Part shown: piece after piece, positions 1-64,000 of the stretch | Layout: each line of letters opens with the position of its first letter | How positions within the stretch are numbered: the stretch's first letter is position 1 | NCBI GenBank assembly: GCA_964607485.1 | Contig: CAZSKP010000005.1 | Span: 32,001-96,000 of the forward strand | Direction of reading: 5' to 3' | Source: an uncultured bacterium | Lineage (GTDB): Bacteria > Abyssobacteria > SURF-5 | DNA: 64,000 bases | Position numbers and translations under genes: made by a program | The notes under the pieces: generated by a model | Databases searched by the model: none | The model's input: only the letters and a program-made list of their open reading frames with translations | What the model was told of the DNA's origin: nothing

Positions 1-2
1 TC

Positions 3-530
3 AAGAAGCTGATAGAGTATGATAAACAGACCGACCTTCTTCAAATAAAGCCATTGTACCAGAGGCTGGAGAAGGCGCTGAGCGACGCCGAGCGTGCCGG
101 TCAGCCGCTGTCGGTGCTCATGATGGACCTCGACGGTCTCAAGCAGATAAACGACAGACACGGTCACCTCGTGGGAACACACGTGATAGTCCAGATCGCG
201 CGGCTCATCGGCGAAGAACTCTCGCCGTTGGGGGTCGCGGCCATTTATGGCGGCGACGAGTTTCTGGGTTACCTTCCGAATACGAACAAGAAAGAGGCGC
301 TTGAAAAGGCGGAACACCTTCGCGGGCTCGTGGACGCTCTCGGCTTTCCCGAAAAGAAAGTGCGGGAGCGCGTGACGATCAGCATCGGCGTCGCCGAGTA
401 TCCGCTCGACGCCTCGGAGATGATGCCGCTCGTTGCCAACGCCGACAGAGCACTTTACACGGCAAAGGCGACGGGAAAGAATTGCGTCGTCGCCTACGAG
501 CCTTCCATGAGGGGAGATACAAAGGACTGA
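3..530 (+). CDS. Diguanylate cyclase (GGDEF domain), 5'-truncated by the window edge
   Basis: MMDLDGLKQINDRHGHLVG, intact YGGDEF, VTISIGVA, ADRALYTAK. The frame is open back to base 3. Confidence 0.92.
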   Translation, partial: KKLIEYDKQTDLLQIKPLYQRLEKALSDAERAGQPLSVLMMDLDGLKQINDRHGHLVGTHVIVQIARLIGEELSPLGVAAIYGGDEFLGYLPNTNKKEALEKAEHLRGLVDALGFPEKKVRERVTISIGVAEYPLDASEMMPLVANADRALYTAKATGKNCVVAYEPSMRGDTKD

Positions 531-562
531 GTTCGGCCCCATAGCACTGTCGGAGGAAAACG

Positions 563-1351
563 ATGGCGCCCCAGATCGAAGCGCTCATTGAGGAAGCCGC
601 CGAAATAATCGCATCGGCGAACAAGGTGGTCGTCTTCACCGGCGCTGGTGTGAGCACCGAGTCGGGCATTCCCGACTTCCGCAGCCCGGGCGGCATCTGG
701 ACGAAGTACCAGCCGATAATGTTTCAGGATTTCATGGCCAGCGAAGAGATGCGCCGCGAATCGTGGCGTCGCGGCAAGGAAACCTACCACCTCTTTGCCG
801 ACGTGGAGCCCAACCCGGCGCATTACGCGGTAGTCGAGCTGGAGCGCATGGGGAAGATCGACTGCGTCATTACTCAGAACATAGACAACCTCCACCAGAA
901 GGCGGGCAGCTCGCCCGAACTGGTCATAGAATTGCACGGCACCGCGATGTACGTCGTCTGCCTGAGCTGCGGAAAGAGGTGGCCCAGGGCGGAGATTCAG
1001 GAATGGCTCGAAGCCGGCGTCGAGATTCCTCTTTGCGACGAGTGCGGCGGAATCATGAAATCGGCGACGGTCTCGTTCGGCCAGCCGATGCCCGAAAAGG
1101 AGACGCTTGAGGCGCAGATGCGCTCTCAGCAGGCGGAGGTGTTTATCGTCGTCGGCTCGTCGCTGGTCGTGTATCCCGCCGCTCACATGCCACTATTGGC
1201 GAAACAGAGCGGAACGAAACTCATCATAATAAATCTCGGAGAGACGCCCCTCGACATCTATGCCGACGTGCTGATTCGGGGCAAGGCGGGAGAAATGATG
1301 AAACGTCTCGTCGAGCGTGTCAAGGCTAAGGCGCGCTCGCACGGCGTCTAG
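563..1351 (+). CDS. cobB: NAD-dependent protein deacylase, Sir2 family
   Basis: GAGVSTESGIPDFRS, TQNIDNLH, ELHG, two CxxC, GSSLVVYPAA. GGAGG RBS. Confidence 0.95.
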   Translation: MAPQIEALIEEAAEIIASANKVVVFTGAGVSTESGIPDFRSPGGIWTKYQPIMFQDFMASEEMRRESWRRGKETYHLFADVEPNPAHYAVVELERMGKIDCVITQNIDNLHQKAGSSPELVIELHGTAMYVVCLSCGKRWPRAEIQEWLEAGVEIPLCDECGGIMKSATVSFGQPMPEKETLEAQMRSQQAEVFIVVGSSLVVYPAAHMPLLAKQSGTKLIIINLGETPLDIYADVLIRGKAGEMMKRLVERVKAKARSHGV

Positions 1352-1420
1352 GCGACCCATCCGATGGCTCGCTCTTCTCCGGGCGTCGCCGATGGACATT
1401 CCGATAGGGAACCGCTCACC

Positions 1421-2449
1421 ATGCCGGACAGGCCTGAGAAAAGGTTGCTCATCGCTCTCGCTCTGCTGCTGGCGACCATCGTCATCGGCACCGTCATGTA
1501 CAAGCTACTCACCGCGAACCGGTACGACTGGTTGACCTGTTTTTACATGACGGTCATAACGCTCTCCACCGTCGGCTACGGCGAAGTAATCAACACGTCC
1601 CTTTTCCCGGGGGCCCGCTTGTTCACGAGCGTGCTCATACTGTTCGGGATGGGCATCCTGCTATACAGCGTGAGCACGGCCACGTCGATCATGGTGGAGA
1701 TGGACCTGCGGGACGTGTTCAAGAGGAGGAAAATGAACAAGGACATCAAGCAACTGCGCAGCCATTTTGTCGTGTGCGGAGCCGGAGCGACGGGCACGTG
1801 CATCGCACAAGAGCTGATGAAGACAGGCACAAAGTTTGTGGTCATCGACCGCGACCCCGAACGCCTCGAGGCGGCGTGCAAGCTCGGCGAGGTCTACTAT
1901 ATTCAGGGAGACGCCACCGATGACGAGGTGCTTGTCAAGGCGGGCATCGACCGCGCGTCGGGTCTGGCCGCCGCGCTCTCGACGGAAAAGGATAACCTAT
2001 TCCTCACGCTCACCGCGCGTCAGCTTAATCCCTCCATCCGCATCGTCGCGCGCGGGCTTGACGAGAGCGTGAACCGCAAGCTGCGCAAGGCGGGCGCCGA
2101 CGCGGTCGTGTCTCCGACGTTCATCGGCGGACTCCGCATGGCCTCGGAGATGATACGGCCGACGGTCGTCTCGTTTCTGGATACGATGCTGAGGGATACA
2201 TCGGGGACGATTCGTTTCGAGGAACTGCACATCACGCCCGGCTCGAAGTTCTTGAATCAGACCATCCAGGCCACGAAGATACGCGACGATTCGGATCTTC
2301 TCATTGTGGCATTGCGCAGGCCCGATTCGCCCAGCTTCACCTACAATCCTCCGGCCGATACCGTGCTCACCGACGGCATGAAGCTGGTGGTTCTCGGCGA
2401 GTCCAAGCGGATTCATGAGCTCAGGGAACTCTCCCGGAGCGGTGTCTGA
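1421..2449 (+). CDS. Potassium channel with TrkA-N/TrkA-C (RCK) domains
   Basis: Two TM helices around the TVGYG selectivity filter, then a CGAGATG Rossmann motif and GDAT. Alternative start at 1364. Confidence 0.92.
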   Translation: MPDRPEKRLLIALALLLATIVIGTVMYKLLTANRYDWLTCFYMTVITLSTVGYGEVINTSLFPGARLFTSVLILFGMGILLYSVSTATSIMVEMDLRDVFKRRKMNKDIKQLRSHFVVCGAGATGTCIAQELMKTGTKFVVIDRDPERLEAACKLGEVYYIQGDATDDEVLVKAGIDRASGLAAALSTEKDNLFLTLTARQLNPSIRIVARGLDESVNRKLRKAGADAVVSPTFIGGLRMASEMIRPTVVSFLDTMLRDTSGTIRFEELHITPGSKFLNQTIQATKIRDDSDLLIVALRRPDSPSFTYNPPADTVLTDGMKLVVLGESKRIHELRELSRSGV

Positions 2450-2495
2450 GGCCCGGCCGATGCGATTTTGCTCTGGGGGCAGGCGGTTTTGCGGA

Positions 2496-2527
2496 TTGTA
2501 GGGGCGCAGCATGCTGCGCCCTTACAA
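2496..2527. repeat. GTAG-type REP-like palindrome between convergent genes
   Basis: ttgtaggggcgcagca|tgctgcgcccttacaa: 16-bp arms with one mismatch. Confidence 0.75.
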
Positions 2528-2542
2528 GGGTTTGGCAGTTAC

Positions 2543-4990
2543 TCAGTGCTTGTTCGGCTTCGTCTCGCCGTCTCCGTAATATTCCTTCAGGCCCTTGGCG
2601 AGGGATTCGAGCCGGTCGGTGACGAGGCGGTTGAGGGTGCCTTTTGGATACTTGCCCGTCTTTGAGCGTCTGCCGCATTTCATTCCCGTGAGAAGCTCCA
2701 GCCCTTCCTCCACCGTCTTGACGGCGTATATGTGGAATTTGCGCTTGCGCACTGCATCGACGACCTCTCTGTTCAGCATGAGGTCGCCCACGTTGAGTTC
2801 CGGAATCAAAACTCCCTCGTCCCCCTTGAGCCCTTTGACCTTGGACACCTTGTAGAAGCCCTCGATCTTCTCGTTTACTCCGCCGATGGGCTGCACGTTG
2901 CCCTTCTGGTCGACCGAGCCCGTCACGGCGATGTTCTGTTTGATGGGGACGCCCGCGAGGCTGGATATCAGCGCGTAGAGCTCGGTCGAGGACGCGCTGT
3001 CGCCGTCGACCTCTCCATAGGACTGCTCGAAGCATATGCTCGCGCTGAGCGTGAGCGGCTTGTCCTGCGCGTATTTAGACCGCAGGTATCCGCTCATGAT
3101 GAGCACTCCTTTGTCGTGTGTGCTCCCGCTGAGCTTGGATTCGCGTTCTATGCTCACGATGCCCGCACGGCCCATTGACGTTTCGGCCGTTATGCGGACA
3201 GGCTTGCCGAACACGTGGTCGCCCGTGTGGTAAACCGCCAGGCCGTTGACCTGTCCCACCCTATTCCCCGCTGTTTCTATCCGAATGCGGCCATCGTCGA
3301 TGAACTCCTTTATCAGCAGCTCGAGCTGGTTGACGCGTTCGATGCGGTCATCTATGGCCTGCTCCACCTGCTTTGCGGACACGCATCTGACGCCCTCTTT
3401 CGCGGCGAGATAGCTTGCCTCTCGGACGACATCGGCCACCTCGCTGAAGCGGGTGGTCATCTTCTTCTGCCGGCCGGACTGTTCGACGCCGAATTCGACC
3501 AGAGACGCCATGCCCGTGGGGTCGAGGTGGAGGAGGCTCTCGCGATTGCACAGGCCGTTGACGAAGTTGACGTAGTCGCGGATGTGTTTGGGGGTTTTAT
3601 TCATGTCGGGTACGAAATCCGACTTTATCTTGAACACCTTCCGGAAGTCCTCGTCCATGGCGTACAGGAGCCTGTAGAGATAGTAGTCGCCGACCATCAC
3701 AACTTTGAGGTCGATCTGAATCGGCTCGGGCTTCATGCCGGACACGGTGAAGAAGGGGTAGAATCCGCCGCTCGGAATCTCGACGACCCTGCTGATGAGC
3801 GCCCTCTTCAACGTCTTCCACACATACGGCTCCGTGAGTGCGTCCATGGCGTTGAAGACGAGATAGCCGCCGTCGGCCCGGAGGATGGAGCCTGCCTTTA
3901 TCCTCATGTGGTTGGTCTCGGGTTCGCCCGTGCGCGAGAACGACGTTTCTATCGTACCGAAAAGATTATGGAAAGTGGGCGAGTTCTCGATGATGATGGG
4001 CACGCCCTTTGTCTCGGAGTTGTCCACTATGACGTTTACCTGATACTCGAGGAAGGGGTCCTCGATCCGGATTGCGGGAAGTCCCGGGGCCGGCGAGTAC
4101 TCGACCGGACCTCTCTTGAATCTTTCTACGTCGCCAATGACGCTTTCCTTCACCTGGTCCAAATAAGCGCAAACCGTCTTATCATCGTATTTCGTCTTCA
4201 GGGCCTCTATGAAACCGTCCACGACAAACAACGCGTAATCGCGGTCCAGTTTTTCCAGCTTCGTCCGAACCTCTTTCTCGATTACCGCCGTGGACTTCAT
4301 TTTCTCCTGCAACTCTTTTTCGTATTCGATGTATTTCTTCTTGAACTCCTCAAGGTTTACGTCCTTTATCTGGCCCGATTCGACCATTGCGACGTATTCA
4401 TCGACTTGGACCGGCTTGCCATCGACGATCGGCGCGATGCCCGCCTTCGTGAGCGTGCCCATTTTCATCTGGATCAGGGTGAGGCCTTCCTTCTGGAGTC
4501 TTTCTTGGAAGGGCTTGAATATTTCCTCTTCTTTGTCCCTTACCTTTGAGACGATTTCCTCGCGGCTCTCCTGGTAGCTGTCGCTCTCGAACGCCTTCGG
4601 GATGTTCGCCCCCAGCGAGGAGACGAGGTCTTCCATGTCCTTCTTGAATTCTTTGCCCTTTCCGGCCGGAAGCTCGATTTTGCAGGGCATGTCGGGTATC
4701 TTGAAGTTGTGCACGTAGCATTTATCGTTCGGGGGCGAGTTCGACACGTTCAACTTTTCCAGGATGAACCTCACGGTGGTCATCTTGCCCGTGCCGCTCA
4801 GGCCGGCCACGTACACATTGAAACCGGGACTGGATATGGAGAGGCCGGTTTCCATCGCCTTCAGCGCCTTCTCCTGGCCGACTATCTCCGGCTTTTCCTT
4901 GTGCTCGGCGGTCGTCTTGAACTGGAAGGTGCCGGGGTCACATCGCCACCGGAGCTGCTCGGGCTTCAATTCCAAATTCTTCCTGGCCAT
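2543..4990 (-). CDS. Lon-family (LonB/LonC-like) protease
   Basis: Walker A GLSGTGKMT, coiled-coil insert, GQVNGLAV, catalytic Ser in GDSAS and Lys in GGVNEK. ATG at 4990 with GGAGG RBS. Confidence 0.92.
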   Translation of the reverse strand: MARKNLELKPEQLRWRCDPGTFQFKTTAEHKEKPEIVGQEKALKAMETGLSISSPGFNVYVAGLSGTGKMTTVRFILEKLNVSNSPPNDKCYVHNFKIPDMPCKIELPAGKGKEFKKDMEDLVSSLGANIPKAFESDSYQESREEIVSKVRDKEEEIFKPFQERLQKEGLTLIQMKMGTLTKAGIAPIVDGKPVQVDEYVAMVESGQIKDVNLEEFKKKYIEYEKELQEKMKSTAVIEKEVRTKLEKLDRDYALFVVDGFIEALKTKYDDKTVCAYLDQVKESVIGDVERFKRGPVEYSPAPGLPAIRIEDPFLEYQVNVIVDNSETKGVPIIIENSPTFHNLFGTIETSFSRTGEPETNHMRIKAGSILRADGGYLVFNAMDALTEPYVWKTLKRALISRVVEIPSGGFYPFFTVSGMKPEPIQIDLKVVMVGDYYLYRLLYAMDEDFRKVFKIKSDFVPDMNKTPKHIRDYVNFVNGLCNRESLLHLDPTGMASLVEFGVEQSGRQKKMTTRFSEVADVVREASYLAAKEGVRCVSAKQVEQAIDDRIERVNQLELLIKEFIDDGRIRIETAGNRVGQVNGLAVYHTGDHVFGKPVRITAETSMGRAGIVSIERESKLSGSTHDKGVLIMSGYLRSKYAQDKPLTLSASICFEQSYGEVDGDSASSTELYALISSLAGVPIKQNIAVTGSVDQKGNVQPIGGVNEKIEGFYKVSKVKGLKGDEGVLIPELNVGDLMLNREVVDAVRKRKFHIYAVKTVEEGLELLTGMKCGRRSKTGKYPKGTLNRLVTDRLESLAKGLKEYYGDGETKPNKH

Positions 4991-5169
4991 TTCTCGGACT
5001 TCCCTCCATAGATTTGTGCGAAGCGGGGAGAATTCCTGCGAACGGAATCCTCGGGTGGTTTCCCCCGCTCGTACTGTCGAAACAACGGGCGATATTTCAC
5101 TGGAAATCGGCGACTTCATTCTACTCAACCTCGCGAAGGCGAGTCAAGCCGGATGCCTGAAGGGCGTCT

Positions 5170-5198
5170 TTGACGCGGCCCCAGCCTTCTGGTAGAAT
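5170..5198 (+). promoter_or_regulatory. sigma70-type promoter
   Basis: TTGACG-17-TAGAAT with TG extended -10, upstream of the flavin oxidoreductase. Confidence 0.65.
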
Positions 5199-5252
5199 GA
5201 CGCCGGCTGTGTTGTTTCCGCATGAGCACGAACCCGGAGGACAAGCTGAAAA

Positions 5253-6380
5253 ATGATGGACGTTTTCGAACCGATAGAGATTAATGGCATGCGGCTTCCG
5301 AACCGCTTTGTTCGTTCCGCCACCTATGAGGGATTGGCCGCCGAGGACGGGCGAGTGACCGATGCGCTGCTCGCGTTGTACGGCGAACTCGCCCAAGGGG
5401 ACATCGGCCTGATCGTCGTGGGCTACGCCTATGTTCAGCCCAACGGAAAGGGCGCGCCGGGCATGCTGGGCATCTGGTCGGACGACCTCATCGAGGGACT
5501 CAGGCAGTTGACACATGCTGCCCACGAGCACGGCGCGAAGATAGCGTCGCAGATCGTCCACTGCGGCCGCCAGACATTCCCCGCGCTCATCGACGGCCCG
5601 CCGGTTGCTCCCTCGGCCGTGCCCACGCGCAAGTTCGGCGCCACGCCTCGCGAGCTTACGCCCTCCGACATCGAGGAGATCGTCGAGGACTTTGGCAGGG
5701 CGGCCTCGAGGGCAAAGACGGCCGGATTCGACGCGGTGCAGATTCACTGCGCGCACGGCTACCTGCTGAATCAGTTTCTCGCCAGAAACTCGAACAGGCG
5801 GATCGACGAATACGGAGGCGGAATCGAGGGCCGCGCAAGGGCGCTGTTCGAGGTGTATTCTCGGATACGCGAGGCCGTCGGTAACGACTATCCGGTGCTC
5901 ATCAAGTTGAACTGCGCCGACTTCGTCGAAGACGGACTCGAGCTTGAAGACTCCCTCTGGGTCGCGCGGAAGCTGGCTGAAATGGGAATCGACGCCATCG
6001 AGGTGAGCGGCGGCGTGTGGGACACGGTTGCCGACGAAGGCAAATCCATCCAGAAAGGGGTGCCACGCAGGCGGCCGGAGGGCTATTTCTTGAGCTACAT
6101 CGAGAAGTTCACGCAGTCGGTTGACGTGCCCGTCATCGCAGTGGGCGGGATACGCACGCTCGAGACCGCCCGAAAAATAGTGAATGAGGGCACGGCCGAT
6201 TTGGTCTCGATGTGCCGGCCGTTTATCCACGAGCCTCACCTGCTCAGGCGCTGGCGCGACGGCGACATCGCTTCCGCCCGATGCGTCTCGTGCAACCGCT
6301 GCCTCGCGCTGACGGCCGCCGAAGGTCTCAAGTGCTTCCGGAAAGAACGCCGGGAAAAAGCCGCCAACCGCCCAGCCTGA
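5253..6380 (+). CDS. NADH:flavin oxidoreductase (old yellow enzyme family)
   Basis: NRFVRSATYE, QIHCAHGYLLNQFL, DEYGG, VGGIR, C-terminal CVSCNRC. Confidence 0.93.
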   Translation: MMDVFEPIEINGMRLPNRFVRSATYEGLAAEDGRVTDALLALYGELAQGDIGLIVVGYAYVQPNGKGAPGMLGIWSDDLIEGLRQLTHAAHEHGAKIASQIVHCGRQTFPALIDGPPVAPSAVPTRKFGATPRELTPSDIEEIVEDFGRAASRAKTAGFDAVQIHCAHGYLLNQFLARNSNRRIDEYGGGIEGRARALFEVYSRIREAVGNDYPVLIKLNCADFVEDGLELEDSLWVARKLAEMGIDAIEVSGGVWDTVADEGKSIQKGVPRRRPEGYFLSYIEKFTQSVDVPVIAVGGIRTLETARKIVNEGTADLVSMCRPFIHEPHLLRRWRDGDIASARCVSCNRCLALTAAEGLKCFRKERREKAANRPA

Positions 6381-6415
6381 ATATTTCAGCTTGAAGGGCA
6401 TCTCTTCCAAAGTGC

Positions 6416-6444
6416 TTGACCGAGCGCGATTTATGTAGTAGAAT
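6416..6444 (+). promoter_or_regulatory. sigma70-type promoter
   Basis: TTGACC-17-TAGAAT upstream of the regulator at 6497. Confidence 0.55.
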
Positions 6445-6496
6445 GAGAAGCGAGAACAATGATCCTCGGTCGAAATGAAGGCGCAGGACTCAGGCA

Positions 6497-7843
6497 ATGA
6501 ACAGTGAAAATACCCGCATCCTGATCGTTGACGACGAACAGATTGTGCTCAAGTCGCTCTCGGATTGGTTCCGCGATGACGGCTATTTCGTCGGAACCGC
6601 CTCGACGGGCAAGGAGGCGCTTGCGAAGCTGACGGAGGGGGACTGGGACATCTTTTTGCTCGACGTCAAGATGCCCGGAATGAGCGGACTCGAGCTTCAG
6701 AAGAAAATCAAGGGAATAAGCCCCGACGGCATCATCATCATAATGACCGCCTATGCTTCCGTCGAGTCCGCCGTGGAGGCGTTGAAACAAGGGGCGTACG
6801 ACTACCTCACCAAGCCATTCGACCCCGAGCACCTGGGACATCTCATAAGAAACGCGATCGAGCGGAAGAACCTGGCGGCGGAAAATGTGAGGCTGAAGAA
6901 GAGCATCGACGAGTCCGTGCTGACCCATAACATAATCGGACAGAGCGAGGGCATCAAGAAGGTCGTCGAGGCGATCGAAACGGTTTCGGGAACCGAGACC
7001 TCCGTTCTCATCCGGGGAGAGAGCGGCACGGGTAAAGAGCTCGTGGCGAAGGCCATCCACGCCAATAGCCGCAGAAGATACATGCCCATGGTGATACTCA
7101 ACTGCGGCGCCCTGCCCGAGGGTATCCTGGAGAGCGAGCTTTTCGGACATGAGAAGGGAGCGTTCACGGGAGCGCAGTACAGGCGCAAGGGGAAGATTGA
7201 GCTTGCGGACGGCGGGACCCTTTTCCTCGACGAAATCGGCGAGATCAGTCAGAAGATGCAGGTCAACCTTCTGCGCGTTCTCGAAGAGAAGAAGATCAGG
7301 CGAATCGGAGGCGAAAGGGAGATTGAGGTCGATTTCAGGCTCATCGCCGCCACGAACAAGGACCTGGAGGCAAGCGTCGAATCGGGCGCGTTCCGCACCG
7401 ACCTGTACTACCGCCTTAACGTGTTCACCATCCAGATTCCGCCCCTTCGACAGCGCCGCTCCGACATCCCTTTGCTTGCGGACGATTTCCTGCGAAAATA
7501 CAGCCAAACGACGAACAAGCATATCGAAAACATCGGCCAGGACGCGCTCGACAAGATGATGAGTTACTCGTGGCCCGGAAACGTGCGTGAGCTGGAAAAC
7601 GCCATCGAACGCGCCGTGGTTGTATGCAAATCAGACACGATTCGGGCCGACCATCTTCCTTTCGGCTCGGCGCCGACGGCATACGATTTGTCCGGCAAGA
7701 CTCTCGAGGACATCGAAAGGGAACACATCCGCAACATACTCTCGGAGACCAATTGGAATATCTCGCAGGCTTCCCGTTTCTTGAATATCGACCGGGTAAC
7801 CCTTTACAGGAAAATCAAGAAATACAACCTTAAGAATCCATAG
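6497..7843 (+). CDS. Sigma54-dependent response regulator (NtrC family; REC-AAA+-Fis HTH)
   Basis: LIVDDE, DVKMP, GESGTGKE, GAFTGA, FLDEI, WPGNVREL, TLYRKIKKY. Confidence 0.96.
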   Translation: MNSENTRILIVDDEQIVLKSLSDWFRDDGYFVGTASTGKEALAKLTEGDWDIFLLDVKMPGMSGLELQKKIKGISPDGIIIIMTAYASVESAVEALKQGAYDYLTKPFDPEHLGHLIRNAIERKNLAAENVRLKKSIDESVLTHNIIGQSEGIKKVVEAIETVSGTETSVLIRGESGTGKELVAKAIHANSRRRYMPMVILNCGALPEGILESELFGHEKGAFTGAQYRRKGKIELADGGTLFLDEIGEISQKMQVNLLRVLEEKKIRRIGGEREIEVDFRLIAATNKDLEASVESGAFRTDLYYRLNVFTIQIPPLRQRRSDIPLLADDFLRKYSQTTNKHIENIGQDALDKMMSYSWPGNVRELENAIERAVVVCKSDTIRADHLPFGSAPTAYDLSGKTLEDIEREHIRNILSETNWNISQASRFLNIDRVTLYRKIKKYNLKNP

Positions 7844-7845
7844 AT

Positions 7846-8376
7846 TTGGCCGCGATTCTGATTTTTCCCGTCGGTGGAGCTGACGCCTCGATTATCGAGT
7901 TCCTCGCGCTTTCTCTCCGCGAGAACTTGGGCCTGTCCTGCAAGGTAAGCGACATCACCATCTCACTCGAAGGCACGTATGATGTCGTGAGAAAGCAGTA
8001 TTATTCCACCAAACTGCTCGAGAGGCTGCTCGCGCACCACGAGGACGACGAGACAAAACTGCTGGGAGTCGCCGACGTGGACCTTTTCATCCCGCCGCTC
8101 TCGTTCGTTTTCGGCGAAGCGCAGTTCGATAATCCGGCGTCCATCGTTTCCACCTACCGGCTTCGGCAGGAGTTCTACGGGCTGCCTGAAGACGCTCAGA
8201 TGCTGTATCTTCGATGTGAGAAAGAGGCGGTCCACGAACTCGGACACAGCTTCGGTCTCGTTCATTGCAGGGACTATCGCTGCGTCATGTACCTCTCCTA
8301 CTCCGTCGAGGATATCGACCTCAAGGCCAATTCGTTCTGCCGCAAATGTCATGAGACGCTTCACAGCCGGCTCTGA
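7846..8376 (+). CDS. Archaemetzincin-family Zn metalloprotease
   Basis: HELGHSFGLVHC-x4-CVMxxS, FVFGEA, terminal CxxC. TTG start 2 nt after the upstream stop. Confidence 0.9.
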   Translation: MAAILIFPVGGADASIIEFLALSLRENLGLSCKVSDITISLEGTYDVVRKQYYSTKLLERLLAHHEDDETKLLGVADVDLFIPPLSFVFGEAQFDNPASIVSTYRLRQEFYGLPEDAQMLYLRCEKEAVHELGHSFGLVHCRDYRCVMYLSYSVEDIDLKANSFCRKCHETLHSRL

Positions 8377-8437
8377 GATCGTCTCTCAGCCGCCTTTTGG
8401 ACACAATAATTTATATCACCATGCATGCACCCGGTTC

Positions 8438-8466
8438 TTGACATCACACAAGGGCTGTGCTAAAAT
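8438..8466 (+). promoter_or_regulatory. sigma70-type promoter
   Basis: TTGACA-17-TAAAAT with TG extended -10. Confidence 0.7.
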
Positions 8467-8513
8467 GCGCCAGACTGCGCGGTATTATGTGGCTCTTCTG
8501 AGGAGACTCCCCA

Positions 8514-9887
8514 TTGGCACGCCCCGTACTGATGGTTGTCGATGACGAGCGCAATGTGCTCGACACGTGTCGAGATATTTTCAAGGACATCTACGACGTC
8601 GTCCTCAAGCGGTCAGCCCCCGAAGCTCTCTCCCACATGGCGGAAAATCATGTCGACCTGATATTCCTCGACATCGTGATGCCCGACGTCAACGGCATGG
8701 AAATGCTCAATCAGGTGCGCATGATGGACGAGTCTCCGCCCGTTGTGATGGTAACGGCCACGCGTACCGTAAAATCCGCCGTGGCGGCCATGAAGCTGGG
8801 AGCGTTCGACTACATCACGAAACCTTTTGACATAGATGAACTCCGGATGGTGGCCGAGAAAGCTCTGGAGAATCGGACTCTCGTCAATGAAGTGCGTAAT
8901 CTTCGCTCTCAAATCGAGAAGAGGTACGGATTTGAGAATCTCGTGGGCGAAAGCAAGCCGATGCAGGAAATTTACCGGCAGGTCGAACAGCTTGCCAACA
9001 AGCGCACCACGCTGCTGTTGCTGGGGGAGAGCGGAACCGGAAAAGAACTGATAGCGCGGGCGATTCACTATCACAGAGACAGCACGCGCAAGGACGGGCC
9101 GTTCGTCGCGTTGGATTGCAACACACTGCCGGAATCGCTTTTCGAGAGCGAATTGTTCGGTCATGAGAAGGGTGCTTTCACCGGCGCCACCAAAAAGACC
9201 GGACGCTGCGAGCTTGCCGACAAAGGGACGCTGTTTCTGGACGAGATAGGGGAAATTCCGACCGCCGTTCAGGTCAAGCTGCTGCGTTTCTTGCAGGAAT
9301 ACGAATTCATGCGCGTCGGCGGAACTCAAAACATAAGGGTCGATGTGAGGATCATCGCGGCCACAAACCGCGACCTCGAAAAAGCCGTGAACGAGGGGAA
9401 ATTCCGGGAAGACCTGTACTATCGGGTAAATGTCGTGCCCATCCGGATACCTCCCCTGAGGGAGCGCAGCGAAGACGTTCCGCTGCTGATCGACCACTTC
9501 GTCAAACGCCTTTCGGTCGAGCTGGATACGTCTCCGAAAACGTTCGCCCCCGGAGCCGTCGACCTGCTCATGACGCACAGCTATCCCGGCAACGTCAGGG
9601 AGCTTCAGAACATTGTGGAAAGACTTCTCGTCCTCTCCAATAAAGATGTTATTGAGGCGGAAGACCTGCCCGAGTCGGTGCGGCTGTCGAAACACGATGT
9701 GGGCCAGTATTCCCAACGAATTTTCTCCGGCGAGCTGTCGCTCGAACAGGCCGAACGCCAGTTCCTCAGCGAGATCATCTCCGAGGCGCTGCGGCGGACC
9801 AATGGGGTGCAGACTCGCGCAGCCGAAACGCTCAAAACCAGCCGCCGAACCCTCAAGTATCAAATGGACAAATTAGGCCTTTCCTGA
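8514..9887 (+). CDS. Sigma54-dependent response regulator (NtrC family)
   Basis: VVDDE, DIVMP, GESGTGKE, GAFTGA, FREDLYYR, YPGNVREL, C-terminal HTH. Confidence 0.95.
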   Translation: MARPVLMVVDDERNVLDTCRDIFKDIYDVVLKRSAPEALSHMAENHVDLIFLDIVMPDVNGMEMLNQVRMMDESPPVVMVTATRTVKSAVAAMKLGAFDYITKPFDIDELRMVAEKALENRTLVNEVRNLRSQIEKRYGFENLVGESKPMQEIYRQVEQLANKRTTLLLLGESGTGKELIARAIHYHRDSTRKDGPFVALDCNTLPESLFESELFGHEKGAFTGATKKTGRCELADKGTLFLDEIGEIPTAVQVKLLRFLQEYEFMRVGGTQNIRVDVRIIAATNRDLEKAVNEGKFREDLYYRVNVVPIRIPPLRERSEDVPLLIDHFVKRLSVELDTSPKTFAPGAVDLLMTHSYPGNVRELQNIVERLLVLSNKDVIEAEDLPESVRLSKHDVGQYSQRIFSGELSLEQAERQFLSEIISEALRRTNGVQTRAAETLKTSRRTLKYQMDKLGLS

Positions 9888-10033
9888 GCTCGGTCGTTTT
9901 TGTGCATTCCCGTTCTTGAACGTGCGTGGCATGTTCACCCATGAGTAAGCCCTATGGTGGTCCCACCCTCGATTTTCCCTTATAGACCGCAACATGTGGT
10001 TGCACTCCATGCTTTACCTATAGATGAAGGTCT

Positions 10034-10049
10034 TGGCATCTTCTTTGCT
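10034..10049 (+). promoter_or_regulatory. sigma54 (-24/-12) promoter
   Basis: TGGCAT-CTTCT-TTGCT. GG (10035) and GC (10047) are at the exact consensus spacing, about 50 nt before the HDOD gene. Confidence 0.8.
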
Positions 10050-10097
10050 CAACCACGCTAAGCACTGAGAGGTGCCAAGGGCTCATTCCCGGAACCG

Positions 10098-11012
10098 ATG
10101 CGGATGACAATGCCAGCCAAAAAAACGGACCAGCCACCGGCAGGCAGGTTGCGAAAGAAAGAGGAGGGGAAACTCCTCATACTCGAGGTGCTCGAACTGC
10201 CTACCATGTCGGTCGCCATGAACAAGCTTTTGAAGGTGGCGGGCAGCGACCGTTCCAGCGCCTCGGATATGGCAGAGGTCATATCACAAGACCCGTCGCT
10301 CACGGCGAATATTCTGAAGATTGCGAATTCCGCCTACTTCGGGCTTTCGCAAAAGGTGCCGACAGTTGCGCGGGCAATTGTTGTCCTGGGTTTCGATGCG
10401 GTCAAGAGCATTGCCCTGAGCGCATCGGTCATTGAGGCGTTCGACAAAGGTTCGGCGCGCGGCCATTTCGACCGGGGCAGGTTCTGGACTCATTCCCTCG
10501 CCTGCGCTTACCTTTCCAAGAAGATAGCCGCCATGACACATCGGGCCGAATTGGAAACCGCATTCGCCTGCGGACTTCTGCACGACATCGGAAAGATAGC
10601 GCTGGACATCTATTTTCCCGAAAGCTATCGCCGCGTCCTTGCGAAATTGACCGACGGAACGGCGACGTCGGTCGAGGCGGAAGATGAAATACTCGGGTTT
10701 ACCCACGCGGAAGTCGGCATGTGGATAGCCCAGCGCTGGAAATTTCCCAAGTCGATTGTGTTCAGCATTGCCAATCATCACGGCATGATAGCCGATGACG
10801 TGCGCTATAAGGGATTGACGGCGATGGTTCGCCTGGCCAATCACTTGTGTTTGCAGGAGGGGGTGTGCCTCGAAGACCAGGCCCTTGCCGAACCGTTTGA
10901 GAAGGAGATGGTCGATGGTCTCAAGCTGAAGGCCGACGACGTGGCTCAGCTACGGGAGATATTGACCACACGCAAGGATTCGTTCATGTCCTTTTTCTCG
11001 AGTTGGGATTGA
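10098..11012 (+). CDS. HDOD domain signalling protein
   Basis: LPTM, ISQDPSLTANILKIANSAYFG, FWTHS, GLLHDIGK, GFTHAEVG, WKFP. Confidence 0.93.
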   Translation: MRMTMPAKKTDQPPAGRLRKKEEGKLLILEVLELPTMSVAMNKLLKVAGSDRSSASDMAEVISQDPSLTANILKIANSAYFGLSQKVPTVARAIVVLGFDAVKSIALSASVIEAFDKGSARGHFDRGRFWTHSLACAYLSKKIAAMTHRAELETAFACGLLHDIGKIALDIYFPESYRRVLAKLTDGTATSVEAEDEILGFTHAEVGMWIAQRWKFPKSIVFSIANHHGMIADDVRYKGLTAMVRLANHLCLQEGVCLEDQALAEPFEKEMVDGLKLKADDVAQLREILTTRKDSFMSFFSSWD

Positions 11013-11036
11013 CTGCAAGGGAGAGGTGAGGAAACC

Positions 11037-12836
11037 TTGACAAGTTTTGAAGAGAGAGATCCTGCGGAACAGGGCCCTATGGACGGCTTAGGTTCGCATC
11101 GGTCCTGTGACGAGCTGAAGCTCCGCTATGAAGAAGTTCTCTCACAGCTTTGTCTTGCCAGTCGTCTGAACGAAGCGGTCTCGCTCGTGGAGAACCTGCC
11201 CGATCTTTGCATTTCGATCGTGAATGCAATTATCGAATTCACGGCCGCCGAGAACTGCTCCATAATGTTGAGCGATCCCGAGACGGGAAACCTCAGCCTT
11301 TCTGTGGCAAAGGGACGAGACGACAGGGGCTCTTTCTTCGGCACAGGCGAGGCCACCACGCAGGTATTCACCAGGGGGCAAGGCGCGGCGGGCTGGGCGG
11401 CCGAGAATGCGAAGATTCTCTCCATCGAAAACTGCGATCTTGACGATAGATTCATCAAGCTGGAGTCGGCCGTAAAAGAAATCAATTCGGTCATATGCGC
11501 TCCCATTGTCGCCGAAGGCTCGGTGATGGGAGTTATCAATTGCAGCCATCCGAAGAAGCGGCAGTTCAGCGAAATCGACAAGCGCAATGTAGCCCTCGTC
11601 GCCGAACGTGCGGCGGTGTTGCTCCAAAAGGCTCTGTCTGTCGATCATTTGAAGAAAGACTATCGGGAACTGGATAAACAGATGCATGAGAATGTCGAGC
11701 GCAATTCGAAAACCGAGAAGGCGCTCTCCGAACTGCGGCAGCAGCTCTACAAATCAGAAAAATTTGCCTCGCTCGGCGAGCTTCTGGCGGGAGTGGCGCA
11801 TGAGCTCAACAATCGCGTCGCTCCGATTCTCATTTATTCGCAGATGCTCCGACAACAGGGAACCGACAAGCAAGATGAGAAACGGCTCCGTGTCATCGAA
11901 GAATCGGCCGTTGGAGCGAAGGCGATTCTGGAGACGTTGCTCAACTACTCCCGGCCCGAACGGCAAGAGCGGCAGCCGATCAACCTCAATCAGACGCTCC
12001 AGAACACACTCACGCTGACAGAGTACAAATTGCGGAACCACGGGATCGAACTTTCGTTGGACCTTTGCCCGGAGCTTCCGCCGACGATGGTTACCGAAAA
12101 ACAGATCGGACAGGTGTTTCTGAATGTTATCAACAACTCCATTCATGCGATGGAGCAAAAGGGCGGGAAGCTGAAAATACGGTCCACCTACGGCAACGAC
12201 AATATCAGATTCGTCATCGCCGATTCGGGACCCGGCATACCACCGGAAATCTCCGAGAGTATTTTCGAGCCGTTTTTCACAACGAAAGAATCCGGCAAGG
12301 GAACCGGATTGGGACTGAGCATATCAAGGCGATATTTAGAGGATCATAAAGGCAGGATATTTCTTGATCCCGCATATCCCGACGGAGCCGCTTTCGTCAT
12401 CGAAATCCCTAGAATGGAACCAAAGAGAGAGACATCGCGCGGACAATTCCCGCTTCCGACCTGTTCGGAAAACGGTGTAAGAATACTCGTGGTCGACGAC
12501 GACTCCGCCATCCGCGACGTCATACGCGACGTGCTCGGCGCAGGGTATGATGTCGAATTTGCGACCGACGGCCGTGACGCCACGACCAAGATTGAAAACG
12601 ACCTCTTCGACCTGCTCGTCGTGGACTATCACATGCCCGGCTTCGATGGGAGACAGCTTTACGAATGGGTTGTGAATAACCGGCCTTCTCTGAAGGACCG
12701 GACAATATTCAGCACCGGCGACATATACCGGGAGGATATTCGCGATTTCATCGAGAGCACCGGCTGTCGTTGTCTCATCAAACCGTTTTCCACGGCCGAC
12801 CTCCGGGAGATAGTATCGGGCGCGCTGAAGGTTTGA
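11037..12836 (+). CDS. Hybrid histidine kinase (GAF-HisKA-HATPase-REC)
   Basis: GAF domain, [10 protein letters not shown]-box, DSGPGI, PFFTTK, GTGLGL, C-terminal REC (VVDDD, DYHMP, KPF). Confidence 0.94.
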
Positions 12837-12936
12837 GCGTATGCGCGGCACTGACGATTCCGTCCCATATGCTGTGGAGCGGCTGCAAAGTCTCCAGGAG
12901 ATAATCCGCCATCTGCCCTGAGAGGGAACCGCCCCA

Positions 12937-14532
12937 ATGAAAGGGTCCGCCAGAATAATTCTCTTCGACCAGGACACGGAAAGCCGAACTCAAGCTGCGG
13001 CCTGCCTTGCAGGGAGAGGATACAAACTCGCCCAATTCTCCACCTCGGATGAGACGCTGGCGGCGGTCAGGCGATTGCCGGCGGATATCGTGCTCCTCGA
13101 CCTGGACGTAAACGAGATTCACGGGATGGAAATAATCATGGAGGCCAAGGCGAACAATCCGGAGATTTCGATCATTCTGATGGGCACGCAGGATGCGGCC
13201 GAGAGAAATCCGAATATGCTGATGTTCGCCGGATATGAGTTTGTGCTGAAACCACTTCGCGAGGATGTCCTGGGCACGGCTATAGAACAGCGGCTCAACC
13301 AGCAGCATCTCTACCGCATCTGTTCCGCGCTGAGCACGGAACTCGACGTGAACAACGTGTTGAACGTGCTTCTGCGGAGCACCTTGCAGGAGGTCGATGC
13401 GGACCAGGCGGTGGTATTGCTAAGGGATGACTCCTCCGACCGTTTGCGAGTCGAGGCGGCGGCGGGCCTGCCGGAGGGAATTGTCGGCACAACGTGCGAG
13501 GCGGATGATGCAGGCATAGTGGGCCTGGTGTTTGCCAACAATGAACCGATTGTGTCACAGGGCGGGTTTGCTCGCCTTCCGTTCATTCCGGAAGAGCTCA
13601 ACCGCGAGATCGAATCGAGCATATGCGTCCCGATTCGAATCGGGGGGAAAACCATAGGAATGCTGAACGTGAATCGGTTGGGCGTATCCGAACCGTTTTG
13701 CCAGAGCCAACTGCGAACCGTTGAGATAGTGGCGCTGCAAACCGCCGTGGCCGTGCAGAACGCGCGTGCGCATCACTATGCGCTCGAACGCCAAAGGATG
13801 GAGCACGAGCTCGAATTGGCCAGGGCGATCCAGCAAAGCCTCTTTCCGAAAATTTCCGGCTATGAGCGATACGCCGACATCGTCTCCGAAAATATCCCCG
13901 CTAACATGGTTGGAGGCGACTTCTTCGATTTCGTCGAGCTTGACCCCGACCGTTTTGGAGTCGTCATCGGCGACGTGGCCGGCAAGGGTATTCCGGGAGC
14001 GCTGCTGATGGTCCGCGCCATCAGCAACTTCAGGCTTCGGGCGCGCCCCGGCCAGGAGCCGGGCAAGGTGCTTGGGGAACTCAACAACGACCTGATCGAA
14101 AGCAACACGCACGGCATGTACGTGACCGCAATTTATGCGGTCTTCGATTTCGGCCGGGGAGTCCTCCGGTTCGCCAACGCGGGCCATCCTCCCCTTTTTC
14201 TCTGCCGGTCGTCCTCGGAGACCTTGGAGTGTTTCGACGCCTCGTCGGGCATTCCGATGGGCATCCTGAAAGATACCAGGTACGAGACGGCTGAGTTGCC
14301 TCTCGAGCCCGGCTGTCTCGCGTTCCTGTATACCGACGGAATCATCGAGGCCAGAAATCCGGACAGGGACGACTTCTCGCTTGCGCGGCTTAAGAGGCTG
14401 GTGAACGTTCGTCCGCTTCATGCCCGAAAGCTCTGCGAATGCGTGATGGGCGAGTTGATGGCCTTCACCGCCGGCAGACCTCACCACGACGACCTCACCC
14501 TGCTCGCCGTCGGAGTCAAACACACCGCTTGA
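12937..14532 (+). CDS. REC-GAF-SpoIIE (PP2C/RsbU-type) phosphatase
   Basis: ARAIQ, VGGDFFD, IGDVAGKG, NAGHPP, YTDGIIEA, DDLTL. Confidence 0.93.
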   Translation: MKGSARIILFDQDTESRTQAAACLAGRGYKLAQFSTSDETLAAVRRLPADIVLLDLDVNEIHGMEIIMEAKANNPEISIILMGTQDAAERNPNMLMFAGYEFVLKPLREDVLGTAIEQRLNQQHLYRICSALSTELDVNNVLNVLLRSTLQEVDADQAVVLLRDDSSDRLRVEAAAGLPEGIVGTTCEADDAGIVGLVFANNEPIVSQGGFARLPFIPEELNREIESSICVPIRIGGKTIGMLNVNRLGVSEPFCQSQLRTVEIVALQTAVAVQNARAHHYALERQRMEHELELARAIQQSLFPKISGYERYADIVSENIPANMVGGDFFDFVELDPDRFGVVIGDVAGKGIPGALLMVRAISNFRLRARPGQEPGKVLGELNNDLIESNTHGMYVTAIYAVFDFGRGVLRFANAGHPPLFLCRSSSETLECFDASSGIPMGILKDTRYETAELPLEPGCLAFLYTDGIIEARNPDRDDFSLARLKRLVNVRPLHARKLCECVMGELMAFTAGRPHHDDLTLLAVGVKHTA

Positions 14533-14733
14533 GAATGCAGCTCTTGAGGTTCTATTTCTGACGGCCGTTCCTCGCGATTCTTGCTTGTTCATCTTCCGTT
14601 GTTCGACATCCCCGCAACACGCCCGATGCCTCGCGTAGGATAATGGACAAACAAAGCCGGAAACCCATATAATAGTTGTGAGACACATCGGGAAATTCCG
14701 GGCATAATACAAGCAGGGAGGACCGCAAGAAGA

Positions 14734-15024
14734 GTGAAACTCTGTCACAGATGCGGCACAGCATGGGTGTCGGAACACCGGTTTCCCGGCCGGACCGAAA
14801 CGTGCATGAAATGCGGGTACGACCTTTACTGCTGCCTCAACTGTAAGCTCTACGACCCACGCGCGCCCAACCAGTGCAAGAGCCCCACCACCGAGCTTGT
14901 GCTGGACAAGGAGAAGGCCAACTTCTGCGATGAGTTCGAGTTTGCGGAGGACAGAAAACCGGAGGAACGCGAGGGCCAGAAACGGAAAGGCAGAGAAGCC
15001 TGGGAGAGACTGTTCGGGGATTGA
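14734..15024 (+). CDS. Small Cys-rich (zinc-ribbon-like) hypothetical protein
   Basis: CHRC, CMKC, CCLNC..Y, C, NFCDEF, WERLF. GGAGG upstream of GTG. Confidence 0.8.
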   Translation: MKLCHRCGTAWVSEHRFPGRTETCMKCGYDLYCCLNCKLYDPRAPNQCKSPTTELVLDKEKANFCDEFEFAEDRKPEEREGQKRKGREAWERLFGD

Positions 15025-15108
15025 TAATCTCGAAGTTGAAATTTTGCGAGAAATGAACGGTTCAGGGAAGAGCGGAACTGTTCTCGTCACGCTAGAAAGA
15101 CCGAAGAT

Positions 15109-16770
15109 ATGACCAAACAGGGAGGATACCTCGTAGCAAAGGCGCTGAGGAATGAGGGAGTCGAGTGCATATTTACGCTCTGCGGCGGCCACATCCAGCC
15201 CATCTACCCCGGCTGCGCGGAGATGGGCATAAAGGTCGTTGACGTTCGTCACGAGCAGGCGGCCACGCACGCGGCCGACGGATGGGCGCGCGTCACACGC
15301 AAGCCCGGAGTCGCGGTCGTGACCGCCGGGCCCGGCCTCACGAATTCGGTCACCGGAATAGCCAACGCCATGCGTGCCGGCAGCCCGATACTCGTCATCG
15401 GCGGTCAAGCGCCTCTGTTTCAGTTCGACAGAGGCTCTCTGCAGGAGATGAACCACGTAGAGCTGCTCAGACCGATTACAAAGTGGGCGAAACGCGTGCA
15501 CCAGACGAGCCGCATCCCCGAATACATCGGCGACGCGTTCCGCGAGGCCACGGCCGGCAGACCGGGCCCCGTCTTTCTGGAGATTCCGCTGGACATACTC
15601 GTCCTCTCCGAAGACGAAAACAGCGTCGTCTTCCCCACGGATTCCGCGGCGCGAGCGCGAGTCTGCGGCGACCCGGCTCGGGTCGAGCGAGCGGCCGAGT
15701 TGCTCGACGCGTCTGAAAGGCCCGTGATAATGGCGGGCAGCGCAATCTGGTGGGACGACGCGGGCTCGGTCGTGGAAAAGCTTGCTGACAACCTCGCTGC
15801 TCCCATATACGTGAACGGGATGGCGCGCGGTTGCATCGACCCCGAACATCCGCTCCAGCTCTCCCACACGCGGAGCAAAGCGCTCGGAGGAGCCGACGTG
15901 ATCCTCGTCGTCGGGGCCGAGTTTGATTTTCGGCTGGCCTATGGGCAATCGGGCCTGATCAATCCGTCGGCGAAGCTCATACAAATAAATATCGAGCCGA
16001 CCGAGATAGGACACAACCGCTCCGTCGATGTGGGAATCGTCGGCGACACCCGGTCCGTCCTCGACCAGCTCTGCGAGGCGTTGGGCCGATTACAAACCTC
16101 GTCGCAACGTGAGGCGTGGGTGAAAGGGCTGATGGCGGAGGAGGACAGAGAGCTTGAACGCATGGAGGCGCATCTGCAATCGGAGGACGTTCCCATTCAT
16201 CCGGCCCGGCTGTGCCGCGAGGTGGATAAGTTTCTGGACAGTGAGGCTATCATAGTCGGCGACGGCGGCGACATCGTCTCGCTGGGGGCGCGCATTATCC
16301 GCCCGCGCGCTCCCGGACACTGGCTCGACCCCGGCCCCTTCGGCTGTCTCGGCATGGGGCTGCCGTTCGGCCTGGCGGCAGGGCTGGCCAAGCCCGACAA
16401 ACAACTGCTCCTGCTTTATGGTGATGGCTCCTTCGGGTTCAATGGGATGGAGATCGACACCGCCGTGAGGTTCAAGCTGCCGATGGTGGTAGTTATCGGA
16501 AACGACGGCGGCTGGGGCCAGATGCGTTACGGAGTCGAGGCCATGGGACTGGGCGAGCAGGACCCCGTCGCCACCGAGCTGGGCTTCACGCACTATGAGA
16601 GAATGGTCGAGGCTTTGGGAGGCTTCGGCGAATATGTCGAGAAACCATCGGACATAAGGCCAACTCTTGAACGAGCGTTCGAGAGCGGCCTGCCGGCATG
16701 CGTGAACGTCAAAATCGACCCTCAGGGGACGCATCAAATGTTGAGTGCAACCAGGGGAATGGTAGGCTAA
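15109..16770 (+). CDS. Thiamine-diphosphate enzyme, acetolactate synthase-like / 2-hydroxyacyl-CoA lyase-like
   Basis: LCGGHI, RHEQAA, TAGPG, ThDP motif GDGSFGF...N. Confidence 0.9.
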   Translation: MTKQGGYLVAKALRNEGVECIFTLCGGHIQPIYPGCAEMGIKVVDVRHEQAATHAADGWARVTRKPGVAVVTAGPGLTNSVTGIANAMRAGSPILVIGGQAPLFQFDRGSLQEMNHVELLRPITKWAKRVHQTSRIPEYIGDAFREATAGRPGPVFLEIPLDILVLSEDENSVVFPTDSAARARVCGDPARVERAAELLDASERPVIMAGSAIWWDDAGSVVEKLADNLAAPIYVNGMARGCIDPEHPLQLSHTRSKALGGADVILVVGAEFDFRLAYGQSGLINPSAKLIQINIEPTEIGHNRSVDVGIVGDTRSVLDQLCEALGRLQTSSQREAWVKGLMAEEDRELERMEAHLQSEDVPIHPARLCREVDKFLDSEAIIVGDGGDIVSLGARIIRPRAPGHWLDPGPFGCLGMGLPFGLAAGLAKPDKQLLLLYGDGSFGFNGMEIDTAVRFKLPMVVVIGNDGGWGQMRYGVEAMGLGEQDPVATELGFTHYERMVEALGGFGEYVEKPSDIRPTLERAFESGLPACVNVKIDPQGTHQMLSATRGMVG

Positions 16771-16794
16771 ACGATTGTTAAGGAGGCGGCTTGT

Positions 16795-18423
16795 ATACAT
16801 AACCTGTACGGGGATACGCTCGGACTAAAAGCTAATCAAGTTCGACAACTGGAACGTATCTACAGACGAAAAATCACGCCCGATAGGATTGTCTCTCACG
16901 AGGTCGCCCGGATGCTGACCGAGCTTGCAAACGAAATCCGAAGACAGATCGGCATCCTGGTTGACCGAAAGGGGAGGGTCGCATATGTAATCGTGGGAGA
17001 CTCGAAATCGGTGTTCCTACCCGACCTCGAAAGGGACTATCCTGCCTCCAACCACCGGCTGCGCGGCCTCAGACTCATCCACACCCACCTCCGGGGGGAG
17101 CCCCTGAACGACGACGACCTCACGGACCTTGCTCTGCTGAGGCTCGACATGGTGGTGGCCGTGGGCGTGGGCTCCGACGGTCTGCCGGAGATGGCTCACG
17201 CCGCCCATGTGCTACCCCTGAATCCGCAGGGGAAAAAATGGCGACTCCTTGAACCGCGACATCCCGCGCAGTTGGACACGGACTTTCTCGGCCTCATCAG
17301 TTCGCTTGAGGAAGAGATTGCCCGAAGCCAGCCGGGTCGGGCGCACAGGACCAACGACAGCCGCGCGATACTGGTGAGCGTGACCGCTTCGCCATCGTAT
17401 GACGCCGAGGAGTCGCTGGAGGAGCTTCGACAGCTGGCGCTGACCTCGAATGTCAACGTCGTCGATACGGTCATACAACGCCGCCATGCGGTCGATCCCC
17501 GGTTTCTCATGGGGAGGGGCAAAATGAAGGACCTGGTCTCCCGTTCCATGCAGGTCGGAGCCGACATCCTGATTTTTGACCAGAACCTGAATCCTTCCCA
17601 GCTCCGCGCCACCACCGACATGACCGAACTCAAGGTGCTCGACCGGACCCAGCTCATCCTCGACATCTTCGCTCAACACGCCCACAGCACGGACGGCAAG
17701 ATACAGGTCGAGCTGGCGCAGCTCAAGTATCTGCTCCCGAGGCTCGTGACGAAAAATACCGCCATGTCGCGCCTGACCGGCGGCATCGGCGGCCGGGGTC
17801 CCGGTGAGACGAAGCTGGAGATAAATCGCCGCCGGGCTCGCGACAGGATTGTTCATCTCGAGAAAATGCTCCGCAGCTCGGCGCAAAGCCGGAAGCTGAG
17901 GCGCAATCGTCGCCGCAGGGAGGGGCTGCCGATAATCTCGATAGTCGGCTACACCAACGCTGGCAAATCGACGTTGCTGAATTCGCTCACGAACAGCAAC
18001 GTCGTTGTTGAAGACAAGCTGTTCGCTACGCTGGACACGGCCACCCGTCGGCTGAGATTTCCCCGGGAGAGGGAGGTAATAATCACCGATACCGTCGGGT
18101 TCATAAGGGACCTCCCGCCGGAACTGATGGCGGCCTTCAAGGCCACGCTCGAGGAGCTGGAGGACGCCGACCTGCTGCTCCACGTCGCCGACGCAAGCAG
18201 TCCATACATTGAAAATCACGCGCAGGTCGTGGAAAAGACACTGGGGGAGCTGGGCTTCACCGGCAAACCTCGGCTGCTTGCCCTCAACAAAATCGACAGA
18301 ATCCCCGCCGAAACGGCGGCCAATCTGGCGCGAGGATTGGGCGGGGTCGCCATTTGCGCTCTCGACCGCAGCTCGCTTTTCCCGCTCATCGAGAGGATGG
18401 ACGCCATCTTGTGGCCGGAATAG
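16795..18423 (+). CDS. hflX: GTPase HflX (long N-terminal form), probable ATA start
   Basis: DRTQLILDIFAQHA, GGRGPGETKLE, GYTNAGKST, DKLFATLD, DTVGF, NKID. The frame extends upstream of the ORF-track start to an ATA 8 nt after AGGAGG. Confidence 0.93.
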   Translation: MHNLYGDTLGLKANQVRQLERIYRRKITPDRIVSHEVARMLTELANEIRRQIGILVDRKGRVAYVIVGDSKSVFLPDLERDYPASNHRLRGLRLIHTHLRGEPLNDDDLTDLALLRLDMVVAVGVGSDGLPEMAHAAHVLPLNPQGKKWRLLEPRHPAQLDTDFLGLISSLEEEIARSQPGRAHRTNDSRAILVSVTASPSYDAEESLEELRQLALTSNVNVVDTVIQRRHAVDPRFLMGRGKMKDLVSRSMQVGADILIFDQNLNPSQLRATTDMTELKVLDRTQLILDIFAQHAHSTDGKIQVELAQLKYLLPRLVTKNTAMSRLTGGIGGRGPGETKLEINRRRARDRIVHLEKMLRSSAQSRKLRRNRRRREGLPIISIVGYTNAGKSTLLNSLTNSNVVVEDKLFATLDTATRRLRFPREREVIITDTVGFIRDLPPELMAAFKATLEELEDADLLLHVADASSPYIENHAQVVEKTLGELGFTGKPRLLALNKIDRIPAETAANLARGLGGVAICALDRSSLFPLIERMDAILWPE

Positions 18424-18446
18424 ATACTACTCGGAACAGTCAATAG

Positions 18447-18547
18447 TCGTCATTCTGAGCGCAGCGAAGAATCTCAAAGATTGTGACGGGTCCGGCCGAA
18501 AACGAGATCCTTCACTTGGGCCTGCGGCCCTTCGTTCAGGATGACGA
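18447..18547. repeat. Palindromic intergenic repeat element (REP/MITE-like)
   Basis: Terminal IRs tcgtcattctga...tcaggatgacga with internal gaagaatctc/gagatccttc pairing. Confidence 0.75.
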
Positions 18548-18606
18548 AAGTGTGAAGTAGATATTGCTCCCAATAGATAAATCTTTTCGGCGACTCAGTC
18601 GTTTAT

Positions 18607-19257
18607 ATGTATGGAAAGACAGGTGAACGTCCGGAGAAGGGGAACGCCGTCTTGTTCGGGAACATCCCTGACGAAGTCTTGATGCAGAGATATGCGAAGG
18701 GGGACATCGAGGCCTTCGAGGAGCTTGTCTATCGCCATCGGAGGCCGTTGTTCGGATATCTCTGTCGAATGCTGGGAAATCGAGAACATGCCGAGGACAC
18801 GTTTCAGGAGGTATTCGTCCGGGTGATAAACTCCCGAAGCCGGTACAAGAAGAGCGCGAAGTTCACCACGTGGCTGTACAGGATCGCGCACAACGCGTGC
18901 ATCGACGCGCTCCGGCGGGAGGGTTACAGGAAGACCGAGTCTCTCTTTGACCCGGCAGGCGCAGGGACCGACGGCGAGGTGAAGTTGCAGGATGTGATAC
19001 CAAGCGCCAACCCCGGTCCGGACGAGGCGCTTGCAACACAGCAGTTGTCGGAAACGCTCAAGAAATGCGTTTCGCGTCTGACCCCGGAACAGAGGGAGGT
19101 ATTCGTGCTGAGGCAGTATCAGAACCTTCCTTTCCGAGAGATAGCCCGTGCGACCCGGACCACCGAGAGCACGGTGAAGAGCAGGATGCGATACGCCCTC
19201 AACAACCTTCGCGCCATGCTCGTTGAGGAGCGCATCGTCGAGGAGGTGGCCCCGTAA
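18607..19257 (+). CDS. ECF RNA polymerase sigma factor
   Basis: AEDTFQEVF, FTTWLYRIAHN, QREVFVLR, TVKSRMRYA. Confidence 0.95.
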   Translation: MYGKTGERPEKGNAVLFGNIPDEVLMQRYAKGDIEAFEELVYRHRRPLFGYLCRMLGNREHAEDTFQEVFVRVINSRSRYKKSAKFTTWLYRIAHNACIDALRREGYRKTESLFDPAGAGTDGEVKLQDVIPSANPGPDEALATQQLSETLKKCVSRLTPEQREVFVLRQYQNLPFREIARATRTTESTVKSRMRYALNNLRAMLVEERIVEEVAP

Positions 19258-19258
19258 C

Positions 19259-20509
19259 ATGAATTGCCGCAAAGCACGGTCGCTGATGCTTGATTATCTG
19301 TACGACGACCTTGGGCTGCGCAAGCAGAAGGCTTTCAAGAAACACCTGCAGGTGTGCGCCAAATGCTCCAAGGAACTCGCCGCCCACGAGGACACCGTCT
19401 CGATTTTCCACGGATTGCCCATGGAAGAACCGCCGGAGGGTATCGAGGTAAAGATGGCGGCCATAGCAGCCATCGTGGATGAAGAGGCCGAACGCCGCGA
19501 ACGCGCCCGCGCGAGAACCCCTCGCTATTGGAGGCCGGCCCTCGCGGCTGCCGCGGCCGCTGCGCTCGTCGTCACCACCGTCGTGTACTATCTGCCCCGG
19601 GCCGCGAGCGAGAGGATGGCCGCGCGGAAGTCACAGGTAGCGTGGCAGGGGGGAGAAGTGTCGGAGCAACCGAAACCGGCGGCGGCCCTCTCCAAGGACG
19701 GAGCTTTCGAGGGAGAGAAGGGCGCAAGGGCCTACAAGGCCCACAAAGTGGACTTCGGTCTCGGCGCGACGTCGGACAGCCTCGGAAACGAGGTTTCACG
19801 CAGCGAGATTGCCACGGAGGAGTATCGGGGGAGGGACCTTAAGTATTCGGCTCCCGCCATGGCCTCGCCGGCCCCTGCCGCCGAACGTCCGCTTGCGAGG
19901 CGCGAACTTCGCTCGCGAACCGGTGAGGCGTCTGCTCAGTTGCCGGCTGATGAGGAAGTGGTTGCCGGCTCAATCAGCGCTCCGGCTAAGATCGCCGAAT
20001 CCCAGGATGTTCTGTCCGGCGCGAAAGAGCCGGCCAAGCAGGAGCCGGACATCGCGGCGGTCGAGGAGGCTCCGAAAGAGCAGGAAGCAAAAGATAGAGC
20101 GGCGAAGGTCGAGCTTGCCGAGGGCAATGCATACTTCGACAGGCTCGATTACGATCAGGCCGCGACGCACTATGAAAGAGTCATCGACCTTGAGGCCCAG
20201 GAGGAACTCACGGCGGAGGCGCGGTATCGGCTCGGCCAAAGCTACCAGGAAATGAAACAGTGGGAAAAGGCCGTCGCCGCGTATGAAGAAATCATCAAGA
20301 ATGAGCCCGATTCCCCCGAATTGGGTGAGGTGTATATCGCCGTCGGCGAATGTTACCTTGCGATGGGCAGGACAGAGGATGCGTTGCACAGCTTCGAGAC
20401 CGTCCGCGACCGGTTCCCGGCCCTGCGTGAACTCGCGCTTGAGAAGATCGACCTCGCCGTCTCACAACAGAAAAAGACCGAGAGAGCGAACCAACCGCCT
20501 CCTCCCTGA
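19259..20509 (+). CDS. Zinc-finger (ZAS) anti-sigma factor with TM helix and C-terminal TPRs
   Basis: MNC...HLQVCAKC, hydrophobic helix, low-complexity linker, about 3 TPR repeats. Starts 1 nt after the sigma stop. Confidence 0.88.
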   Translation: MNCRKARSLMLDYLYDDLGLRKQKAFKKHLQVCAKCSKELAAHEDTVSIFHGLPMEEPPEGIEVKMAAIAAIVDEEAERRERARARTPRYWRPALAAAAAAALVVTTVVYYLPRAASERMAARKSQVAWQGGEVSEQPKPAAALSKDGAFEGEKGARAYKAHKVDFGLGATSDSLGNEVSRSEIATEEYRGRDLKYSAPAMASPAPAAERPLARRELRSRTGEASAQLPADEEVVAGSISAPAKIAESQDVLSGAKEPAKQEPDIAAVEEAPKEQEAKDRAAKVELAEGNAYFDRLDYDQAATHYERVIDLEAQEELTAEARYRLGQSYQEMKQWEKAVAAYEEIIKNEPDSPELGEVYIAVGECYLAMGRTEDALHSFETVRDRFPALRELALEKIDLAVSQQKKTERANQPPPP

Positions 20510-20512
20510 CGC

Positions 20513-20721
20513 TGTCATTGCGAGGAGTCCTGCCCTTGGCGGGACGACGCGGCAACCCCTCTTTACCGCAAGCCGTTGTGAACCGCGAATTCACGTAGCG
20601 CAGGCATCCTGCCTGCAAGAAGAAGCCTCTTTTTCTAACCACGGGTTAGCACGGATTCTTTATCCAGAAAGCGAGGGTCAGGTCTTGCAATGACACATTG
20701 TTGCAATGCAAGACCTGACCC
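20513..20721. repeat. Cluster of REP-like palindromes
   Basis: tgtcattgcgaggag...gacgcggcaacc (20513), gtagcgcaggcatcctgcctgc (20595), and a perfect 15-bp IR gggtcaggtcttgca...tgcaagacctgaccc (20675-20721). Confidence 0.7.
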
Positions 20722-20977
20722 CAAGATCACAAGTCTGAAAATTTTCGGAGAGGTTCTTCTCCACATTCTTCGCGTTTCCGTGGGTGGTGCGTCGTCCGGT
20801 CGTCCCGAAACCGGCTCCGCTCAATTATTGCGGGCGTGCGGAAATGCTATTCTTGATATTTCGCGATTTGCTCCTACGGGTTTGCGCGTCCATATTTACA
20901 ATATAGGGCCGATGATGTAGAATAGCCTCCGTATTTCTACACCTTCACTCAGCGTCTGGCAAACAGGAGAAATCATC

Positions 20978-22837
20978 ATGGGAACGCAGAGTGGCAAACT
21001 CTTAGAGGTTGACCTCTCGTCGGGCAAGATTTCGACGCGCACGCTCGACGATGAGGTCCTGCGCGATTACGTCGGCGGGAGCGGTATGGCGGCAAAGCTG
21101 TTTGTGGATGACGGTGTGCCGGCCGACTGCGACCCACTGGGGCCTGAGAACAACTTGTATATTCTCACCGGGCCGCTGACCGGAAGCGGCCTTCCGGCGA
21201 CGCCCCGATTCAGCGTGGCGGCGAAATCGCCGCTGACGGGCATCTGGGGTGAGGCCAACAGCGGCGGCTATTTCGGGCCCGCGCTGAAGTTTGCGGGATG
21301 GGACGGCATTGTCGTTCGCGGTCAATCGAAAAAGCCGGTGATGCTCATCATCGAGGATCAGAAGGCCGAGCTTCAAGACGCCTCCGACCTGTGGGGCAAG
21401 GACACCTACGAGACGGCCGACGCACTGGCCCAAAAATATGAGGGCAAACCGGCCGTCAGGACCGTCTCTATAGGCCCGGCCGGCGAGAACCTCGTGAAGT
21501 TTGCCGCGGTCTGCGACGGCAAGCATGACTATGCCGGCCGCACCGGCCTGGGCGCGGTGATGGGGTCGAAGAAGCTCAAAGCCATCGCCGTGAGAGGCAC
21601 GGGCAAGCTCACACCCGCCGATAAGGACGCCTTTTCAGAAGTGCGCAAGGCGGTCACCGAAAAGGTCAACGAAGGCATGTTCACCATGGCGCTGAAATCC
21701 ATGGGCACGAACGCCGGGATGGTCATGGGCATGACCATGGGCGACGTGCCCACGAAGAACTGGATTGTCGGCGAAGACATGGAATGCGCCAACGAGCTCA
21801 GTTCGATAGTGATGAACGAAAAGTACCTCACGAAGGCCTCGGCGTGTTATGGCTGTCCTATCGGCTGCAAGCGCAACGTGAAGGTCGATGAAGGCCCGTA
21901 CAAGATGGAGCCCGGCGCCGGACCTGAATATGAGACGATGGCGTCGTTCGGCACGATGTGCATGATATGCGACCAGGCGGCGGTCAGCAAGATCAACGAA
22001 CTCTGCAACCGCTTAGGATTAGATACGATTTCGTGCGGCTGCACGATAGCGTTTGCAATCGAATGCTACGAATCCGGACTGCTGACCGATGCCGACACCG
22101 GCGGCCTGAAGCTCAATTGGGGCAGCGCCGACGCCGTCATAGAGCTCATCGGAAAGATAGCCAGACGCGACGGCATGGGCGACCTGCTCGCCGAAGGAAG
22201 CAGGGCCGCCGCGAAGAAAATCGGCAAAGGCGCCGCCGACCTCGCCGTCGAGGTGAAAGGCCTCGAGGCGCCCATGCACGACCCACGCGCGTTCCACGGG
22301 CTCGGGTTGGCCTATGCGATGTCGGTCCGGGGCGCGTGTCACCTCTCCCACCTCGACCTGTTTGCGGAACAGGGGGGAGTGTCGATGCCCGAAGCGGGTA
22401 TCGAGGGCGGCTACATTGGCCAGTCGAGCGAAGGCAAGGGCAAGCTCGTCTGGGTGACAGAAAACCTTGCGGCGCTCCTGCAATCCACAGGCATGTGCTA
22501 CTTCGGCGCGGCCTCTCTGGATTTCCACGATATGACCAAGATGCTCAACACGGCGGCGGGACGGGACTACACGGTGGAGGATCTTCTGCGGATAGGTGAA
22601 CGACTGTGGCTGCTCAAACGCTCCATCAGCAATATGATGGGCGTGACGGTTGAAGACGACAGGCTGCCGAGGAAAATACTCACGCCCACAGAACAGGGCG
22701 GGGCAGCGGGCTCGGTTCCCGACATCGAATCTATGATGAAGGAGTACTACGAGATCCGCGGACTCGACATGCGCGGAGTGCCGAAGAAGGATAAGCTCGC
22801 CGCAGTCGGACTTGGCGACATCGCCAAGAAGCTGTGA
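20978..22837 (+). CDS. aor: Aldehyde:ferredoxin oxidoreductase family (W/Mo-pterin)
   Basis: KSPLTG, AGRTGLGAVMGSKKLKAI, CYGCPIGC, GPEYE, GLDTIS, DDRLP. Confidence 0.93.
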   Translation: MGTQSGKLLEVDLSSGKISTRTLDDEVLRDYVGGSGMAAKLFVDDGVPADCDPLGPENNLYILTGPLTGSGLPATPRFSVAAKSPLTGIWGEANSGGYFGPALKFAGWDGIVVRGQSKKPVMLIIEDQKAELQDASDLWGKDTYETADALAQKYEGKPAVRTVSIGPAGENLVKFAAVCDGKHDYAGRTGLGAVMGSKKLKAIAVRGTGKLTPADKDAFSEVRKAVTEKVNEGMFTMALKSMGTNAGMVMGMTMGDVPTKNWIVGEDMECANELSSIVMNEKYLTKASACYGCPIGCKRNVKVDEGPYKMEPGAGPEYETMASFGTMCMICDQAAVSKINELCNRLGLDTISCGCTIAFAIECYESGLLTDADTGGLKLNWGSADAVIELIGKIARRDGMGDLLAEGSRAAAKKIGKGAADLAVEVKGLEAPMHDPRAFHGLGLAYAMSVRGACHLSHLDLFAEQGGVSMPEAGIEGGYIGQSSEGKGKLVWVTENLAALLQSTGMCYFGAASLDFHDMTKMLNTAAGRDYTVEDLLRIGERLWLLKRSISNMMGVTVEDDRLPRKILTPTEQGGAAGSVPDIESMMKEYYEIRGLDMRGVPKKDKLAAVGLGDIAKKL

Positions 22838-22862
22838 AGCCGGGGAAATCTTTAAGAGATGT

Positions 22863-22900
22863 CCAGAGGCCGGAGGAAGCAATCTCCGGCCTTTGGGTTT
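22863..22900 (+). terminator. Probable intrinsic terminator after aor
   Basis: ccagaggccggag-N8-ctccggcctttgg followed by gttt. Confidence 0.6.
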
Positions 22901-23079
22901 AGGTGTCCGGGTCTTAGGATCCCCACGGTCATTGCGGGCAGCCGATTTCCTTGACTTTGTCCGAGTTGTTTTCATATAATTTTACAGCGCTTCGCAGTCA
23001 TGGCTCACAGGCGAGCAGCGGAGAGCATTTTCGCTCAAGAAGGTAGTTGTCTCTTTTTTTTTCTAAACATGGAGTCATC

Positions 23080-25488
23080 ATGAGGGAGGATGTAGCAACT
23101 CACCTCCGACCGAATCACGCCGAAGAAACAGGTGAACAGGCGTCCTCACAGGAACTTCTGCCCAAAGGTTACGCCATCTTCTTCTTGCTTTTCTTCTTGT
23201 CCGGCATGTGCGCCCTCGTCTATGAAGTAACGTGGACACGAAGGCTCATACTCGTTTTCGGGAACACGGTCTATTCGGTCAGCACGGTCCTGGTCGCCTT
23301 TATGGGTGGTTTGGCCTTCGGGAGCGTGTTTTTCGGACGCCTCATTGACAGGAGGCAGGACCCCGTCCGAGTGTACGGCCTGCTCGAAATCGGCATCGGC
23401 ATCTCGGCGGTCCTTATCCCGCTGGCACTCGCCGGACTGAACCCGGCCTACCGGCTCTTGTACAGCGCCTTCGGCGCCTCCAACTACGTGATGAGCCTCA
23501 CTCGATTTGTGCTCAGCATAGGGGTCCTGATAGTGCCCACGACGCTGATGGGTGCGACCCTGCCCGTGTTGTCAAAATTCATCGTGCGCCGAATCGAGAC
23601 AAGCGGTCTGGGAATCGGTTCGCTCTACGCGATAAACACCCTGGGCGCCGTGGCGGGATGTCTTCTGGGCGGTTTCGTCCTGATCGGATCGATCGGGATA
23701 ACCCGCTCGGAGCAGGCGGCGGCAGTCGTGAATATGTTCATCGGGCTCACGGCATTCAGACTGCATCATAAACTTGGAGGTGTCTTTTCCAACGTTACCG
23801 ACGCAGACGAACTCGGGGGAGCTGCGGAAGGAGTGACGTATCAACCGGGCATTCTGCGGTTTGTCCTGCTGATATTCGGCGTTTCGGGCATGCTCGCATT
23901 GGCGTACGAAGTTCTGTGGACGCGCATACTGGTATTCCTGCTCGGCAGCTCGATTTATTCGTTCTCGATGATCCTGGCGGTTTATCTTCTGGGATTGACG
24001 GCGGGCAGCCTCCTCATGGCCAGAATTGTGGAAAAGGTGAAATGGCCCCTCCACGTATTCGGCTGGCTGGAAGTTCTCATAGGAGTCAGCGTCCTCGCGG
24101 GGATGTTGCTCTTCAACAGGCTGCCGTTTCAGGAATACGGATTGAGGGTGAACCCTTTAAGTTACCTCTCCAAGAATTTCCTCGGCACGCTTGCGGTCGT
24201 GCTGCCGCCCACACTGCTGATGGGGGCAACTTTTCCCGTGGCCGTGAGGATATATGCCCGCAGCCTTGACGCCATAGGCCGCCAGACCGGCGCTCTCTAC
24301 GCGGTCAACACGGTCGGGGCCATCGTGGGCTCTTTTGCCTCAGGTTTTGTGATGATTCCGCTGCTTGGGTCAAAGAACAGCATGATGCTGCTGATTCTGC
24401 TCAGCATCGCCGCCGGCTTCTCGCTGTTATATCTTTCGATGAGGCGGGAAGGCTCGACCGCCTTGAATTGGATAGCCGGCGGATTGCTCATCCTGCCCCT
24501 GGCCGGGTTCCCCTTCGGCAACGAATTGATGAAGGACCTCTCGCTCAAGGCTTCGAAAATGCAAGACGGGCGGGTCATAGCCTTTGATGAAGATGCGACG
24601 GCGACGGTGGCGGTTTTGGGGAGAGATGTAAAGAGATACAGGATGCTCTCCGTGAATGGGTACACAATGGCGATTCTGTGCACCGACACTCAGCTCATGG
24701 CGCATCTTCCGCTCGCGCTGTTATGGGACAAAGACCCCCAGGACGTTCTGAACATCTGTTTCGGCATGGGCACGACCTTTGTCTCGGCCAGGCGGGCCGG
24801 AATGAACGTGGATTTCGTCGAGCTTTGCCCGTATGTTGTGAAGGCGTTCAAATACTTTCAAGAAGATCCGTCGATGCTAAACAAGCCGGGTGTGGGAGAG
24901 ATCATCGCCGACGGCAGAAACTATCTTCTCCTCTCGGACAAGAGTTACGACCTGATTACGATCGACCCACCGCCTCCGCCGTGGAGCGTTGGAACGGCGA
25001 ACCTGTGTACGAAGGAATTCTACGAACTCTGTAAGGAGCGGCTGAGGCCCGATGGAATCATATGCCAATGGCTTCCGACCGTTCATGATGCGCTGTCCGT
25101 TCCTCAATACCGAATGCTTTTGAGAACGTTCATGGAGGTCTTCCCGCATACCTCGGTCTGGGGTTCGCCAAGCAACTTCGGCACATACCTGATCGGCACG
25201 CCCGAGCGTCTCCGCATTGACAAAGAGTCGTTCGATGAGTACTTTGAAGCCCCAGCGGTCAAGGCCGATTTTTCCCTGTACTATTCCGGGAATGTGGACG
25301 GGTCGCTTGTGCTCTCGTTGCTCATGCTCGATGAGGACGCGGCAAGGGATTACGTCGCGGGCGCTCCCGTCATGACCGACGACCTGCCCGTGACCGAGTT
25401 TCCATTATTCCGCAATGGCTCCTCAACCAAGATAATGGACCCGGACCTGCTGCTATACCGCAGGCTGAATAGGATCGGGACACCGTAG
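23080..25488 (+). CDS. Fused membrane (MFS-like) / spermidine-synthase-like protein
   Basis: Duplicated membrane repeat (SGxxALxYEVxWTR...LMGAT.P...LYAxNT.GA), then a SAM-fold domain (CFGMGTT, VEL, ADGRNYL, YDLITIDPP). Confidence 0.88.
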   Translation: MREDVATHLRPNHAEETGEQASSQELLPKGYAIFFLLFFLSGMCALVYEVTWTRRLILVFGNTVYSVSTVLVAFMGGLAFGSVFFGRLIDRRQDPVRVYGLLEIGIGISAVLIPLALAGLNPAYRLLYSAFGASNYVMSLTRFVLSIGVLIVPTTLMGATLPVLSKFIVRRIETSGLGIGSLYAINTLGAVAGCLLGGFVLIGSIGITRSEQAAAVVNMFIGLTAFRLHHKLGGVFSNVTDADELGGAAEGVTYQPGILRFVLLIFGVSGMLALAYEVLWTRILVFLLGSSIYSFSMILAVYLLGLTAGSLLMARIVEKVKWPLHVFGWLEVLIGVSVLAGMLLFNRLPFQEYGLRVNPLSYLSKNFLGTLAVVLPPTLLMGATFPVAVRIYARSLDAIGRQTGALYAVNTVGAIVGSFASGFVMIPLLGSKNSMMLLILLSIAAGFSLLYLSMRREGSTALNWIAGGLLILPLAGFPFGNELMKDLSLKASKMQDGRVIAFDEDATATVAVLGRDVKRYRMLSVNGYTMAILCTDTQLMAHLPLALLWDKDPQDVLNICFGMGTTFVSARRAGMNVDFVELCPYVVKAFKYFQEDPSMLNKPGVGEIIADGRNYLLLSDKSYDLITIDPPPPPWSVGTANLCTKEFYELCKERLRPDGIICQWLPTVHDALSVPQYRMLLRTFMEVFPHTSVWGSPSNFGTYLIGTPERLRIDKESFDEYFEAPAVKADFSLYYSGNVDGSLVLSLLMLDEDAARDYVAGAPVMTDDLPVTEFPLFRNGSSTKIMDPDLLLYRRLNRIGTP

Positions 25489-25667
25489 TGTCCCACGTCG
25501 GCCGGCTTGCCGATAGAGCCGCGCGCTGGCTGTCCGACAAGGGATATCCGGCGCGAATGCTGCCCGGCGGTTTCGACTCATGGGAAAAGAGCGGGCACCC
25601 GATAGAAAAGTGAGAGGGTAGGGGGAAGCCCGCTTTCGCTTAACGCCCACACCTTTTGTATACGGAG

Positions 25668-25697
25668 CAATCGGCCCGAAGTGATTCGGGCCGATTG
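25668..25697. terminator. Perfect hairpin between convergent genes
   Basis: caatcggcccgaa-gtga-ttcgggccgattg (13-bp arms). Confidence 0.55.
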
Positions 25698-25752
25698 TCT
25701 TTCCGGGCACAATCGGAGAATTGAGAAGCCAGCGCTGCTTCGCGGCTGCTCT

Positions 25753-26592
25753 CTAGCTTTCTGCCCGGAAATTCCGAACGAGGGTCAGCGTCCGGTCGGG
25801 TGCTTCCTCCCATAGGAAATGGCCGACTCCCGAGAGCATGTGCAAGTACGCGCCGGGAATCTCCGCCTCGAACCTGTGGGCCGCCGCCGGGGGCACATAG
25901 GGGTCGTTTTTGCCCCAGATAATCAGCGTCGGACACTCAAGGGTTCCGAGCTTTCCGTCGTACGGCCGGATTTTTTCGAAATCGCCCGAACGATAGAGTG
26001 CCAGCCTGGCCGAGCGGCGCTCGGGAGTGGCGAGACCCTTCCAGTATTCCCCGACCGCTTCGTCCGAGATCGTGGGACAGGCTGCCCTCATGCCTTGGCG
26101 GAACACCTCCGGCGTGAGCGCGTCCATCCATGCCTCTCCCTCGCCGGGCGTGCGCCATATTTTTGCGAGCGAATGCCATGCGCTGCTGTCCATATAGAAG
26201 AATCCCGTGTCGCTGACGACGAGCCTGCGTAGGCCCTGCAGGCGCGCGGGATGGTCGAACAACCACCGAAACCCTATTAGGCCGCCCCAGTCGTGCAGGA
26301 CCAGGTCGAAGCCCCCGGTTCCTATCATCTGGGCGGCAAACTTCTCGACGAACTCCTCCATCTCCTCCCACGTGCCGTCTCGGTCGCCGAGTTCCGAATC
26401 GCCGTATCCCGGCAGGTCGGGCGCGATGACCCTTGCGACGTCCGCCAGCCCGCGACCGAGCGAACGCCACAGGAATGAGGAAGTGGGATTGCCGTGCAGG
26501 CAGAGGACGGTCGGCCTTGCTTCTCCACCCCACACTCGATAGGATGCACGTGCATCGTCAATGACCAAAGACATCAGCTCCGGCGCGGTCAT
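25753..26592 (-). CDS. Alpha/beta hydrolase, haloalkane dehalogenase/epoxide hydrolase-like
   Basis: HGNPTSS, DLPGYGDS, nucleophile HDWGG, GHFLWEE. Confidence 0.9.
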   Translation of the reverse strand: MTAPELMSLVIDDARASYRVWGGEARPTVLCLHGNPTSSFLWRSLGRGLADVARVIAPDLPGYGDSELGDRDGTWEEMEEFVEKFAAQMIGTGGFDLVLHDWGGLIGFRWLFDHPARLQGLRRLVVSDTGFFYMDSSAWHSLAKIWRTPGEGEAWMDALTPEVFRQGMRAACPTISDEAVGEYWKGLATPERRSARLALYRSGDFEKIRPYDGKLGTLECPTLIIWGKNDPYVPPAAAHRFEAEIPGAYLHMLSGVGHFLWEEAPDRTLTLVRNFRAES

Positions 26593-26890
26593 TCAATCCT
26601 CCTCTTGCGAGTTCGTAATGTCATGAAAAAATGATCGAGAGTCATTATATCACTCGCGGGAGAGGGTTGGCCACGTCGGGCGGTAGATGTCCCCATTACC
26701 ACAGCTTCAGGGTAAACAACTTTAGAAAAAGTATTTTTCGATTTTCTCCTTGCATTTTCATATTTGTTTTGGCATATTGAATTATTCCCGTTGGAAAGTT
26801 GTTTCTTTTGAGAAGGCTCTCGGAACGACGCCGGAGAGCATTCCGACTGTGATCTGAACGCGGGTGAAGGATTGGGAGGAGTTCGTCGTT

Positions 26891-27292
26891 ATGGAAATTC
26901 CAGTATTGGTCGTGGAGGACGATGCGATACAGCGACGACAAATGGCGCGTGTGCTAATAGGACACGGCTACACAGTCGCGCTGGCCTCATCGGGAGATGA
27001 GGCGATTCGGATGCTTGGCGAACAGCAAATATCCATCGTGCTGACCGACAGAAAGATGCCCGGCACCGACGGTTTGGAGCTGATTAAACACATAAAGAGC
27101 ACTTATCCTGAAATCCTTGTCGCAATGGTCACCGCTTATCCGGATGGGGTGGAGGAAGACGCGCTCGACGCTCTTCTCACCAAGCCGTTCAGGGGGCAAG
27201 AGCTGACCGACTTGGTCGAATATTTGGTGGCCAAACAGAGCGCTCAAAATGCAACTTCGCTTCCCCGACGCGAAGAGATTTATCCTGACTGA
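26891..27292 (+). CDS. Single-domain response regulator
   Basis: VVEDD, TDRKMP, VTAY, KPF. GGAGG RBS. Confidence 0.88.
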   Translation: MEIPVLVVEDDAIQRRQMARVLIGHGYTVALASSGDEAIRMLGEQQISIVLTDRKMPGTDGLELIKHIKSTYPEILVAMVTAYPDGVEEDALDALLTKPFRGQELTDLVEYLVAKQSAQNATSLPRREEIYPD

Positions 27293-27295
27293 CAC

Positions 27296-27324
27296 AAAAA
27301 GGGGCGGCTCATGGAACCGCCCCC
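27296..27324 (-). terminator. Intrinsic terminator of the aminotransferase gene
   Basis: Minus strand GGGGCGGTTC-CAT-GAGCCGCCCC followed by TTTTT. Confidence 0.75.
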
Positions 27325-27349
27325 TCGAAAGTCTCCTTCCCGTTTTTTT

Positions 27350-28720
27350 CTACAGCATCTCCTTTTCCATCTGGGCTATTGAAGAGTCGATGGCATCGAC
27401 GATGGTGTCTATCTCTTCCTTTGTTATTGACAAAGGCGGCGCGACGGCGATGTTTTCCATCATCGCCCTGGCATAGACGCCCTTTTCCCAGATGAGTTCC
27501 TCGATTCGATGCGTGCTCTCCATCGGGAACATGCCTATCTGCTCTTTCGTCTCCCTGTCCTTCACTATCTCGATCGCGGCCATCAGCCCTAACGAGCGGA
27601 TGTCGCCGACCGACTTATGGTCGTATAGTCCCTTCAGACGGTCCTGCAGGTAGCCGCCCATCTCGGCGGCGTTCTCAACGAGTTTCTCATCCTCGATGAT
27701 TTTCAGGTTCGCCAGTCCCGCAGCACAGCCGACGGGGTGGTTGTTGTACGTGAACCCGTGGAGGAACGGGAGGAAATCCGGCAGGTTGTTCTTGATGGTT
27801 TCGAAAATTTCGTTGCTTGCGATGGCTCCGCCGAGTGGGAAATAGCCGCTCGTGATTCCCTTGGCTATCGATACGAGGTCGGGCCTCACATCCCAATTCA
27901 TGCATCCGAACATCTTGCCCGTGCGCCCGAAGCCCGTTATGACCTCGTCGGCGAGGAACAGGACATCGTATTTGTCGCAGATTTCGCGAATCATCGGCCA
28001 GTACTCGTCGGGTGGAATTATCACCCCACCCGTGCCCATGGCGGGTTCTCCTATGAACGCGGCGACGGTGTCGGGACCCTCCCTGAGGATTGCCTCCTCA
28101 AGCTGTTTGGCGCAGGCGACGCCGCATTCGGGATAGGTGAGCGCGAGCTCGCATCTGTAGCAATAGGGCGCCATGATGTGCACGAAGCCGGGCGGGAGCG
28201 GGTCGAAGTTCATCTTGAAAAACTCTATGCCCGTCGCCGTCAATGCGCCGAATGTGACGCCGTGATAGGCGAGGTTGCGCGAGATGATCTTCTTCTTTTC
28301 GTCCTTCCCCTTGGCCGCCCAGTACAGGCGGGCGAGCTTCATGTTCGTGTCGTTCGTCTCCGAGCCGCCGCACGTGAACATGACGTGTCCCATGTTCCAT
28401 TCTTTCGGCATGAGGCTCACGACCTTGGCCGCAAGCTCGATTGCCGGCGGAGTTGAGAAGCCGAAGAAAGGCGAATAGTATTCGATCTTCTTCAACTGTT
28501 TGCTGATCGCGCTCGCGACCGGCTTGCGTCCGTGTCCTATCACGACGTTCCACAGGCTCGAGAACGCGTCGATATACTCTTTCCCGTCTATGTCCGTCAC
28601 GCGCGAACCGTTCCCCTCGACGATGATGCGCGCACCATTTTGCTCGTGCTCCTTGAGCTGGACAACGGGATGAAACATATACTTCGAATCCAACTCCCTC
28701 AGTTTCTTTTTCGACTTCAT
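27350..28720 (-). CDS. Class III PLP aminotransferase (omega-amino acid type)
   Basis: GGSE, YHG, FIGEP, ADEVITGFGRTG, PLP Lys in SIAKG, HGFTY. GAGGAG RBS. Confidence 0.94.
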   Translation of the reverse strand: MKSKKKLRELDSKYMFHPVVQLKEHEQNGARIIVEGNGSRVTDIDGKEYIDAFSSLWNVVIGHGRKPVASAISKQLKKIEYYSPFFGFSTPPAIELAAKVVSLMPKEWNMGHVMFTCGGSETNDTNMKLARLYWAAKGKDEKKKIISRNLAYHGVTFGALTATGIEFFKMNFDPLPPGFVHIMAPYCYRCELALTYPECGVACAKQLEEAILREGPDTVAAFIGEPAMGTGGVIIPPDEYWPMIREICDKYDVLFLADEVITGFGRTGKMFGCMNWDVRPDLVSIAKGITSGYFPLGGAIASNEIFETIKNNLPDFLPFLHGFTYNNHPVGCAAGLANLKIIEDEKLVENAAEMGGYLQDRLKGLYDHKSVGDIRSLGLMAAIEIVKDRETKEQIGMFPMESTHRIEELIWEKGVYARAMMENIAVAPPLSITKEEIDTIVDAIDSSIAQMEKEML

Positions 28721-28876
28721 GTCAGTGCTCCTCCTCAATACTTCACCCGGTTGAAACGCTTAAGCTGCTTCCCTACACTCTAATTCACCATAATATCCTC
28801 TCCCCCCGCAAAAAGAAAGATTCTTTTTTTCCATGCGCCGGCCAAACTCCCCCGAAGAGGCATGAAAAGGACGGAT

Positions 28877-29485
28877 TCACACTCCCTCTCGGGGCTCGGT
28901 GAGATATTTTACCACGGTGTCCTCGATCAGCTTTTGCACCTCGGACCGCTTCAAAGCCTTTGGCTCTATCACCCACTGAAGCGCCATTCCCTCGACCAGC
29001 GCGACCATCAGCGAGGCTGCCTCTCCGCTGTCGCGTCGGGCGAACTCGCTGTTTTCTATTCCATCTCTCACGACTTCGGCTATGTGGTCGCGATATACCC
29101 GAAGCTGTTTTCTCAAAGCCCTGCGGACGGTCTCGCGCTCGAACGCCATTTGCACGAGGTTGTAAAAGACCCGGTTCAGGCGCTGGTTGAATATGAACTG
29201 GTCCACGAGGAAATCGAGCGCCACTTGAAGCTTTTCCGAGGCCGACTGGAGTGGCCCGATGCGCTCGAGCAGCATGTGCTCGTATCGGGTGATAATCGCG
29301 TCGGCCATCTCCGACACGATCTCGTCCTTGCTTTTGAAGTAGTAGTGGATTACGCCGTAGTGCAGGTTTGCCCGTTCGGCAATGTCCTTGACGGTGACCG
29401 TTTCGTGCCCGTTGTCGGCGAGGCAGTCGAAGAGCGCCTGGGCGATCTGTTCGCGCCGTTGGGGAGCTATGACTTTTCTAGGCAT
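28877..29485 (-). CDS. TetR family transcriptional regulator
   Basis: RREQI...TVKDIAERANLHYGVIHYYFKSKDEI. Confidence 0.94.
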   Translation of the reverse strand: MPRKVIAPQRREQIAQALFDCLADNGHETVTVKDIAERANLHYGVIHYYFKSKDEIVSEMADAIITRYEHMLLERIGPLQSASEKLQVALDFLVDQFIFNQRLNRVFYNLVQMAFERETVRRALRKQLRVYRDHIAEVVRDGIENSEFARRDSGEAASLMVALVEGMALQWVIEPKALKRSEVQKLIEDTVVKYLTEPREGV

Positions 29486-29501
29486 AGTCTCTGGAAGGAT
29501 T

Positions 29502-29525
29502 ATTAAGTTAGTTGACTGACTTAAT
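29502..29525. promoter_or_regulatory. Candidate TetR operator
   Basis: ATTAAGTTAGT-TG-ACTGACTTAAT: 11-bp arms with one mismatch, covering the predicted +1 of the tetR promoter. Confidence 0.75.
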
Positions 29526-29552
29526 TATACCAGCGGCCTCTCACTCTGTCAA
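29524..29552 (-). promoter_or_regulatory. Consensus sigma70 promoter for tetR
   Basis: Minus strand TTGACA-17-TATAAT with TG extended -10. Confidence 0.85.
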
Positions 29553-29856
29553 GAGGTTTTTCGCCCTCGCCGCAGGGGCGCGAAACGGCGAAGTTGACCG
29601 TGCCGTTGACGCCCTCTATGGGTGCATGATAGAATGCGGCACGGTGTGGCGGCATCGGAAGGCCGCGCCCGGAGTTCCCTTCTTGTCTCCCAAAACACGG
29701 TGGTTCCGTGCTCACATTGTTCTCTTGGTTTTTCCCGGACAGAGAAGCCGATTCGAGGTTTGAGGAGGTGATATCAGAGCAGGTGTTGGGATGAATGGTC
29801 TCCCGAGGAACGTGCAAAGGAGCGTCGTTTAACCTTTATAGTAAAGGAGATTGCAG

Positions 29857-30633
29857 ATGCCGGATATCTACATTGAGGAATGGCCGCCACACGCGCCCAA
29901 CGACCAGGCCCGGCAGGAGACCGTCGTGACGGCCGCCCGAATGATGGCGAATGCGGCCATCACCGCGCCAAGCCAGGGCGGCGTGCAGATGGCCGAATGC
30001 CACATCGTGTACGGCGCGGCCGAGCTGGACAAGGTTGCGCGAAAGATGGAGGAGCTGGCCAGGCTCAGGCCCAAGAACAACCGGTGGAAAAGGATGTTTA
30101 AGTACGAGGCGGCCATGGTGCGCGACAGCGACGCCATCCTGTTCATCGGCGCGCTGGCCGCGTTTCAGCCGTTCGACACGGGTTGTGGCTACTGCGGCGG
30201 AAGCGAGGGATGCCAGTTCACCTACAAGCGGCGCAATGCCCGTTACGGCGTCCTGGACCTAACGGAGACGCTGCATCCCGACTGGCTCGTCGATGGCCCC
30301 ATGTGCTCGATGAATGTCTTCGGGATGGGCTGGGCGGTGGGCTCTGCGCTGATACTCGCCGGTCGTCTGTTTGTCGATGCGCGCCCGATGATGTCGGTCG
30401 GAGTGGCCGGCCAGAAGCTTGGCTACTGTCCCAAGTCGCCGATTGTCGTGGGAGTTCCCGTTGCAGGGAAGGCGAAAAGCCCGTTCGTTGACATACTGCC
30501 CGACTATCACATGCACAACCTGTCGCGGGTGGTGGATTCGCTCCGCAACAAGTATGTGATTTCGCGGATGGTGAACTGGCTGCCTTACCGCACCTGGGAT
30601 CCGCTGAATCCCGACCAGGAAAAGGAGGACTGA
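29857..30633 (+). CDS. DUF2148-like (ferredoxin-domain) protein, copy 1
   Basis: AARMMANAAITAP..GG, CGYCG...C, GPMC, GWAVGSA, RPMMSVG. Confidence 0.75.
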   Translation: MPDIYIEEWPPHAPNDQARQETVVTAARMMANAAITAPSQGGVQMAECHIVYGAAELDKVARKMEELARLRPKNNRWKRMFKYEAAMVRDSDAILFIGALAAFQPFDTGCGYCGGSEGCQFTYKRRNARYGVLDLTETLHPDWLVDGPMCSMNVFGMGWAVGSALILAGRLFVDARPMMSVGVAGQKLGYCPKSPIVVGVPVAGKAKSPFVDILPDYHMHNLSRVVDSLRNKYVISRMVNWLPYRTWDPLNPDQEKED

Positions 30634-30636
30634 GAC

Positions 30637-31512
30637 ATGGCGTATCATGACGGAAAAAAGCTGGCCAATGAGGGGCTTCTGTCCGCGGCTCAACTGTGCG
30701 CCATGGCGGCCCTCAAGGCTCCGCAGATAACGGGCACGACGGAGATAAAGGTGGAGATACTCACGGGAGAGGACCTTGACCCGCTCATCGAGGTGCTCGG
30801 AATCCTGGGAGAGGACAACACCGTTTGTTTCGGCGACAACAAGACTCTGCAGGCGTGCAAGGATAAGGGCACGCTGCCAGTCGTGATGCTAATGGGAGGA
30901 ACCGGGCTCGGAAACTCGGGGCTCGACTGGGACTGCGGCGCCTGCGGCTTCGCGACATGCAAGGAGCACGACGCGTACGTGGAAAAGGAGCGCGAGAAGT
31001 CACCGGATTTCACCCGGCCGAGCGCATTCGGTACGCCCGGACCCGTATGCGTGTGGAAGGCCATCGACACGGGAATGGCCATGGACTGGGCCTGCGCGGC
31101 CGCGGCTCGGAACAACGTGGAAAACCGGGCGATGGCCTCCGTCGGCGTCATCTCACAGGCCCTCGGCTACCTTGCCAACTGCGAGATCGCCATCGGCCTC
31201 TGTCTCGGACCATGCGAACCCGAGGTGTACTACAACCGCCCGTCGCTCAAGGACATGTATGACAAGGACCTGGTCGTGACCTTCATGATGCGCGCTTTTC
31301 CGACCCACTTCATGGGATTCCCCGGGGCCGGCGACCCTCGCATCAAACATTCCGACGACTGGGAGACCGACCCGCGCTACGTTCGCGTATCGAAGCGGGA
31401 AGAGGTGGACCAGGAGAAGAAAGAGGCCGGCATGGCCCGCGTCATGCAGCTCGTGATGGAAACACGCCAGAAGATCGCGGAACGCGCCGCCGCCGAAGCG
31501 GAAAAGCAGTAA
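30637..31512 (+). CDS. DUF2148-like (ferredoxin-domain) protein, copy 2
   Basis: AMAALKAP, DCGACGFATC, GPVC, DTGMA, NRAMASVG. GGAGG RBS. Confidence 0.8.
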   Translation: MAYHDGKKLANEGLLSAAQLCAMAALKAPQITGTTEIKVEILTGEDLDPLIEVLGILGEDNTVCFGDNKTLQACKDKGTLPVVMLMGGTGLGNSGLDWDCGACGFATCKEHDAYVEKEREKSPDFTRPSAFGTPGPVCVWKAIDTGMAMDWACAAAARNNVENRAMASVGVISQALGYLANCEIAIGLCLGPCEPEVYYNRPSLKDMYDKDLVVTFMMRAFPTHFMGFPGAGDPRIKHSDDWETDPRYVRVSKREEVDQEKKEAGMARVMQLVMETRQKIAERAAAEAEKQ

Positions 31513-31608
31513 AGAGCGTCTTAGCGGAACATTCAGAGCTATCTTGGAAAAGGCGAGGCCGTGCGCGGAGGGGGAGCCCCGCCGCGCGCGGCCTTTTCGC
31601 TGAATGGG

Positions 31609-33186
31609 TCAGGCGTTCTTCCTGAGCGCCATGCCTGGCAGCTTCCCCGTGTACTCGCCCTTCTCTATCACCGATTCTCCATTGACGAGGACGTACTCGA
31701 CTCCCTTTGGGTATTCGGACGGAGATTTGACGTCGGCGAGCGAATCGAGTTTCTCCGGGTCAAAGATTGTGATGTCGGCGCACGCTCCCGCTCCGATATA
31801 GCCTCTCTGCTTTATTCCGTATCGCTTCGCGGGGAGCGACGTGAGCTTCCTAACGGCTTCCGGCAGGCTGAACAGGTGCTTCTCATAGACAAACGTTCGG
31901 AGGAATTCGATGAATGCGCCGAAGGTGCGGGGGTGAACGACGGACTTTCTGAAGTAAATGGGAATTCCTGTCGGGAAGGAGTCCGAGGCGACGACCGAAT
32001 CTCCGACTTTTGCGATTTCCTCCATGTTCGGCTTGCTGATGCATTCGTAGTAAACGAACCTTTCGAGCCCCTCTTCGAGCGCGATGTCCATCAAAACCGA
32101 GAACGGAGTAGTCTTCTCGGCCTCGGCGATTCTGCAAAGGTTTCCCGTGCGCGGCTTGCCGCGCTCTTTGCCGGAGCGACTGGGCACGGTCACCGCTCGA
32201 TAGGCGTTTTTCTTGGGAAATGAGTACGACATGTGTTCCTCGAGCCGCTCCCGGAGACTGCCCTTCGAGCCGACCGTTGCGAGACGCGTTCCCCCGTTGG
32301 ACACTACCCATGTGGGGAAGATCACCTTCAGGGGTGCGCACACGTAGGCGTAGGGGAAGAAGTCCGCGCTCACGTTCACTCCCGCCGCGCGCATTTTGTG
32401 AATGAGTTTCAGCGCCTGCTCCTGTTTATGCCAGTTCATCCGGTCGAGCACTTTGAAGTGGGAGATTTCCAGCGGGACCTTGCTCTTGATTCCCACCAGA
32501 ATAGCCTCTGAGAGAGCGTTAAGGATATCGCTCGACTCGCTTCGCAGATGGGCTGAAAACAATCCCCCCTTTCGCGCAACTACCCTGGTCAGCTCTACCA
32601 GTTCATTTGACGTATCGATGGAAGCCGGGAAGAGATTCATTCCGCTCGACAGCCCGAATGCGCCTTCTTCCATCGCCTTGGCCACCGTGCGTTTCATTGT
32701 CGCGAGCTGGCCGCGCGAGGCTGTCTCTTGGTCGGCGACGCCCGCCGACCGACGCACGCAGTTATGCCCCAGCATGCTTCCGTAGTTGAGCGCGGTGCCT
32801 CGCGCCTGTATCCTATTCAGAAACTCATCGAACGAGCGCCAATCGAACTCGGTGTCCTTTCCGGCGATATAGAACTGATTCGAGCTCGACCAGGGAAACG
32901 CCGAGCTGCCGCAGTTGCCGCCTATCTCCGTGGTGATTCCCTGCAGCAGCTTGTTCTTCATTATCGGGTCGAGCAGCAGAAATTGATCGGAGTGGGAATG
33001 CACGTCGATGAATCCGGGAGCGACGATCATGTCGGACGCGTCGATGACCCTTCGGGCGGTCATCTTTGCGTTCCTGTCGGCGACACAGCCGATTCTCCCG
33101 TCCCGGATACCGATCTTACCGGGCGCAAGCTGATTTGAGATGCCGTCTGCTATCCACCCATTCTCGATAAGCGTGTCGTAAGTCAT
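31609..33186 (-). CDS. N-acyl-D-amino-acid deacylase family amidohydrolase
   Basis: PGFIDVHSHSD, GNCG, HLRSE, SHFK, HPRTFG, ADITIFDP. Confidence 0.9.
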   Translation of the reverse strand: MTYDTLIENGWIADGISNQLAPGKIGIRDGRIGCVADRNAKMTARRVIDASDMIVAPGFIDVHSHSDQFLLLDPIMKNKLLQGITTEIGGNCGSSAFPWSSSNQFYIAGKDTEFDWRSFDEFLNRIQARGTALNYGSMLGHNCVRRSAGVADQETASRGQLATMKRTVAKAMEEGAFGLSSGMNLFPASIDTSNELVELTRVVARKGGLFSAHLRSESSDILNALSEAILVGIKSKVPLEISHFKVLDRMNWHKQEQALKLIHKMRAAGVNVSADFFPYAYVCAPLKVIFPTWVVSNGGTRLATVGSKGSLRERLEEHMSYSFPKKNAYRAVTVPSRSGKERGKPRTGNLCRIAEAEKTTPFSVLMDIALEEGLERFVYYECISKPNMEEIAKVGDSVVASDSFPTGIPIYFRKSVVHPRTFGAFIEFLRTFVYEKHLFSLPEAVRKLTSLPAKRYGIKQRGYIGAGACADITIFDPEKLDSLADVKSPSEYPKGVEYVLVNGESVIEKGEYTGKLPGMALRKNA

Positions 33187-33389
33187 CCCTTCTCTCCCTC
33201 CCGTTGCCGCCGGACCCAAAGGACTTGCAAAGACCAGCCGGTTCGCGTGCCACCATTATATTACAGAATAGCAATATGTTGTATGTAGGTAATTAATGGA
33301 TTCTCATGTAGGAAAAGGCTGACAAACCGCAAATTTTATCGCTTGAAAAAGAATGTGGGAGGATAGACTGGGAGGGGACTGGTACCGGA

Positions 33390-34025
33390 TCATTCGAGCA
33401 GCCGTTTTTCCAGGGCATACCGAATCAGGTCGGCGGTCGTGCGAAAGTTGAGTTTGTTCAGCAGGCGGCTGCGGTACGTGCTGACCGTCTTTTCGCTTAT
33501 CCCCAAGGTCTTGGCCGTTTCCTTCAGGCTGTGGCCTGCTCCGAGATGCCTGAGAACCTGGAACTCTCTGCTGGAGAGCGATTCGAGCCGGTCGGTGTCT
33601 CTTCTTTTTCGGCGATACTGCACGGCCAGCTTTTCGGAAATCTGCGGGCATATATAGATCCTTCCTGCAAGGACAGCCTGAATGGCTGTGAGCAGGTCCG
33701 TCGATGCCGACTCCTTTCGGAGAAAGCCATGTGCGCCGGCTTCAAGCATTCGGACTGCATATTGATAGTTGTCATGCATGGTGAGCACGAGTATTTTCGC
33801 TTCCGGCACGAGCGTTCTGAGAGAGCGCGCGCAGTCGAACCCGTCCATATCAGGCATGGAGATGTCGAGTATGACGACGTCGGGATGAGTTTTCCGGGCC
33901 GCTTCGAGGGCCGTCAGGCCGTTCTCGGCTTCTCCGACGACCTTCATGGCGGTTTCGGCTTCGATGATCCGCCGCAGCCCGTCTCGAATGATTCCGTGGT
34001 CGTCGACCAGCAACACTTTGACCAT
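33390..34025 (-). CDS. NarL/LuxR (UvrY-like) response regulator
   Basis: LVDDH, DISMP, LTMH, LSSRE, SEKTVSTYRSR. Confidence 0.94.
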   Translation of the reverse strand: MVKVLLVDDHGIIRDGLRRIIEAETAMKVVGEAENGLTALEAARKTHPDVVILDISMPDMDGFDCARSLRTLVPEAKILVLTMHDNYQYAVRMLEAGAHGFLRKESASTDLLTAIQAVLAGRIYICPQISEKLAVQYRRKRRDTDRLESLSSREFQVLRHLGAGHSLKETAKTLGISEKTVSTYRSRLLNKLNFRTTADLIRYALEKRLLE

Positions 34026-34035
34026 GTTTGCTCCC

Positions 34036-37000
34036 TCAATGCGGTTGCACAGTCGGGACTTCGGCTTCAATCTTTGTGCCAAGGCCGATATTCGAGGATA
34101 CCGTCAGGCTTCCTCCGACCAAATTGGCTCGTTCCCTCATGCCGATGAGGCCGAGAGATTGGCCGGCGTCTATCTTCGAGCGCTCGAATCCGCACCCCGC
34201 ATCCTCGATCGTCATGACGAGCTTTCCGTCTTTTTGAAAAAGTCCGACTCTCACTCGGTTTGCCTTGGCGTGGCGGGCCACGTTGGTGAGGGCCTCTTGA
34301 AGGATGCGGTAGAGGGCCGTCTTGACCTCGGGCGGATAATCTTCGTCCTCTGCGCGACAATCCCAATCGCACTGAATTCTCGTCATTTGTTCAAATTGCT
34401 CGAGATACGATTCGATTGCCGGGATGAGGCCGAGGTCGTCGAGTATGCTCGGCCTGAGCGAGAACGATATACGGCGGATGGCGGCGAGCGTCGCGTCGAG
34501 CCTCTTGTGGAGCCCATTGGCGACGTCTTGCGCTTCCGGACGGCCTCTATCCATGAATGCCGCAAGGTTATCCACGTGCATTTTCGCCGACGTCACGAAC
34601 TGGCCGAGCTCGTCGTGGAGGTCTCTGGAAATGCGTCTTCTCTCCTCTTCTTGGGCTTCCATCAGTTTCTTTGAAAGCAGACGTGCCTCCGTCTTCGATT
34701 CCTCGAGTTCGCTCTCGAGCTTCTTCTTCCTCGTGAAGTCACGCGCTATTGAGAACATGCCGGTCACTTTTCCGGCTTTCACGATGGGAACCGTGCTAAT
34801 AGACAAGGTCGCTATCTCGCCGTTCTTGCGTCTCACTCTCGACTCGTGAGTTGTCGGAATACCCTTGATCATCTTCTCTCGCCGCTTCAGTCCTTCTTCG
34901 GCATCCTCACCTATGAGCAGGTTGATCGGGTCCAGGTCGCGCCACTCTTCGGGCGTGTAACCGAGAATCTCAAGGCCCCTACGGTTGACGAAGGTGAGTT
35001 TCCAGTCGAGGTCTTGCGTGAAGATGATATCGTTTGCGTTGTCGAGCAGGCTTTGGAGATAATCCTTGGTCTCGACAAGTTCCTCCTCGGCCCTCTTGCG
35101 GTCGGTGATGTCGCGCGCGACATTGATAATGGCTACGATTTGCCCGTCCTTCCATAACGGGGCTCCGCTCACCTCGGCAACTCTCTTTGTTCCATCTTTC
35201 CTGATGAACTCATACTCTGACGGGGGGATGCGTTCGCCTGCAAGGACCCGCGCCGAATTTGCAAAGGCCTGCTCAAGGTATTCAGGGGATAGCAGATTGA
35301 GTTCGTCAAATTTCCTGCCAACTATCTCCTCGGGGCGGTAGCCGATGGCGGCTTCGACCGACGGCGAAATGCTGGTGACGCGGAAGTCGCGATCAGTCGC
35401 ATACACCACGTCCCGTATGTTTTCGAAGTGCAGCCGGTACACTTCCTCGCTGCTGCGCAACGCCTCTTCCGCCTTCTTTCGCTGGGTGATGTCGCGGAAG
35501 ATCTCGAGCCTGGAGACGCTGCCGTTGGGGTTTCTCAGAGGAGTGTCGATCAGATCGTAGGTTTTTCCATTCTTGGAGCAATGCCATTCGCGATGGTCGG
35601 TCTTGCCGGCGAAAAACTCCCTGTTCTTGCACCAAGGGCAGACATCGTTCTGGTCGTCGAAATATTCGTAGCACTTGAGACCTTCCCAGGGTCCGAAGTC
35701 GTTGGAAAGAGCAGGATTGACATACTGGAGCTCGTAGTGTTCATCGGCGATGTACACGCCGTCTTCCATGGTCTCCAAAATGTTGATAAGGTTGTCTCTC
35801 TCCCGCCGCAGCGCCTCCTCGGCGCGCCTGCGCTCCGTGATATCGCGGACCGACGACACGAATCCGATGCTTTTCCCCTCGACGTCCGTTACGATTGATA
35901 CGCTCAGCTCAGCGGGAAAAGAACTGCCGTCTTTGCGACGTGTCAGCACTTCTCCCCTGAACTTCCCTCTTTCTTCGAGGGAGCGGATAATACGCGTGAA
36001 ATCTCCACTATTGGGAACTCCGAACGCGCTGATGGGCTTTGCCAAGAGTTCTCCCGACCGATAGCCGGTCATCTGTTCCATCACAGGATTCACAAACAGG
36101 ATATTCCCACCGTCATCGGCGAGTGCGATACCGTCATCGCAGCAGCAGATGGCCTCGAACAGGCGGGCCATTTCCTGCTGGTCTCTTCTCGCATCCGTCA
36201 TGTCACGCGCGATGAGGACCAGCCTCGTGGTGTTGTCGTCTTCGTCGAACACCGGATTGAGCGAATAGGACCAGCGCTGTTCTTGTCCTCTGACCTCGAT
36301 CACCTTTTCGAACTGGAGGCCTTCCCCGGTCTCGAAAACTTCTTCGTATTTTTCCTCAAGGAAATCCGCCAGCTTCGGTTGCGTCACATCGCTGACTTTC
36401 TTTCCTATGATCTGTTCCGGTTTCACGCGCAGTTGAGCCAACGCTTTCTGGTTTACTGAGACGAAGCGATGCTCCCGGTCTATTGTGCAGATGATGTCGG
36501 AGGCGCTTTCCACGGTGGCGCGGTAGAGCTGTTGCGATTCTCGCGCCGTCTTCTCAGCCAGCACGTGCTCGGTCACATCCACGACGAACGCGCTGGCCGC
36601 TATTACGTTTCCGGCGGAGTCCTTGACGGGCAGAAGAACGGCGTCGGCGTATCCGGGCTGCCGGTCTTGCCGATTGGGAACGTTGAACGGGATTCGACTC
36701 CGGCGTACCGATTTGCCTATGTCGAACACATGACGGTAATACTTGGATATCTCGGAGTCGGACCCGTACATTTCCATCACTGTCTTCCCGATGAACGCTT
36801 CCATGGGAAAGCCCGTCATCTCCGACAGGGCACGGTTTACCGCCAGGTAGCGATATTTGCGATTCACATACGTCATGCCAATGTGGCTTTCCTCGAAAAA
36901 GAACCGAACTCTCTCGTCGAATTCTTCCAGTTCGGATTCTAAACGTCTTTGCGACGTGATGTCGTGCCCGATCGCCAGAACCGTTTCGTCGTTGCAAGCT

Positions 37001-37362
37001 CCCTCAATGACGCTCGCCCTCACTTCGAGCAGCAGCTCAGAGCCGTCCTTCCTCCTGATGCTCACCTTCGTTGATATGACCGGACGGCGGGCGGACTTCG
37101 TCCAGCCGAGATCGTCGCAAACACGCTCGCGCTGGCCCGGAAGCATGTAATCGAAGACGCACGCTCCCAGGAGTTCCTCTTCCCTGTAGCCAGTGGATTC
37201 AGTCACGGCGTGGTTCACCATCAAAAGGCGGCCCTTGGCGTCCACGGCCGCAACGAGTTCGGGCGCCGTCCAGAACAGCTCCCTGGATGCCTCCGGCCCC
37301 AGCCGGGTACCTGAATAACCGTTCACTGCGTCTGCGGACAGCTTCTCATTGTGGTGCTTCAT
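34036..37362 (-). CDS. Cytoplasmic multi-PAS sensor histidine kinase (HisKA_3 type)
   Basis: About seven PAS/PAC repeats ending in DITE-like motifs, EEERRRISRDLHDELGQ, QEALTNVARHA, GLIGMRER. Confidence 0.93.
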   Translation of the reverse strand: MKHHNEKLSADAVNGYSGTRLGPEASRELFWTAPELVAAVDAKGRLLMVNHAVTESTGYREEELLGACVFDYMLPGQRERVCDDLGWTKSARRPVISTKVSIRRKDGSELLLEVRASVIEGACNDETVLAIGHDITSQRRLESELEEFDERVRFFFEESHIGMTYVNRKYRYLAVNRALSEMTGFPMEAFIGKTVMEMYGSDSEISKYYRHVFDIGKSVRRSRIPFNVPNRQDRQPGYADAVLLPVKDSAGNVIAASAFVVDVTEHVLAEKTARESQQLYRATVESASDIICTIDREHRFVSVNQKALAQLRVKPEQIIGKKVSDVTQPKLADFLEEKYEEVFETGEGLQFEKVIEVRGQEQRWSYSLNPVFDEDDNTTRLVLIARDMTDARRDQQEMARLFEAICCCDDGIALADDGGNILFVNPVMEQMTGYRSGELLAKPISAFGVPNSGDFTRIIRSLEERGKFRGEVLTRRKDGSSFPAELSVSIVTDVEGKSIGFVSSVRDITERRRAEEALRRERDNLINILETMEDGVYIADEHYELQYVNPALSNDFGPWEGLKCYEYFDDQNDVCPWCKNREFFAGKTDHREWHCSKNGKTYDLIDTPLRNPNGSVSRLEIFRDITQRKKAEEALRSSEEVYRLHFENIRDVVYATDRDFRVTSISPSVEAAIGYRPEEIVGRKFDELNLLSPEYLEQAFANSARVLAGERIPPSEYEFIRKDGTKRVAEVSGAPLWKDGQIVAIINVARDITDRKRAEEELVETKDYLQSLLDNANDIIFTQDLDWKLTFVNRRGLEILGYTPEEWRDLDPINLLIGEDAEEGLKRREKMIKGIPTTHESRVRRKNGEIATLSISTVPIVKAGKVTGMFSIARDFTRKKKLESELEESKTEARLLSKKLMEAQEEERRRISRDLHDELGQFVTSAKMHVDNLAAFMDRGRPEAQDVANGLHKRLDATLAAIRRISFSLRPSILDDLGLIPAIESYLEQFEQMTRIQCDWDCRAEDEDYPPEVKTALYRILQEALTNVARHAKANRVRVGLFQKDGKLVMTIEDAGCGFERSKIDAGQSLGLIGMRERANLVGGSLTVSSNIGLGTKIEAEVPTVQPH

Positions 37363-37762
37363 ACTGAACACTCCCTCTCACTCCGCGTTCACGGTTACTT
37401 CGAACCATAAAGGGCGTAGCGTTGGCTGGGAGTATTGCACAATTGGCAAGACGCCAGGGAGGAACAAAGAAAACAACTTCTCTGCAAATGTGCAATGAGT
37501 CCAGCGCGCCGTTAGGGAAAGCAGCTAAACGATGAATTCCCTCTTGACTCTTATAACACACCGTTGGTGGAAGCGCAAGCCCAGCGCAAATTATTCACTC
37601 ATAGAGTAATCGCTCCGAACTCACTCCTTGGCGATGCTCATTTGATTCCCGACGCTGAGAGACCGGTTGGACAGGGGGAGACGAACGGGCTGGCGTAGCG
37701 GCTCACGATGGGAGAAGAGGAGAGAGCTCACGTCAAGGGAACAGGGGCGCCCGGCTGGGATT

Positions 37763-40700
37763 TCAGCTCCGGGCTGTCTTCGTGTGGTATTCCTGGAGGC
37801 ATTTCACTTCGAGGCCGCCCGAGACGAGCGCCTCCAGCGCGCCTACGGTTGCCTCCGCGCCTGCGATGGTGGTTATGTAGGGAATGCGGTACTCCACGGC
37901 GGCCCTGCGGATGGCGACCTCATCGTACACAGACGCTTTGCCGAGCGGCGTGTTTATGATAAGCGCGATTTCGTTGTTCTTCACGCGGTCAACCACGTCG
38001 GGACGATTCTCGTTGACCTTGTAAACGGTCCCGACCTCGAGACCATTGGCCGAGAGGAACTCCGCGGTGCCCCGCGTGGCCATGAGCGCGAATCCCACCT
38101 TCTGAAGCCGCCCGGCTATCGGAAGTATTCTCTGCTTGTCCTTGTCGTTGACACTTATCAGGACGTTTCCTTTCACAGGAAGATAAGAATTGGCCGCCAG
38201 TTGAGACTTGGCGAAGGCGAGCCCGAACGTGCGGTCTATGCCCATCACCTCGCCGGTGGACTTCATCTCAGGCCCGAGGATGGTGTCCACTCCCGAAAAC
38301 TTGATGAACGGCAGGACCGCCTCCTTCACCGCGAAATGTTCGAGCGCGCGGTCGGCGCGAATGCCGAGTTCTTTGAGAGTCCGGCCGACCATCAGCCTCG
38401 CTGCCACCTTCGCCCACGGCACGCCCGTCGCCTTCGACACGAACGGCACGGTGCGGGACGCCCGGGGATTGACTTCGAGCACGTATATCTCGCCGTCCTT
38501 TATCGCGAACTGGATGTTTATCAGCCCGACAACGTTGAGGGCCAGAGCGAGCGCGCGGGTCTGTTCTTTGAGCGATTCCACCTCCCGTTCCTTCAGCGTG
38601 TGAGGCGGCAGAACGCACGCGCTGTCGCCCGAGTGGACGCCCGCAAGCTCGATGTGTTCCATGATGCCGGCCACTATCACTTCCTTGCCGTCGCACACGG
38701 CATCGACATCGATTTCGACGGCGTCCTCGAGGAATTTGTCCACGAGAATCGGATGGTCGGGAGACGCTTCTCTGGCAAGGGCCATGTAGCTCTTCAGGTG
38801 TTCGTCATCGTATGCTATGATCATCGCCCTGCCGCCCAGCACGTACGAGGGCCGCACCAGGACGGGGTAGCCGATGCGGCGCGCGATCTCGAGCGCCTCC
38901 TCGGCCGAAAAAGCGGTGTCGCTGGGGGCCTGTTTGAGTCCCAGTCGGTCGAGTATCTGCCTGAACAGCTTGCGATCCTCGGCGATGTCTATGCTCTCGG
39001 GCAGCGTCCCGATTATCGGCACTCCCGCCTTCTGCAGCGGCACGGCCAGCTTGAGAGGGGTCTGGCCGCCGAACTGGACGATCACGCCGTCGGGCTTTTC
39101 CTTGTCGACGATGTTGAGCACGTCCTCGAGCGTGAGCGGTTCGAAGTAGAGCTTGTCGGAGGTGTCGTAATCGGTGCTCACGGTTTCGGGATTGCTGTTG
39201 ACCATTATGGTCTCGCAGCCCTCTTCCTTCAGGGCGAACGCGGCGTGGACGCAGCAGTAGTCGAATTCTATCCCCTGTCCGATGCGATTCGGGCCGCCGC
39301 CGAGTATCATGATCTTTTTCCTGTCCGACGGTCTCACCTCGTCCTCGTCGGAATAGGTCGAGTAGTAATAGGGCGTGTAGGCCTCGAACTCGGCCGCGCA
39401 GGTGTCCACCAGTTTGAAGGTGGCCTCCACTCCAAGCTTCTTCCGCACCGTCCTCACGGTCATTTCGTCCGAACCCCAGAGGTACGCAAGCTGGCGGTCG
39501 GAGAATCCGTATTGCTTCGCCTCCTTGAGGAGCCCCTTGGCTTCGCCGTTTTCCGTCGGGTCGAGCTGGCCGCGCATCATACCCAGCAGGCGTCCGTTCG
39601 CGACACGCAGGCGCGCCTCCATCTCGACGATGTCCTTCATGTTGTTGATGAACCACGGGTCGATGCGAGTGAGCGAATGCATCTCCTCGACGTCGAGGCC
39701 CGCAAGGATCGCCTCGCGCAGGTAGAACACGCGCTCGCTGGTCGGCGTTCTCAGCTTCTCCCTGATTTTGTCCACGGTTTCGGGGTCGGCTCCGTCTGCG
39801 ATGAATCGGACGTTCTTCCCGTCGCAGCCGAGGCCGTACCTGTCGATTTCAAGCGAGCGCAACCCCTTCTGAAGCGCTTCCTTGAAGGTACGCCCGATGC
39901 TCATCGTCTCGCCCACGCTTTTCATCTGGACGGTCAGTCGAGGGTCGGAGCCGGGGAATTTCTCGAACGCCCAACGGGGAATCTTCACGACACAGTAGTC
40001 GATCGTCGGCTCGAAAGAGGCAGGCGTCTGCTTCGTGATGTCGTTGGGAATCTCGTCGAGCGAATATCCGACCGCCAGTTTCGCCGCAATCTTTGCGATG
40101 GGAAAGCCGGTCGCCTTCGAGGCGAGCGCGGAGCTGCGCGACACGCGGGGATTCATCTCGATTATGACCATTCTCCCGTTCGCGGGGTCCACAGCGAACT
40201 GGATGTTTGAGCCGCCGGTATCCACGCCGATTTCCCGGATGACGGCGATGGCGGCGTCGCGCATGATCTGGTATTCCTTATCCGAGAGAGTCTGTGCGGG
40301 GGCGACGGTGATGCTGTCGCCCGTGTGTATGCCCATGGGGTCGAAGTTTTCGATGGAGCAAATGATGACGACGTTGTCGGCGCAGTCGCGCATGACCTCC
40401 AGCTCGTATTCCTTCCATCCTATGACCGATTCCTCGACGAGCACCTCGCTGATGGGGCTTGCATCGAGACCCCACTTGACCATGCGCTCGAATTCCTCGA
40501 GGTTGTAGGCGACGCTTCCGCCCGTGCCGCCGAGCGTAAAAGAGGGGCGTATCACCGTGGGGAAGCCGATCTCGTCGATTCCTCGCATCGCTTCGTCGAG
40601 TGAATAGCAGTAGTAGCTTCGGGGCAGTTCGAGTCCGATCTTGTCCATGGCCGCCTTGAACAGCGAGCGGTCCTCGGCCTTCTTGATGGCGTCGAGCTTC

Positions 40701-41053
40701 GCGCCTATCAGTTCCACGTTGTGCTTTTCGAGAGCGCCTATCTTCGCCAGGTCGACGGCAAGGTTGAGGCCGGTCTGGCCGCCCAGCGTCGGCAACAGCG
40801 CTTCGGGCCTCTCGCGCTCGATTATCTTTTCCAAGACTTCCGGCACGAGCGGCTCGATGTAGGTGCGGTCGGCCATTTCGGGGTCGGTCATGATGGTGGC
40901 GGGATTGCTGTTCACCAGCACAATCTCGTAGCCCTCTTCCTTGAGGGCCTTGCAGGCCTGGGCGCCCGAATAGTCGAATTCGCAGGCTTGGCCGATTATG
41001 ATCGGACCGGAGCCCACTATCAGTATTTTGCGGAGGTCAGTGCGTTTTGGCAT
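37763..41053 (-). CDS. carB: Carbamoyl-phosphate synthase large subunit
   Basis: [39 protein letters not shown] domain. Confidence 0.98.
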
Positions 41054-41107
41054 CGGAAATAGAGGATTCGACAGCTCCGGCTTGCGAGCCGGGCCGTCCT
41101 GGCGGGT

Positions 41108-41359
41108 TCACTCGCCAAAAGTGAAGCCGCAGTCCGCGACGAGCGACTCTTTCTGTGTGCGCGGGTATTTGCGGCACTGAGGGGGTCGGAACGAATAGAT
41201 AATGCATCCTTTTCCGTCATAGAACGGGCACCGAAAGACGAACTGACAGCACTGTCCACACCTCCGGCAGGATCCCTTTCGATTCTCATCCACGGGGAAA
41301 AAAGCGGTGAACGTTCTCTGAAGCTTGAGGCCGACTGTTTTTACACCTTCCGGGCTCAT
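41108..41359 (-). CDS. Small Cys-cluster protein (YkgJ-like)
   Basis: CRRCGQCC...CPF...CIIY..RPPQCRKYP. Upstream TTGACG-17-TATATT on the minus strand. Confidence 0.75.
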   Translation of the reverse strand: MSPEGVKTVGLKLQRTFTAFFPVDENRKGSCRRCGQCCQFVFRCPFYDGKGCIIYSFRPPQCRKYPRTQKESLVADCGFTFGE

Positions 41360-41549
41360 TGCGGAAATTATCCCCTAATTTTGGCTTGAAAGTCCCCATA
41401 ATATAGCACAAGCTCTGTCACCGCGTCAAGGAGACCCCAGCCGTTGTTTGACCCCGCACGGTTATCTGTGATAGCTTGGGAGAGTGTCGGCCGAAAAAAG
41501 AGTGCCGGCCTTTCTGCGAGAACCATGATTCATTGAAAGGAAGCAACAG

Positions 41550-42224
41550 ATGGATGCGATGGAAGCGATCAGGAAAAGAAAGAGCATTCGCGCATACAAG
41601 CCGGAACCGGTGAGCAGGGAGGTAATCCTGGAGCTGCTCCGGGCGGCGGTTATGGCGCCCTCGGGCTCGAACTCTCAGCCGTGGAAATTCTATGTTGTTG
41701 GGGGACAGAGGAAGCAGCAGCTGGATGAATTGCTGCTCCGGTGTCTGCACGAAGGCCGCCCGACGAGCAACGAGCTTCACGTTCAGCGAGAGGGGGGCGA
41801 CGAGAAGACGCAAGAGCGGGTCAGCTCGCGCAGAACCGAATTGACACGGGCCATCATGGACATCCTCACGAAGAACGACCTGCCGATAGAGATGTTTGCA
41901 AAGGGGAGCTTCAGGTATTTCGGCGCGCCGGTAGCGATTTTCGTCGCGATGGACCAGTCCCTGGGCGAAAACTACCTTGTGGCCGTGGGCGCGGCGGTCG
42001 AAAACCTCATGCTTGTCGCCTGCGAGAAAGGGCTGGGCTCCTGCTGGATAGGGATGTCCCTCATGTACTCGAAGGAAATCAAGAAAGAGTTGGGCATTCC
42101 CGACACCGAGCGAATCGTCACGAGCCTGGCGCTCGGCTACCCCGACGACGAGGCCTCGATAAATACTTTCAAATCGACCAGAGATGCCCTCGATTCGTTC
42201 GTTGAATGGGTTGGGTGGGAATAG
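41550..42224 (+). CDS. Nitroreductase family protein
   Basis: RKSIRAY, APSGSNSQPW, NLMLVA..GLGSCW, LGYP. Confidence 0.93.
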   Translation: MDAMEAIRKRKSIRAYKPEPVSREVILELLRAAVMAPSGSNSQPWKFYVVGGQRKQQLDELLLRCLHEGRPTSNELHVQREGGDEKTQERVSSRRTELTRAIMDILTKNDLPIEMFAKGSFRYFGAPVAIFVAMDQSLGENYLVAVGAAVENLMLVACEKGLGSCWIGMSLMYSKEIKKELGIPDTERIVTSLALGYPDDEASINTFKSTRDALDSFVEWVGWE

Positions 42225-42270
42225 AATCTGCCCGGACGCGACCGACCTGATGCACGCAGCCGCCGGTAAA

Positions 42271-44997
42271 ATGACGGAATCTCCGAGGCGCAGCCGCCTT
42301 GTGCTGCTTGCGGCGCTCGTTCTCTGTCTCTCGATTGGGTGCAACCGGCGCGATCTCTCGAGGCCTGAGTACAAGTATGACAGGGAGAGAACATCGGAAG
42401 AGCTGCGTCGGCTCGAACAAATGACGGAGCTCGAAGAGGTGCTCGGACGCGACATCGAAAAGTTGAGCAAAATGTTGAAGAAGCGCGAGTCCGTCAAGTC
42501 GCTCCGGGAGATGCAGGATCTCCTTGTCCAATGCCGCGACGAATATCTTAAGGGATTGAAAGGTGAATCCGGCGTTCCTCTCGGGGGAATCGGGGCCGGA
42601 ACGGTCGAGCTGCGGCCCGACGGCGGCCTGCATGATTGGCGAATCGCCGGAAACTGGGACGTGGCCAAAGAGCCGGAGTTCTGCTACTTCGCCGTCCGAA
42701 CGCATTCGCCTCGCCGCGGCCCATCGACTCGCGTGTTGCAGAATTCGGACTGGGCGGGCCGGATGAAAACACAGGATATTGGATACGACGGCCGATTCCC
42801 CTTCGTCTTCCTCGACTATGGCTCTGGTCGGCAACCCGTCTCGACGCGCTGTGTCGTGTTCTCGCCGCTCATCCCGCACAACGCCGAAGACTCATGCCTC
42901 CCGCTCGCCTGTTTCAAGTTCACGCTGGAGAACACGTCGGCGGAAGATGTCCACGTGTCGATAATGTTTGCCGCCGGCATGTCCGACCTGATGGAGGGGG
43001 GCGCTGTCGATTTCGATCGGACTGAGGATATTTGGACGGTTAGCTACGGATCGGGCCGGGACGCGGTCGCCCTTTCGACCACTTTGCAAAATTCAAGCCA
43101 TGCAGCAGGCTGGCCGGGCGGTTTTCTGCCTCCGGAATTCGCTCGCACCGGAAGGCTCGGCGACGACGCCGGGAATGAGGACAACGGCCGGATCGCACTC
43201 TGCACGGAGCTTGACCTGAAACCCCATGAATCAAAGGACGCGCTGTTTCTCCTATCATGGTTTTTCCCCGACTTCAGGCAACGGCCGACGCGGAGCTACC
43301 AGATGGAGGTGAAGTTCAAAGAGTTGGGAACGACGCAGGAGGCCGAGGCCCGGAAATACTTTGGCCGAAGGTACAACCACTTCGGAAGCGCGAAAGGCGT
43401 GATACGGTATTTCGTGCAGAATCGTTCGCGGCTGGAAGATGCAACCAGGCAATGGCATGAACTCATTCAGAAGAGCACGCTCGACGATAAGCTCAAGCAT
43501 TTCCTCCCGAATTCCTTATACCCACTGTTCAAGACGTCGTTCTGGACGGAGAACGGGCTCTTCAATATTTTGGAGTCCACGAATGCCGCTCCCAACCTGG
43601 ATTGCGTTCACGTCAGATATTACGGCTCCATTCCGCTTGCGCTCATGTTTCCCGAGCTCGACAAGCAGGTCCTCAGGCGGCTGGCCCAGCACAGAGGCCC
43701 GTTCGGCGGCGAGAAGAAGGGCCAGATACCGGAACAGTTCTACGGCTTTTGCTTCGAGATACCCTTCGGACGCGCCCTGCTTCAGAACAACCTCGTGTTT
43801 GTGCTGATGGTGTATAGAGACTATGTGTGGACAGGCGATATGGAGTTCCTTCGCGAAATGTGGCCGGCGGTTGAGGAGGCGATGGCGCTGGCCGCGTCGG
43901 CCGATACCGATGCGGACGACCTGCCGGACGAGACCGGGATATTGCAGTCCTATGATGATTACGACATGGGCGACTCGTCGGCGTACATCTCGGGCATCTG
44001 GCTCGCCTCGCTCAGAGCGGCCGAGGAAATCGCTCTGGCAATGAACAAGCCGGAAGCCGCCAAAAATTTTCACGACTCATTTGTCGAGAGCCGCCAGTCG
44101 ATGGAAGACCTGCTTTGGGCGGGCGAATATTATGCTTTCACCGAGGGAGAAAGGGGAAAGGTCTGTTTTGCGGACATGCTCAATGGACAGTGGTACGCGG
44201 ACATGCTCGGCCTGGGCGATTTGCTCGACAGGGACCGGGTGCGAAGTTCGCTCGCGTCGGTTTTCAAATACAACTATCCCGCGACACCCTACGGCATCGT
44301 GAACGGCTTCTTGCCCGGGAGCGGGATAGATTTCCCCGAGCAGGCCGGCTACTTCCAGGCGCAGAGCGGCTCCGTTTGGACTGGCGCCACGTTCGCAGTC
44401 GCATCGCTGGGACTCTACCGGGGTTTTTATGATGAGCCGATGCGAGCGGTCGGCGAGGTCTATGACAACTATTCGACGCGTCTCGGAAACCTCTGGAACC
44501 TGCGCGAGGCCAACGACCCCGAATCGGGCCTGCCGATGGCCTGGCCGTATTATTACAGGGCGATGTCGCTGTGGTCCGTTCTGCTGGGAGTCGAGGGATT
44601 TCGGTACAACGCGCCGGAGGCGCGGCTGACCATAAGGCCGCCGGAAAAAGCAACTCACCTCAAAGCCCCGCTGATTGTACCGGGCGCGGTGGCCGAGGTG
44701 GAACTGGACGGAGAAGACGGCGAAACTCGTCTCTCCATAACGACTCACAGTGGTGCTCTCCGAGTCGAACAGGTCAGGATGCCCGGTGAAATCCCGGACG
44801 GAACGCCGGAGCATTCCGTCCGACTACGTGGGACTGCGGTAGATTCACAGCTCTCACACGACGGCGACGGACACGTCGTGACACTTTCACGAGCGCAGCA
44901 GATTCGTCCCAAGGAGACATTGGAAATAACCATTGAGGAAGGGCAAGCCGGAGTATTGAACGATGGACAAACAGCCCAAAATGCGAGAAGTAGATAG
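42271..44997 (+). CDS. GH116 (GBA2-like) glycoside hydrolase, predicted lipoprotein
   Basis: Lipobox LSIGC, GVPLGGIGAG, SPLIPHN..DS.LP, QSYD, D.LNGQWY, VWTG, YYRAMS.W. Start codon uncertain. Confidence 0.85.
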   Translation: MTESPRRSRLVLLAALVLCLSIGCNRRDLSRPEYKYDRERTSEELRRLEQMTELEEVLGRDIEKLSKMLKKRESVKSLREMQDLLVQCRDEYLKGLKGESGVPLGGIGAGTVELRPDGGLHDWRIAGNWDVAKEPEFCYFAVRTHSPRRGPSTRVLQNSDWAGRMKTQDIGYDGRFPFVFLDYGSGRQPVSTRCVVFSPLIPHNAEDSCLPLACFKFTLENTSAEDVHVSIMFAAGMSDLMEGGAVDFDRTEDIWTVSYGSGRDAVALSTTLQNSSHAAGWPGGFLPPEFARTGRLGDDAGNEDNGRIALCTELDLKPHESKDALFLLSWFFPDFRQRPTRSYQMEVKFKELGTTQEAEARKYFGRRYNHFGSAKGVIRYFVQNRSRLEDATRQWHELIQKSTLDDKLKHFLPNSLYPLFKTSFWTENGLFNILESTNAAPNLDCVHVRYYGSIPLALMFPELDKQVLRRLAQHRGPFGGEKKGQIPEQFYGFCFEIPFGRALLQNNLVFVLMVYRDYVWTGDMEFLREMWPAVEEAMALAASADTDADDLPDETGILQSYDDYDMGDSSAYISGIWLASLRAAEEIALAMNKPEAAKNFHDSFVESRQSMEDLLWAGEYYAFTEGERGKVCFADMLNGQWYADMLGLGDLLDRDRVRSSLASVFKYNYPATPYGIVNGFLPGSGIDFPEQAGYFQAQSGSVWTGATFAVASLGLYRGFYDEPMRAVGEVYDNYSTRLGNLWNLREANDPESGLPMAWPYYYRAMSLWSVLLGVEGFRYNAPEARLTIRPPEKATHLKAPLIVPGAVAEVELDGEDGETRLSITTHSGALRVEQVRMPGEIPDGTPEHSVRLRGTAVDSQLSHDGDGHVVTLSRAQQIRPKETLEITIEEGQAGVLNDGQTAQNARSR

Positions 44998-45928
44998 TGT
45001 CGAGATAACCACGCTGGTCGATAACACCGTCGACGCTTTGCTGGAGAGCGGCGACAACGTGAAGCGCGCTCCCAGAGTGCGTGACGGCGCGCCTGCCCCG
45101 CCGCTTCTGGCCGAGCACGGTTTCTCGGCCGTCATCCGCGTGGCCGATGGGGACGAAGCTCACACGATCCTGCTCGACGCCGGGTTCAGCGAGACCACGA
45201 TGCTTATCAACGCCGACCGGCTCGGTACAGACTTCACCGAAGTCGAGGCGGTCGTCATCAGTCACGGCCACGTCGATCACATCAAGGCATTGATGCCCGC
45301 GCTCGAACGCCTGCGTGCCGGCACCCCCATAGTGATACACCCGCACGCTTTCCGGCCTCGCATCATAAAGATTCCCGGTGGCGCCCAGGTAAGGATGACG
45401 CCTCTCGACCCAGCGGCGCTCGAAGGGGCGGGAGCGAGAATAGTACGGGAGGAAGGCCCGTCATCGGTGGCCGACGGAATGATTCTCGTGACCGGCCAGA
45501 TTCCGCGGACCACGGAGTTTGAATTCGGCTTCCCGGTGCAATACGCCGTCGTTGACGGGGTCGAGCAGCACGACCCGCTCACCCCCGACGACCAGGCGCT
45601 CGTTGCTGCCGTCAGGGGAAAAGGGCTTGTGATAATCTCAGGATGCGCGCACGCCGGAATCATCAACACGGTGAACTACGCCCGTGAGCTGACCGGCGTG
45701 GAAAAAGTGCACGCGGTCGTCGGGGGTTTTCATCTGGCGGGGCCATTGTACGAATCGATCATCGACCCGACAGTTGCCGCAATCGAGCGAATCGCCCCCG
45801 ATTTTCTCCTGCCCACTCATTGCACGGGATATAAGGCGGTACACGAGTTTGCCCGGCGGATGCCCGACGCGTTCATCCAGAACAGCGTCGGCACCCGATT
45901 GATCTTCGGCTCTCTCCCAAACGCTTAA
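44963..45928 (+). CDS. MBL-fold metallohydrolase (DHPS-like MBL subfamily)
   Basis: AEHGFS, SHGHVDH, SGCAHAGIIN, GGFHL, PTHCTG. Confidence 0.9.
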   Translation: MDKQPKMREVDSVEITTLVDNTVDALLESGDNVKRAPRVRDGAPAPPLLAEHGFSAVIRVADGDEAHTILLDAGFSETTMLINADRLGTDFTEVEAVVISHGHVDHIKALMPALERLRAGTPIVIHPHAFRPRIIKIPGGAQVRMTPLDPAALEGAGARIVREEGPSSVADGMILVTGQIPRTTEFEFGFPVQYAVVDGVEQHDPLTPDDQALVAAVRGKGLVIISGCAHAGIINTVNYARELTGVEKVHAVVGGFHLAGPLYESIIDPTVAAIERIAPDFLLPTHCTGYKAVHEFARRMPDAFIQNSVGTRLIFGSLPNA

Positions 45929-45942
45929 CGCGGAAAGGAGCG

Positions 45943-46956
45943 ATGGAAATGTTCGACAGGGAAAAATGCGACCTGTGCGGCGATTGTCTCGTGGAGTGCA
46001 AGTACACCGATTACGACCGCGAGAGCGCAATCGCCGAGATGACCGCGCTTGTCGAGGGACGCCCGACCGACATCGTCAAGCAGTGCATCACATGCGCGGC
46101 CTGCAACGAAGTCTGCGAGAAGGGAGCGAACCCGTTCGACCTCATTTGTGAGACTCAAGAGAAGACCGGTGCGCTCAACGTGCCGGAGGCGGTCGTCGCG
46201 ATGTTCGATTCAATGTGCAAAGGACGCAACGAGGTCCGCAAGGGCGCTCCCGGCAAGCCCGCCCTCTCCTCGTGCATCATCGGGCCGGCGCTGCCGCGGC
46301 CGCTTGAGGGCTCGCTTTTCGACGACCTCACTCGTATTCGGGGCGAGGACTACTTTTGCTACATCGGCTGGGTTCATCTGGGCATGTCGAGCCCGCTGGA
46401 GAAGGGTATCCAATCCTTCATTGACAACTTGGCCGCGACGGGGGAAAAGGAGATAGTGTTCGTGCACGACGACTGCTATGCCACCGTCACGAGCCAGGCG
46501 AAGCAATACGGCATCGACGTGCCGTTCCGTCCCATCCACGTACTCGAATACCTGCGCGACCAGATGAAAGCGCGGAAGAGCGACATCAAGAAGCTGAACA
46601 TGAAGATCGCATACCAGCGCCCGTGCGCCTCGCGCTACACTCCCGAGAAGGAGCCGATGGTCGATGAATTGTTCGATTTGATCGGCGTGGAGCGGGTCGC
46701 GCGAAAGTACGACCGCAAGGACGCGCTCTGCTGCGGATTGCCGCTGATGTTCCGTGATATGGAAAGGGGAGCGGAAATCCAGGCGAGGAATCTCGACGAC
46801 GCCAAACAGGCCGGCGCCACCGCGATGACGTTCCTCTGCCCCGTCTGTATCCGCGGCCTGGGCACCGGCAGCATCGAACGCGGGCTCGACATATACATGG
46901 TAGGCGACCTGTGCCGGCTCGCGCTTGGGGAACAGATACCGGAGTATTCGCCGTAG
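45943..46956 (+). CDS. Fe-S oxidoreductase with ferredoxin and CCG-like domains
   Basis: CDLCGDCLVEC, CITCAACNEVC, QRPC, LCCG, CPVC. Confidence 0.85.
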   Translation: MEMFDREKCDLCGDCLVECKYTDYDRESAIAEMTALVEGRPTDIVKQCITCAACNEVCEKGANPFDLICETQEKTGALNVPEAVVAMFDSMCKGRNEVRKGAPGKPALSSCIIGPALPRPLEGSLFDDLTRIRGEDYFCYIGWVHLGMSSPLEKGIQSFIDNLAATGEKEIVFVHDDCYATVTSQAKQYGIDVPFRPIHVLEYLRDQMKARKSDIKKLNMKIAYQRPCASRYTPEKEPMVDELFDLIGVERVARKYDRKDALCCGLPLMFRDMERGAEIQARNLDDAKQAGATAMTFLCPVCIRGLGTGSIERGLDIYMVGDLCRLALGEQIPEYSP

Positions 46957-47109
46957 CGCTTTGTTGACTGTATTTTCGGCCGTCGATTCGTTCTCATAGA
47001 AGCTTCCGGCCGCGAGGCGCTGCGCCTGATTCTGCATTTGCGCTTCCGGATTTTTCAGGGTAATATAGAGAATCATGGGGACCAGGCGGAAAGGCGGAGG
47101 GCTTTAATC

Positions 47110-48255
47110 ATGAAGGGTAAACAATCCACGGTCGTAATTATCGTAGTAGTTGTCGCCGTTTTGATTGTCATCGGCCTGCTTTACCGGAGGTCCGCCGAAA
47201 GGCAGAGGAAGGCCGAAGAAGACAAACAAGCCACAGAGCAGGCGCGTCTGGCAAGGGAGGCGCAGGCGAAACGAGAGAGGATGGAAGCCGGGAAAGTCCC
47301 CGAAGCGCCGGCTGTTCCCGCTCCCGAGGAGGCCGCCCCGTCCGAACCCACGGAGCCGGCTAAGCCGCTCCCGTTCGAACCGGTCCCGATCGAACCTGCC
47401 GTTGAGGTCCCGATGCCTCCTCCAATCTCCGATGCGAAGTGCACACCCGACTCTCCGGCCATGGTCAAGAAGAGACAGGCTGCCGTTCCCGAGGGAATGG
47501 TGTATGTTTCGAGCGGGGTGTTCATCATGGGCAGCTCGCCCGATGCGGGCTACACCGACGAAACGCCGGCTCACCGCGTGTGTCTCAGCGGCTTCTATAT
47601 CGATAAGTACGAGGTAACCAACGCCCAGTTTAAGAAGTTTGTGGATGCCACCGGCTATGTCACGGATGCGGAAAAGGACGTCGCATCCCAGGGCGGTCGC
47701 ACCTGGCGCCACCCTTACGGTCCCGAATCGAATGCGGACGATATGCCCAATTATCCCGTCCTCTGCGTGAGCTGGAACGACGCGAACGCCTATGCAAACT
47801 GGGCCGGGAAGAGACTCCCGACCGAGGCCGAGTGGGAAAAGGCCGCGCGCGGAACCGACGGCCGGATCTACCCGTGGGGAAACGCGGAGCCTAATGCGGC
47901 ATCGGCGAACATAGCCGATAAGAGCACAGGGCTCAAGTGGAGCAACGCATCTCTCGACGATAAACACAAGACGGCGGCGCCCGTGGGAAGCTTTCCCGGC
48001 GGAAAGAGCGCTTACGGGGCAGAGGACATGGCGGGCAACGTGTGGGAATGGTGTCTCGACTGGTGGGACAGCGATTTTTATAAGAACAGTCCCTCGCAGA
48101 ATCCGACCGGTCCGCAGGCGGGAGAATTCAAAGTCATACGCGGCGGCTCGTGGTTTTACAACGCCGCCGGAGCGAAGGCGGCCCGCAGGATGTACTTCAG
48201 GCCGACGGGCAGCAGCGCCGCCATCGGATTCCGTTGCGTCAAGGATGTGGGATAG
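47110..48255 (+). CDS. Membrane-anchored FGE-sulfatase (SUMF1/EgtB/PvdO) domain protein
   Basis: N-terminal TM, Pro-rich linker, F.MGS, YEVTN, RLPTEAEWEKAARG, GNVWEW, RGGSW, GFRC. Confidence 0.9.
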   Translation: MKGKQSTVVIIVVVVAVLIVIGLLYRRSAERQRKAEEDKQATEQARLAREAQAKRERMEAGKVPEAPAVPAPEEAAPSEPTEPAKPLPFEPVPIEPAVEVPMPPPISDAKCTPDSPAMVKKRQAAVPEGMVYVSSGVFIMGSSPDAGYTDETPAHRVCLSGFYIDKYEVTNAQFKKFVDATGYVTDAEKDVASQGGRTWRHPYGPESNADDMPNYPVLCVSWNDANAYANWAGKRLPTEAEWEKAARGTDGRIYPWGNAEPNAASANIADKSTGLKWSNASLDDKHKTAAPVGSFPGGKSAYGAEDMAGNVWEWCLDWWDSDFYKNSPSQNPTGPQAGEFKVIRGGSWFYNAAGAKAARRMYFRPTGSSAAIGFRCVKDVG

Positions 48256-48276
48256 AATTCCACTGGAGCGATTGAT

Positions 48277-49071
48277 ATGCGAGTGCGTTGGAGATATCTG
48301 GTCGCGGCCACGCTGGTTGCGTCGGCGCTTGGATGCGCCTCTCTGCCTCTGACGGAACGGCCGGAGATCGAAGCTGTTCGTCCGCGGATAAGCGGCATCG
48401 ATTTTCAGGGAGTGAACATGGCCTTCGACGTCGATGTCCGCAACCCTTATCCTCTTCCCCTTCGCACACCCCGCTTTCGATATGGAATTGATATAGAAGG
48501 TTCCAGATTCTTCGATTCAGAGGCCGCATCCGGTATCGACCTCCCCGCAAGCGGAGTGGGCACCGTGACACTGCCCATGCGACTGTCTTACTCCGACCTG
48601 TGGCGTACCTATGGGAACCTCGCCGGCGCTTCCCAGGCTGACTATACCCTTCGCGGCGCACTGCTAATTCCCGTCGCAGGACGGTCGCTGGAGCTTCCCC
48701 TCTCACACAGCGGAACATTTCCCATTCTTCGACCGCCCACGTTCTCGGACATCAAGGTTCAGCTTGGCGATGTTTCTCTCACCAGGGCAGGAGTGAGCGT
48801 TGACGCGGTGATGAAAAACCCCAATGCCTTCGCTCTGGGTCTGGAACACCTCGGTTATGCGCTCAAACTGGGCGACGCCAAGCTAGGCGGCCTCACGGCG
48901 ACAACCGCCAGCACACTGGCCGCCGGCCAGACGGGACGGATGACTCTCTCGGGCGAGGTTTCTGCGGCAAGCGCCTTGTTCAACATGCTCATGAGTGGAG
49001 GCAAGGGCGGGGCGGAAATTGTCCCGTCAGGGTCGATCCAAACACCGTATGGAACGGTGAAACTTCCATGA
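48277..49071 (+). CDS. LEA_2 (WHy) domain lipoprotein with two domains
   Basis: Lipobox ALGC and two V.NPN/Y motifs. Confidence 0.82.
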   Translation: MRVRWRYLVAATLVASALGCASLPLTERPEIEAVRPRISGIDFQGVNMAFDVDVRNPYPLPLRTPRFRYGIDIEGSRFFDSEAASGIDLPASGVGTVTLPMRLSYSDLWRTYGNLAGASQADYTLRGALLIPVAGRSLELPLSHSGTFPILRPPTFSDIKVQLGDVSLTRAGVSVDAVMKNPNAFALGLEHLGYALKLGDAKLGGLTATTASTLAAGQTGRMTLSGEVSAASALFNMLMSGGKGGAEIVPSGSIQTPYGTVKLP

Positions 49072-49152
49072 CGAGGCCGAAGCGAGCCCCGATGAGTATG
49101 GGTGGAAGCGGCGTGGACGGACTGCCTAGTTTCTGAGAAGAAGGAAATAGGA

Positions 49153-50196
49153 ATGGACGCGTTGGTGAAGCTGAGCAGCGTGGTGGGGCTTTCTCTCACC
49201 TCGGGGATAAATCTCTACGCGACCGTGGCTGTCGTGGGGCTCGTCACGAAGTTCGACATGATAAAGGGACTGCCTCCCGAATTCCAGGCATTCAACAATA
49301 ACTTCATTATTATCCTCGCCATAGTTCTCTACCTTTGCGAATTTGCAGCCGACAAGATTCCCGCCTTCGACACCGTCTGGGACAGCGTGCACACCATAAT
49401 TCGACCGTTCGGAGCGGCATTGGTCTCGCTGGCAGCCGTCGGCGAGGCAGGCCCGTCGGTAGAGGTCGGCGTCGCACTGCTCGGCGCGAGCCTTGCGCTG
49501 GCCACCCACACGGCGAAGGCGGGCACCCGGCTGGTGGTCAATACCAGTCCCGAGCCGTTCTCGAATATCGCCCTCAGCCTCGCGGAGGACGTAGGAGTGG
49601 TGGGGATGTCGCTTCTCGTCATGTCTCACCCAATTATCTCGCTTGTGGTCAGCCTGGTAGTCCTGGTTCTCCTTATAAAGTTCGGACCCGGGCTGTGGAG
49701 AGGAGCCATCCTGATTGTCAGGGCGATTCCGGCAAAACTCTTCTCGGGAGCATCCGGCGGGGGAGAAGCGGGGCTGAAAGAATTTCTGCCTGATAGCATC
49801 GAGGAGGCGATCGACGCTGAGACGTCAAAGAACGAAGAAGTTCAGGCTTCCATGAAATGCTTCGCGCGTAAGGTGAAGGGATGCGGAAGAAATAAGAAGG
49901 GATACCTCGTCCTGACCGATAACCGGCTGCTCTTTGCGTTTCGAAAATTTTTCAGAACGAGAGTGAAGCAGTGGAAGCTCGCGGACGTGGACAAGGTAAG
50001 GCTGAACAGGAGATTCCTGTTGGATGTGCTCGGAGTCAAGAGCGAGGGAAGATTCCTGCAGTTCATCTTCCTGAAGAACAAGTCCGCTTCCGCCGGCCGA
50101 CTGTGCGAAGTGCTGGATGAAAAGCTCGGCCGCCCGGATTCAAGAGAAGTCGCGCCGGGAGAGGCGGCGAGCGGCGCTGATATCGCCGGCGAATAG
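49153..50196 (+). CDS. DUF4126 membrane protein with C-terminal PH-like extension
   Basis: SGINLYAT, EFAADKIP..D..WD..HT.IRP, NTSPEPFSN..SL.ED. Confidence 0.85.
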   Translation: MDALVKLSSVVGLSLTSGINLYATVAVVGLVTKFDMIKGLPPEFQAFNNNFIIILAIVLYLCEFAADKIPAFDTVWDSVHTIIRPFGAALVSLAAVGEAGPSVEVGVALLGASLALATHTAKAGTRLVVNTSPEPFSNIALSLAEDVGVVGMSLLVMSHPIISLVVSLVVLVLLIKFGPGLWRGAILIVRAIPAKLFSGASGGGEAGLKEFLPDSIEEAIDAETSKNEEVQASMKCFARKVKGCGRNKKGYLVLTDNRLLFAFRKFFRTRVKQWKLADVDKVRLNRRFLLDVLGVKSEGRFLQFIFLKNKSASAGRLCEVLDEKLGRPDSREVAPGEAASGADIAGE

Positions 50197-50204
50197 TCCC
50201 CCCA

Positions 50205-50972
50205 TCAGTACAGAAGCCTGCTCCATTGCAGTAGTCCCATGAACACGAGCGCCGCCGACATTGCGACGCCGAAGAGCACGTCAACCCCGCCAATTGAAAA
50301 ATCGTCCATTGCGTAGAACTTTCCCTTGAAACCTCGACATAACATGGCGGCATAGACTGCCTGCGCGCTTTCGTAACTGCTCACCAAAAGCATCCCCACC
50401 ATGTTCGCGTACGACCGATACGTATGCAGGTTGGCGCCGGGCCGGAAGCAGCGCACCTTCATCGAGGCCCTGAGCCGCAGATACTCGCGGTTTATCACGC
50501 CGAGATACCGAAGCATGAAGAGGAGCACGTGGATTATCTTTTCGGGAACGTGCAGCCTGCCGAGGGCGCGGCCGATGTCGGTCAGGTGTGTCGTCGAGAG
50601 AAGAGCGATGCACGTGAGGACGATGGCGTTCGATTTAACGGTGATGAGGAGCGCGTAGGCAGCCCCTTCGCGCGAGAACGCCAGCGGGCCGACGTGGAAC
50701 ACGACCTCGCCGGGATAGGTGAACGGCAGCATGAGCCACAACAGAAGCATGAACCCGTTGACGAGCAGCATTCGATACGCGATCGCCCGGGCGGGCAGCC
50801 TCGCCACCGAGGCGAGCACAACCGCCAGCCCCAGTGCCAGCATCAGCGCGGGAAAGCGGTCTGCCACGGCCGTCAAGATTGAAAAAGCTACGGCGGCGAC
50901 GATTTTCACCCGCGGGTCGAGCCGGTGAACGAAAGAATCACCGTCGGCAAACGTTTCTTCCAGCATGCTCAT
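50205..50972 (-). CDS. cbiQ: ECF transporter T component (CbiQ/NikQ)
   Basis: HRLDPRVK, F..RY, KVRCF, AMLCRGF. Confidence 0.92.
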   Translation of the reverse strand: MSMLEETFADGDSFVHRLDPRVKIVAAVAFSILTAVADRFPALMLALGLAVVLASVARLPARAIAYRMLLVNGFMLLLWLMLPFTYPGEVVFHVGPLAFSREGAAYALLITVKSNAIVLTCIALLSTTHLTDIGRALGRLHVPEKIIHVLLFMLRYLGVINREYLRLRASMKVRCFRPGANLHTYRSYANMVGMLLVSSYESAQAVYAAMLCRGFKGKFYAMDDFSIGGVDVLFGVAMSAALVFMGLLQWSRLLY

Positions 50973-51631
50973 TATTGCCGCCTCTGGAGTCGTCTGCTGC
51001 GAAAATACAGCGCCAATCCCATCAAACCGATAATATAACCGATCCCGCCGACGATGTCGGAAAACCTCTCCCTGTCCTTGGATTCCTCGATGGCTCTGCG
51101 AATGGGCGCCAACTGTCGGGCGAGCGCTTCATCGATGGCCCGTTCAATGTCAGTCATGGCGGGTGTGGGCTCTATCGGTGCATCCTCAGGTTTTGCTGTG
51201 GGCTCTTTCGGAACCCCCGCGGGTGGAGCTTCAGGAGCCGTTCCCGTGGGTATATCCTCAGGCAGGCCGCCGGGAAGTTCGCTCGCCTGAATCGTGTATT
51301 CAGCCCTGTGGCCCATCGACGCAGTGAGGCGTATCAGCAGGTTCGCCCTGACCGGAGGATGGAACGAAAACGTGCCTTCGGCGTCGGTCTTGCCTTCGAG
51401 GAGTTTCTTCCCCTTGTCATCGAACACCTCGATGGTCGAGTCGCGGCATTTGCGCCCGTCGTTGAAGTAGCTTTCGGTAACCACGTTATCACCTTCCACG
51501 TAGGCGAACACGTTTACCTTGTGAGCCCACGCGGTCGATGGCGCGAGAAGCCCGGTGAGTAAACAGATGACCATGAGGGAGAATATTCTCGAACACCGAC
51601 TTCTACGTCTTGCTGAACTGAGAGTGGGCAT
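50972..51631 (-). CDS. Accessory Ni/Co transporter component (NikL/CbiL-like)
   Basis: Signal peptide then AH-KVNVFA, GKTDAEG.F, GH, and a C-terminal TM (DIVGGIGYIIGL). Confidence 0.75.
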   Translation of the reverse strand: MPTLSSARRRSRCSRIFSLMVICLLTGLLAPSTAWAHKVNVFAYVEGDNVVTESYFNDGRKCRDSTIEVFDDKGKKLLEGKTDAEGTFSFHPPVRANLLIRLTASMGHRAEYTIQASELPGGLPEDIPTGTAPEAPPAGVPKEPTAKPEDAPIEPTPAMTDIERAIDEALARQLAPIRRAIEESKDRERFSDIVGGIGYIIGLMGLALYFRSRRLQRRQ

Positions 51632-52235
51632 AGGGCGCCTCCAGGATTTCCGGCTTGACCTTTTTCAGGAAGCCAACAACGAAAGTGGTCACCACTCCCT
51701 CGACAACCATTACGGGCAGGTGTGCGACCAACACGACCTTTGCGACTTCCAGGAACGATTCCTCCGACCAGACGAGTGAAAGTGCGACCATCAGGCCGCT
51801 CAACAGGATGGCGATGGCGCCGCACGCGAACGCTGCCGTCGCCGATACAAAAGCGCGCGAGCTGTGAATGAAGCGTCCGAACAGCAGAAAGCATATCACT
51901 GCGGGTAGGGCCATGTTCAGCGTATTTACGCCGAGCGTCGTCAGGCCGCCGAATTGAAACATGATCCCCTGCAGGAATAGAGCCACCAAAATCGCAGGGA
52001 AAGCCTCCCAGCCGAGCAACACTCCTGCGAGCCCGTTGAGCACCAGATGAACGCTCACAAAGGGGCCGACGGGCAAGTGTATGAGCGACGCCACGAAGAA
52101 CGCGCACGAGACGAGCGCCACCTGAGGAACCCGCTCGTAATCCATTTTCTTCAAGGCGTAGGCGACGCCGGCGGCGGTCAAACCACCGCCGGCAACCAGG
52201 ACTGCGGGCGATAAAACGCCTTCGGAAATGTGCAT
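51603..52235 (-). CDS. cbiM: ECF transporter S component (CbiM/NikM)
   Basis: N-terminal MHISEG, SVH, LQ..F.FGG.T.LG.N, H...EG. Confidence 0.94.
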   Translation of the reverse strand: MHISEGVLSPAVLVAGGGLTAAGVAYALKKMDYERVPQVALVSCAFFVASLIHLPVGPFVSVHLVLNGLAGVLLGWEAFPAILVALFLQGIMFQFGGLTTLGVNTLNMALPAVICFLLFGRFIHSSRAFVSATAAFACGAIAILLSGLMVALSLVWSEESFLEVAKVVLVAHLPVMVVEGVVTTFVVGFLKKVKPEILEAPYAHSQFSKT

Positions 52236-52242
52236 CGCCTTA

Positions 52243-53025
52243 TTACTCCATCTCGCGGGTGTTGACCCATATCAGCGCGCCGATTTCGACGGGCACCTCG
52301 TCGCCGTCGGGATTCTTGAGCTTTTCGTCGGCCTCGCTCAGCGCGGCGAACCCCCACCAGCCCGCCTTCGGCATCGCGTAACTGAACACGCCGTTGGCAT
52401 CGGCCTTGACCACCTGGGTGATGAACGGGTCGGCGGGCGGCTTGACCTTTCCGTCCTCATTGAAGTATTCCACCTCGACCTCGGCGTAGGGAACCGGCTT
52501 GCCGTCCTTCTTCACGATTCCGCGGAACACGTTGCCGGCCCACAGCCCGTACGGGCGCGTGAGCGGCACGATCTCCGTCTTCAGCCCGAGTTCCTCATCC
52601 CAGCCCTGCTCGAGGCCCATCGCGTTCACCACGACCTTCGTGTAATGAACAATCATGAGGCCTTCGGCTGGCTCCCAGTAGGGGGCGGGCTCGACATAGA
52701 ACACGTGGTCGCCCGGCCGCTTGATTTCATACGTTGTCTTGAAGGCGGAGTGGCCCTTGTAGGTCATCGGCTCGAGGGCACCGAGCAGGTCGTGCTTCTT
52801 GCCTCCAATGAACACCCCGAACTCGGTCGGCTTCGCCATATCCATGGAATGGCCTTCCATAGGGTGTATGAACATCAGCCGCAGGGACAGCTCTCTGCTG
52901 TCCCTCGGCGAGACGATGTCCGTTGAGGGCACTATCATCTGGAAGTGTGCAAGGGCCGGCGACGCGGCTGCAAGGGTGAGAATCAAGGCAATGAGTAAAC
53001 GAGACAATGTTCCAGTGGTTTTCAT
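52243..53025 (-). CDS. Periplasmic DUF4198 (NikK-like) protein
   Basis: Signal peptide then [35 protein letters not shown]. Confidence 0.85.
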
Positions 53026-53056
53026 AACGGCATTCTCCTTGTCGTTGTAAATTCTA

Positions 53057-54364
53057 TCAAAAATCAACCTGCGCGCGTGTGCCGAGAACGGTCACGGTGT
53101 CGTTGTCGGCATCGCCCCCCGGATTGTCGATGACCTGAATATCGGGAGAGAGGCGGAACTGGTCGCTGAACATGATGCTGTAGTATGCTTCAAAAAGCGT
53201 CTCGGTGTCATCGGGCTCGACTCTGTCGCTTATGAGCGCCTGCGAGACCGCGAAGCCAAGCACGTCGTTCTCGCGGTTCCACTTCCTCCCGCGTATCTCA
53301 GCGCCCGCGCTCCATGTTCCCTCGACCTCGTACACGTCCTTATCCGCATATCCCGCCCGGAGGAACGCGGTGAGGCAATCGGTGAGCTGCTGGTCAAAGC
53401 TCAGGCCGACACCCCAGCCGTTCTTGTGAGAGTCGCCGTCGCCCAGCTTCTCCTTGTCGGAACCGTTGACCCAGGCGTAGAACCGGTAGTTGCCTTCCCT
53501 TTCGCTCAAATTCGGCTTGAAATCCACCTCCATGATGCCGAAGCCGTCATTCGCAATGTCTTCCCAGTCGGCATCGCTTTCGGCCCAGCCGAGACTGAAC
53601 TGAATCAGGTCGGATGGATAAACGGCAAGCAGTGCGCCTGCCCCGTTTTCCTCGGGAAACTCGACTGCGATAGAGTTGACGAGCCCGGAGTTGAGGAACT
53701 GAAATCTCTCGTCGTTGGCCACTGTGTTCGTGTCGAAATAGTTGGTCATGTCGAGTTTGCCGGCGGCGAGCGCGACGCGGTCATCACAGAAGGAATGCTG
53801 ATACCATGCCTCTGTCACTTCCAGGCCACTCTCGCTGTCGCCGGCGTCGTCGTTCACGTTGTGAAAGAGACCCTCAAGCTCATCGGTCAGTCCGTCGCCC
53901 TGAGCGGCCTCGATGAGCATAAAGGCCAAGCCGCGCTCTCCGACGGGCGACTCGAGCTCAAGGTCCATCGACCACGAGCCATCCGTCCGGTCCCGATTCT
54001 CACCGCTGATGTCCTCGCCGTCGATGCTGCCCTGTACGACGCCGGTGAGGCCGACGGCGATCCGCAGGTTCCCCAATTGCTCGCCCACCCCGCTGCGGTC
54101 GTGCAGGATATGTTTATCAAGGTGCGGCTCAAACATCCGTGCCATTTCTTCGGGCGAGGGAAGCTGCGCCTGCAAATCTCTTATGAGCTGTTCCTGATGC
54201 CTGATTGTTTGACCTTGTTGCTGAACCACCTCCTGAAGTTGGGTGACCATCTGTTTGAGTTCTTCGAGTTGCTGTTCCACCGTGTCCGCATGGCTTCTGG
54301 ATGCCGGAAGCATCGCCGCCATCGCGACGGCAGCCAGCGCGAGCCCGCGCGTGAGTCCTTTCAT
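53057..54364 (-). CDS. Outer-membrane porin (OprB-like) with N-terminal coiled coil
   Basis: Signal peptide, coiled coil, EAWY, GKLD...FD.N..ANDE..QF, EAYY, SPDIQ, terminal Phe. Confidence 0.82.
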
Positions 54365-54490
54365 GTTTGCCGTCCTTTCCCTTTCGGACTCCGGGGGCAA
54401 TCTCCGATATTGCGCCGAGTAACGCCCATAAGAGCGCATCCGGAGACTCATCGCCTCTGCGACAAGGTACAATTCTCCTTCCGTTTCCCC

Positions 54491-54594
54491 AAAAAAAATC
54501 ACGAAGGGGCGGCGTCCGCTTCGTGCCGACGCGCCGACCTTCGTGGTCAGCTTTGGGAAATACTACTGTATTCGGCCGGGCCTTCGTGGCCCGG
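54491..54594 (-). promoter_or_regulatory. Candidate transcription attenuator: three ACGAA-loop hairpins plus a competing U8 terminator
   Basis: CCGGGCC-ACGAA-GGCCCGG; GCUGACC-ACGAA-GGUCGGC; GCGUCgGC-ACGAA-GCgGACGC; then CCUUCGUG-A-U8. Confidence 0.8.
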
Positions 54595-54608
54595 GTTGTC
54601 GAGCGTTC

Positions 54609-54797
54609 TCAGCTCTTCTCGAGGAGTATCTTGTGGTCAATCAGGCGAATCTCTTTTATGCGCGCGCTGACGGTCTTCTGTTCGCCGAAAGCGCTTCGCA
54701 GATACACTCCGTCGCCTTCAGGACGCAAGATATCCACGCTCTCGAGCAGCATCTGCTCCTTGCCGTTTTCCAGGATGTAGGCGTTTGCTTCACACAT
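54609..54797 (-). CDS. cooT: CooT-family nickel-binding protein
   Basis: 62 aa, MCEANAY N-terminus (Cys2), FGE, late His in LIDHKILL. Confidence 0.85.
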   Translation of the reverse strand: MCEANAYILENGKEQMLLESVDILRPEGDGVYLRSAFGEQKTVSARIKEIRLIDHKILLEKS

Positions 54798-55215
54798 TTT
54801 CAGGGTTCCTTGCTATTGCGGCCACTCGCTGGACGAGCTCCTCTATGAGGTGAGGAATCGGCTCGTCCTTCAAGCCGACAACCTCGATGCCGGCCGACTT
54901 GAGCGGCATCACAATCTTATGGGCCCGGCTCTGAACGATTGCTTCAACCATGCCGGGGGTTATCTCGCCGAGCATCGAATGCGGCTGAAGAATCGCAAGC
55001 CCGCCCGTGATGATGTCCAGCCGGGGCGATGTTTGGCTGATGGCGTTCTCGCCCGAGGCGCCCTTGTTCGCGCCCGCCTTCATCATGTTGGCCGTGGCGA
55101 TGGCGTTCGTCCCGAGCGCCACTATCTCCGTCTCCTCGGGCAGGGCCTTGCGCAGCCGCTCGACCACATGCGCTCCGATTCCGCCGCCCTGTCCGTCCAC
55201 CACGCCAACTATCAC
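54790..55215 (-). CDS. DUF3842 family protein
   Basis: VVDGQGGGIG, ALGTNAIAT..M.KAGA..GASGENA, SMLGEITP. Overlaps cooT by 8 nt. Confidence 0.85.
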   Translation of the reverse strand: MIVGVVDGQGGGIGAHVVERLRKALPEETEIVALGTNAIATANMMKAGANKGASGENAISQTSPRLDIITGGLAILQPHSMLGEITPGMVEAIVQSRAHKIVMPLKSAGIEVVGLKDEPIPHLIEELVQRVAAIARNPENV

Positions 55216-55248
55216 GGTCGCACCCGATTCGAATTGTCTTACGGAACA

Positions 55249-55277
55249 AGGATAACAGAATGGCGCGTGTTAGTCAA
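55249..55277 (-). promoter_or_regulatory. sigma70-type promoter of the DUF3842-cooT-transporter operon
   Basis: Minus strand TTGACT-17-TATCCT with TG extended -10. Confidence 0.6.
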
Positions 55278-55554
55278 GAAGGCGATCGGGAGAATGAAAG
55301 TCGCGGGAATCGTGATAAGTTATGCTCGACCATATGGCCGTGCCGAGTCGTTCCAATCTGAACGTGAAACCGTTCTGGAGATTTCGGCGGGGCGCATCAA
55401 GACCTCGGAGGATGGCACCCATGCTATAATGAAGTCAGGCCTGCTCAGGGGGGAAGTATGCTCCGGGTTGAAATGGACAGGCCATACCAACGAAACGGGG
55501 CGATACTCGGATTTCTTCCAGTCCGCCGCAATACAGTTTTCTGGAAGCCGTCAC

Positions 55555-57354
55555 ATGAGGAAGCGATTTTTCAAAGCGAACTCGCTGATTGCAGTTTGTT
55601 GGGTACTCTTTGCAATCAGCAGTTTCTATCTTGCCTGGTCACTATGCAACCTTCAGGTAGATTGGGACAGGGGGCCCGACTCACTTCCGGCTTTCTATCG
55701 GCTGCAGTATAGCTTGATTGGAGTGTTGGCCTTTTTCTTCCTCTGGCATCTGATTGCTCTGATTTCGGCCATCCTTACGGGTCAAGAATTGAGAACTATT
55801 CTGACGAAATACTCTTTGTCGTGTGTGTCCTTTCTGGCCGTGGTTATCACAAACAATCAGGCACAGGGATATTTGGAGGGAGAATTCGCCCGGCTTTCGA
55901 CGACCGATTTCCTCTTGCCAGGAACGATTCCGGAAGCAGCGCGCACAGATATGCTGTTTCTTGGGATGGTCGTCGTCCCATCGCTCTTATTGTTTCTGGC
56001 AATTCTCCTGGGGGTTCTGAGGAAGTCGAAGTTGAGGGCCGTTCACGGACTGTTTCGACTCAAGCCGATGTTGAATCTCATGCTGCTCATTCTCACGGCG
56101 GTCGGATGGAATCATTGGCGGTATGCGGTATTTGAGCGAGGCGAGGGGGAGCCGAATATCTTGTTTATCGTTTGTGATGCGATGCGCGCAGACCATCTGG
56201 GCTGCTATGGATATTCGAGAAACACGACCCCCTGCCTGGACCAATTAGCCAGAGAGGGAGTTGTATTCTCAAACTTCACTGCTGCTTCCAGCTGGAGCCT
56301 GCCGTCCTATACGGCGATGTATACATCACGATATTTTTCATACTACGACGATTCCATTGCGAGACCTCGGTGCGCGGGAAGGGCGTTGACCATGACTCAG
56401 ATTCTGACCAATCAGCACTACTACACGAAGGCCCTCCTTTCAAATGTCTTTGCTGCAAAATCTTATGGTAGCCCGAAGGTGGACCTGGATATTCATATGA
56501 GCATCGATTCTTCCGGAACATTCAGCCGGACTTTCACCGACCGCGCGCTGGAGCTAATCGAGACAATCAAGGACAAAAGGTTCTTTATTTACTTGCAATA
56601 TATGGACCCGCACGAGCCGTACACGCCGCCAGCACCTTTTGATCAGCTCTTCGTGGACCCGGCAAATAGACTGCTGACCGAGGAAGACAGGAGAAGGAGA
56701 AGCTTCGCCTTATATGACGAAGAAATCGCCTATGTCGATTCTCAAATATCGCGACTCCTTCAACAACTCAAGACTCTAGGCATCTACAATGACACGTTCG
56801 TAGTCGTGACTGCCGACCACGGGCAAGGGTATAGGTTTCACGGATATTCTCTCGATGAGGAACTGCTAAGGGTTCCCTTGATCATTCGCGGACCAGGAAT
56901 CCCCGAGAACAAGAGGGTTGATTCCGTGGCGAGCCATGTTGATCTGTTACCCACATTCATGGAATGGACGATGGGCGAACCGGATGCTCGTTGTCAGGGC
57001 AAGAGTTTAGTACCAATCATACACGGGACAGATGCTGAAGATCACATTGTCTTCGCCGAACTGGATCTTCCTTTCCTTCCTCTACAACCCGGGTTACCAC
57101 CTGAGCATCATCTCGTCAGCGTAAGGAAGGGGTGTTGGAAACTTGTCACCGGAGACCCGAGAGGAGAGCTGCTGTTCGACCTGGAAAAGGACCCGGCGGA
57201 AAAAACCAATCTTGCGGAAGCGAAACGGCAAATTGTGGCCGACTTGAGCGCCAAAATCGATGAGTTCGAGAATGGCATGCCAGAGAAGCAGGCCCTGTTC
57301 TCATACTCTCAGAAGGAATTGGAGGCTTTGAAGGACCTGGGATATATTCAATGA
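55555..57354 (+). CDS. Membrane-anchored sulfatase-like (alkaline phosphatase superfamily) protein
   Basis: About 5 N-terminal TM segments, PNILFIVCDAMRADHLGCYG, WSLPSY, MDPHEPY, ADHG, LFDLEKDP.E. Confidence 0.85.
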   Translation: MRKRFFKANSLIAVCWVLFAISSFYLAWSLCNLQVDWDRGPDSLPAFYRLQYSLIGVLAFFFLWHLIALISAILTGQELRTILTKYSLSCVSFLAVVITNNQAQGYLEGEFARLSTTDFLLPGTIPEAARTDMLFLGMVVVPSLLLFLAILLGVLRKSKLRAVHGLFRLKPMLNLMLLILTAVGWNHWRYAVFERGEGEPNILFIVCDAMRADHLGCYGYSRNTTPCLDQLAREGVVFSNFTAASSWSLPSYTAMYTSRYFSYYDDSIARPRCAGRALTMTQILTNQHYYTKALLSNVFAAKSYGSPKVDLDIHMSIDSSGTFSRTFTDRALELIETIKDKRFFIYLQYMDPHEPYTPPAPFDQLFVDPANRLLTEEDRRRRSFALYDEEIAYVDSQISRLLQQLKTLGIYNDTFVVVTADHGQGYRFHGYSLDEELLRVPLIIRGPGIPENKRVDSVASHVDLLPTFMEWTMGEPDARCQGKSLVPIIHGTDAEDHIVFAELDLPFLPLQPGLPPEHHLVSVRKGCWKLVTGDPRGELLFDLEKDPAEKTNLAEAKRQIVADLSAKIDEFENGMPEKQALFSYSQKELEALKDLGYIQ

Positions 57355-57402
57355 AACAACCCCGGAGGGGCAACCTCGAGGCAACTTGGAATTGAGACCG
57401 GT

Positions 57403-58368
57403 TCAATGCCGAAAATAGACCCGGTCGAGTTTCTCTTTTTCGCGGGCCTCTTCGTGAAGGCGGGCGGTCTCCGTCGCGCCCGATGCCTGGGCCGCGATGC
57501 CCGCCAGCAGGTTTGCGTCGCCGGAGGTGAACGGGGTGGGGTTGCCCTTGTGGTCAATCTTGTCGCAGAGCACGATGGTTCCGATCGCCTGCCCCTGCAC
57601 GCGCAGCGCTGCGCCGAGCATCGAGGGGGTCTCGTAGCCGACGGGCTCGATTGATTCAAAGCGGACGTCCTGCTCGAAGTTTTCGATCGCGACGGAGCCC
57701 TCGGCCCCAATTATCTCTTCAGCGATTCCGCCCTCGAGCGGCTCGGTCCAGCCCGAAGGGTCGGCGTCGTATCCGAACGCGGCCCGGCACTCCAGCGCGC
57801 CGGTTGCCGTATTCAGAAGGAACACCGCGCCCCGCGTGCACGATGTCGCGTCGGACAGAACGGCCAGGAGATTGGAGAGTATCTCACCCGGCTCGGCACG
57901 TTCGCCGATGATGCGGCCCGCTTCGTACAGGGCGACGAGTTCGCGGTTCGTCTGACGGATGCGGGGTGCGACGGTGCGCATGATCTCGAGCATCAGCTTC
58001 GACGCGGCGGCGGCGTCGCTCGACAGGAACTTCATGAACGCCTCCTTGCTGATTTCGAGCGCGCGCACTTTGCCCACCGACGAAGCCGTCGCGGAGCGGA
58101 AATATTCGTCGAAAAGCGCCATCTCTCCGAAAAACCCGCCTGGGCCGAGCGTCGCTATCGATTTCTGCTCGCCCGAGTGGGTTGCCTTGGATATCCTCAC
58201 CCTGCCCGACAGGATTATGAACAGCGAATCCTGCTCACTTCTTTCAGCGAAGATGGTGGAACCCGGCCCATATTCCTTCTGTTCCGCCACCGCCGCCAGC
58301 TCTTTGAGACCGGAATCGCTCAAATGCTTGAGTATGGAGACGTTCTTGAGTTCGCTTGTATCGAGCAT
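57403..58368 (-). CDS. cNMP-binding + GAF domain protein
   Basis: LFIILSGRV, FFGEMAL...RSATA, then GAF (FT..D.NLL..IA.QA). No output domain. Confidence 0.85.
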   Translation of the reverse strand: MLDTSELKNVSILKHLSDSGLKELAAVAEQKEYGPGSTIFAERSEQDSLFIILSGRVRISKATHSGEQKSIATLGPGGFFGEMALFDEYFRSATASSVGKVRALEISKEAFMKFLSSDAAAASKLMLEIMRTVAPRIRQTNRELVALYEAGRIIGERAEPGEILSNLLAVLSDATSCTRGAVFLLNTATGALECRAAFGYDADPSGWTEPLEGGIAEEIIGAEGSVAIENFEQDVRFESIEPVGYETPSMLGAALRVQGQAIGTIVLCDKIDHKGNPTPFTSGDANLLAGIAAQASGATETARLHEEAREKEKLDRVYFRH

Positions 58369-58381
58369 CGATGACCTCTTC

Positions 58382-59575
58382 TCACTTCCACCATGAGCCC
58401 TTGGAATCTTTTCCGTGCGGCGCGGGCCGGGGCTGTGGCCGCTGCTGTGGCCGCTGTTGTGCCCCGGGAGCGGGCGCGGGCGCGGATTTGGGCTTTTGCG
58501 GCGCAGGAGCTGCCGACGAAACACGTTCGATAATGGTCAAGAATGTCTTGACATCGTTGACGGCGCTTATGGCAGCCTCGTAGGTGATTACGTCGCGCGA
58601 GAGCAGTCGGGCGACATCCATCTCGAGCGTGACCATTCCTTCCGATGCCCCGGTCTGGATTTGCCCGTATATCTGATGCGACTTTCCCTCGCGTATCATC
58701 GAGGAAATTCCCTGAGTGACGATCATGATCTCGCGCGCCGCCACACGGCCTCCGGACTTGCGTGGCAGGAGCGTCTGGGAGATGACCGCCCGCAGCCCGC
58801 CCGCAAGCTGCATCTTTATCTGCTGCTGCTGGTATGAGGGAAACACGTCTACGATGCGGTCAATCGTCTGCGCGGCCCCCATCGTGTGCAGCGTGCCGAA
58901 CACGAGGTGGCCCGTCTCTGCGATGGTTATCGCTGAGGCGATCGTCTCCAAGTCTCGCATCTCGCCCACGAGCACGACGTCGGGGTCTTGCCTGAGCACG
59001 TGCTTGAGCGCCTCGGCAAACGAGAGCGTGTGCGCGTTGAGCTCGCGCTGATTGATGAGCGACTTGTTGTGCTCGTACACGAATTCGATGGGGTCCTCGA
59101 TCGTCATGATGTGGTCCTTGCGCGTCTTGTTTATCGCGTCGATCATGGCGGCGAGCGTGGTCGATTTGCCGCTGCCCGTAGGACCGGTCACCAGGACGAG
59201 CCCGTTTTTCGCCTCCGTGAGCCTTTCCACGACCGGCGGAAGCTCGAGCTCGCGCAGGGTGGGAATCTTGTTCGGGATGGTGCGTATCGCCGCGCCCATT
59301 CCGCCATTCCGGAAGAACACGTTCACGCGGAAGCGCGAGACGTCGGGGATGGAGTACGAGCAGTCCAGCTCCAGCTTCTCGTCGAGTTCCTTGCGCTGTT
59401 CCTCCGTGATTATCTGCGATATGAGCGCCTCCGTGTCGGCGGCCGTGAGCGACTGGTAATCTTTTTGCGACTCAAGCTCGCCGTGAATGCGAAGTGTGGG
59501 CGGGCGTCCTATCGTGAGATGGAGGTCGGAGGCTTTGCGCGCGACTGTCTGACGAAGAATTTCAATCATGTCCAT
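58382..59575 (-). CDS. pilT: PilT/PilU family type IV pilus retraction ATPase
   Basis: ASDLH, GPTGSGKSTT, TIEDPIE, LRQDPD..LVGEMRD, ETGHLVFGTLHT. Confidence 0.93.
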   Translation of the reverse strand: MDMIEILRQTVARKASDLHLTIGRPPTLRIHGELESQKDYQSLTAADTEALISQIITEEQRKELDEKLELDCSYSIPDVSRFRVNVFFRNGGMGAAIRTIPNKIPTLRELELPPVVERLTEAKNGLVLVTGPTGSGKSTTLAAMIDAINKTRKDHIMTIEDPIEFVYEHNKSLINQRELNAHTLSFAEALKHVLRQDPDVVLVGEMRDLETIASAITIAETGHLVFGTLHTMGAAQTIDRIVDVFPSYQQQQIKMQLAGGLRAVISQTLLPRKSGGRVAAREIMIVTQGISSMIREGKSHQIYGQIQTGASEGMVTLEMDVARLLSRDVITYEAAISAVNDVKTFLTIIERVSSAAPAPQKPKSAPAPAPGAQQRPQQRPQPRPAPHGKDSKGSWWK

Positions 59576-59755
59576 GGCGGGTCCCCTCTTCGGACGGACA
59601 GCATAAAATAAGAGTGCAGATGTATGGTTCGGGATTAGTCTAGCACGGCCCTATTACGCTGTCAAATCACGGGCCATCCCGACGAAATTGCCGCCCTGCG
59701 CCCGTGAATGCTATAATTTTGTGGAAGGATTCATGCCGAAGGACGGTGAACCGGA

Positions 59756-61114
59756 TTGGAGCTTTTTGAAGAAGAGCAGAGGCGCCTGAAGGAAAAGAAC
59801 GCGCCGCTCGCGTGGAGGATGGCGCCGCAGACGCTCGATGAACTGGTCGGCCAGGAGCAGCTCATCGGAGAGGGCAAGCTGCTGAGGCGCGAGATCGAGT
59901 CGGACCGGCTCGCCACCGCAATCTTCTATGGCCCGCCCGGCACGGGCAAGACGGCGCTCGCGCGCATTATCGCTAAGACCTCGAAGGCGTCGTTCCAGCG
60001 GCTGAACGCCGTCACCTCGGGCGTCGCCGACCTGAGACAACTCATCGACGGCGCTCGCCAGCGGATGGTCGCGTCCGGCCGCAAGACCATCGTGTTCGTC
60101 GATGAGATACACCGGTTCAACCGCGCGCAGCAGGATGCGCTCCTGCCCGACGTCGAAGAAGGCACGATAACGTTCATCGGCGCGACCACGCAGAACCCGT
60201 TCTTCGCCGTCACGGCGCCGCTCGTCTCGCGCTCGCAGATTTTCCAGTTTCAGCCGCTCCGGCCCGACGACATCGCCGCGCTGCTCGACCGCGCGCTCGC
60301 CGACGAAGAGCACGGACTGGGCAAAATGAAAATCCGCCTCGACGCCGAGGCACGCAGCCATTGGGCGAACACGTCTGACGGCGACGCCCGCCGCGCGCTG
60401 AACGCGCTCGAGGTGGCCGCGATGACGACCCCGCCTGACGCGGACGGCGTCGTGCGCATCACGCTCGAGATTGCGCAGGAATCCATCCAGCGCAAGGCCA
60501 TCGTGTACGACGGAACCGGCGACGACCATTACGACACCATTTCGGCGTTCATCAAGAGCATGCGCGGCTCCGACCCCGACGCCGCCATCTATTGGCTCGC
60601 TAAGATGCTCGAAGCGGGCGAAGACCCCCGCTTCATCGCGCGCAGGATCGTCATCTGCGCGTCCGAGGACGTGGGCAACGCCGATCCGCGGGCGCTTGCG
60701 GTGGCCGTCGCGGCGATGCAGGCGAGCGAGTTCGTCGGCATGCCCGAGGCGCAGATACCGCTTGCGCAGGCGACTATCTACGTCGCGTGCGCCCCCAAGA
60801 GCAACGCGAGCTACATGGCGATTTCAGACGCGCGCAAGGACGTGCGCGAGCAGCCGACGTTTCCCGTGCCCAAACACCTGCGCGACGCGAACTATCCCGG
60901 CGCCAAGCGGTTCGGTCACGGCGAGGGCTACAAATACGCGCACGATTTTCCCGGCCACCACGTCGAGCAGCTCTACGGCCCGCCCGACAAAAACCTCTAC
61001 ACCCCCACCACTCACGGCTACGAGGCCGAGATCAAGAAACGGCTGGAGGAGTTGAGGAAGACTAAAGACACTGAACAGAGGCATGAAGCGAAGAAGCCGA
61101 AGGGAAAGGCGTGA
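59756..61114 (+). CDS. rarA: Replication-associated recombination protein A
   Basis: APLA.RM.P, GPPGTGKT, DEIHRFN.AQQD, HYDTISAFIKSMRGSDPD, SEDVGNADP. Confidence 0.96.
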   Translation: MELFEEEQRRLKEKNAPLAWRMAPQTLDELVGQEQLIGEGKLLRREIESDRLATAIFYGPPGTGKTALARIIAKTSKASFQRLNAVTSGVADLRQLIDGARQRMVASGRKTIVFVDEIHRFNRAQQDALLPDVEEGTITFIGATTQNPFFAVTAPLVSRSQIFQFQPLRPDDIAALLDRALADEEHGLGKMKIRLDAEARSHWANTSDGDARRALNALEVAAMTTPPDADGVVRITLEIAQESIQRKAIVYDGTGDDHYDTISAFIKSMRGSDPDAAIYWLAKMLEAGEDPRFIARRIVICASEDVGNADPRALAVAVAAMQASEFVGMPEAQIPLAQATIYVACAPKSNASYMAISDARKDVREQPTFPVPKHLRDANYPGAKRFGHGEGYKYAHDFPGHHVEQLYGPPDKNLYTPTTHGYEAEIKKRLEELRKTKDTEQRHEAKKPKGKA

Positions 61115-61127
61115 GTACTTACCTACA

Positions 61128-62303
61128 TCATAGCCTGGCAATATCCATCGAACGATCCTGCGCAAATCCATTCAGTGCATCGAGAGATGCATCAAGAACG
61201 CTGTCGAACGCCCTCGTACCTGGTCGGAATCCTCCCCTAACGAGCGTTTCGAGCTTGGTTATGACATCTTCCAACAAGGATCTGACGGCCAGTAGTCGAT
61301 TCCTTCGCTCAGTAGCCTCGAACTGACACCATTGGCGATGTATCTCATGAAGAAAATGTCTGAAAGATTCTCCCTCCCTCCATGCGACACTGGAAGGAGT
61401 TTGCGCTGAAAGCAGAGACTCACAATGGTTGCAGATAGGACCGAAGCGACCCTTCAGCCCTCGTCGGTATGCCAAGTCTAACGCTTCTATCCTGTACTCA
61501 CTTAATGTGTCTGCATCGTAGTACCATGTCCTTCTTCTTTGTTCCTCATCTTCTGAAGGTATGTCAAATATTCCTGAGTTAAAAGAGCGAGTGTTCCTGA
61601 AATTGCCGCTTGCTAGCGTTTCAACCCCTGCCGCAGCATAGATTAAGCTCTGTTGATTTCCGTATCCCAATAGTACCCTCTTGCCCCCAAGCTCGACGCT
61701 CAGAAAACCATCCAGCAGAGAATATAAGAATAGTTCATTCGTAACTAGAAATGATGGAGACTGGATGACGAAGTAAACGCCATGAACGGGATAGTTAACA
61801 ACTTCATCGAGAACGGTATCGAACGCTTCTGTGTTTGTAACGACATCCGGGCCCAAGGAGATCGTGCTGTAAACAGGACGGTCAAGCTTCAGCTCGGGTA
61901 CGATTTGCGCGAAACCGGCCTGAGTTGCCAGCCAATCCTCATTTACTGAGTTCGTATAACGTCCGGGAAGAATGATTTCAGAGACATTCAGCGTCTCAAT
62001 CTGGTATTCAACAACTCGCTGTGCAAAAGAGCCAGCCTCACCATTGGCAAATTCTCCGCTTTCAAATTCAACACCGTTCCAGTAGGGATAATCCAAGATC
62101 TTTTCTCTTTCTGTACGTGGCTGATAGAATTGTGGATCGAACATGACGAGCCCACCAAGCTCGAGAATCTCCCTCGCATGACGCTCAATCTGCTCTCTTC
62201 GATACACCCTCGGGGATAGAATTACGCCCGATCCGGGATGAGCCCGCACAAACTCTCTGTCGAGAGGCATCATCTGGTGTCCCTGTTGTAACAAGAATCT
62301 CAT
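61128..62303 (-). CDS. Hypothetical alpha/beta-barrel protein (beta-family/TGT-like), defence candidate
   Basis: 391-aa ORF with ATGA overlap on the kinase stop. GVILSPR, FDPQFY, IILPG, CNHC...HFL. The fold is an inference. Confidence 0.7.
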   Translation of the reverse strand: MRFLLQQGHQMMPLDREFVRAHPGSGVILSPRVYRREQIERHAREILELGGLVMFDPQFYQPRTEREKILDYPYWNGVEFESGEFANGEAGSFAQRVVEYQIETLNVSEIILPGRYTNSVNEDWLATQAGFAQIVPELKLDRPVYSTISLGPDVVTNTEAFDTVLDEVVNYPVHGVYFVIQSPSFLVTNELFLYSLLDGFLSVELGGKRVLLGYGNQQSLIYAAAGVETLASGNFRNTRSFNSGIFDIPSEDEEQRRRTWYYDADTLSEYRIEALDLAYRRGLKGRFGPICNHCESLLSAQTPSSVAWREGESFRHFLHEIHRQWCQFEATERRNRLLAVRSLLEDVITKLETLVRGGFRPGTRAFDSVLDASLDALNGFAQDRSMDIARL

Positions 62304-63163
62304 CTGTCCCCCCAATCTAGAGATCGAAATTGGCTGAGAGCCATAGCGGCATTTCCAAGTCGCCGGTGAACTGTTTTCTTTAGACAAGACTTCACAAAAT
62401 CGGAAACGCTTTCCGAAAAGCCAAGTCTACTTAGCGGAACCGGTTCAGATGAGAGACAGCGCCTCATGGCCTCTGTTGCTGAAGCGTTTTCCGTAAATGG
62501 ATTGCGCCCTGTAAGACACTCATAAATAACCACACCAAGTGCAAACAAGTCAGTTCTAATGCTGATTTTCCTCTTTTCATTTCTGATTTGCTCTGGCGCA
62601 GAGTATCCTGGAGTAAGTGGGCCATACAGAGCGTAATCCGCCGTAAGGGATTTTAAATCCAAGTGTCGGGCAATTCCGAAGTCTATGAGCAGTATTCTTT
62701 CTCCTTGTCCGAACATGATGTTTTCGGGTTTTATGTCACGGTGAACTAAGGCAGCCTCCTCAACTCTTACTAACGCTTCCAAGACGTTCTCGCCAATCCG
62801 CTTGGTTTCGTCGATAGGCAGGTTCCCTTCGTGCTGAAGTCGGTCCCGCAATGAGCCGCCCTCAAGAAATTCTTCAACAAGGAACACCGCTTTGTGATCT
62901 TTGATTCTAACGCCTCCAAAATCATGCAGCTTTGCGAACCACGGGCCAGCGAGCTTGGAGGAAACCTCTATTTCTCGCAAAACTCGCTTCTCCACCTTAT
63001 CATCGTCCGTACAAATAATCTTTAGAGCCACCAAGCCCGCTTCTTTTGATAAAGCTCTAAAGACAACTTTGTATCCGCCGCGAGCTACTTCACCATCCAT
63101 AGAAAGACTAGGAAAAAGCTCTGCAGCTTCTTTGGTGCTAATGGGAAAAGCTTCTTTTATCAT
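62300..63163 (-). CDS. Standalone Hanks-type Ser/Thr protein kinase
   Basis: RGGYKVV, VALK, REIE, HRDIKPEN, DFG, TPGYSAPEQ, DLFALG. Confidence 0.95.
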   Translation of the reverse strand: MIKEAFPISTKEAAELFPSLSMDGEVARGGYKVVFRALSKEAGLVALKIICTDDDKVEKRVLREIEVSSKLAGPWFAKLHDFGGVRIKDHKAVFLVEEFLEGGSLRDRLQHEGNLPIDETKRIGENVLEALVRVEEAALVHRDIKPENIMFGQGERILLIDFGIARHLDLKSLTADYALYGPLTPGYSAPEQIRNEKRKISIRTDLFALGVVIYECLTGRNPFTENASATEAMRRCLSSEPVPLSRLGFSESVSDFVKSCLKKTVHRRLGNAAMALSQFRSLDWGDR

Positions 63164-63824
63164 TTGCTAATCCGTCAACGAGTTGTTCGTTTAGACTCCA
63201 CGCCAAATACGTGTTTCTTGGCTTTCGGCACTGCGGGGCTAGAAGGATCCGGAATGAATGGTCTTTTTCAATAACTATGAGGCCGACTTCACGCATCCTG
63301 CAACTTTCTATGACTTTCTGAAGAAACCTTTCTTTCATCCTTGGGATCAGAACATATGAATCTCCCGTAAACCAGAGATGCCGCTCGGCTTGCTCTACTG
63401 CATTCTTCCACTTCGTCAGCTTGCCTTCATAAGTTGTTATGCGCTTTATGGCAAAAACCTCGCCAAGCGGGCGAGCTCGGATACATCCATTCTTAGAGAG
63501 GACTAGTCGTCTCGACCTAAGTCTGCTTGAGATATCTTTTGCCTCACCGACCGAGCATCGTAGGTGTGCGGCGAGACTGTTTGTCTTGGTCCAACGTCTT
63601 CTTGTAAGTATTTGCATGGCATAAGCGCACGCTTGCGAGAAGTCTGGCATTCCTTTCCTCAAAGATCGTACCCGTCTTGAAATAACGCTCTTCTTATATT
63701 CGACTACCAACACATCCGGACGGCCATAGCGGGTATCAGCCTCTTGCTCCATCCAAATGCTTTTCCCTTTGCCGGTCTCCAAATTCTTCTTAAGGCATGA
63801 TGTGAAGCAATCTACCAACTCCAT
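63138..63824 (-). CDS. PD-(D/E)xK nuclease-like protein with internal winged helix
   Basis: E...GRPDV...YEGKL..W..A..QA...SYV...VGL. Overlaps the kinase by 26 nt. Confidence 0.7.
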   Translation of the reverse strand: MELVDCFTSCLKKNLETGKGKSIWMEQEADTRYGRPDVLVVEYKKSVISRRVRSLRKGMPDFSQACAYAMQILTRRRWTKTNSLAAHLRCSVGEAKDISSRLRSRRLVLSKNGCIRARPLGEVFAIKRITTYEGKLTKWKNAVEQAERHLWFTGDSYVLIPRMKERFLQKVIESCRMREVGLIVIEKDHSFRILLAPQCRKPRNTYLAWSLNEQLVDGLANDKRSFSH

Positions 63825-64000
63825 CTCACTCCGCCAAATCATATCACGAACCTTTCATTGCTCAAGTCTATATACGCTTAACTTCCATTATTATACCACA
63901 AACCAACGCTGACAAGTCTGAACTCAGCCAAGAAAAGGCAGGATGCCCTATATCTTGTCTTGACCTTGACCCCTTTACCATTCTAATTTCGAGGGTGTGC

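Follow-up and report, generated by a model that had tools for sequence, protein, structure and literature searches.

A three-hairpin leader between cooT and a nik cluster, apparently the local form of a widespread, undescribed RNA of nickel/cobalt-type uptake genes

Anaerobes need nickel import for their hydrogenases, CO dehydrogenase/acetyl-CoA synthase and related enzymes, and the textbook control of this import is the DNA-binding repressor NikR. At the RNA level, Ni/Co-related transport genes are controlled by NiCo (czcD) and cobalamin riboswitches, the latter commonly lying 5′ of cbiM, TonB-receptor and ABC importer genes. Of similarly small build is guanidine-II (mini-ykkC), which consists of separate small hairpins joined by a variable linker, with conservation in essence limited to the loops (ACGR) and closing pairs. 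In delta-proteobacteria, NikR is described as repressing nikKMLQO / nikMNQO, acting on DNA at GTGTTAC-N13/14-GTAACAC (Rodionov et al. 2004, PMC545781). In ANTAR leaders (the targets of EutV, NasR and AmiR), a dimeric protein on two similar loops holds an antiterminator; the target RNA is described as two small hairpins with hexanucleotide loops that carry A at position 1 and G at position 4 (Ramesh et al. 2012, PMC3369931).

We analysed a candidate leader RNA in a 64,000-nucleotide stretch of DNA from an uncultured bacterium (the whole stretch is called the window here). Direct reading of the minus strand bore out the initial annotation: between cooT and the gene of an OprB-type porin lie three hairpins, each with a C-ACGAA-G loop, followed by CCUUCGUG and U8 (Table 1). 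The flanking genes were likewise as first annotated, with Pfam matches to CooT upstream and to OprB porin, DUF4198, CbiM and CbiQ downstream.

Table 1. Features of the leader and its surroundings, numbered along the window.
Feature	Position	Strand	Remarks
P1 hairpin (hairpin 1)	54576..54594	-	CCGGGCC-ACGAA-GGCCCGG; direct reading
P1–P2 linker	54552..54575	-	3′ end A-rich, poorly conserved; 8-genome alignment
P2 hairpin (hairpin 2), putative antiterminator	54533..54551	-	GCUGACC-ACGAA-GGUCGGC; one G-U pair
P3 hairpin (hairpin 3), terminator tip	54512..54532	-	GCGUCGGC-ACGAA-GCGGACGC; one G.G mismatch
Full intrinsic-terminator hairpin	54500..54545	-	CACGAAGG ... CCUUCGUG, with P3 inside; folding
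Terminator 3′ arm	54507-54500	-	CCUUCGUG, then A, then U8; direct reading
U8 tract	54491..54498	-	direct reading
5′ UTR, U tract to porin start	54365..54490	-	second conserved branched structure; may or may not be part of the switch
cooT, 62 aa	54609..54797	-	PF10133, 1.1e-25; PDB 6FAN (CooT), E 1e-14; directly upstream of the element
DUF3842 gene	54790..55215	-	Pfam, 1.7e-50; two-gene module with cooT
Promoter-like site	55249..55277	-	TTGACT-N17-TATCCT (with TG), 5′ of DUF3842; consensus scan, 9/12 matches
OprB-family porin	53057..54364	-	first gene 3′ of the leader; Pfam, 5.1e-34
nikK (DUF4198)	52243-53067	-	Pfam
nikM (CbiM)	51603-52235	-	Pfam
nikL-position gene, 219 aa	50972-51631	-	weak bMG3 match; Pfam
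nikQ (CbiQ)	50205-50972	-	Pfam
nikK-M-L-Q cluster	50205..53067	-	headed by the OprB-type porin
DUF4126 gene	49102-50196	opposite to nik cluster	next sizeable gene past CbiQ

With nikK, nikM, nikL and nikQ in one cluster, the downstream genes have the makings of a NikKMLQO transporter, in the gene order given for nikKMLQO (PMC545781). The nikO ATPase was absent from the cluster, past whose CbiQ end (50205) the next sizeable gene runs on the opposite strand. The porin opens with an ATG at 54364, followed by a signal-peptide-like N-terminus. Upstream, cooT ends 14 nt before P1, and a predicted model of its product matched 6FAN with Z 12.5 in a fold search; DUF3842 and cooT are adjacent in other genomes too. 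The adjoining cooT and the lack of a cobalamin riboswitch suggest nickel rather than cobalt or another metal as the substrate, a specificity drawn from gene families only; according to PMC12663993, the single DUF4198 protein characterised so far is zinc-binding. The site 5′ of DUF3842, a consensus match only, was the one promoter-like site found upstream of the leader, and none lay directly 5′ of P1. We propose a transcription unit in the order promoter-like site, DUF3842, cooT, leader, porin, nikK-M-L-Q.

The 5′ arm of the long terminator consists of the loop and 3′ half of P2, and P2 and the terminator are thereby mutually exclusive. In the minimum-energy fold of 54480-54612 (−60.1 kcal/mol, z −4.4), hairpin 1 stands beside one long terminator, and a stability as high was reached by 0 of 200 shuffles; the terminator was valued at −30.4 kcal/mol against −24.1 kcal/mol for hairpins 2 and 3. 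In that fold the linker stretch CCCAAAG can pair with the U tract and with GGGG. A G+C-rich 46-nt hairpin followed by A and U8 is an intrinsic terminator by its build, which a simple terminator scanner overlooked because the stem has bulges. The 5′ UTR structure beyond the U tract had 28 pairs, 9 of them with changes on both sides (RNAalifold, 3 genera).

The window organism belongs to a candidate class whose relatives are titled Candidatus Abyssobacteria. Model R1 found the element in 8 of 11 class genomes, that of the window included, with one copy each, and neither R1 nor R2 found a further copy in the source genome. In all six relatives with downstream DNA to inspect, it lay between cooT and genes for porin, DUF4198 or CbiM. 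Identity in the alignment was 72% per column across 7 genera. The initial annotation had described varying stems under an invariant loop: the loops are indeed identical in the window genome, but across the eight genomes only that of P2 is near-invariant (ACGAA in seven, ACGGA in one), while the others drift, in hairpin 1 within RYGAM (ACGAA in four, then AUGAC, AUGAA, GCGAA and GUGAA) and in hairpin 3 over several sequences (ACGAA in five, then AGAA, ACAAA and AUGAA).

The stems of P1 covary at two of seven pairs (G-C in five genomes and A-U in three; C-G, G-C and U-A), with 94.6% of cells paired over the eight genomes, and in P3 three of eight pairs changed on both sides, the internal mismatch being kept in six of the eight genomes. 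P2 had one compensatory pair (G-C in seven, U-A in one), a single event among eight related genomes; in G004 its stem reads CUUACC/GGUAAU. Over the whole three-hairpin fold, 90.3% of cells were paired, compared with 12–43% when partners were slid, and six pairs changed on both sides. The terminator fold was 94.9% paired across the eight genomes, also with six pairs changed on both sides; in G008, terminator pair 72-110 went from A-U to G-C, and the P2 loop ACGGA is matched by the 3′ arm CCUCCGU. The U run is kept in all eight carriers (UUUUUGUUU in G007). As read from this within-class alignment, covariation supports both the three-hairpin and the terminator fold, and the alternative pairing of hairpin 2 and a long terminator, put forward in the initial annotation, stands.

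We think it probable that the element is a conditional intrinsic terminator (attenuator), off by default and turned on by a putative factor that holds P2. P1, P2 and P3 would fold one after another during RNA synthesis; the emerging CCUUCGUG would then displace the stem of P2 and pair with CACGAAGG, giving a terminator of roughly 46 nt with its U8. With an advantage of about 6 kcal/mol for the terminator over P2 and P3, termination should be the default. The conserved features, namely the loop of P2 with its closing pairs and, in P1, a loop of GAA type, have a place in the non-terminating fold only, from which we infer a loop-binding factor. Acting in trans, and more probably a protein than a small ligand, this factor would bind the loops and hold P2, and RNA polymerase would then read through into the uptake genes, presumably under nickel scarcity. 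The multimeric protein holding hairpin 2 that was first proposed is a reasonable reading of these features.

The same locus could be a plain constitutive terminator or insulator of DUF3842-cooT, with the uptake genes on a promoter of their own downstream and the motif a by-product of CACGAAG repeats. The minimum-energy fold, with its strong terminator after hairpin 1, and the position directly 3′ of a stop codon would suit such an element. CACGAAG is also frequent here: the window has 21 copies where 11.4 are expected and the whole genome 1041 in 4.70 Mb, with repeat arrays at about 12 other loci of the source genome and in many metagenomes, where they are palindromic and terminator-like. Four copies within 89 bases (three on the minus strand, one in reverse complement) were found at the element only, with about 0.001 such clusters expected by a Poisson estimate from the genome-wide numbers. 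We regard the plain terminator as quite unlikely: the repeat arrays have neither the P2 stem nor an association with uptake genes, the column identity across seven genera is unusual for a mere terminator, and the 5′ arm of P2, which a terminator does not need, is still conserved and covarying. Moreover, neither the scan nor inspection by eye showed a promoter-like site (sigma-54 or sigma-70) from U8 to the start of the porin gene, and in other phyla the core comes after a promoter and before an uptake gene.

Those relatives share a core, xxCC-ACGAA-GGxx, that overlaps a terminator, usually with a C-NGAA-G hairpin upstream, and it recurred in Bacillota and Desulfobacterota. It stood 5′ of CbiM+PDGLE in Desulforudis and BMS3Bbin09, of a NikB-like permease in Sporomusa aerivorans, of a NikD/E-like ATPase in a Bacillota MAG, of DUF4198 in Desulfocicer vacuolatum and L167, of SBP_bac_5 and a TonB receptor in Desulfobacterales MAGs, and of Peripla_BP_2 in a Syntrophomonadaceae MAG. 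On metagenome contigs the genes 3′ of the core were DUF4198 (twice), TonB receptor (four times), TonB, a NikB-like gene and others, and those downstream of further R2 matches were TonB receptor (twice), SBP_bac_5 and FecCD. The element is thus placed where it could gate a Ni/Co-type uptake operon, as the initial annotation held, and its core relatives in other phyla precede such genes.

This association went with the P2 stem. Uptake-type genes followed 9 of 16 same-stem-pattern matches on genome contigs whose P2 stem had at least 4 pairs (two repeat arrays dropped), compared with 1 of 46 where it had 3 pairs or fewer; P2 pairing in this cross-phylum set is there by construction, as the pattern or model fixes the P2 and arm sequences and matches were then selected by P2 stem. 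The metagenome pattern was too generic, with L076 the only close relative of the window element among 80 loci, and the remaining loci were sorted by P2 stem length; small ORFs adjoining the metagenomic leaders were not CooT. P1, by contrast with P2, was part of no search pattern or model, and a C-[A/U/C]GAA-G hairpin was found 34–93 nt upstream in at least 14 of the 20 top Desulfobacteria matches, usually directly 3′ of a TTGACA-type promoter; in other taxa TTGACA-N17-TATxxT lay just 5′ of P1. CCACGAAGG was exact in all 27 elements found with R2 and its complement CCTTCGTG in 12 of the 27, and P2 is therefore constrained beyond its terminator pairing.

The window element scored 54.8 bits with R2 (E 7e-9) and has the traits of this leader family: CC-ACGAA-GG atop P2, a complementary 3′ arm with a U run, and a Ni/Co-type gene downstream. 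Its P1, GGCC-ACGAA-GGCC and 24 nt upstream of P2, is a pentaloop variant compared with the NGAA tetraloops in Desulfobacteria. It also differs in lying inside an operon after DUF3842-cooT, whereas relatives in other taxa follow their own promoter. As a counterpoint, a leader that follows a gene and not a promoter could act mainly as the terminator of cooT. The architecture is moreover typical of stable, trans-acting small RNAs from a 3′ UTR: right behind the stop codon come stem-loops, and then a terminator whose U tail is long. Here the 3′ UTR would be that of cooT, with the ACGAAGG loops as seeds. We hold such an RNA to be highly improbable, as in other phyla the same core has a promoter of its own and forms a 5′ leader. 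Together, these results identify the element as the variant, local to the candidate class of the window organism, of a leader RNA of nickel/cobalt-type uptake genes that is widespread and apparently undescribed.

An Rfam search and covariation in homologous leaders had been named as tests in the initial annotation, which judged the element unlike cobalamin and NiCo riboswitches and did not recognise it as a described one. The covariation is present, and in the search of the window with Rfam 15 (4227 families) at gathering score no family matched, in agreement with both statements. With E up to 10, the region 54200-54900 gave four chance-level matches only, to unrelated families (E 0.55-9.9), and 34 related loci (20 at gathering score, 14 at E up to 1) gave none. 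We found no description of the leader in the literature, where subscription journals and motif-list supplements could hold one. Covariance-model matches to guanidine-II, NiCo and cobalamin riboswitches were thus absent for the element, which, unlike the latter two, has no multi-helix junction. It resembles guanidine-II in its minimal small-hairpin architecture and in the look of its ACGA(A) loop. It differs in its C-G closing pair, in the P1 loops of most relatives (NGAA, for which no pairing with ACGAA is possible), in a context of metal uptake and not of guanidine efflux or degradation, and in a terminator as read-out.

We hold a direct-sensing riboswitch to be unlikely. Its small hairpins would require no protein and would themselves bind the ligand, be it a metal ion, a complexed metal or a metabolite that reports nickel need, with conservation in the loops only, much as in the two hairpins of guanidine-II. 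In favour of it, the carriers span at least three phylum-level groups with no single candidate protein common to all, and conservation in the leader is limited to loops and closing pairs, with a linker of 24 to 93 nt. The CG in ACGAA is self-complementary, which makes a loop–loop contact conceivable, and tandem modules with two ACGAA hairpins exist. Against this, the P1 loops UGAA, AGAA and CGAA are not complementary to ACGAA (AGAA has no CG), no conserved junction or pocket is visible, and Rfam gave no match, mini-ykkC being absent even with E up to 10. Provided that ligand binding stabilises the conserved fold, the ligand would turn the genes on, and for an importer a signal of scarcity fits this better than the metal itself.

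For the protein factor that we favour, ANTAR antitermination, named in the initial annotation, is the nearest described logic: small conserved-loop hairpins, one of which competes with a terminator. As in ANTAR leaders, the hairpins keep their terminal loops and closing pairs, part of one hairpin is also used by an intrinsic terminator, and the unbound RNA would terminate, as it is described to do there (PMC3369931); A also stands at loop position 1. The likeness does not go beyond analogy, for the loops have 5 bases (elsewhere 4) and not 6, with G at position 3 and not 4, and the P1–P2 linker measures 24–93 nt against 5–12 nt as given for the E. faecalis eut leaders (PMC3369931). The regulon, too, is one of metal import. 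PF03861 had no match in the source genome (97.5% complete) or in G044 and was present in G041, G042 and G043, that is, it was missing in two of five carriers searched. That the element is the target of an ANTAR-domain antiterminator is, for the source genome, close to refuted.

NikR regulates a gene class shared with the leader, nikK, M, L and Q with outer-membrane uptake genes, as far as described in PMC545781, and the purpose of limiting nickel import is presumably alike. Unlike with NikR, control at the element would be at the RNA level. A NikR_C domain was not found in four of five carrier genomes, the source genome included, and no NikR-type site within 3 mismatches was found in 50000-56000.

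The neighbouring CooT, alone or with DUF3842, might itself be the RNA-binding factor, its apo dimer binding two GAA-type loops and its nickel-loaded form releasing them, but we consider this improbable. Besides the position of cooT next to P1, CooT is described as a homodimer with one Ni per dimer and a Kd of 9 nM (PMC6006190), and at least 20 of 101 listed homologues bear the JGI name 'predicted RNA-binding protein'. DUF3842-CooT pairs adjoin leaders in G045 (two loci), G053, G075 and G114, and among 151 Desulfobacteria R2 matches occurred in 58 of 137 CooT-positive and 1 of 14 CooT-negative genomes, which are related and give no clean statistic. The complete S. aerivorans genome, however, has a leader and no PF10133 match, and G176 has a genuine leader with neither CooT nor DUF3842. 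The fold of the CooT model matched non-CooT PDB chains weakly, within the noise level (ATP synthase epsilon, Z about 5; RimM/PRC barrel, 3.3–3.9; Hfq, 3.0), that of DUF3842 is generic and Rossmann-like, and a nickel chaperone is expected to cluster with nickel import anyway. CooT and DUF3842 accompany the leader but are not obligatory partners.

We also considered DUF3842 as the RNA-binding protein and rejected it: its model (pLDDT 93.5) matched generic Rossmann-like folds (best Foldseek E 1.2e-3), and no solved structure related to it by sequence was found. Phyletic profiles across the 151 Desulfobacteria did not discriminate, both DUF3842 (136 of 151) and CooT (137 of 151) being too common.

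Found in organisms in most of which NikR was not detected, the leader suggests that nickel homeostasis has a second route, at the level of RNA, in Bacillota, Desulfobacterota and a candidate class known from metagenomes only. A bolder and rather unlikely version is that the RNA, with its two or three GAA-loop hairpins, itself senses metal and takes over the part of NikR in anaerobes that lack this repressor, across at least three phylum-level groups; it would then be the first riboswitch class controlling nickel uptake and among the smallest known aptamers. In a variant of this, the nickel chaperone CooT may moonlight as a loop-binding antiterminator. Small and sharply delimited, the element is readily mutated, and with culturable carriers (Desulfocicer vacuolatum DSM 3385 and Sporomusa aerivorans DSM 13326) metal sensing is directly testable. 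The leader is also a practical marker for placing uncharacterised transporters, DUF4198 proteins, TonB receptors and several methyltransferases in one metal regulon.

Read from the minus strand between cooT and the gene for an OprB porin, the sequence holds three ACGAA-loop hairpins (P1, P2 and P3) and a U8 tract as the initial annotation had claimed. The window contains 21 copies of the heptamer CACGAAG (11.4 expected); four are packed within 89 bases at this element, the sole cluster of four among the 1041 copies in the 4.70-Mb genome. The minimum-energy fold of 54480–54612 was P1 followed by a single long terminator (−60.1 kcal/mol, z −4.4). This terminator, whose 5′ arm is the loop and 3′ half of P2 and which encloses P3, and the fold with P2 and P3 as separate hairpins are mutually exclusive; by fold energies of −30.4 versus −24.1 kcal/mol, the terminator is the thermodynamic default of the segment.

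Leader element, neighbouring genes and dispersed heptamer repeats
Feature	Position	Strand	Description
DUF3842	54790-55215	minus	Pfam
CooT	54609-54797	minus	Pfam
Leader element	54491-54594	minus	between CooT and OprB porin
P1 (hairpin 1)	54594-54576	minus	CCGGGCC-ACGAA-GGCCCGG, read from sequence
P2 (hairpin 2)	54551-54533	minus	GCUGACC-ACGAA-GGUCGGC, read from sequence
P3 (hairpin 3)	54532-54512	minus	GCGUCGGC-ACGAA-GCGGACGC, one G.G mismatch
3′ arm CCUUCGUG	54507-54500	minus	preceded by CGCC after P3, then A
U8 tract	54498-54491	minus	after A following CCUUCGUG
OprB porin	53057-54364	minus	Pfam; ATG at 54364
DUF4198	52243-53067	minus	Pfam
CbiM	51603-52235	minus	Pfam
219-aa protein	50972-51631	minus	between CbiM and CbiQ
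CbiQ	50205-50972	minus	Pfam
Dispersed repeat, examples	C18:128-147, C35:44520-44539, C26:50137-50156, C2:209130-209149, C37:44039-44058
Dispersed repeat, examples	C4:186750, C7:112601, C39:26314, C51:7523 and 7692

The genes share the nikK-M-L-Q order described for delta-proteobacteria (PMC545781), but the window's cluster is without an O gene: at 50205 and below, CbiQ is not followed by a gene for an ABC ATPase (nikO/cbiO). The next sizeable gene past CbiQ lies on the opposite strand (DUF4126 and bPH_3, 49102–50196). A consensus scan gave a sole promoter-like site upstream of the element, at 55277–55249 ahead of DUF3842, so the element is probably internal to a longer transcript starting before DUF3842. 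Leaders elsewhere commonly stand behind a promoter; that of the window instead follows DUF3842–cooT, and carries three ACGAA pentaloops. The ORF list carries the porin frame (53057–54502) up to a GTG at 54502, inside the 3′ arm of the terminator; the ATG at 54364, with AAAGGA before it and signal-peptide-like sequence after it, is the likelier start. Between the U tract and this ATG lies a second conserved branched RNA structure (54365–54470, minus strand; CUCCGG ... GCGCUC/GGGCGU hairpin ... GGCGCAAU-AUCGGAG-AUUGCC hairpin ... CCGGAG), which is common to three genera and matched no Rfam family; of its 28 pairs, 9 have changed on both sides.

A DNA search of 41 genomes found the region in eight of the nine other genomes of the family, in one of them (G001) through cooT alone. 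Eight sequences were used to build a covariance model (R1), which, run on 11 genomes of the class, detected exactly one copy in each of eight and none in G001, G002 (77% complete) or G010. The order DUF3842, cooT, element, porin, DUF4198, CbiM was kept in all six relatives with downstream DNA, save that G009 has no porin, while the upstream neighbours of the DUF3842–cooT module differ between these six. In G001 (locus L009, contig G001:C604), CbiM comes directly after cooT, a P2-like hairpin is retained with its loop changed to GUGCG, and the U run of the 3′ arm is gone; judged by its sequence, this locus is a natural loss of the terminator.

Covariation was found for both folds in the eight-genome alignment. 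In the three-hairpin fold 90.3% of alignment cells were paired (12–43% with the 3′ partners slid), and with P1 plus terminator 94.9% (29–47% when slid), six pairs having changed on both sides in each. In G008, a P2 loop of ACGGA is paired with a changed arm, CCUCCGU, supporting the terminator pairing; in G004, P2 reads CUUACC/GGUAAU at positions bulged in the terminator, supporting P2, for which the separate covariation evidence is this one event among eight related genomes. P3 of G004 is rebuilt as GCGCUGGC/GCCAGUGC. The loop invariance first proposed for all three hairpins held for P2; the loops of P1 and P3 vary.

The terminator-stem pattern was also run on metagenome contigs (at least 122 stretches matched) and on one genome per species (at least 121), and matches were sorted by the length of the P2 stem around C-ACGAA-G. 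Most of the matches listed were unrelated terminators or repeat arrays. Stem lengths were two-peaked among the 83 metagenome matches listed (39, 17, 2, 13, 9, 1 and 2 matches with one to seven pairs, respectively). Stems of at least four pairs preceded CbiM and PDGLE (Desulforudis, BMS3Bbin09), a NikB-like permease (Sporomusa aerivorans), a NikD/E-like ATPase (a Bacillota MAG), DUF4198 (Desulfocicer vacuolatum), SBP_bac_5 and a TonB receptor (Desulfobacterales MAGs), a periplasmic binding protein (Syntrophomonadaceae) and, in metagenomes, DUF4198 (two), TonB receptors (four), TonB, a NikB-like permease and an outer-membrane channel; SAM methyltransferases were repeatedly downstream of such metagenome matches. 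Among the genome matches listed, 9 of 16 with at least four pairs precede such uptake genes (two repeat arrays dropped), against 1 of 46 with three or fewer (L167, DUF4198; two earlier-annotated matches included). No such transporter gene was the first downstream ORF in a control set of 44 genome matches with three pairs or fewer. The marker of uptake genes is P2, not the terminator stem.

Among the leader-linked genes, SAM-dependent methyltransferases (Methyltransf_11/25/31, UbiE-like) recur as the first gene behind the leader (L057, L028, L059, L081, L087, L180) and one lies upstream of it (L197); one adjoins a deoxyhypusine-synthase-like gene and one comes after a NikE-like ATPase. They could belong to a metallophore pathway. 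Two complete modules, each with ACGAA hairpin, inner hairpin, 3′ arm and U run, stand in tandem before one gene at L030, L057, L081, L086, L197, L290, L302 and L308. In two unrelated carriers (L187, L287) the leader comes just after a gene for the C-terminal region of a P-type ATPase (E1-E2_ATPase and Hydrolase).

A repeat of tandem 9–10-mers (ATC-CACGAAG-RR-CACGAAG-GAW-(CACGAAG)) is dispersed in the window's own genome, with simple repeats of CGGATT and GCGAAGG type on its flanks and several copies at contig ends; it has the heptamer in common with the leader, though outside hairpin loops. Palindromic arrays in which CACGAAGG / CACAAAGG / CACCAAGG units are mirrored by CCTTCGTG units, with GTTTTT at the end (L027, L031, L034, L035, L037, L039, L041, L051, L056, L098, L154, L163, L174, L175, L225 and others), are found on contigs whose titles name Acidobacteria, Chloroflexi/Chloroflexota, Desulfotignum, Methylobacter and others, with neither a P2 stem nor uptake-gene association. 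Similar soil-metagenome sequences (...GGCT-CACGAAGG-CCGCGGAxCC...GGATCCGCGG-CCTTCGTG-TTTTTT; L032, L048, L053, L065, L072, L074, L088, L103) look like a single conserved RNA that has the leader's terminator stem at its end.

A second model (R2), made from 35 cores and with P2 as its sole structure, found further copies in five carrier genomes, ahead of TonB receptors, SBP_bac_5, FecCD and an MvhD-type gene, and matches in 59 of 151 Desulfobacteria genomes. The best 20 Desulfobacteria matches were examined together with the preceding 160 nt; in at least 14 of them a hairpin with a C-[A/U/C]GAA-G loop (P1) lies 34–93 nt 5′ of P2, commonly directly after a TTGACA-N17-TAxxxT promoter; P1 was absent from every pattern and model used in the searches. 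Both CCACGAAGG and its complement CCTTCGTG were invariant in the training set, and among R2-found elements the former was exact in 27 of 27 and the latter in just 12, so P2 is constrained beyond terminator formation, which we consider the main argument for something reading P2. That the element is a plain terminator is unlikely, since its P2 stem goes with uptake genes, P1 appeared unselected and P2 is constrained. The feature is real, and comparison of sequences makes its reading as an attenuator well supported.

Since only the non-terminating fold displays the conserved loops, and the terminator is the more stable of the two folds, we infer that a factor binding P1 and P2 (here perhaps P3 too) would cause read-through; for importers, read-through would be expected when metal is scarce. 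The simplest candidate for the factor is a protein, and the leader may instead be a ligand-sensing RNA in the style of guanidine-II.

Candidate proteins were sought in five carriers, the window's own genome included. NikR_C was not found in four and was borderline in the fifth, and no NikR-type site was found near the operon. DUF3842 was present in all five and CooT in four, the complete S. aerivorans genome lacking a detectable CooT. The two form a module, usually adjacent on the same strand (also at G043:C50, G044:C1, and G045:C1 and C3); both are almost universal among the 151 Desulfobacteria genomes (136 and 137, respectively) and are lost together (14 shared absences), and DUF3842 matched none of 14 well-known control genomes. 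R2 matches occurred in 58 of 137 CooT-positive and 1 of 14 CooT-negative Desulfobacteria genomes; in the latter (G176) the leader is genuine, comprising promoter, P1, P2 and terminator, which rules out CooT or DUF3842 as an obligatory partner. Leaders directly 5′ of DUF3842–CooT pairs in G045, G053 and G075 thus make the pair at least a regulon member. That JGI calls CooT homologues 'predicted RNA-binding protein' is a lead only; in a fold search the sole structures that the CooT model matched above noise were those of CooT (Z 12.5 and 9.2), and the DUF3842 model is a predicted generic Rossmann-like domain.

The ANTAR-type antitermination first suggested stands in its logic, which the leader shares with the ANTAR leaders described in PMC3369931; it differs from these in loop length, position of the G, linker length and the ANTAR protein, the domain being found in three other carriers but neither in the window's genome nor in G044. 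No Rfam 15 family matched the element or the related loci searched, in keeping with the initial impression of novelty, and full-text literature searches found no description of the leader. It is apparently an undescribed leader family with a mechanism of a known kind, testable in culturable carriers.

Follow-up and report, generated by a model that had tools for sequence, protein, structure and literature searches.

Three genes, designated A, K and C, form a cassette on the minus strand of the window (the whole 64,000-nucleotide stretch that was analysed). All three ORFs are intact. As the sequence-only reading had described, they are chained by overlaps of 26 nt between A and K (63138-63163) and of 4 nt (ATGA, 62300-62303) between the stop of K and the start of C. 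A longer listed TTG start of C (62387) is unneeded, since Q6 and G8 are conserved when residues are numbered from the 62303 ATG. C and rarA are convergent and 13 nt apart, and a terminator looked for between them was not found. The extended -10 that had been pointed out upstream of the cassette does match the consensus; the expected count of TGnTATAAT in the window is 0.25, but the motif occurs five times, a number reached in none of 100 shuffles, and a plain sigma-70 scan of the cassette region returned three sites against 3.4 expected, i.e. no enrichment.

Features of the cassette and its left edge (window coordinates)
Feature	Position	Strand	Description
gene A	63138..63842	-	234 aa; PD-(D/E)xK nuclease with inserted winged helix
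winged-helix insert of gene A	63447..63659	-	about residues 62-132
gene K	62300..63163	-	287 aa; stand-alone Hanks-type RD Ser/Thr kinase
gene C	61128..62303	-	391 aa; predicted TGT-fold TIM barrel with C-terminal hairpin and helical extension
extended -10 TGGTATAAT	63890..63898	-	putative, consensus match only; 47 nt 5' of gene A
TTGTCA, -35-like hexamer	63910-63915		putative; sequence match only
GAAAGGT, Shine-Dalgarno-like	63850..63856	-	7 nt 5' of gene A ATG; read from sequence
rarA	59756..61114	+	host AAA+ ATPase gene, left edge of the insertion; name from the sequence-only reading

The GC content of the cassette is 0.475 compared to 0.574 for the genome (sd 0.031), a level this low being seen in 24 of 3252 genome windows. 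The abrupt fall noticed earlier after the rarA stop was borne out by a GC profile (0.66 to 0.46-0.49), and GC is back to 0.58 just past the window end. GC3 is 0.43-0.49 in the cassette genes versus 0.83-0.86 in two flanking genes. In one relative (G006) the site is empty, and the rarA orthologue there runs straight on to the orthologue of the gene found on the far side of the cassette here. Orthologues of rarA are present in nine of ten near relatives, and the cassette was not found in any of 40 relatives, nor in any of nine same-family genomes. No convincing target-site duplication or terminal repeat was found at the cassette, and no integrase adjoins it. In the likely source run, which is not independent, a single contig covers the 3' end of rarA and the whole cassette, at a depth of 10.3 versus 8.6 and 9.3 for its neighbours; in four sequencing runs of one study no contig joined across the cassette.

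Gene A carries the motif residues E6, E34, P42-D43, E139-x-K141 and Q151, and the winged helix lies between D43 and E139. In a set of 56 homologues (not dereplicated) E6, D43, E139, K141 and Q151 are kept in all and E34 in 55. The structure model (pLDDT 94.3) was closest in VIA to PaqCI (Z 11.9, rmsd 4.3, 138 aligned), Can2 (Z 10.2, rmsd 2.4, 108 aligned) and SPO1766 (Z 10.1, rmsd 5.3, 135 aligned), and lies near a Pyrococcus repair endonuclease as well; Foldseek gave no match at E<=0.001. MarR/ArsR-type regulators align structurally to the winged-helix range, and HTH models were matched by some of 47 homologues (Sta1 12, Lrs14 11). Nothing significant was obtained for A in Pfam, PADLOC or NCBIfam, PADLOC giving generic winged-helix models only. 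A conserved serine, S162 (41 of 46), is placed near the active site.

Gene K matches Pkinase of Pfam (E 6e-42). K48, E64, H141-R142-D143, N148 and the activation-loop T174 are invariant among 61 homologues, and K145 (59), D161 (60), S172 (56) and T184 (59) nearly so. The kinase had been read as catalytically intact and as lacking a TM or sensor domain; all catalytic motifs are indeed present, and no such domain is indicated because Pfam shows kinase families only, over residues 25-272, and the most hydrophobic 19-residue window scores 1.4. RD-type kinases with an activation-loop Thr are typically themselves switched on.

On its structure model (pLDDT 95.6), C is a TGT-fold barrel. Archaeosine TGT (1iq8) was matched in VIA with Z 20.3, rmsd 3.5 and 304 residues aligned, followed by bacterial TGT (3unt; Z 17.9), QTRT2 (15.3), DpdA (7ui4; 15.2) and 9ntn (13.2); the best unrelated barrel reached 14.1, and the top Foldseek matches were TGTs. 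The domain calls made from the letters alone (nuclease-wHTH, kinase, barrel) were correct, and TGT-fold can be given as the name of the barrel. Among 114 sequences the conserved residues are D56-P-Q58-x-Y60, Y177, G213-Y214, G233, N237, R239, F241 and H316. Those that ring the barrel mouth are D56 (112, Glu in the other two), an aromatic at 60 (113), Y177 (111), G233 (114), N237 (100) and R239 (110), and conserved Ser/Thr residues (S30, T82, S232) lie near the active site. The catalytic nucleophile of TGT is the Asp after strand 8 (Asp280 in Zymomonas numbering). Its position appears to be Ala231 in C, judged from a count of strands and from a profile alignment that was not significant (E 0.16); none of the 114 sequences has an Asp at 229-233 or an acidic residue at 230-233. 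In strand 4 of TGT an Asp binds guanine; in C this residue appears to be replaced by the invariant P113. A candidate zinc site of this copy, C291/C294/H316, was rejected because its cysteines are not conserved (C291 in 4, C294 in 7 and H316 in 101 of 114).

C has no family match in Pfam or NCBIfam. A PDB sequence search with its profile gave nothing under E 0.75, profile-profile comparisons with TGT, beta and sce7725 were not significant, and the ESM Atlas returned unnamed clusters only (0.95-0.96), which in itself is no sign of novelty. The family comprises 1,386 representatives at 50% identity, 410 of them at E<=1e-30, in bacteria and archaea. C defines, on this evidence, a large unannotated family of predicted TGT fold.

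Of 49 non-redundant loci whose sequence extends 1.9 kb or more upstream of C, 46 carry all three genes, and the pairwise identities of A, K and C across these 46 trios correlate at 0.78-0.85. Whichever gene order was observed (A-K-C, K-C-A at L143, or K-C with a convergent A at L132), K directly precedes C. L147 has no kinase; a distant C and a short relative of A follow a hydrophobic ORF there, which makes A-C look like the constant core. The observations support a conserved, mobile, co-inherited unit in distant microbes. It is patchy (about 6 of 400 sampled genomes). Three loci came from viral contigs, and INPHARED phages gave no match with two queries. A scan of genome contigs with a single protein gave one weak 28-residue match, which an HMM search did not confirm. 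One genome (G190) was excluded from the locus counts because its 39-residue match was not confirmed, and L047 was omitted from the later counts.

Among 39 loci flanked by at least 4 kb of sequence, 19 have a defence-family neighbour inside that distance versus one of 20 random 8-kb controls, the defence list being classified by hand, the loci not phylogenetically independent and the controls drawn from six other genomes. The remaining 20, and the locus studied here, have no listed defence neighbour. At some loci the trio sits inside or beside BREX and R-M operons; at L040 it is flanked by a DNA methylase on one side and an SNF2 helicase-PglZ pair on the other, and at L132 it lies between the repressor and integrase of a prophage-like contig. 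Integrases and transposases are frequent neighbours. Repair genes are found as well, namely ruvCA beside (L143), ruvB near (L075), and lexA with a Y-family polymerase (L063). No queuosine-pathway genes occur among 233 scanned neighbours, and dpd genes are not found as neighbours. Conservation elsewhere, enrichment beside defence genes and the absence of a PADLOC match (PADLOC 2.0 matched none of 41 C family members; A and K only generic models) had been proposed as checks on a candidate undescribed defence system, and each came out in its favour. The proposal is partly supported overall: a conserved, mobile, defence-enriched trio without a PADLOC model stands, and the defence role itself, like the ligand, the substrates and the order of steps, we infer.

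In a model of the A-K-C complex, C lies between K and A. The score was 0.79 versus 0.48 for the best of three controls; of 157 solved complexes 116 attained the mark used, as did 2 of 215 mismatched pairs, counts that hold roughly for this three-chain model. The runs shared at least 89% of contacts, with a partner pLDDT of 88. The kinase contacts listed fall at residues 191-203 and 255-278, and several modelled interface residues are poorly conserved. The three products probably form one complex.

Broken copies of C occur at 7 of 81 loci, compared to 0 of 68 for K and 0 of 62 for A. They lie beside a full-length kinase at L014, L020/L021, L051 and L084; at L014, L020/L021 (two assemblies with an identical stop) and L084 (a complete plasmid) these are internal stops beside a motif-intact K. 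By a hand calculation on coding length, confinement of the breaks to C has a p of about 0.014 for six independent events, of which two are frameshifts and possibly assembly errors. A broken C beside a full-length K is expected if C is needed for switching the system on. That K and A are never broken is not predicted by an all-activating cascade.

Folds, catalytic motifs, co-inheritance, insertion, defence neighbourhood and support for the complex were obtained computationally. The best explanation, to which we give somewhat less than an even chance, is that the trio is a horizontally spread immune (anti-phage/anti-plasmid) operon encoding one phosphorylation-switched complex with C as sensor and scaffold hub. 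The outer helices of C would hold the kinase, and its TGT-specific C-terminal extension would hold the nuclease; C would keep a base-binding pocket, the TGT nucleophile apparently being lost. A-C would bind an infection-linked nucleic-acid feature, such as foreign, damaged or modified DNA. This engagement would turn the sensor-less kinase on via its activation loop; K would then phosphorylate the complex and/or host proteins, the nuclease would cut, and the infected cell would be arrested. KKP (PMC11341870) and DS-6 (PMC13092281) are precedents for toxic defence kinases.

K could be a toxic output or an off-switch, and the evidence is split. Unlikely, yet ahead of the remaining readings, is a kinase that keeps A-C phosphorylated and silent, so that its blockage or removal by a phage protein, or a phosphatase, would free a nuclease/barrel toxin. 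The distribution of breaks between K and C resembles that of an antitoxin next to its toxin, and the conserved Ser/Thr residues near both active sites could be targets for such silencing. A toxin neutralised by phosphorylation is reported (PMC7205606), as is a T7 kinase that phosphorylates to disarm defences (10.1101/2024.12.20.629319). However, the independent breaks are few and some doubtful, the RD-type K with its invariant Thr suggests that K itself is switched on, and L147 has A-C without any kinase.

Within the same complex, it is rather unlikely that C is a pseudo-transglycosylase reading a modified guanine, e.g. phage 7-deazaguanine, to aim the nuclease and trigger the kinase. The guanine would be flipped into the old TGT pocket without exchange, making the trio a dead-TGT, modification-dependent restriction enzyme with a kinase relay to abortive infection.

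We consider it improbable that the trio is a non-defence DNA-damage/stress module, or a selfish addiction cassette, gathering in variable regions. The repair-gene neighbours (rarA among them here), the frequent integrases and transposases, and the roughly half of the loci without a defence neighbour would fit such a role; the patchiness of the trio, its absence from the same-family genomes, and its placement in or next to BREX and R-M operons and in the prophage-like interval do not. Still less probable is an active base-excising or transferring C, in which Asp56 and a water filling the space left at Ala231 would strip DNA or tRNA of a guanine-type base, A would cut at or near the abasic site and K would regulate. 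The conserved barrel mouth, the structural nearness of A to SPO1766 and the Pyrococcus endonuclease, and the nucleobase transfer predicted for related TIM-B barrels (section 33 of 10.64898/2026.10.19.760177) are consistent with it, but the lack of an acidic residue at 230-233, the apparent replacement of the guanine-binding Asp and the absence of queuosine-pathway neighbours argue against it. That C acts constitutively as the antitoxin to a toxic K, like beta for Gop in P4 gop-beta-cII, is highly improbable: the grammar common with beta loci (TGT-related barrel, nuclease and variable third gene; L126-L128, L132), the toxicity of Gop without beta (passages of PMC9122126), the constant K-C adjacency and the modelled K-C binding speak for it, whereas K is intact beside internal C stops and the modelled contact avoids the kinase catalytic motifs.

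If the immune operon with a C hub is real, it would be a third immune use of the TGT fold, here as a non-catalytic sensor/scaffold, after DNA marking by DpdA and protein marking by Cap10. It would be a compact 2.7-kb soluble three-protein system with a sensor-less kinase wired directly to a nuclease, convenient for testing how defence kinases switch and in which direction. Naturally broken alleles and phosphatase-bearing variants would serve as ready controls.

A literature search on the trio and its parts, covering sources outside subscription journals, found no description. No such system appears in the passages covered of a BREX survey (PMC12839542), DefensePredictor (PMC13092281) or a modularity-network preprint (10.1101/2025.09.30.679545); passages of PMC9519451 mention a Ser/Thr kinase system without giving its make-up.

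The trio has a Ser/Thr kinase domain in common with PD-T4-6, Stk2, KKP, DS-6, MADS6 and PglW, but none of these is described, in the passages covered, with a TGT-fold barrel and a wHTH-nuclease. PD-T4-6 and Stk2 are single-gene systems. The PADLOC hits of K to mad6 (2e-55) and PD-T4-6 (2e-51) are generic kinase matches, and its NCBIfam scores are below cut-off (MAD6 139 bits against 460; PglW 75 against 990). KKP has two kinases and a PP2C, whereas the trio has one kinase and no phosphatase at its own locus; a phosphatase, which KKP also has, is added in a minority of loci (PP2C in L057, L063 and L069; metallophosphoesterase in L085), PP2C adjoining in 3 of 75 related loci. The TGT superfamily (TGT, DpdA, CBASS Cap10) gives the best structural matches to C and keeps the Asp and aromatic after strand 3, but C has no Asp at the presumed nucleophile site, no Cys3-His zinc site and no PF01702 match.

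The sce7725/sce7726/RES loci (NF033831, NF033832) likewise have three genes, the nuclease-like one being sce7726, next to sce7725 and a third gene (L127, L128). C and A do not exceed the cut-offs of these models, one of 47 A homologues matching NF033832 weakly (E 1.7e-4); C against sce7725 gave E 0.63 with a two-sequence profile and A against sce7726 E 0.01 at 4% probability with a small profile. Their third gene, read from the ORF, is RES-like, in contrast to the kinase of the trio.

The closest known systems are the TIM-B/beta systems (section 33 of 10.64898/2026.10.19.760177; PMC9122126), among which gop-beta-cII protects against lambda and P1 according to passages of these sources. C has no PF14350 match (0 of 108 members, and none in its own genome), and hhalign to 60 beta sequences gave E 0.059. 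The beta set has an invariant Asp in Y-G-D-Y where C has none; the partners listed in section 33 include no Ser/Thr kinase; and the TIM-B/beta nuclease, as described there, has a C-terminal HeH, compared to the winged helix inside the nuclease of A. The trio also links a barrel to a restriction-type nuclease and a variable gene, the third gene being different at L147. As far as those passages describe them, TIM-B/beta (PF14350) and the trio have in common a TGT-related barrel with a C-terminal hairpin-helix extension, a restriction-type nuclease that is sometimes convergent, a variable third gene and an association with mobile elements.

The three chained genes that the sequence-only reading had described on the minus strand (see table) were recovered as ORFs: a putative PD-(D/E)xK nuclease with an inserted winged helix (A), a Ser/Thr kinase (K) and a barrel protein (C), with overlaps of 26 nt at A/K and ATGA at K/C. 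The extended -10 was confirmed. The window holds 5 matches to its pattern, TGnTATAAT, where 0.25 would be expected, and a two-hexamer promoter scan of the cassette region showed no enrichment. The GC profile confirmed that the cassette is low in GC (0.475; genome 0.574), and 24 of 3252 genome windows are as low. GC3 is 0.43-0.49 in the cassette and 0.83-0.86 in the flanks, and the low-GC stretch extends scarcely beyond the cassette itself. A second lower-GC stretch of the window (55200-57350, GC about 0.50) holds a long membrane/sulfatase-like ORF (54850-57354), and TGnTATAAT is also found there, at 55422.

Features of the cassette in window coordinates
Feature	Position	Strand	Description
gene A	63138-63842	minus	234 aa, ORF
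gene K	62300-63163	minus	287 aa, ORF
gene C	61128-62303	minus	391 aa, ORF
extended -10 TGGTATAAT	63890-63898	minus	consensus match

The cassette is an insertion at this locus. C was not found in the 40 relatives searched, which include 9 same-family genomes, and in one relative (G006) the genes orthologous to the upstream ATPase gene and to the gene lying beyond the cassette are direct neighbours. This adjacency was not seen within the 1.5 kb fetched at each of the remaining 8 orthologous loci, which leaves G006 as the one clear empty site. Neither an integrase nor a clear target duplication was seen at the cassette. A single contig of the probable source run, not an independent data set, covers the junction and the cassette at a depth equal to that of the neighbours, which argues against a chimera. 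At the upstream, far edge of the cassette, just past window position 64000, lies a short palindromic REP-like element (L001:6040-6075, own locus) with 67 short BLAST matches in the genome; its depth is high in each of the four runs. The empty site of G006 carries a different inverted repeat (L117, about 2871-2945). The locus may be a hot spot for insertions.

Loci for comparison came from metagenomes (80), plasmids (3), viral contigs (3) and genome regions (7), with L047 and G190 dropped; 75 non-redundant loci were left after dereplication. The trio proved to be conserved: where the sequence reached 1.9 kb or more upstream of C (49 loci), K and A were both present in 46, and of the other three L028 holds a fragment of C, L142 lies at a contig end and L147 is a distant variant that has no kinase. 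The orders A-K-C, K-C-A and K-C with convergent A were seen, and K precedes C in every one. Pairwise identities of A, K and C in the 46 trios correlate at 0.78-0.85, which shows co-inheritance and not co-evolution. The C profile matched 1,386 representatives at 50% identity, and a wide profile 7 of 400 sampled genomes, one of the 7 not confirmed. Named carriers include Bacillus, Paenibacillus, Desulforamulus, Dehalococcoidia, Thermoleophilaceae and the haloarchaeon Natribaculum. In the kinase-free variant (L147:9241-12087, G088:C1) two ORFs precede a distant C (hhalign 95%) and a 143-aa nuclease lacking the winged helix (97%): one, of 170 aa, is hydrophobic, and the other, of 195 aa, we take to resemble a SocA/Panacea antitoxin. 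A PP2C phosphatase directly 3' of C in three related loci (L063:7217-7942, L069:7197-7916, L057:3986-4720) was probably gained once; on a haloarchaeal plasmid a calcineurin-like phosphoesterase follows C (L085:11207-11896). A common protein of ~210 aa with no Pfam match directly adjoins the trio (L010:7209-7835, L013:7204-7842, L023:539-1228) and is a possible fourth component.

The nuclease-winged helix assignment of A was borne out. E6, D43, E139, K141 and Q151 are kept in 56/56 homologues (near-duplicates counted), and the structure model (pLDDT 94.3) matched the PD-(D/E)xK nucleases PaqCI (Z 11.9), Can2 (10.2) and SPO1766 (10.1), with residues about 62-132 matching winged-helix regulators. 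Foldseek returned nothing at E<=0.001. Fold and motif agree on a predicted PD-(D/E)xK nuclease, at moderate Z, whose active site is split in two by the inserted winged helix. K is a bare kinase domain (Pfam), catalytically intact as proposed, with all catalytic motifs, the RD motif and Thr174 in 61/61 homologues; PADLOC and NCBIfam gave generic matches below cut-off. It has no TM segment and the kinase domain leaves no space for a sensor, from which we infer that its control must come from a partner protein. Elsewhere in the genome (G000:C2:79817-96229) there is a tandem array of at least seven Ser/Thr-kinase ORFs.

C matches no Pfam, NCBIfam or PADLOC family. Its structure model (pLDDT 95.6) is a TIM barrel, in keeping with the earlier barrel call, and is of the tRNA-guanine transglycosylase (TGT) type: the best four structural matches all belong to this family (archaeosine TGT, Z 20.3, rmsd 3.5, 304 aligned; bacterial TGT, 17.9; QTRT2, 15.3; DpdA, 15.2), with the best unrelated barrel at 14.1, and Foldseek concurs. 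D56, P57, Q58, Y60, P113, Y177, G213, G233, N237, R239, F241 and H316 are conserved in 114 diverse sequences; the zinc cysteines of TGT type are not. From strand counting and TGT numbering, D56 and Y60 presumably take the places of the first catalytic Asp and the stacking Tyr of TGT, with A231 at the nucleophile position. Asp at positions 229-233 was found in 0/114 sequences. Loss of the nucleophile is likely rather than shown, since the profile alignment giving the register is not significant (E 0.16). It is conceivable, but improbable, that C is a dead transglycosylase which recognises modified guanine and links restriction to the kinase.

In a three-chain prediction C scored 0.79 as partner, against 0.48 for the best of 3 controls, namely the one with K swapped out and A retained. 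The score mark was reached by 116/157 solved complexes and 2/215 mismatched pairs, rates that apply only approximately to a three-chain job. At least 89% of contacts were common to the runs (partner pLDDT 88). In the model, K residues 191-203 and 255-278 contact outer barrel helices of C (125-129, 162-170, 199-207), and the winged helix and W157-F158 helix of A contact its C-terminal extension (271-280, 296-312). The model supports binding of A, K and C in one complex, and the 0.48 control is consistent with a separate A-C contact. Internal stops or frameshifts were found in C at 7/81 loci (6 independent), in K at 0/68 and in A at 0/62.

Neighbouring genes out to 4 kb, 233 in all, were scanned with Pfam; the defence families among them, sorted by hand, were type I, III and ISP restriction-modification, BREX, McrBC, AIPR, Kiwa, AbiGi, HipA, RES and DUF4011. 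A defence neighbour at E<=1e-12 was present at 21/75 loci overall and at 13/21 with at least 6 kb of flank. The suggested enrichment beside defence genes was observed, at 19/39 loci (>=4 kb flank) against 1/20 random 8-kb controls (Fisher p 5e-4, which overstates the effect because related loci inflate the count, the controls come from six other genomes and classification was by hand). About half of the loci, the window locus included, have no listed defence neighbour. At three loci BREX-type operons hold the trio, internally or at their end: L040:1601-12074 (DUF6079, methylase, trio, SNF2 helicase, PglZ), L042 and L060.

All readings taken together, a defence or conflict role is very probable. 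We tentatively favour, at a little under even confidence, an inferred mechanism in which A-C would engage a nucleic acid linked to infection, the RD kinase held in the complex would be switched on, and phosphorylation together with nucleic-acid cleavage would arrest the cell. It draws on the regulatable loop of K and its active site, which the model leaves free, the tolerated loss of C, the kinase-free variant, and the toxic defence kinases KKP (PMC11341870) and DS-6 (PMC13092281). The kinase could instead be the off-switch of the complex, which the lack of broken kinases among 68 loci favours; the broken-copy numbers are small, and we consider this unlikely. A non-defence or addiction module is less probable again, and marginally below it ranks base excision by C that would feed A. 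That C is the constitutive antitoxin of K is very improbable, as K is full-length with intact motifs beside broken C in L014, L020/L021 and L084.

The trio is no PADLOC 2.0 system, it is none of Dpd, CBASS type IV or KKP, and no account of it was found in the main texts of the open-access articles and preprints searched. The three-gene system is real and widespread, and apparently undescribed. By HMM or profile comparison C does not belong to PF14350 (beta) or NF033831, nor A to NF033832. The closest match in working is to the TIM-B/beta systems, among which gop-beta-cII is a validated anti-phage system (PMC9122126). The available text of a preprint (10.64898/2026.10.19.760177) joins PF14350 with the TGT fold and gives as TIM-B partners Gop, PAACC, HigB, nuclease, Pol-beta, GNAT, sirtuin, RES, caspase and 2TM; no Ser/Thr kinase is named there. 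On a prophage-like contig (L132:5856-11356) the order is HTH repressor, M78 peptidase, kinase, C, convergent A and integrase, and a beta locus (L126) shares this layout, with a peptidase-like gene, beta and a convergent nuclease-like gene. C founds a new TGT-fold family, and the trio belongs with the conflict systems that pair a TGT barrel with a nuclease.
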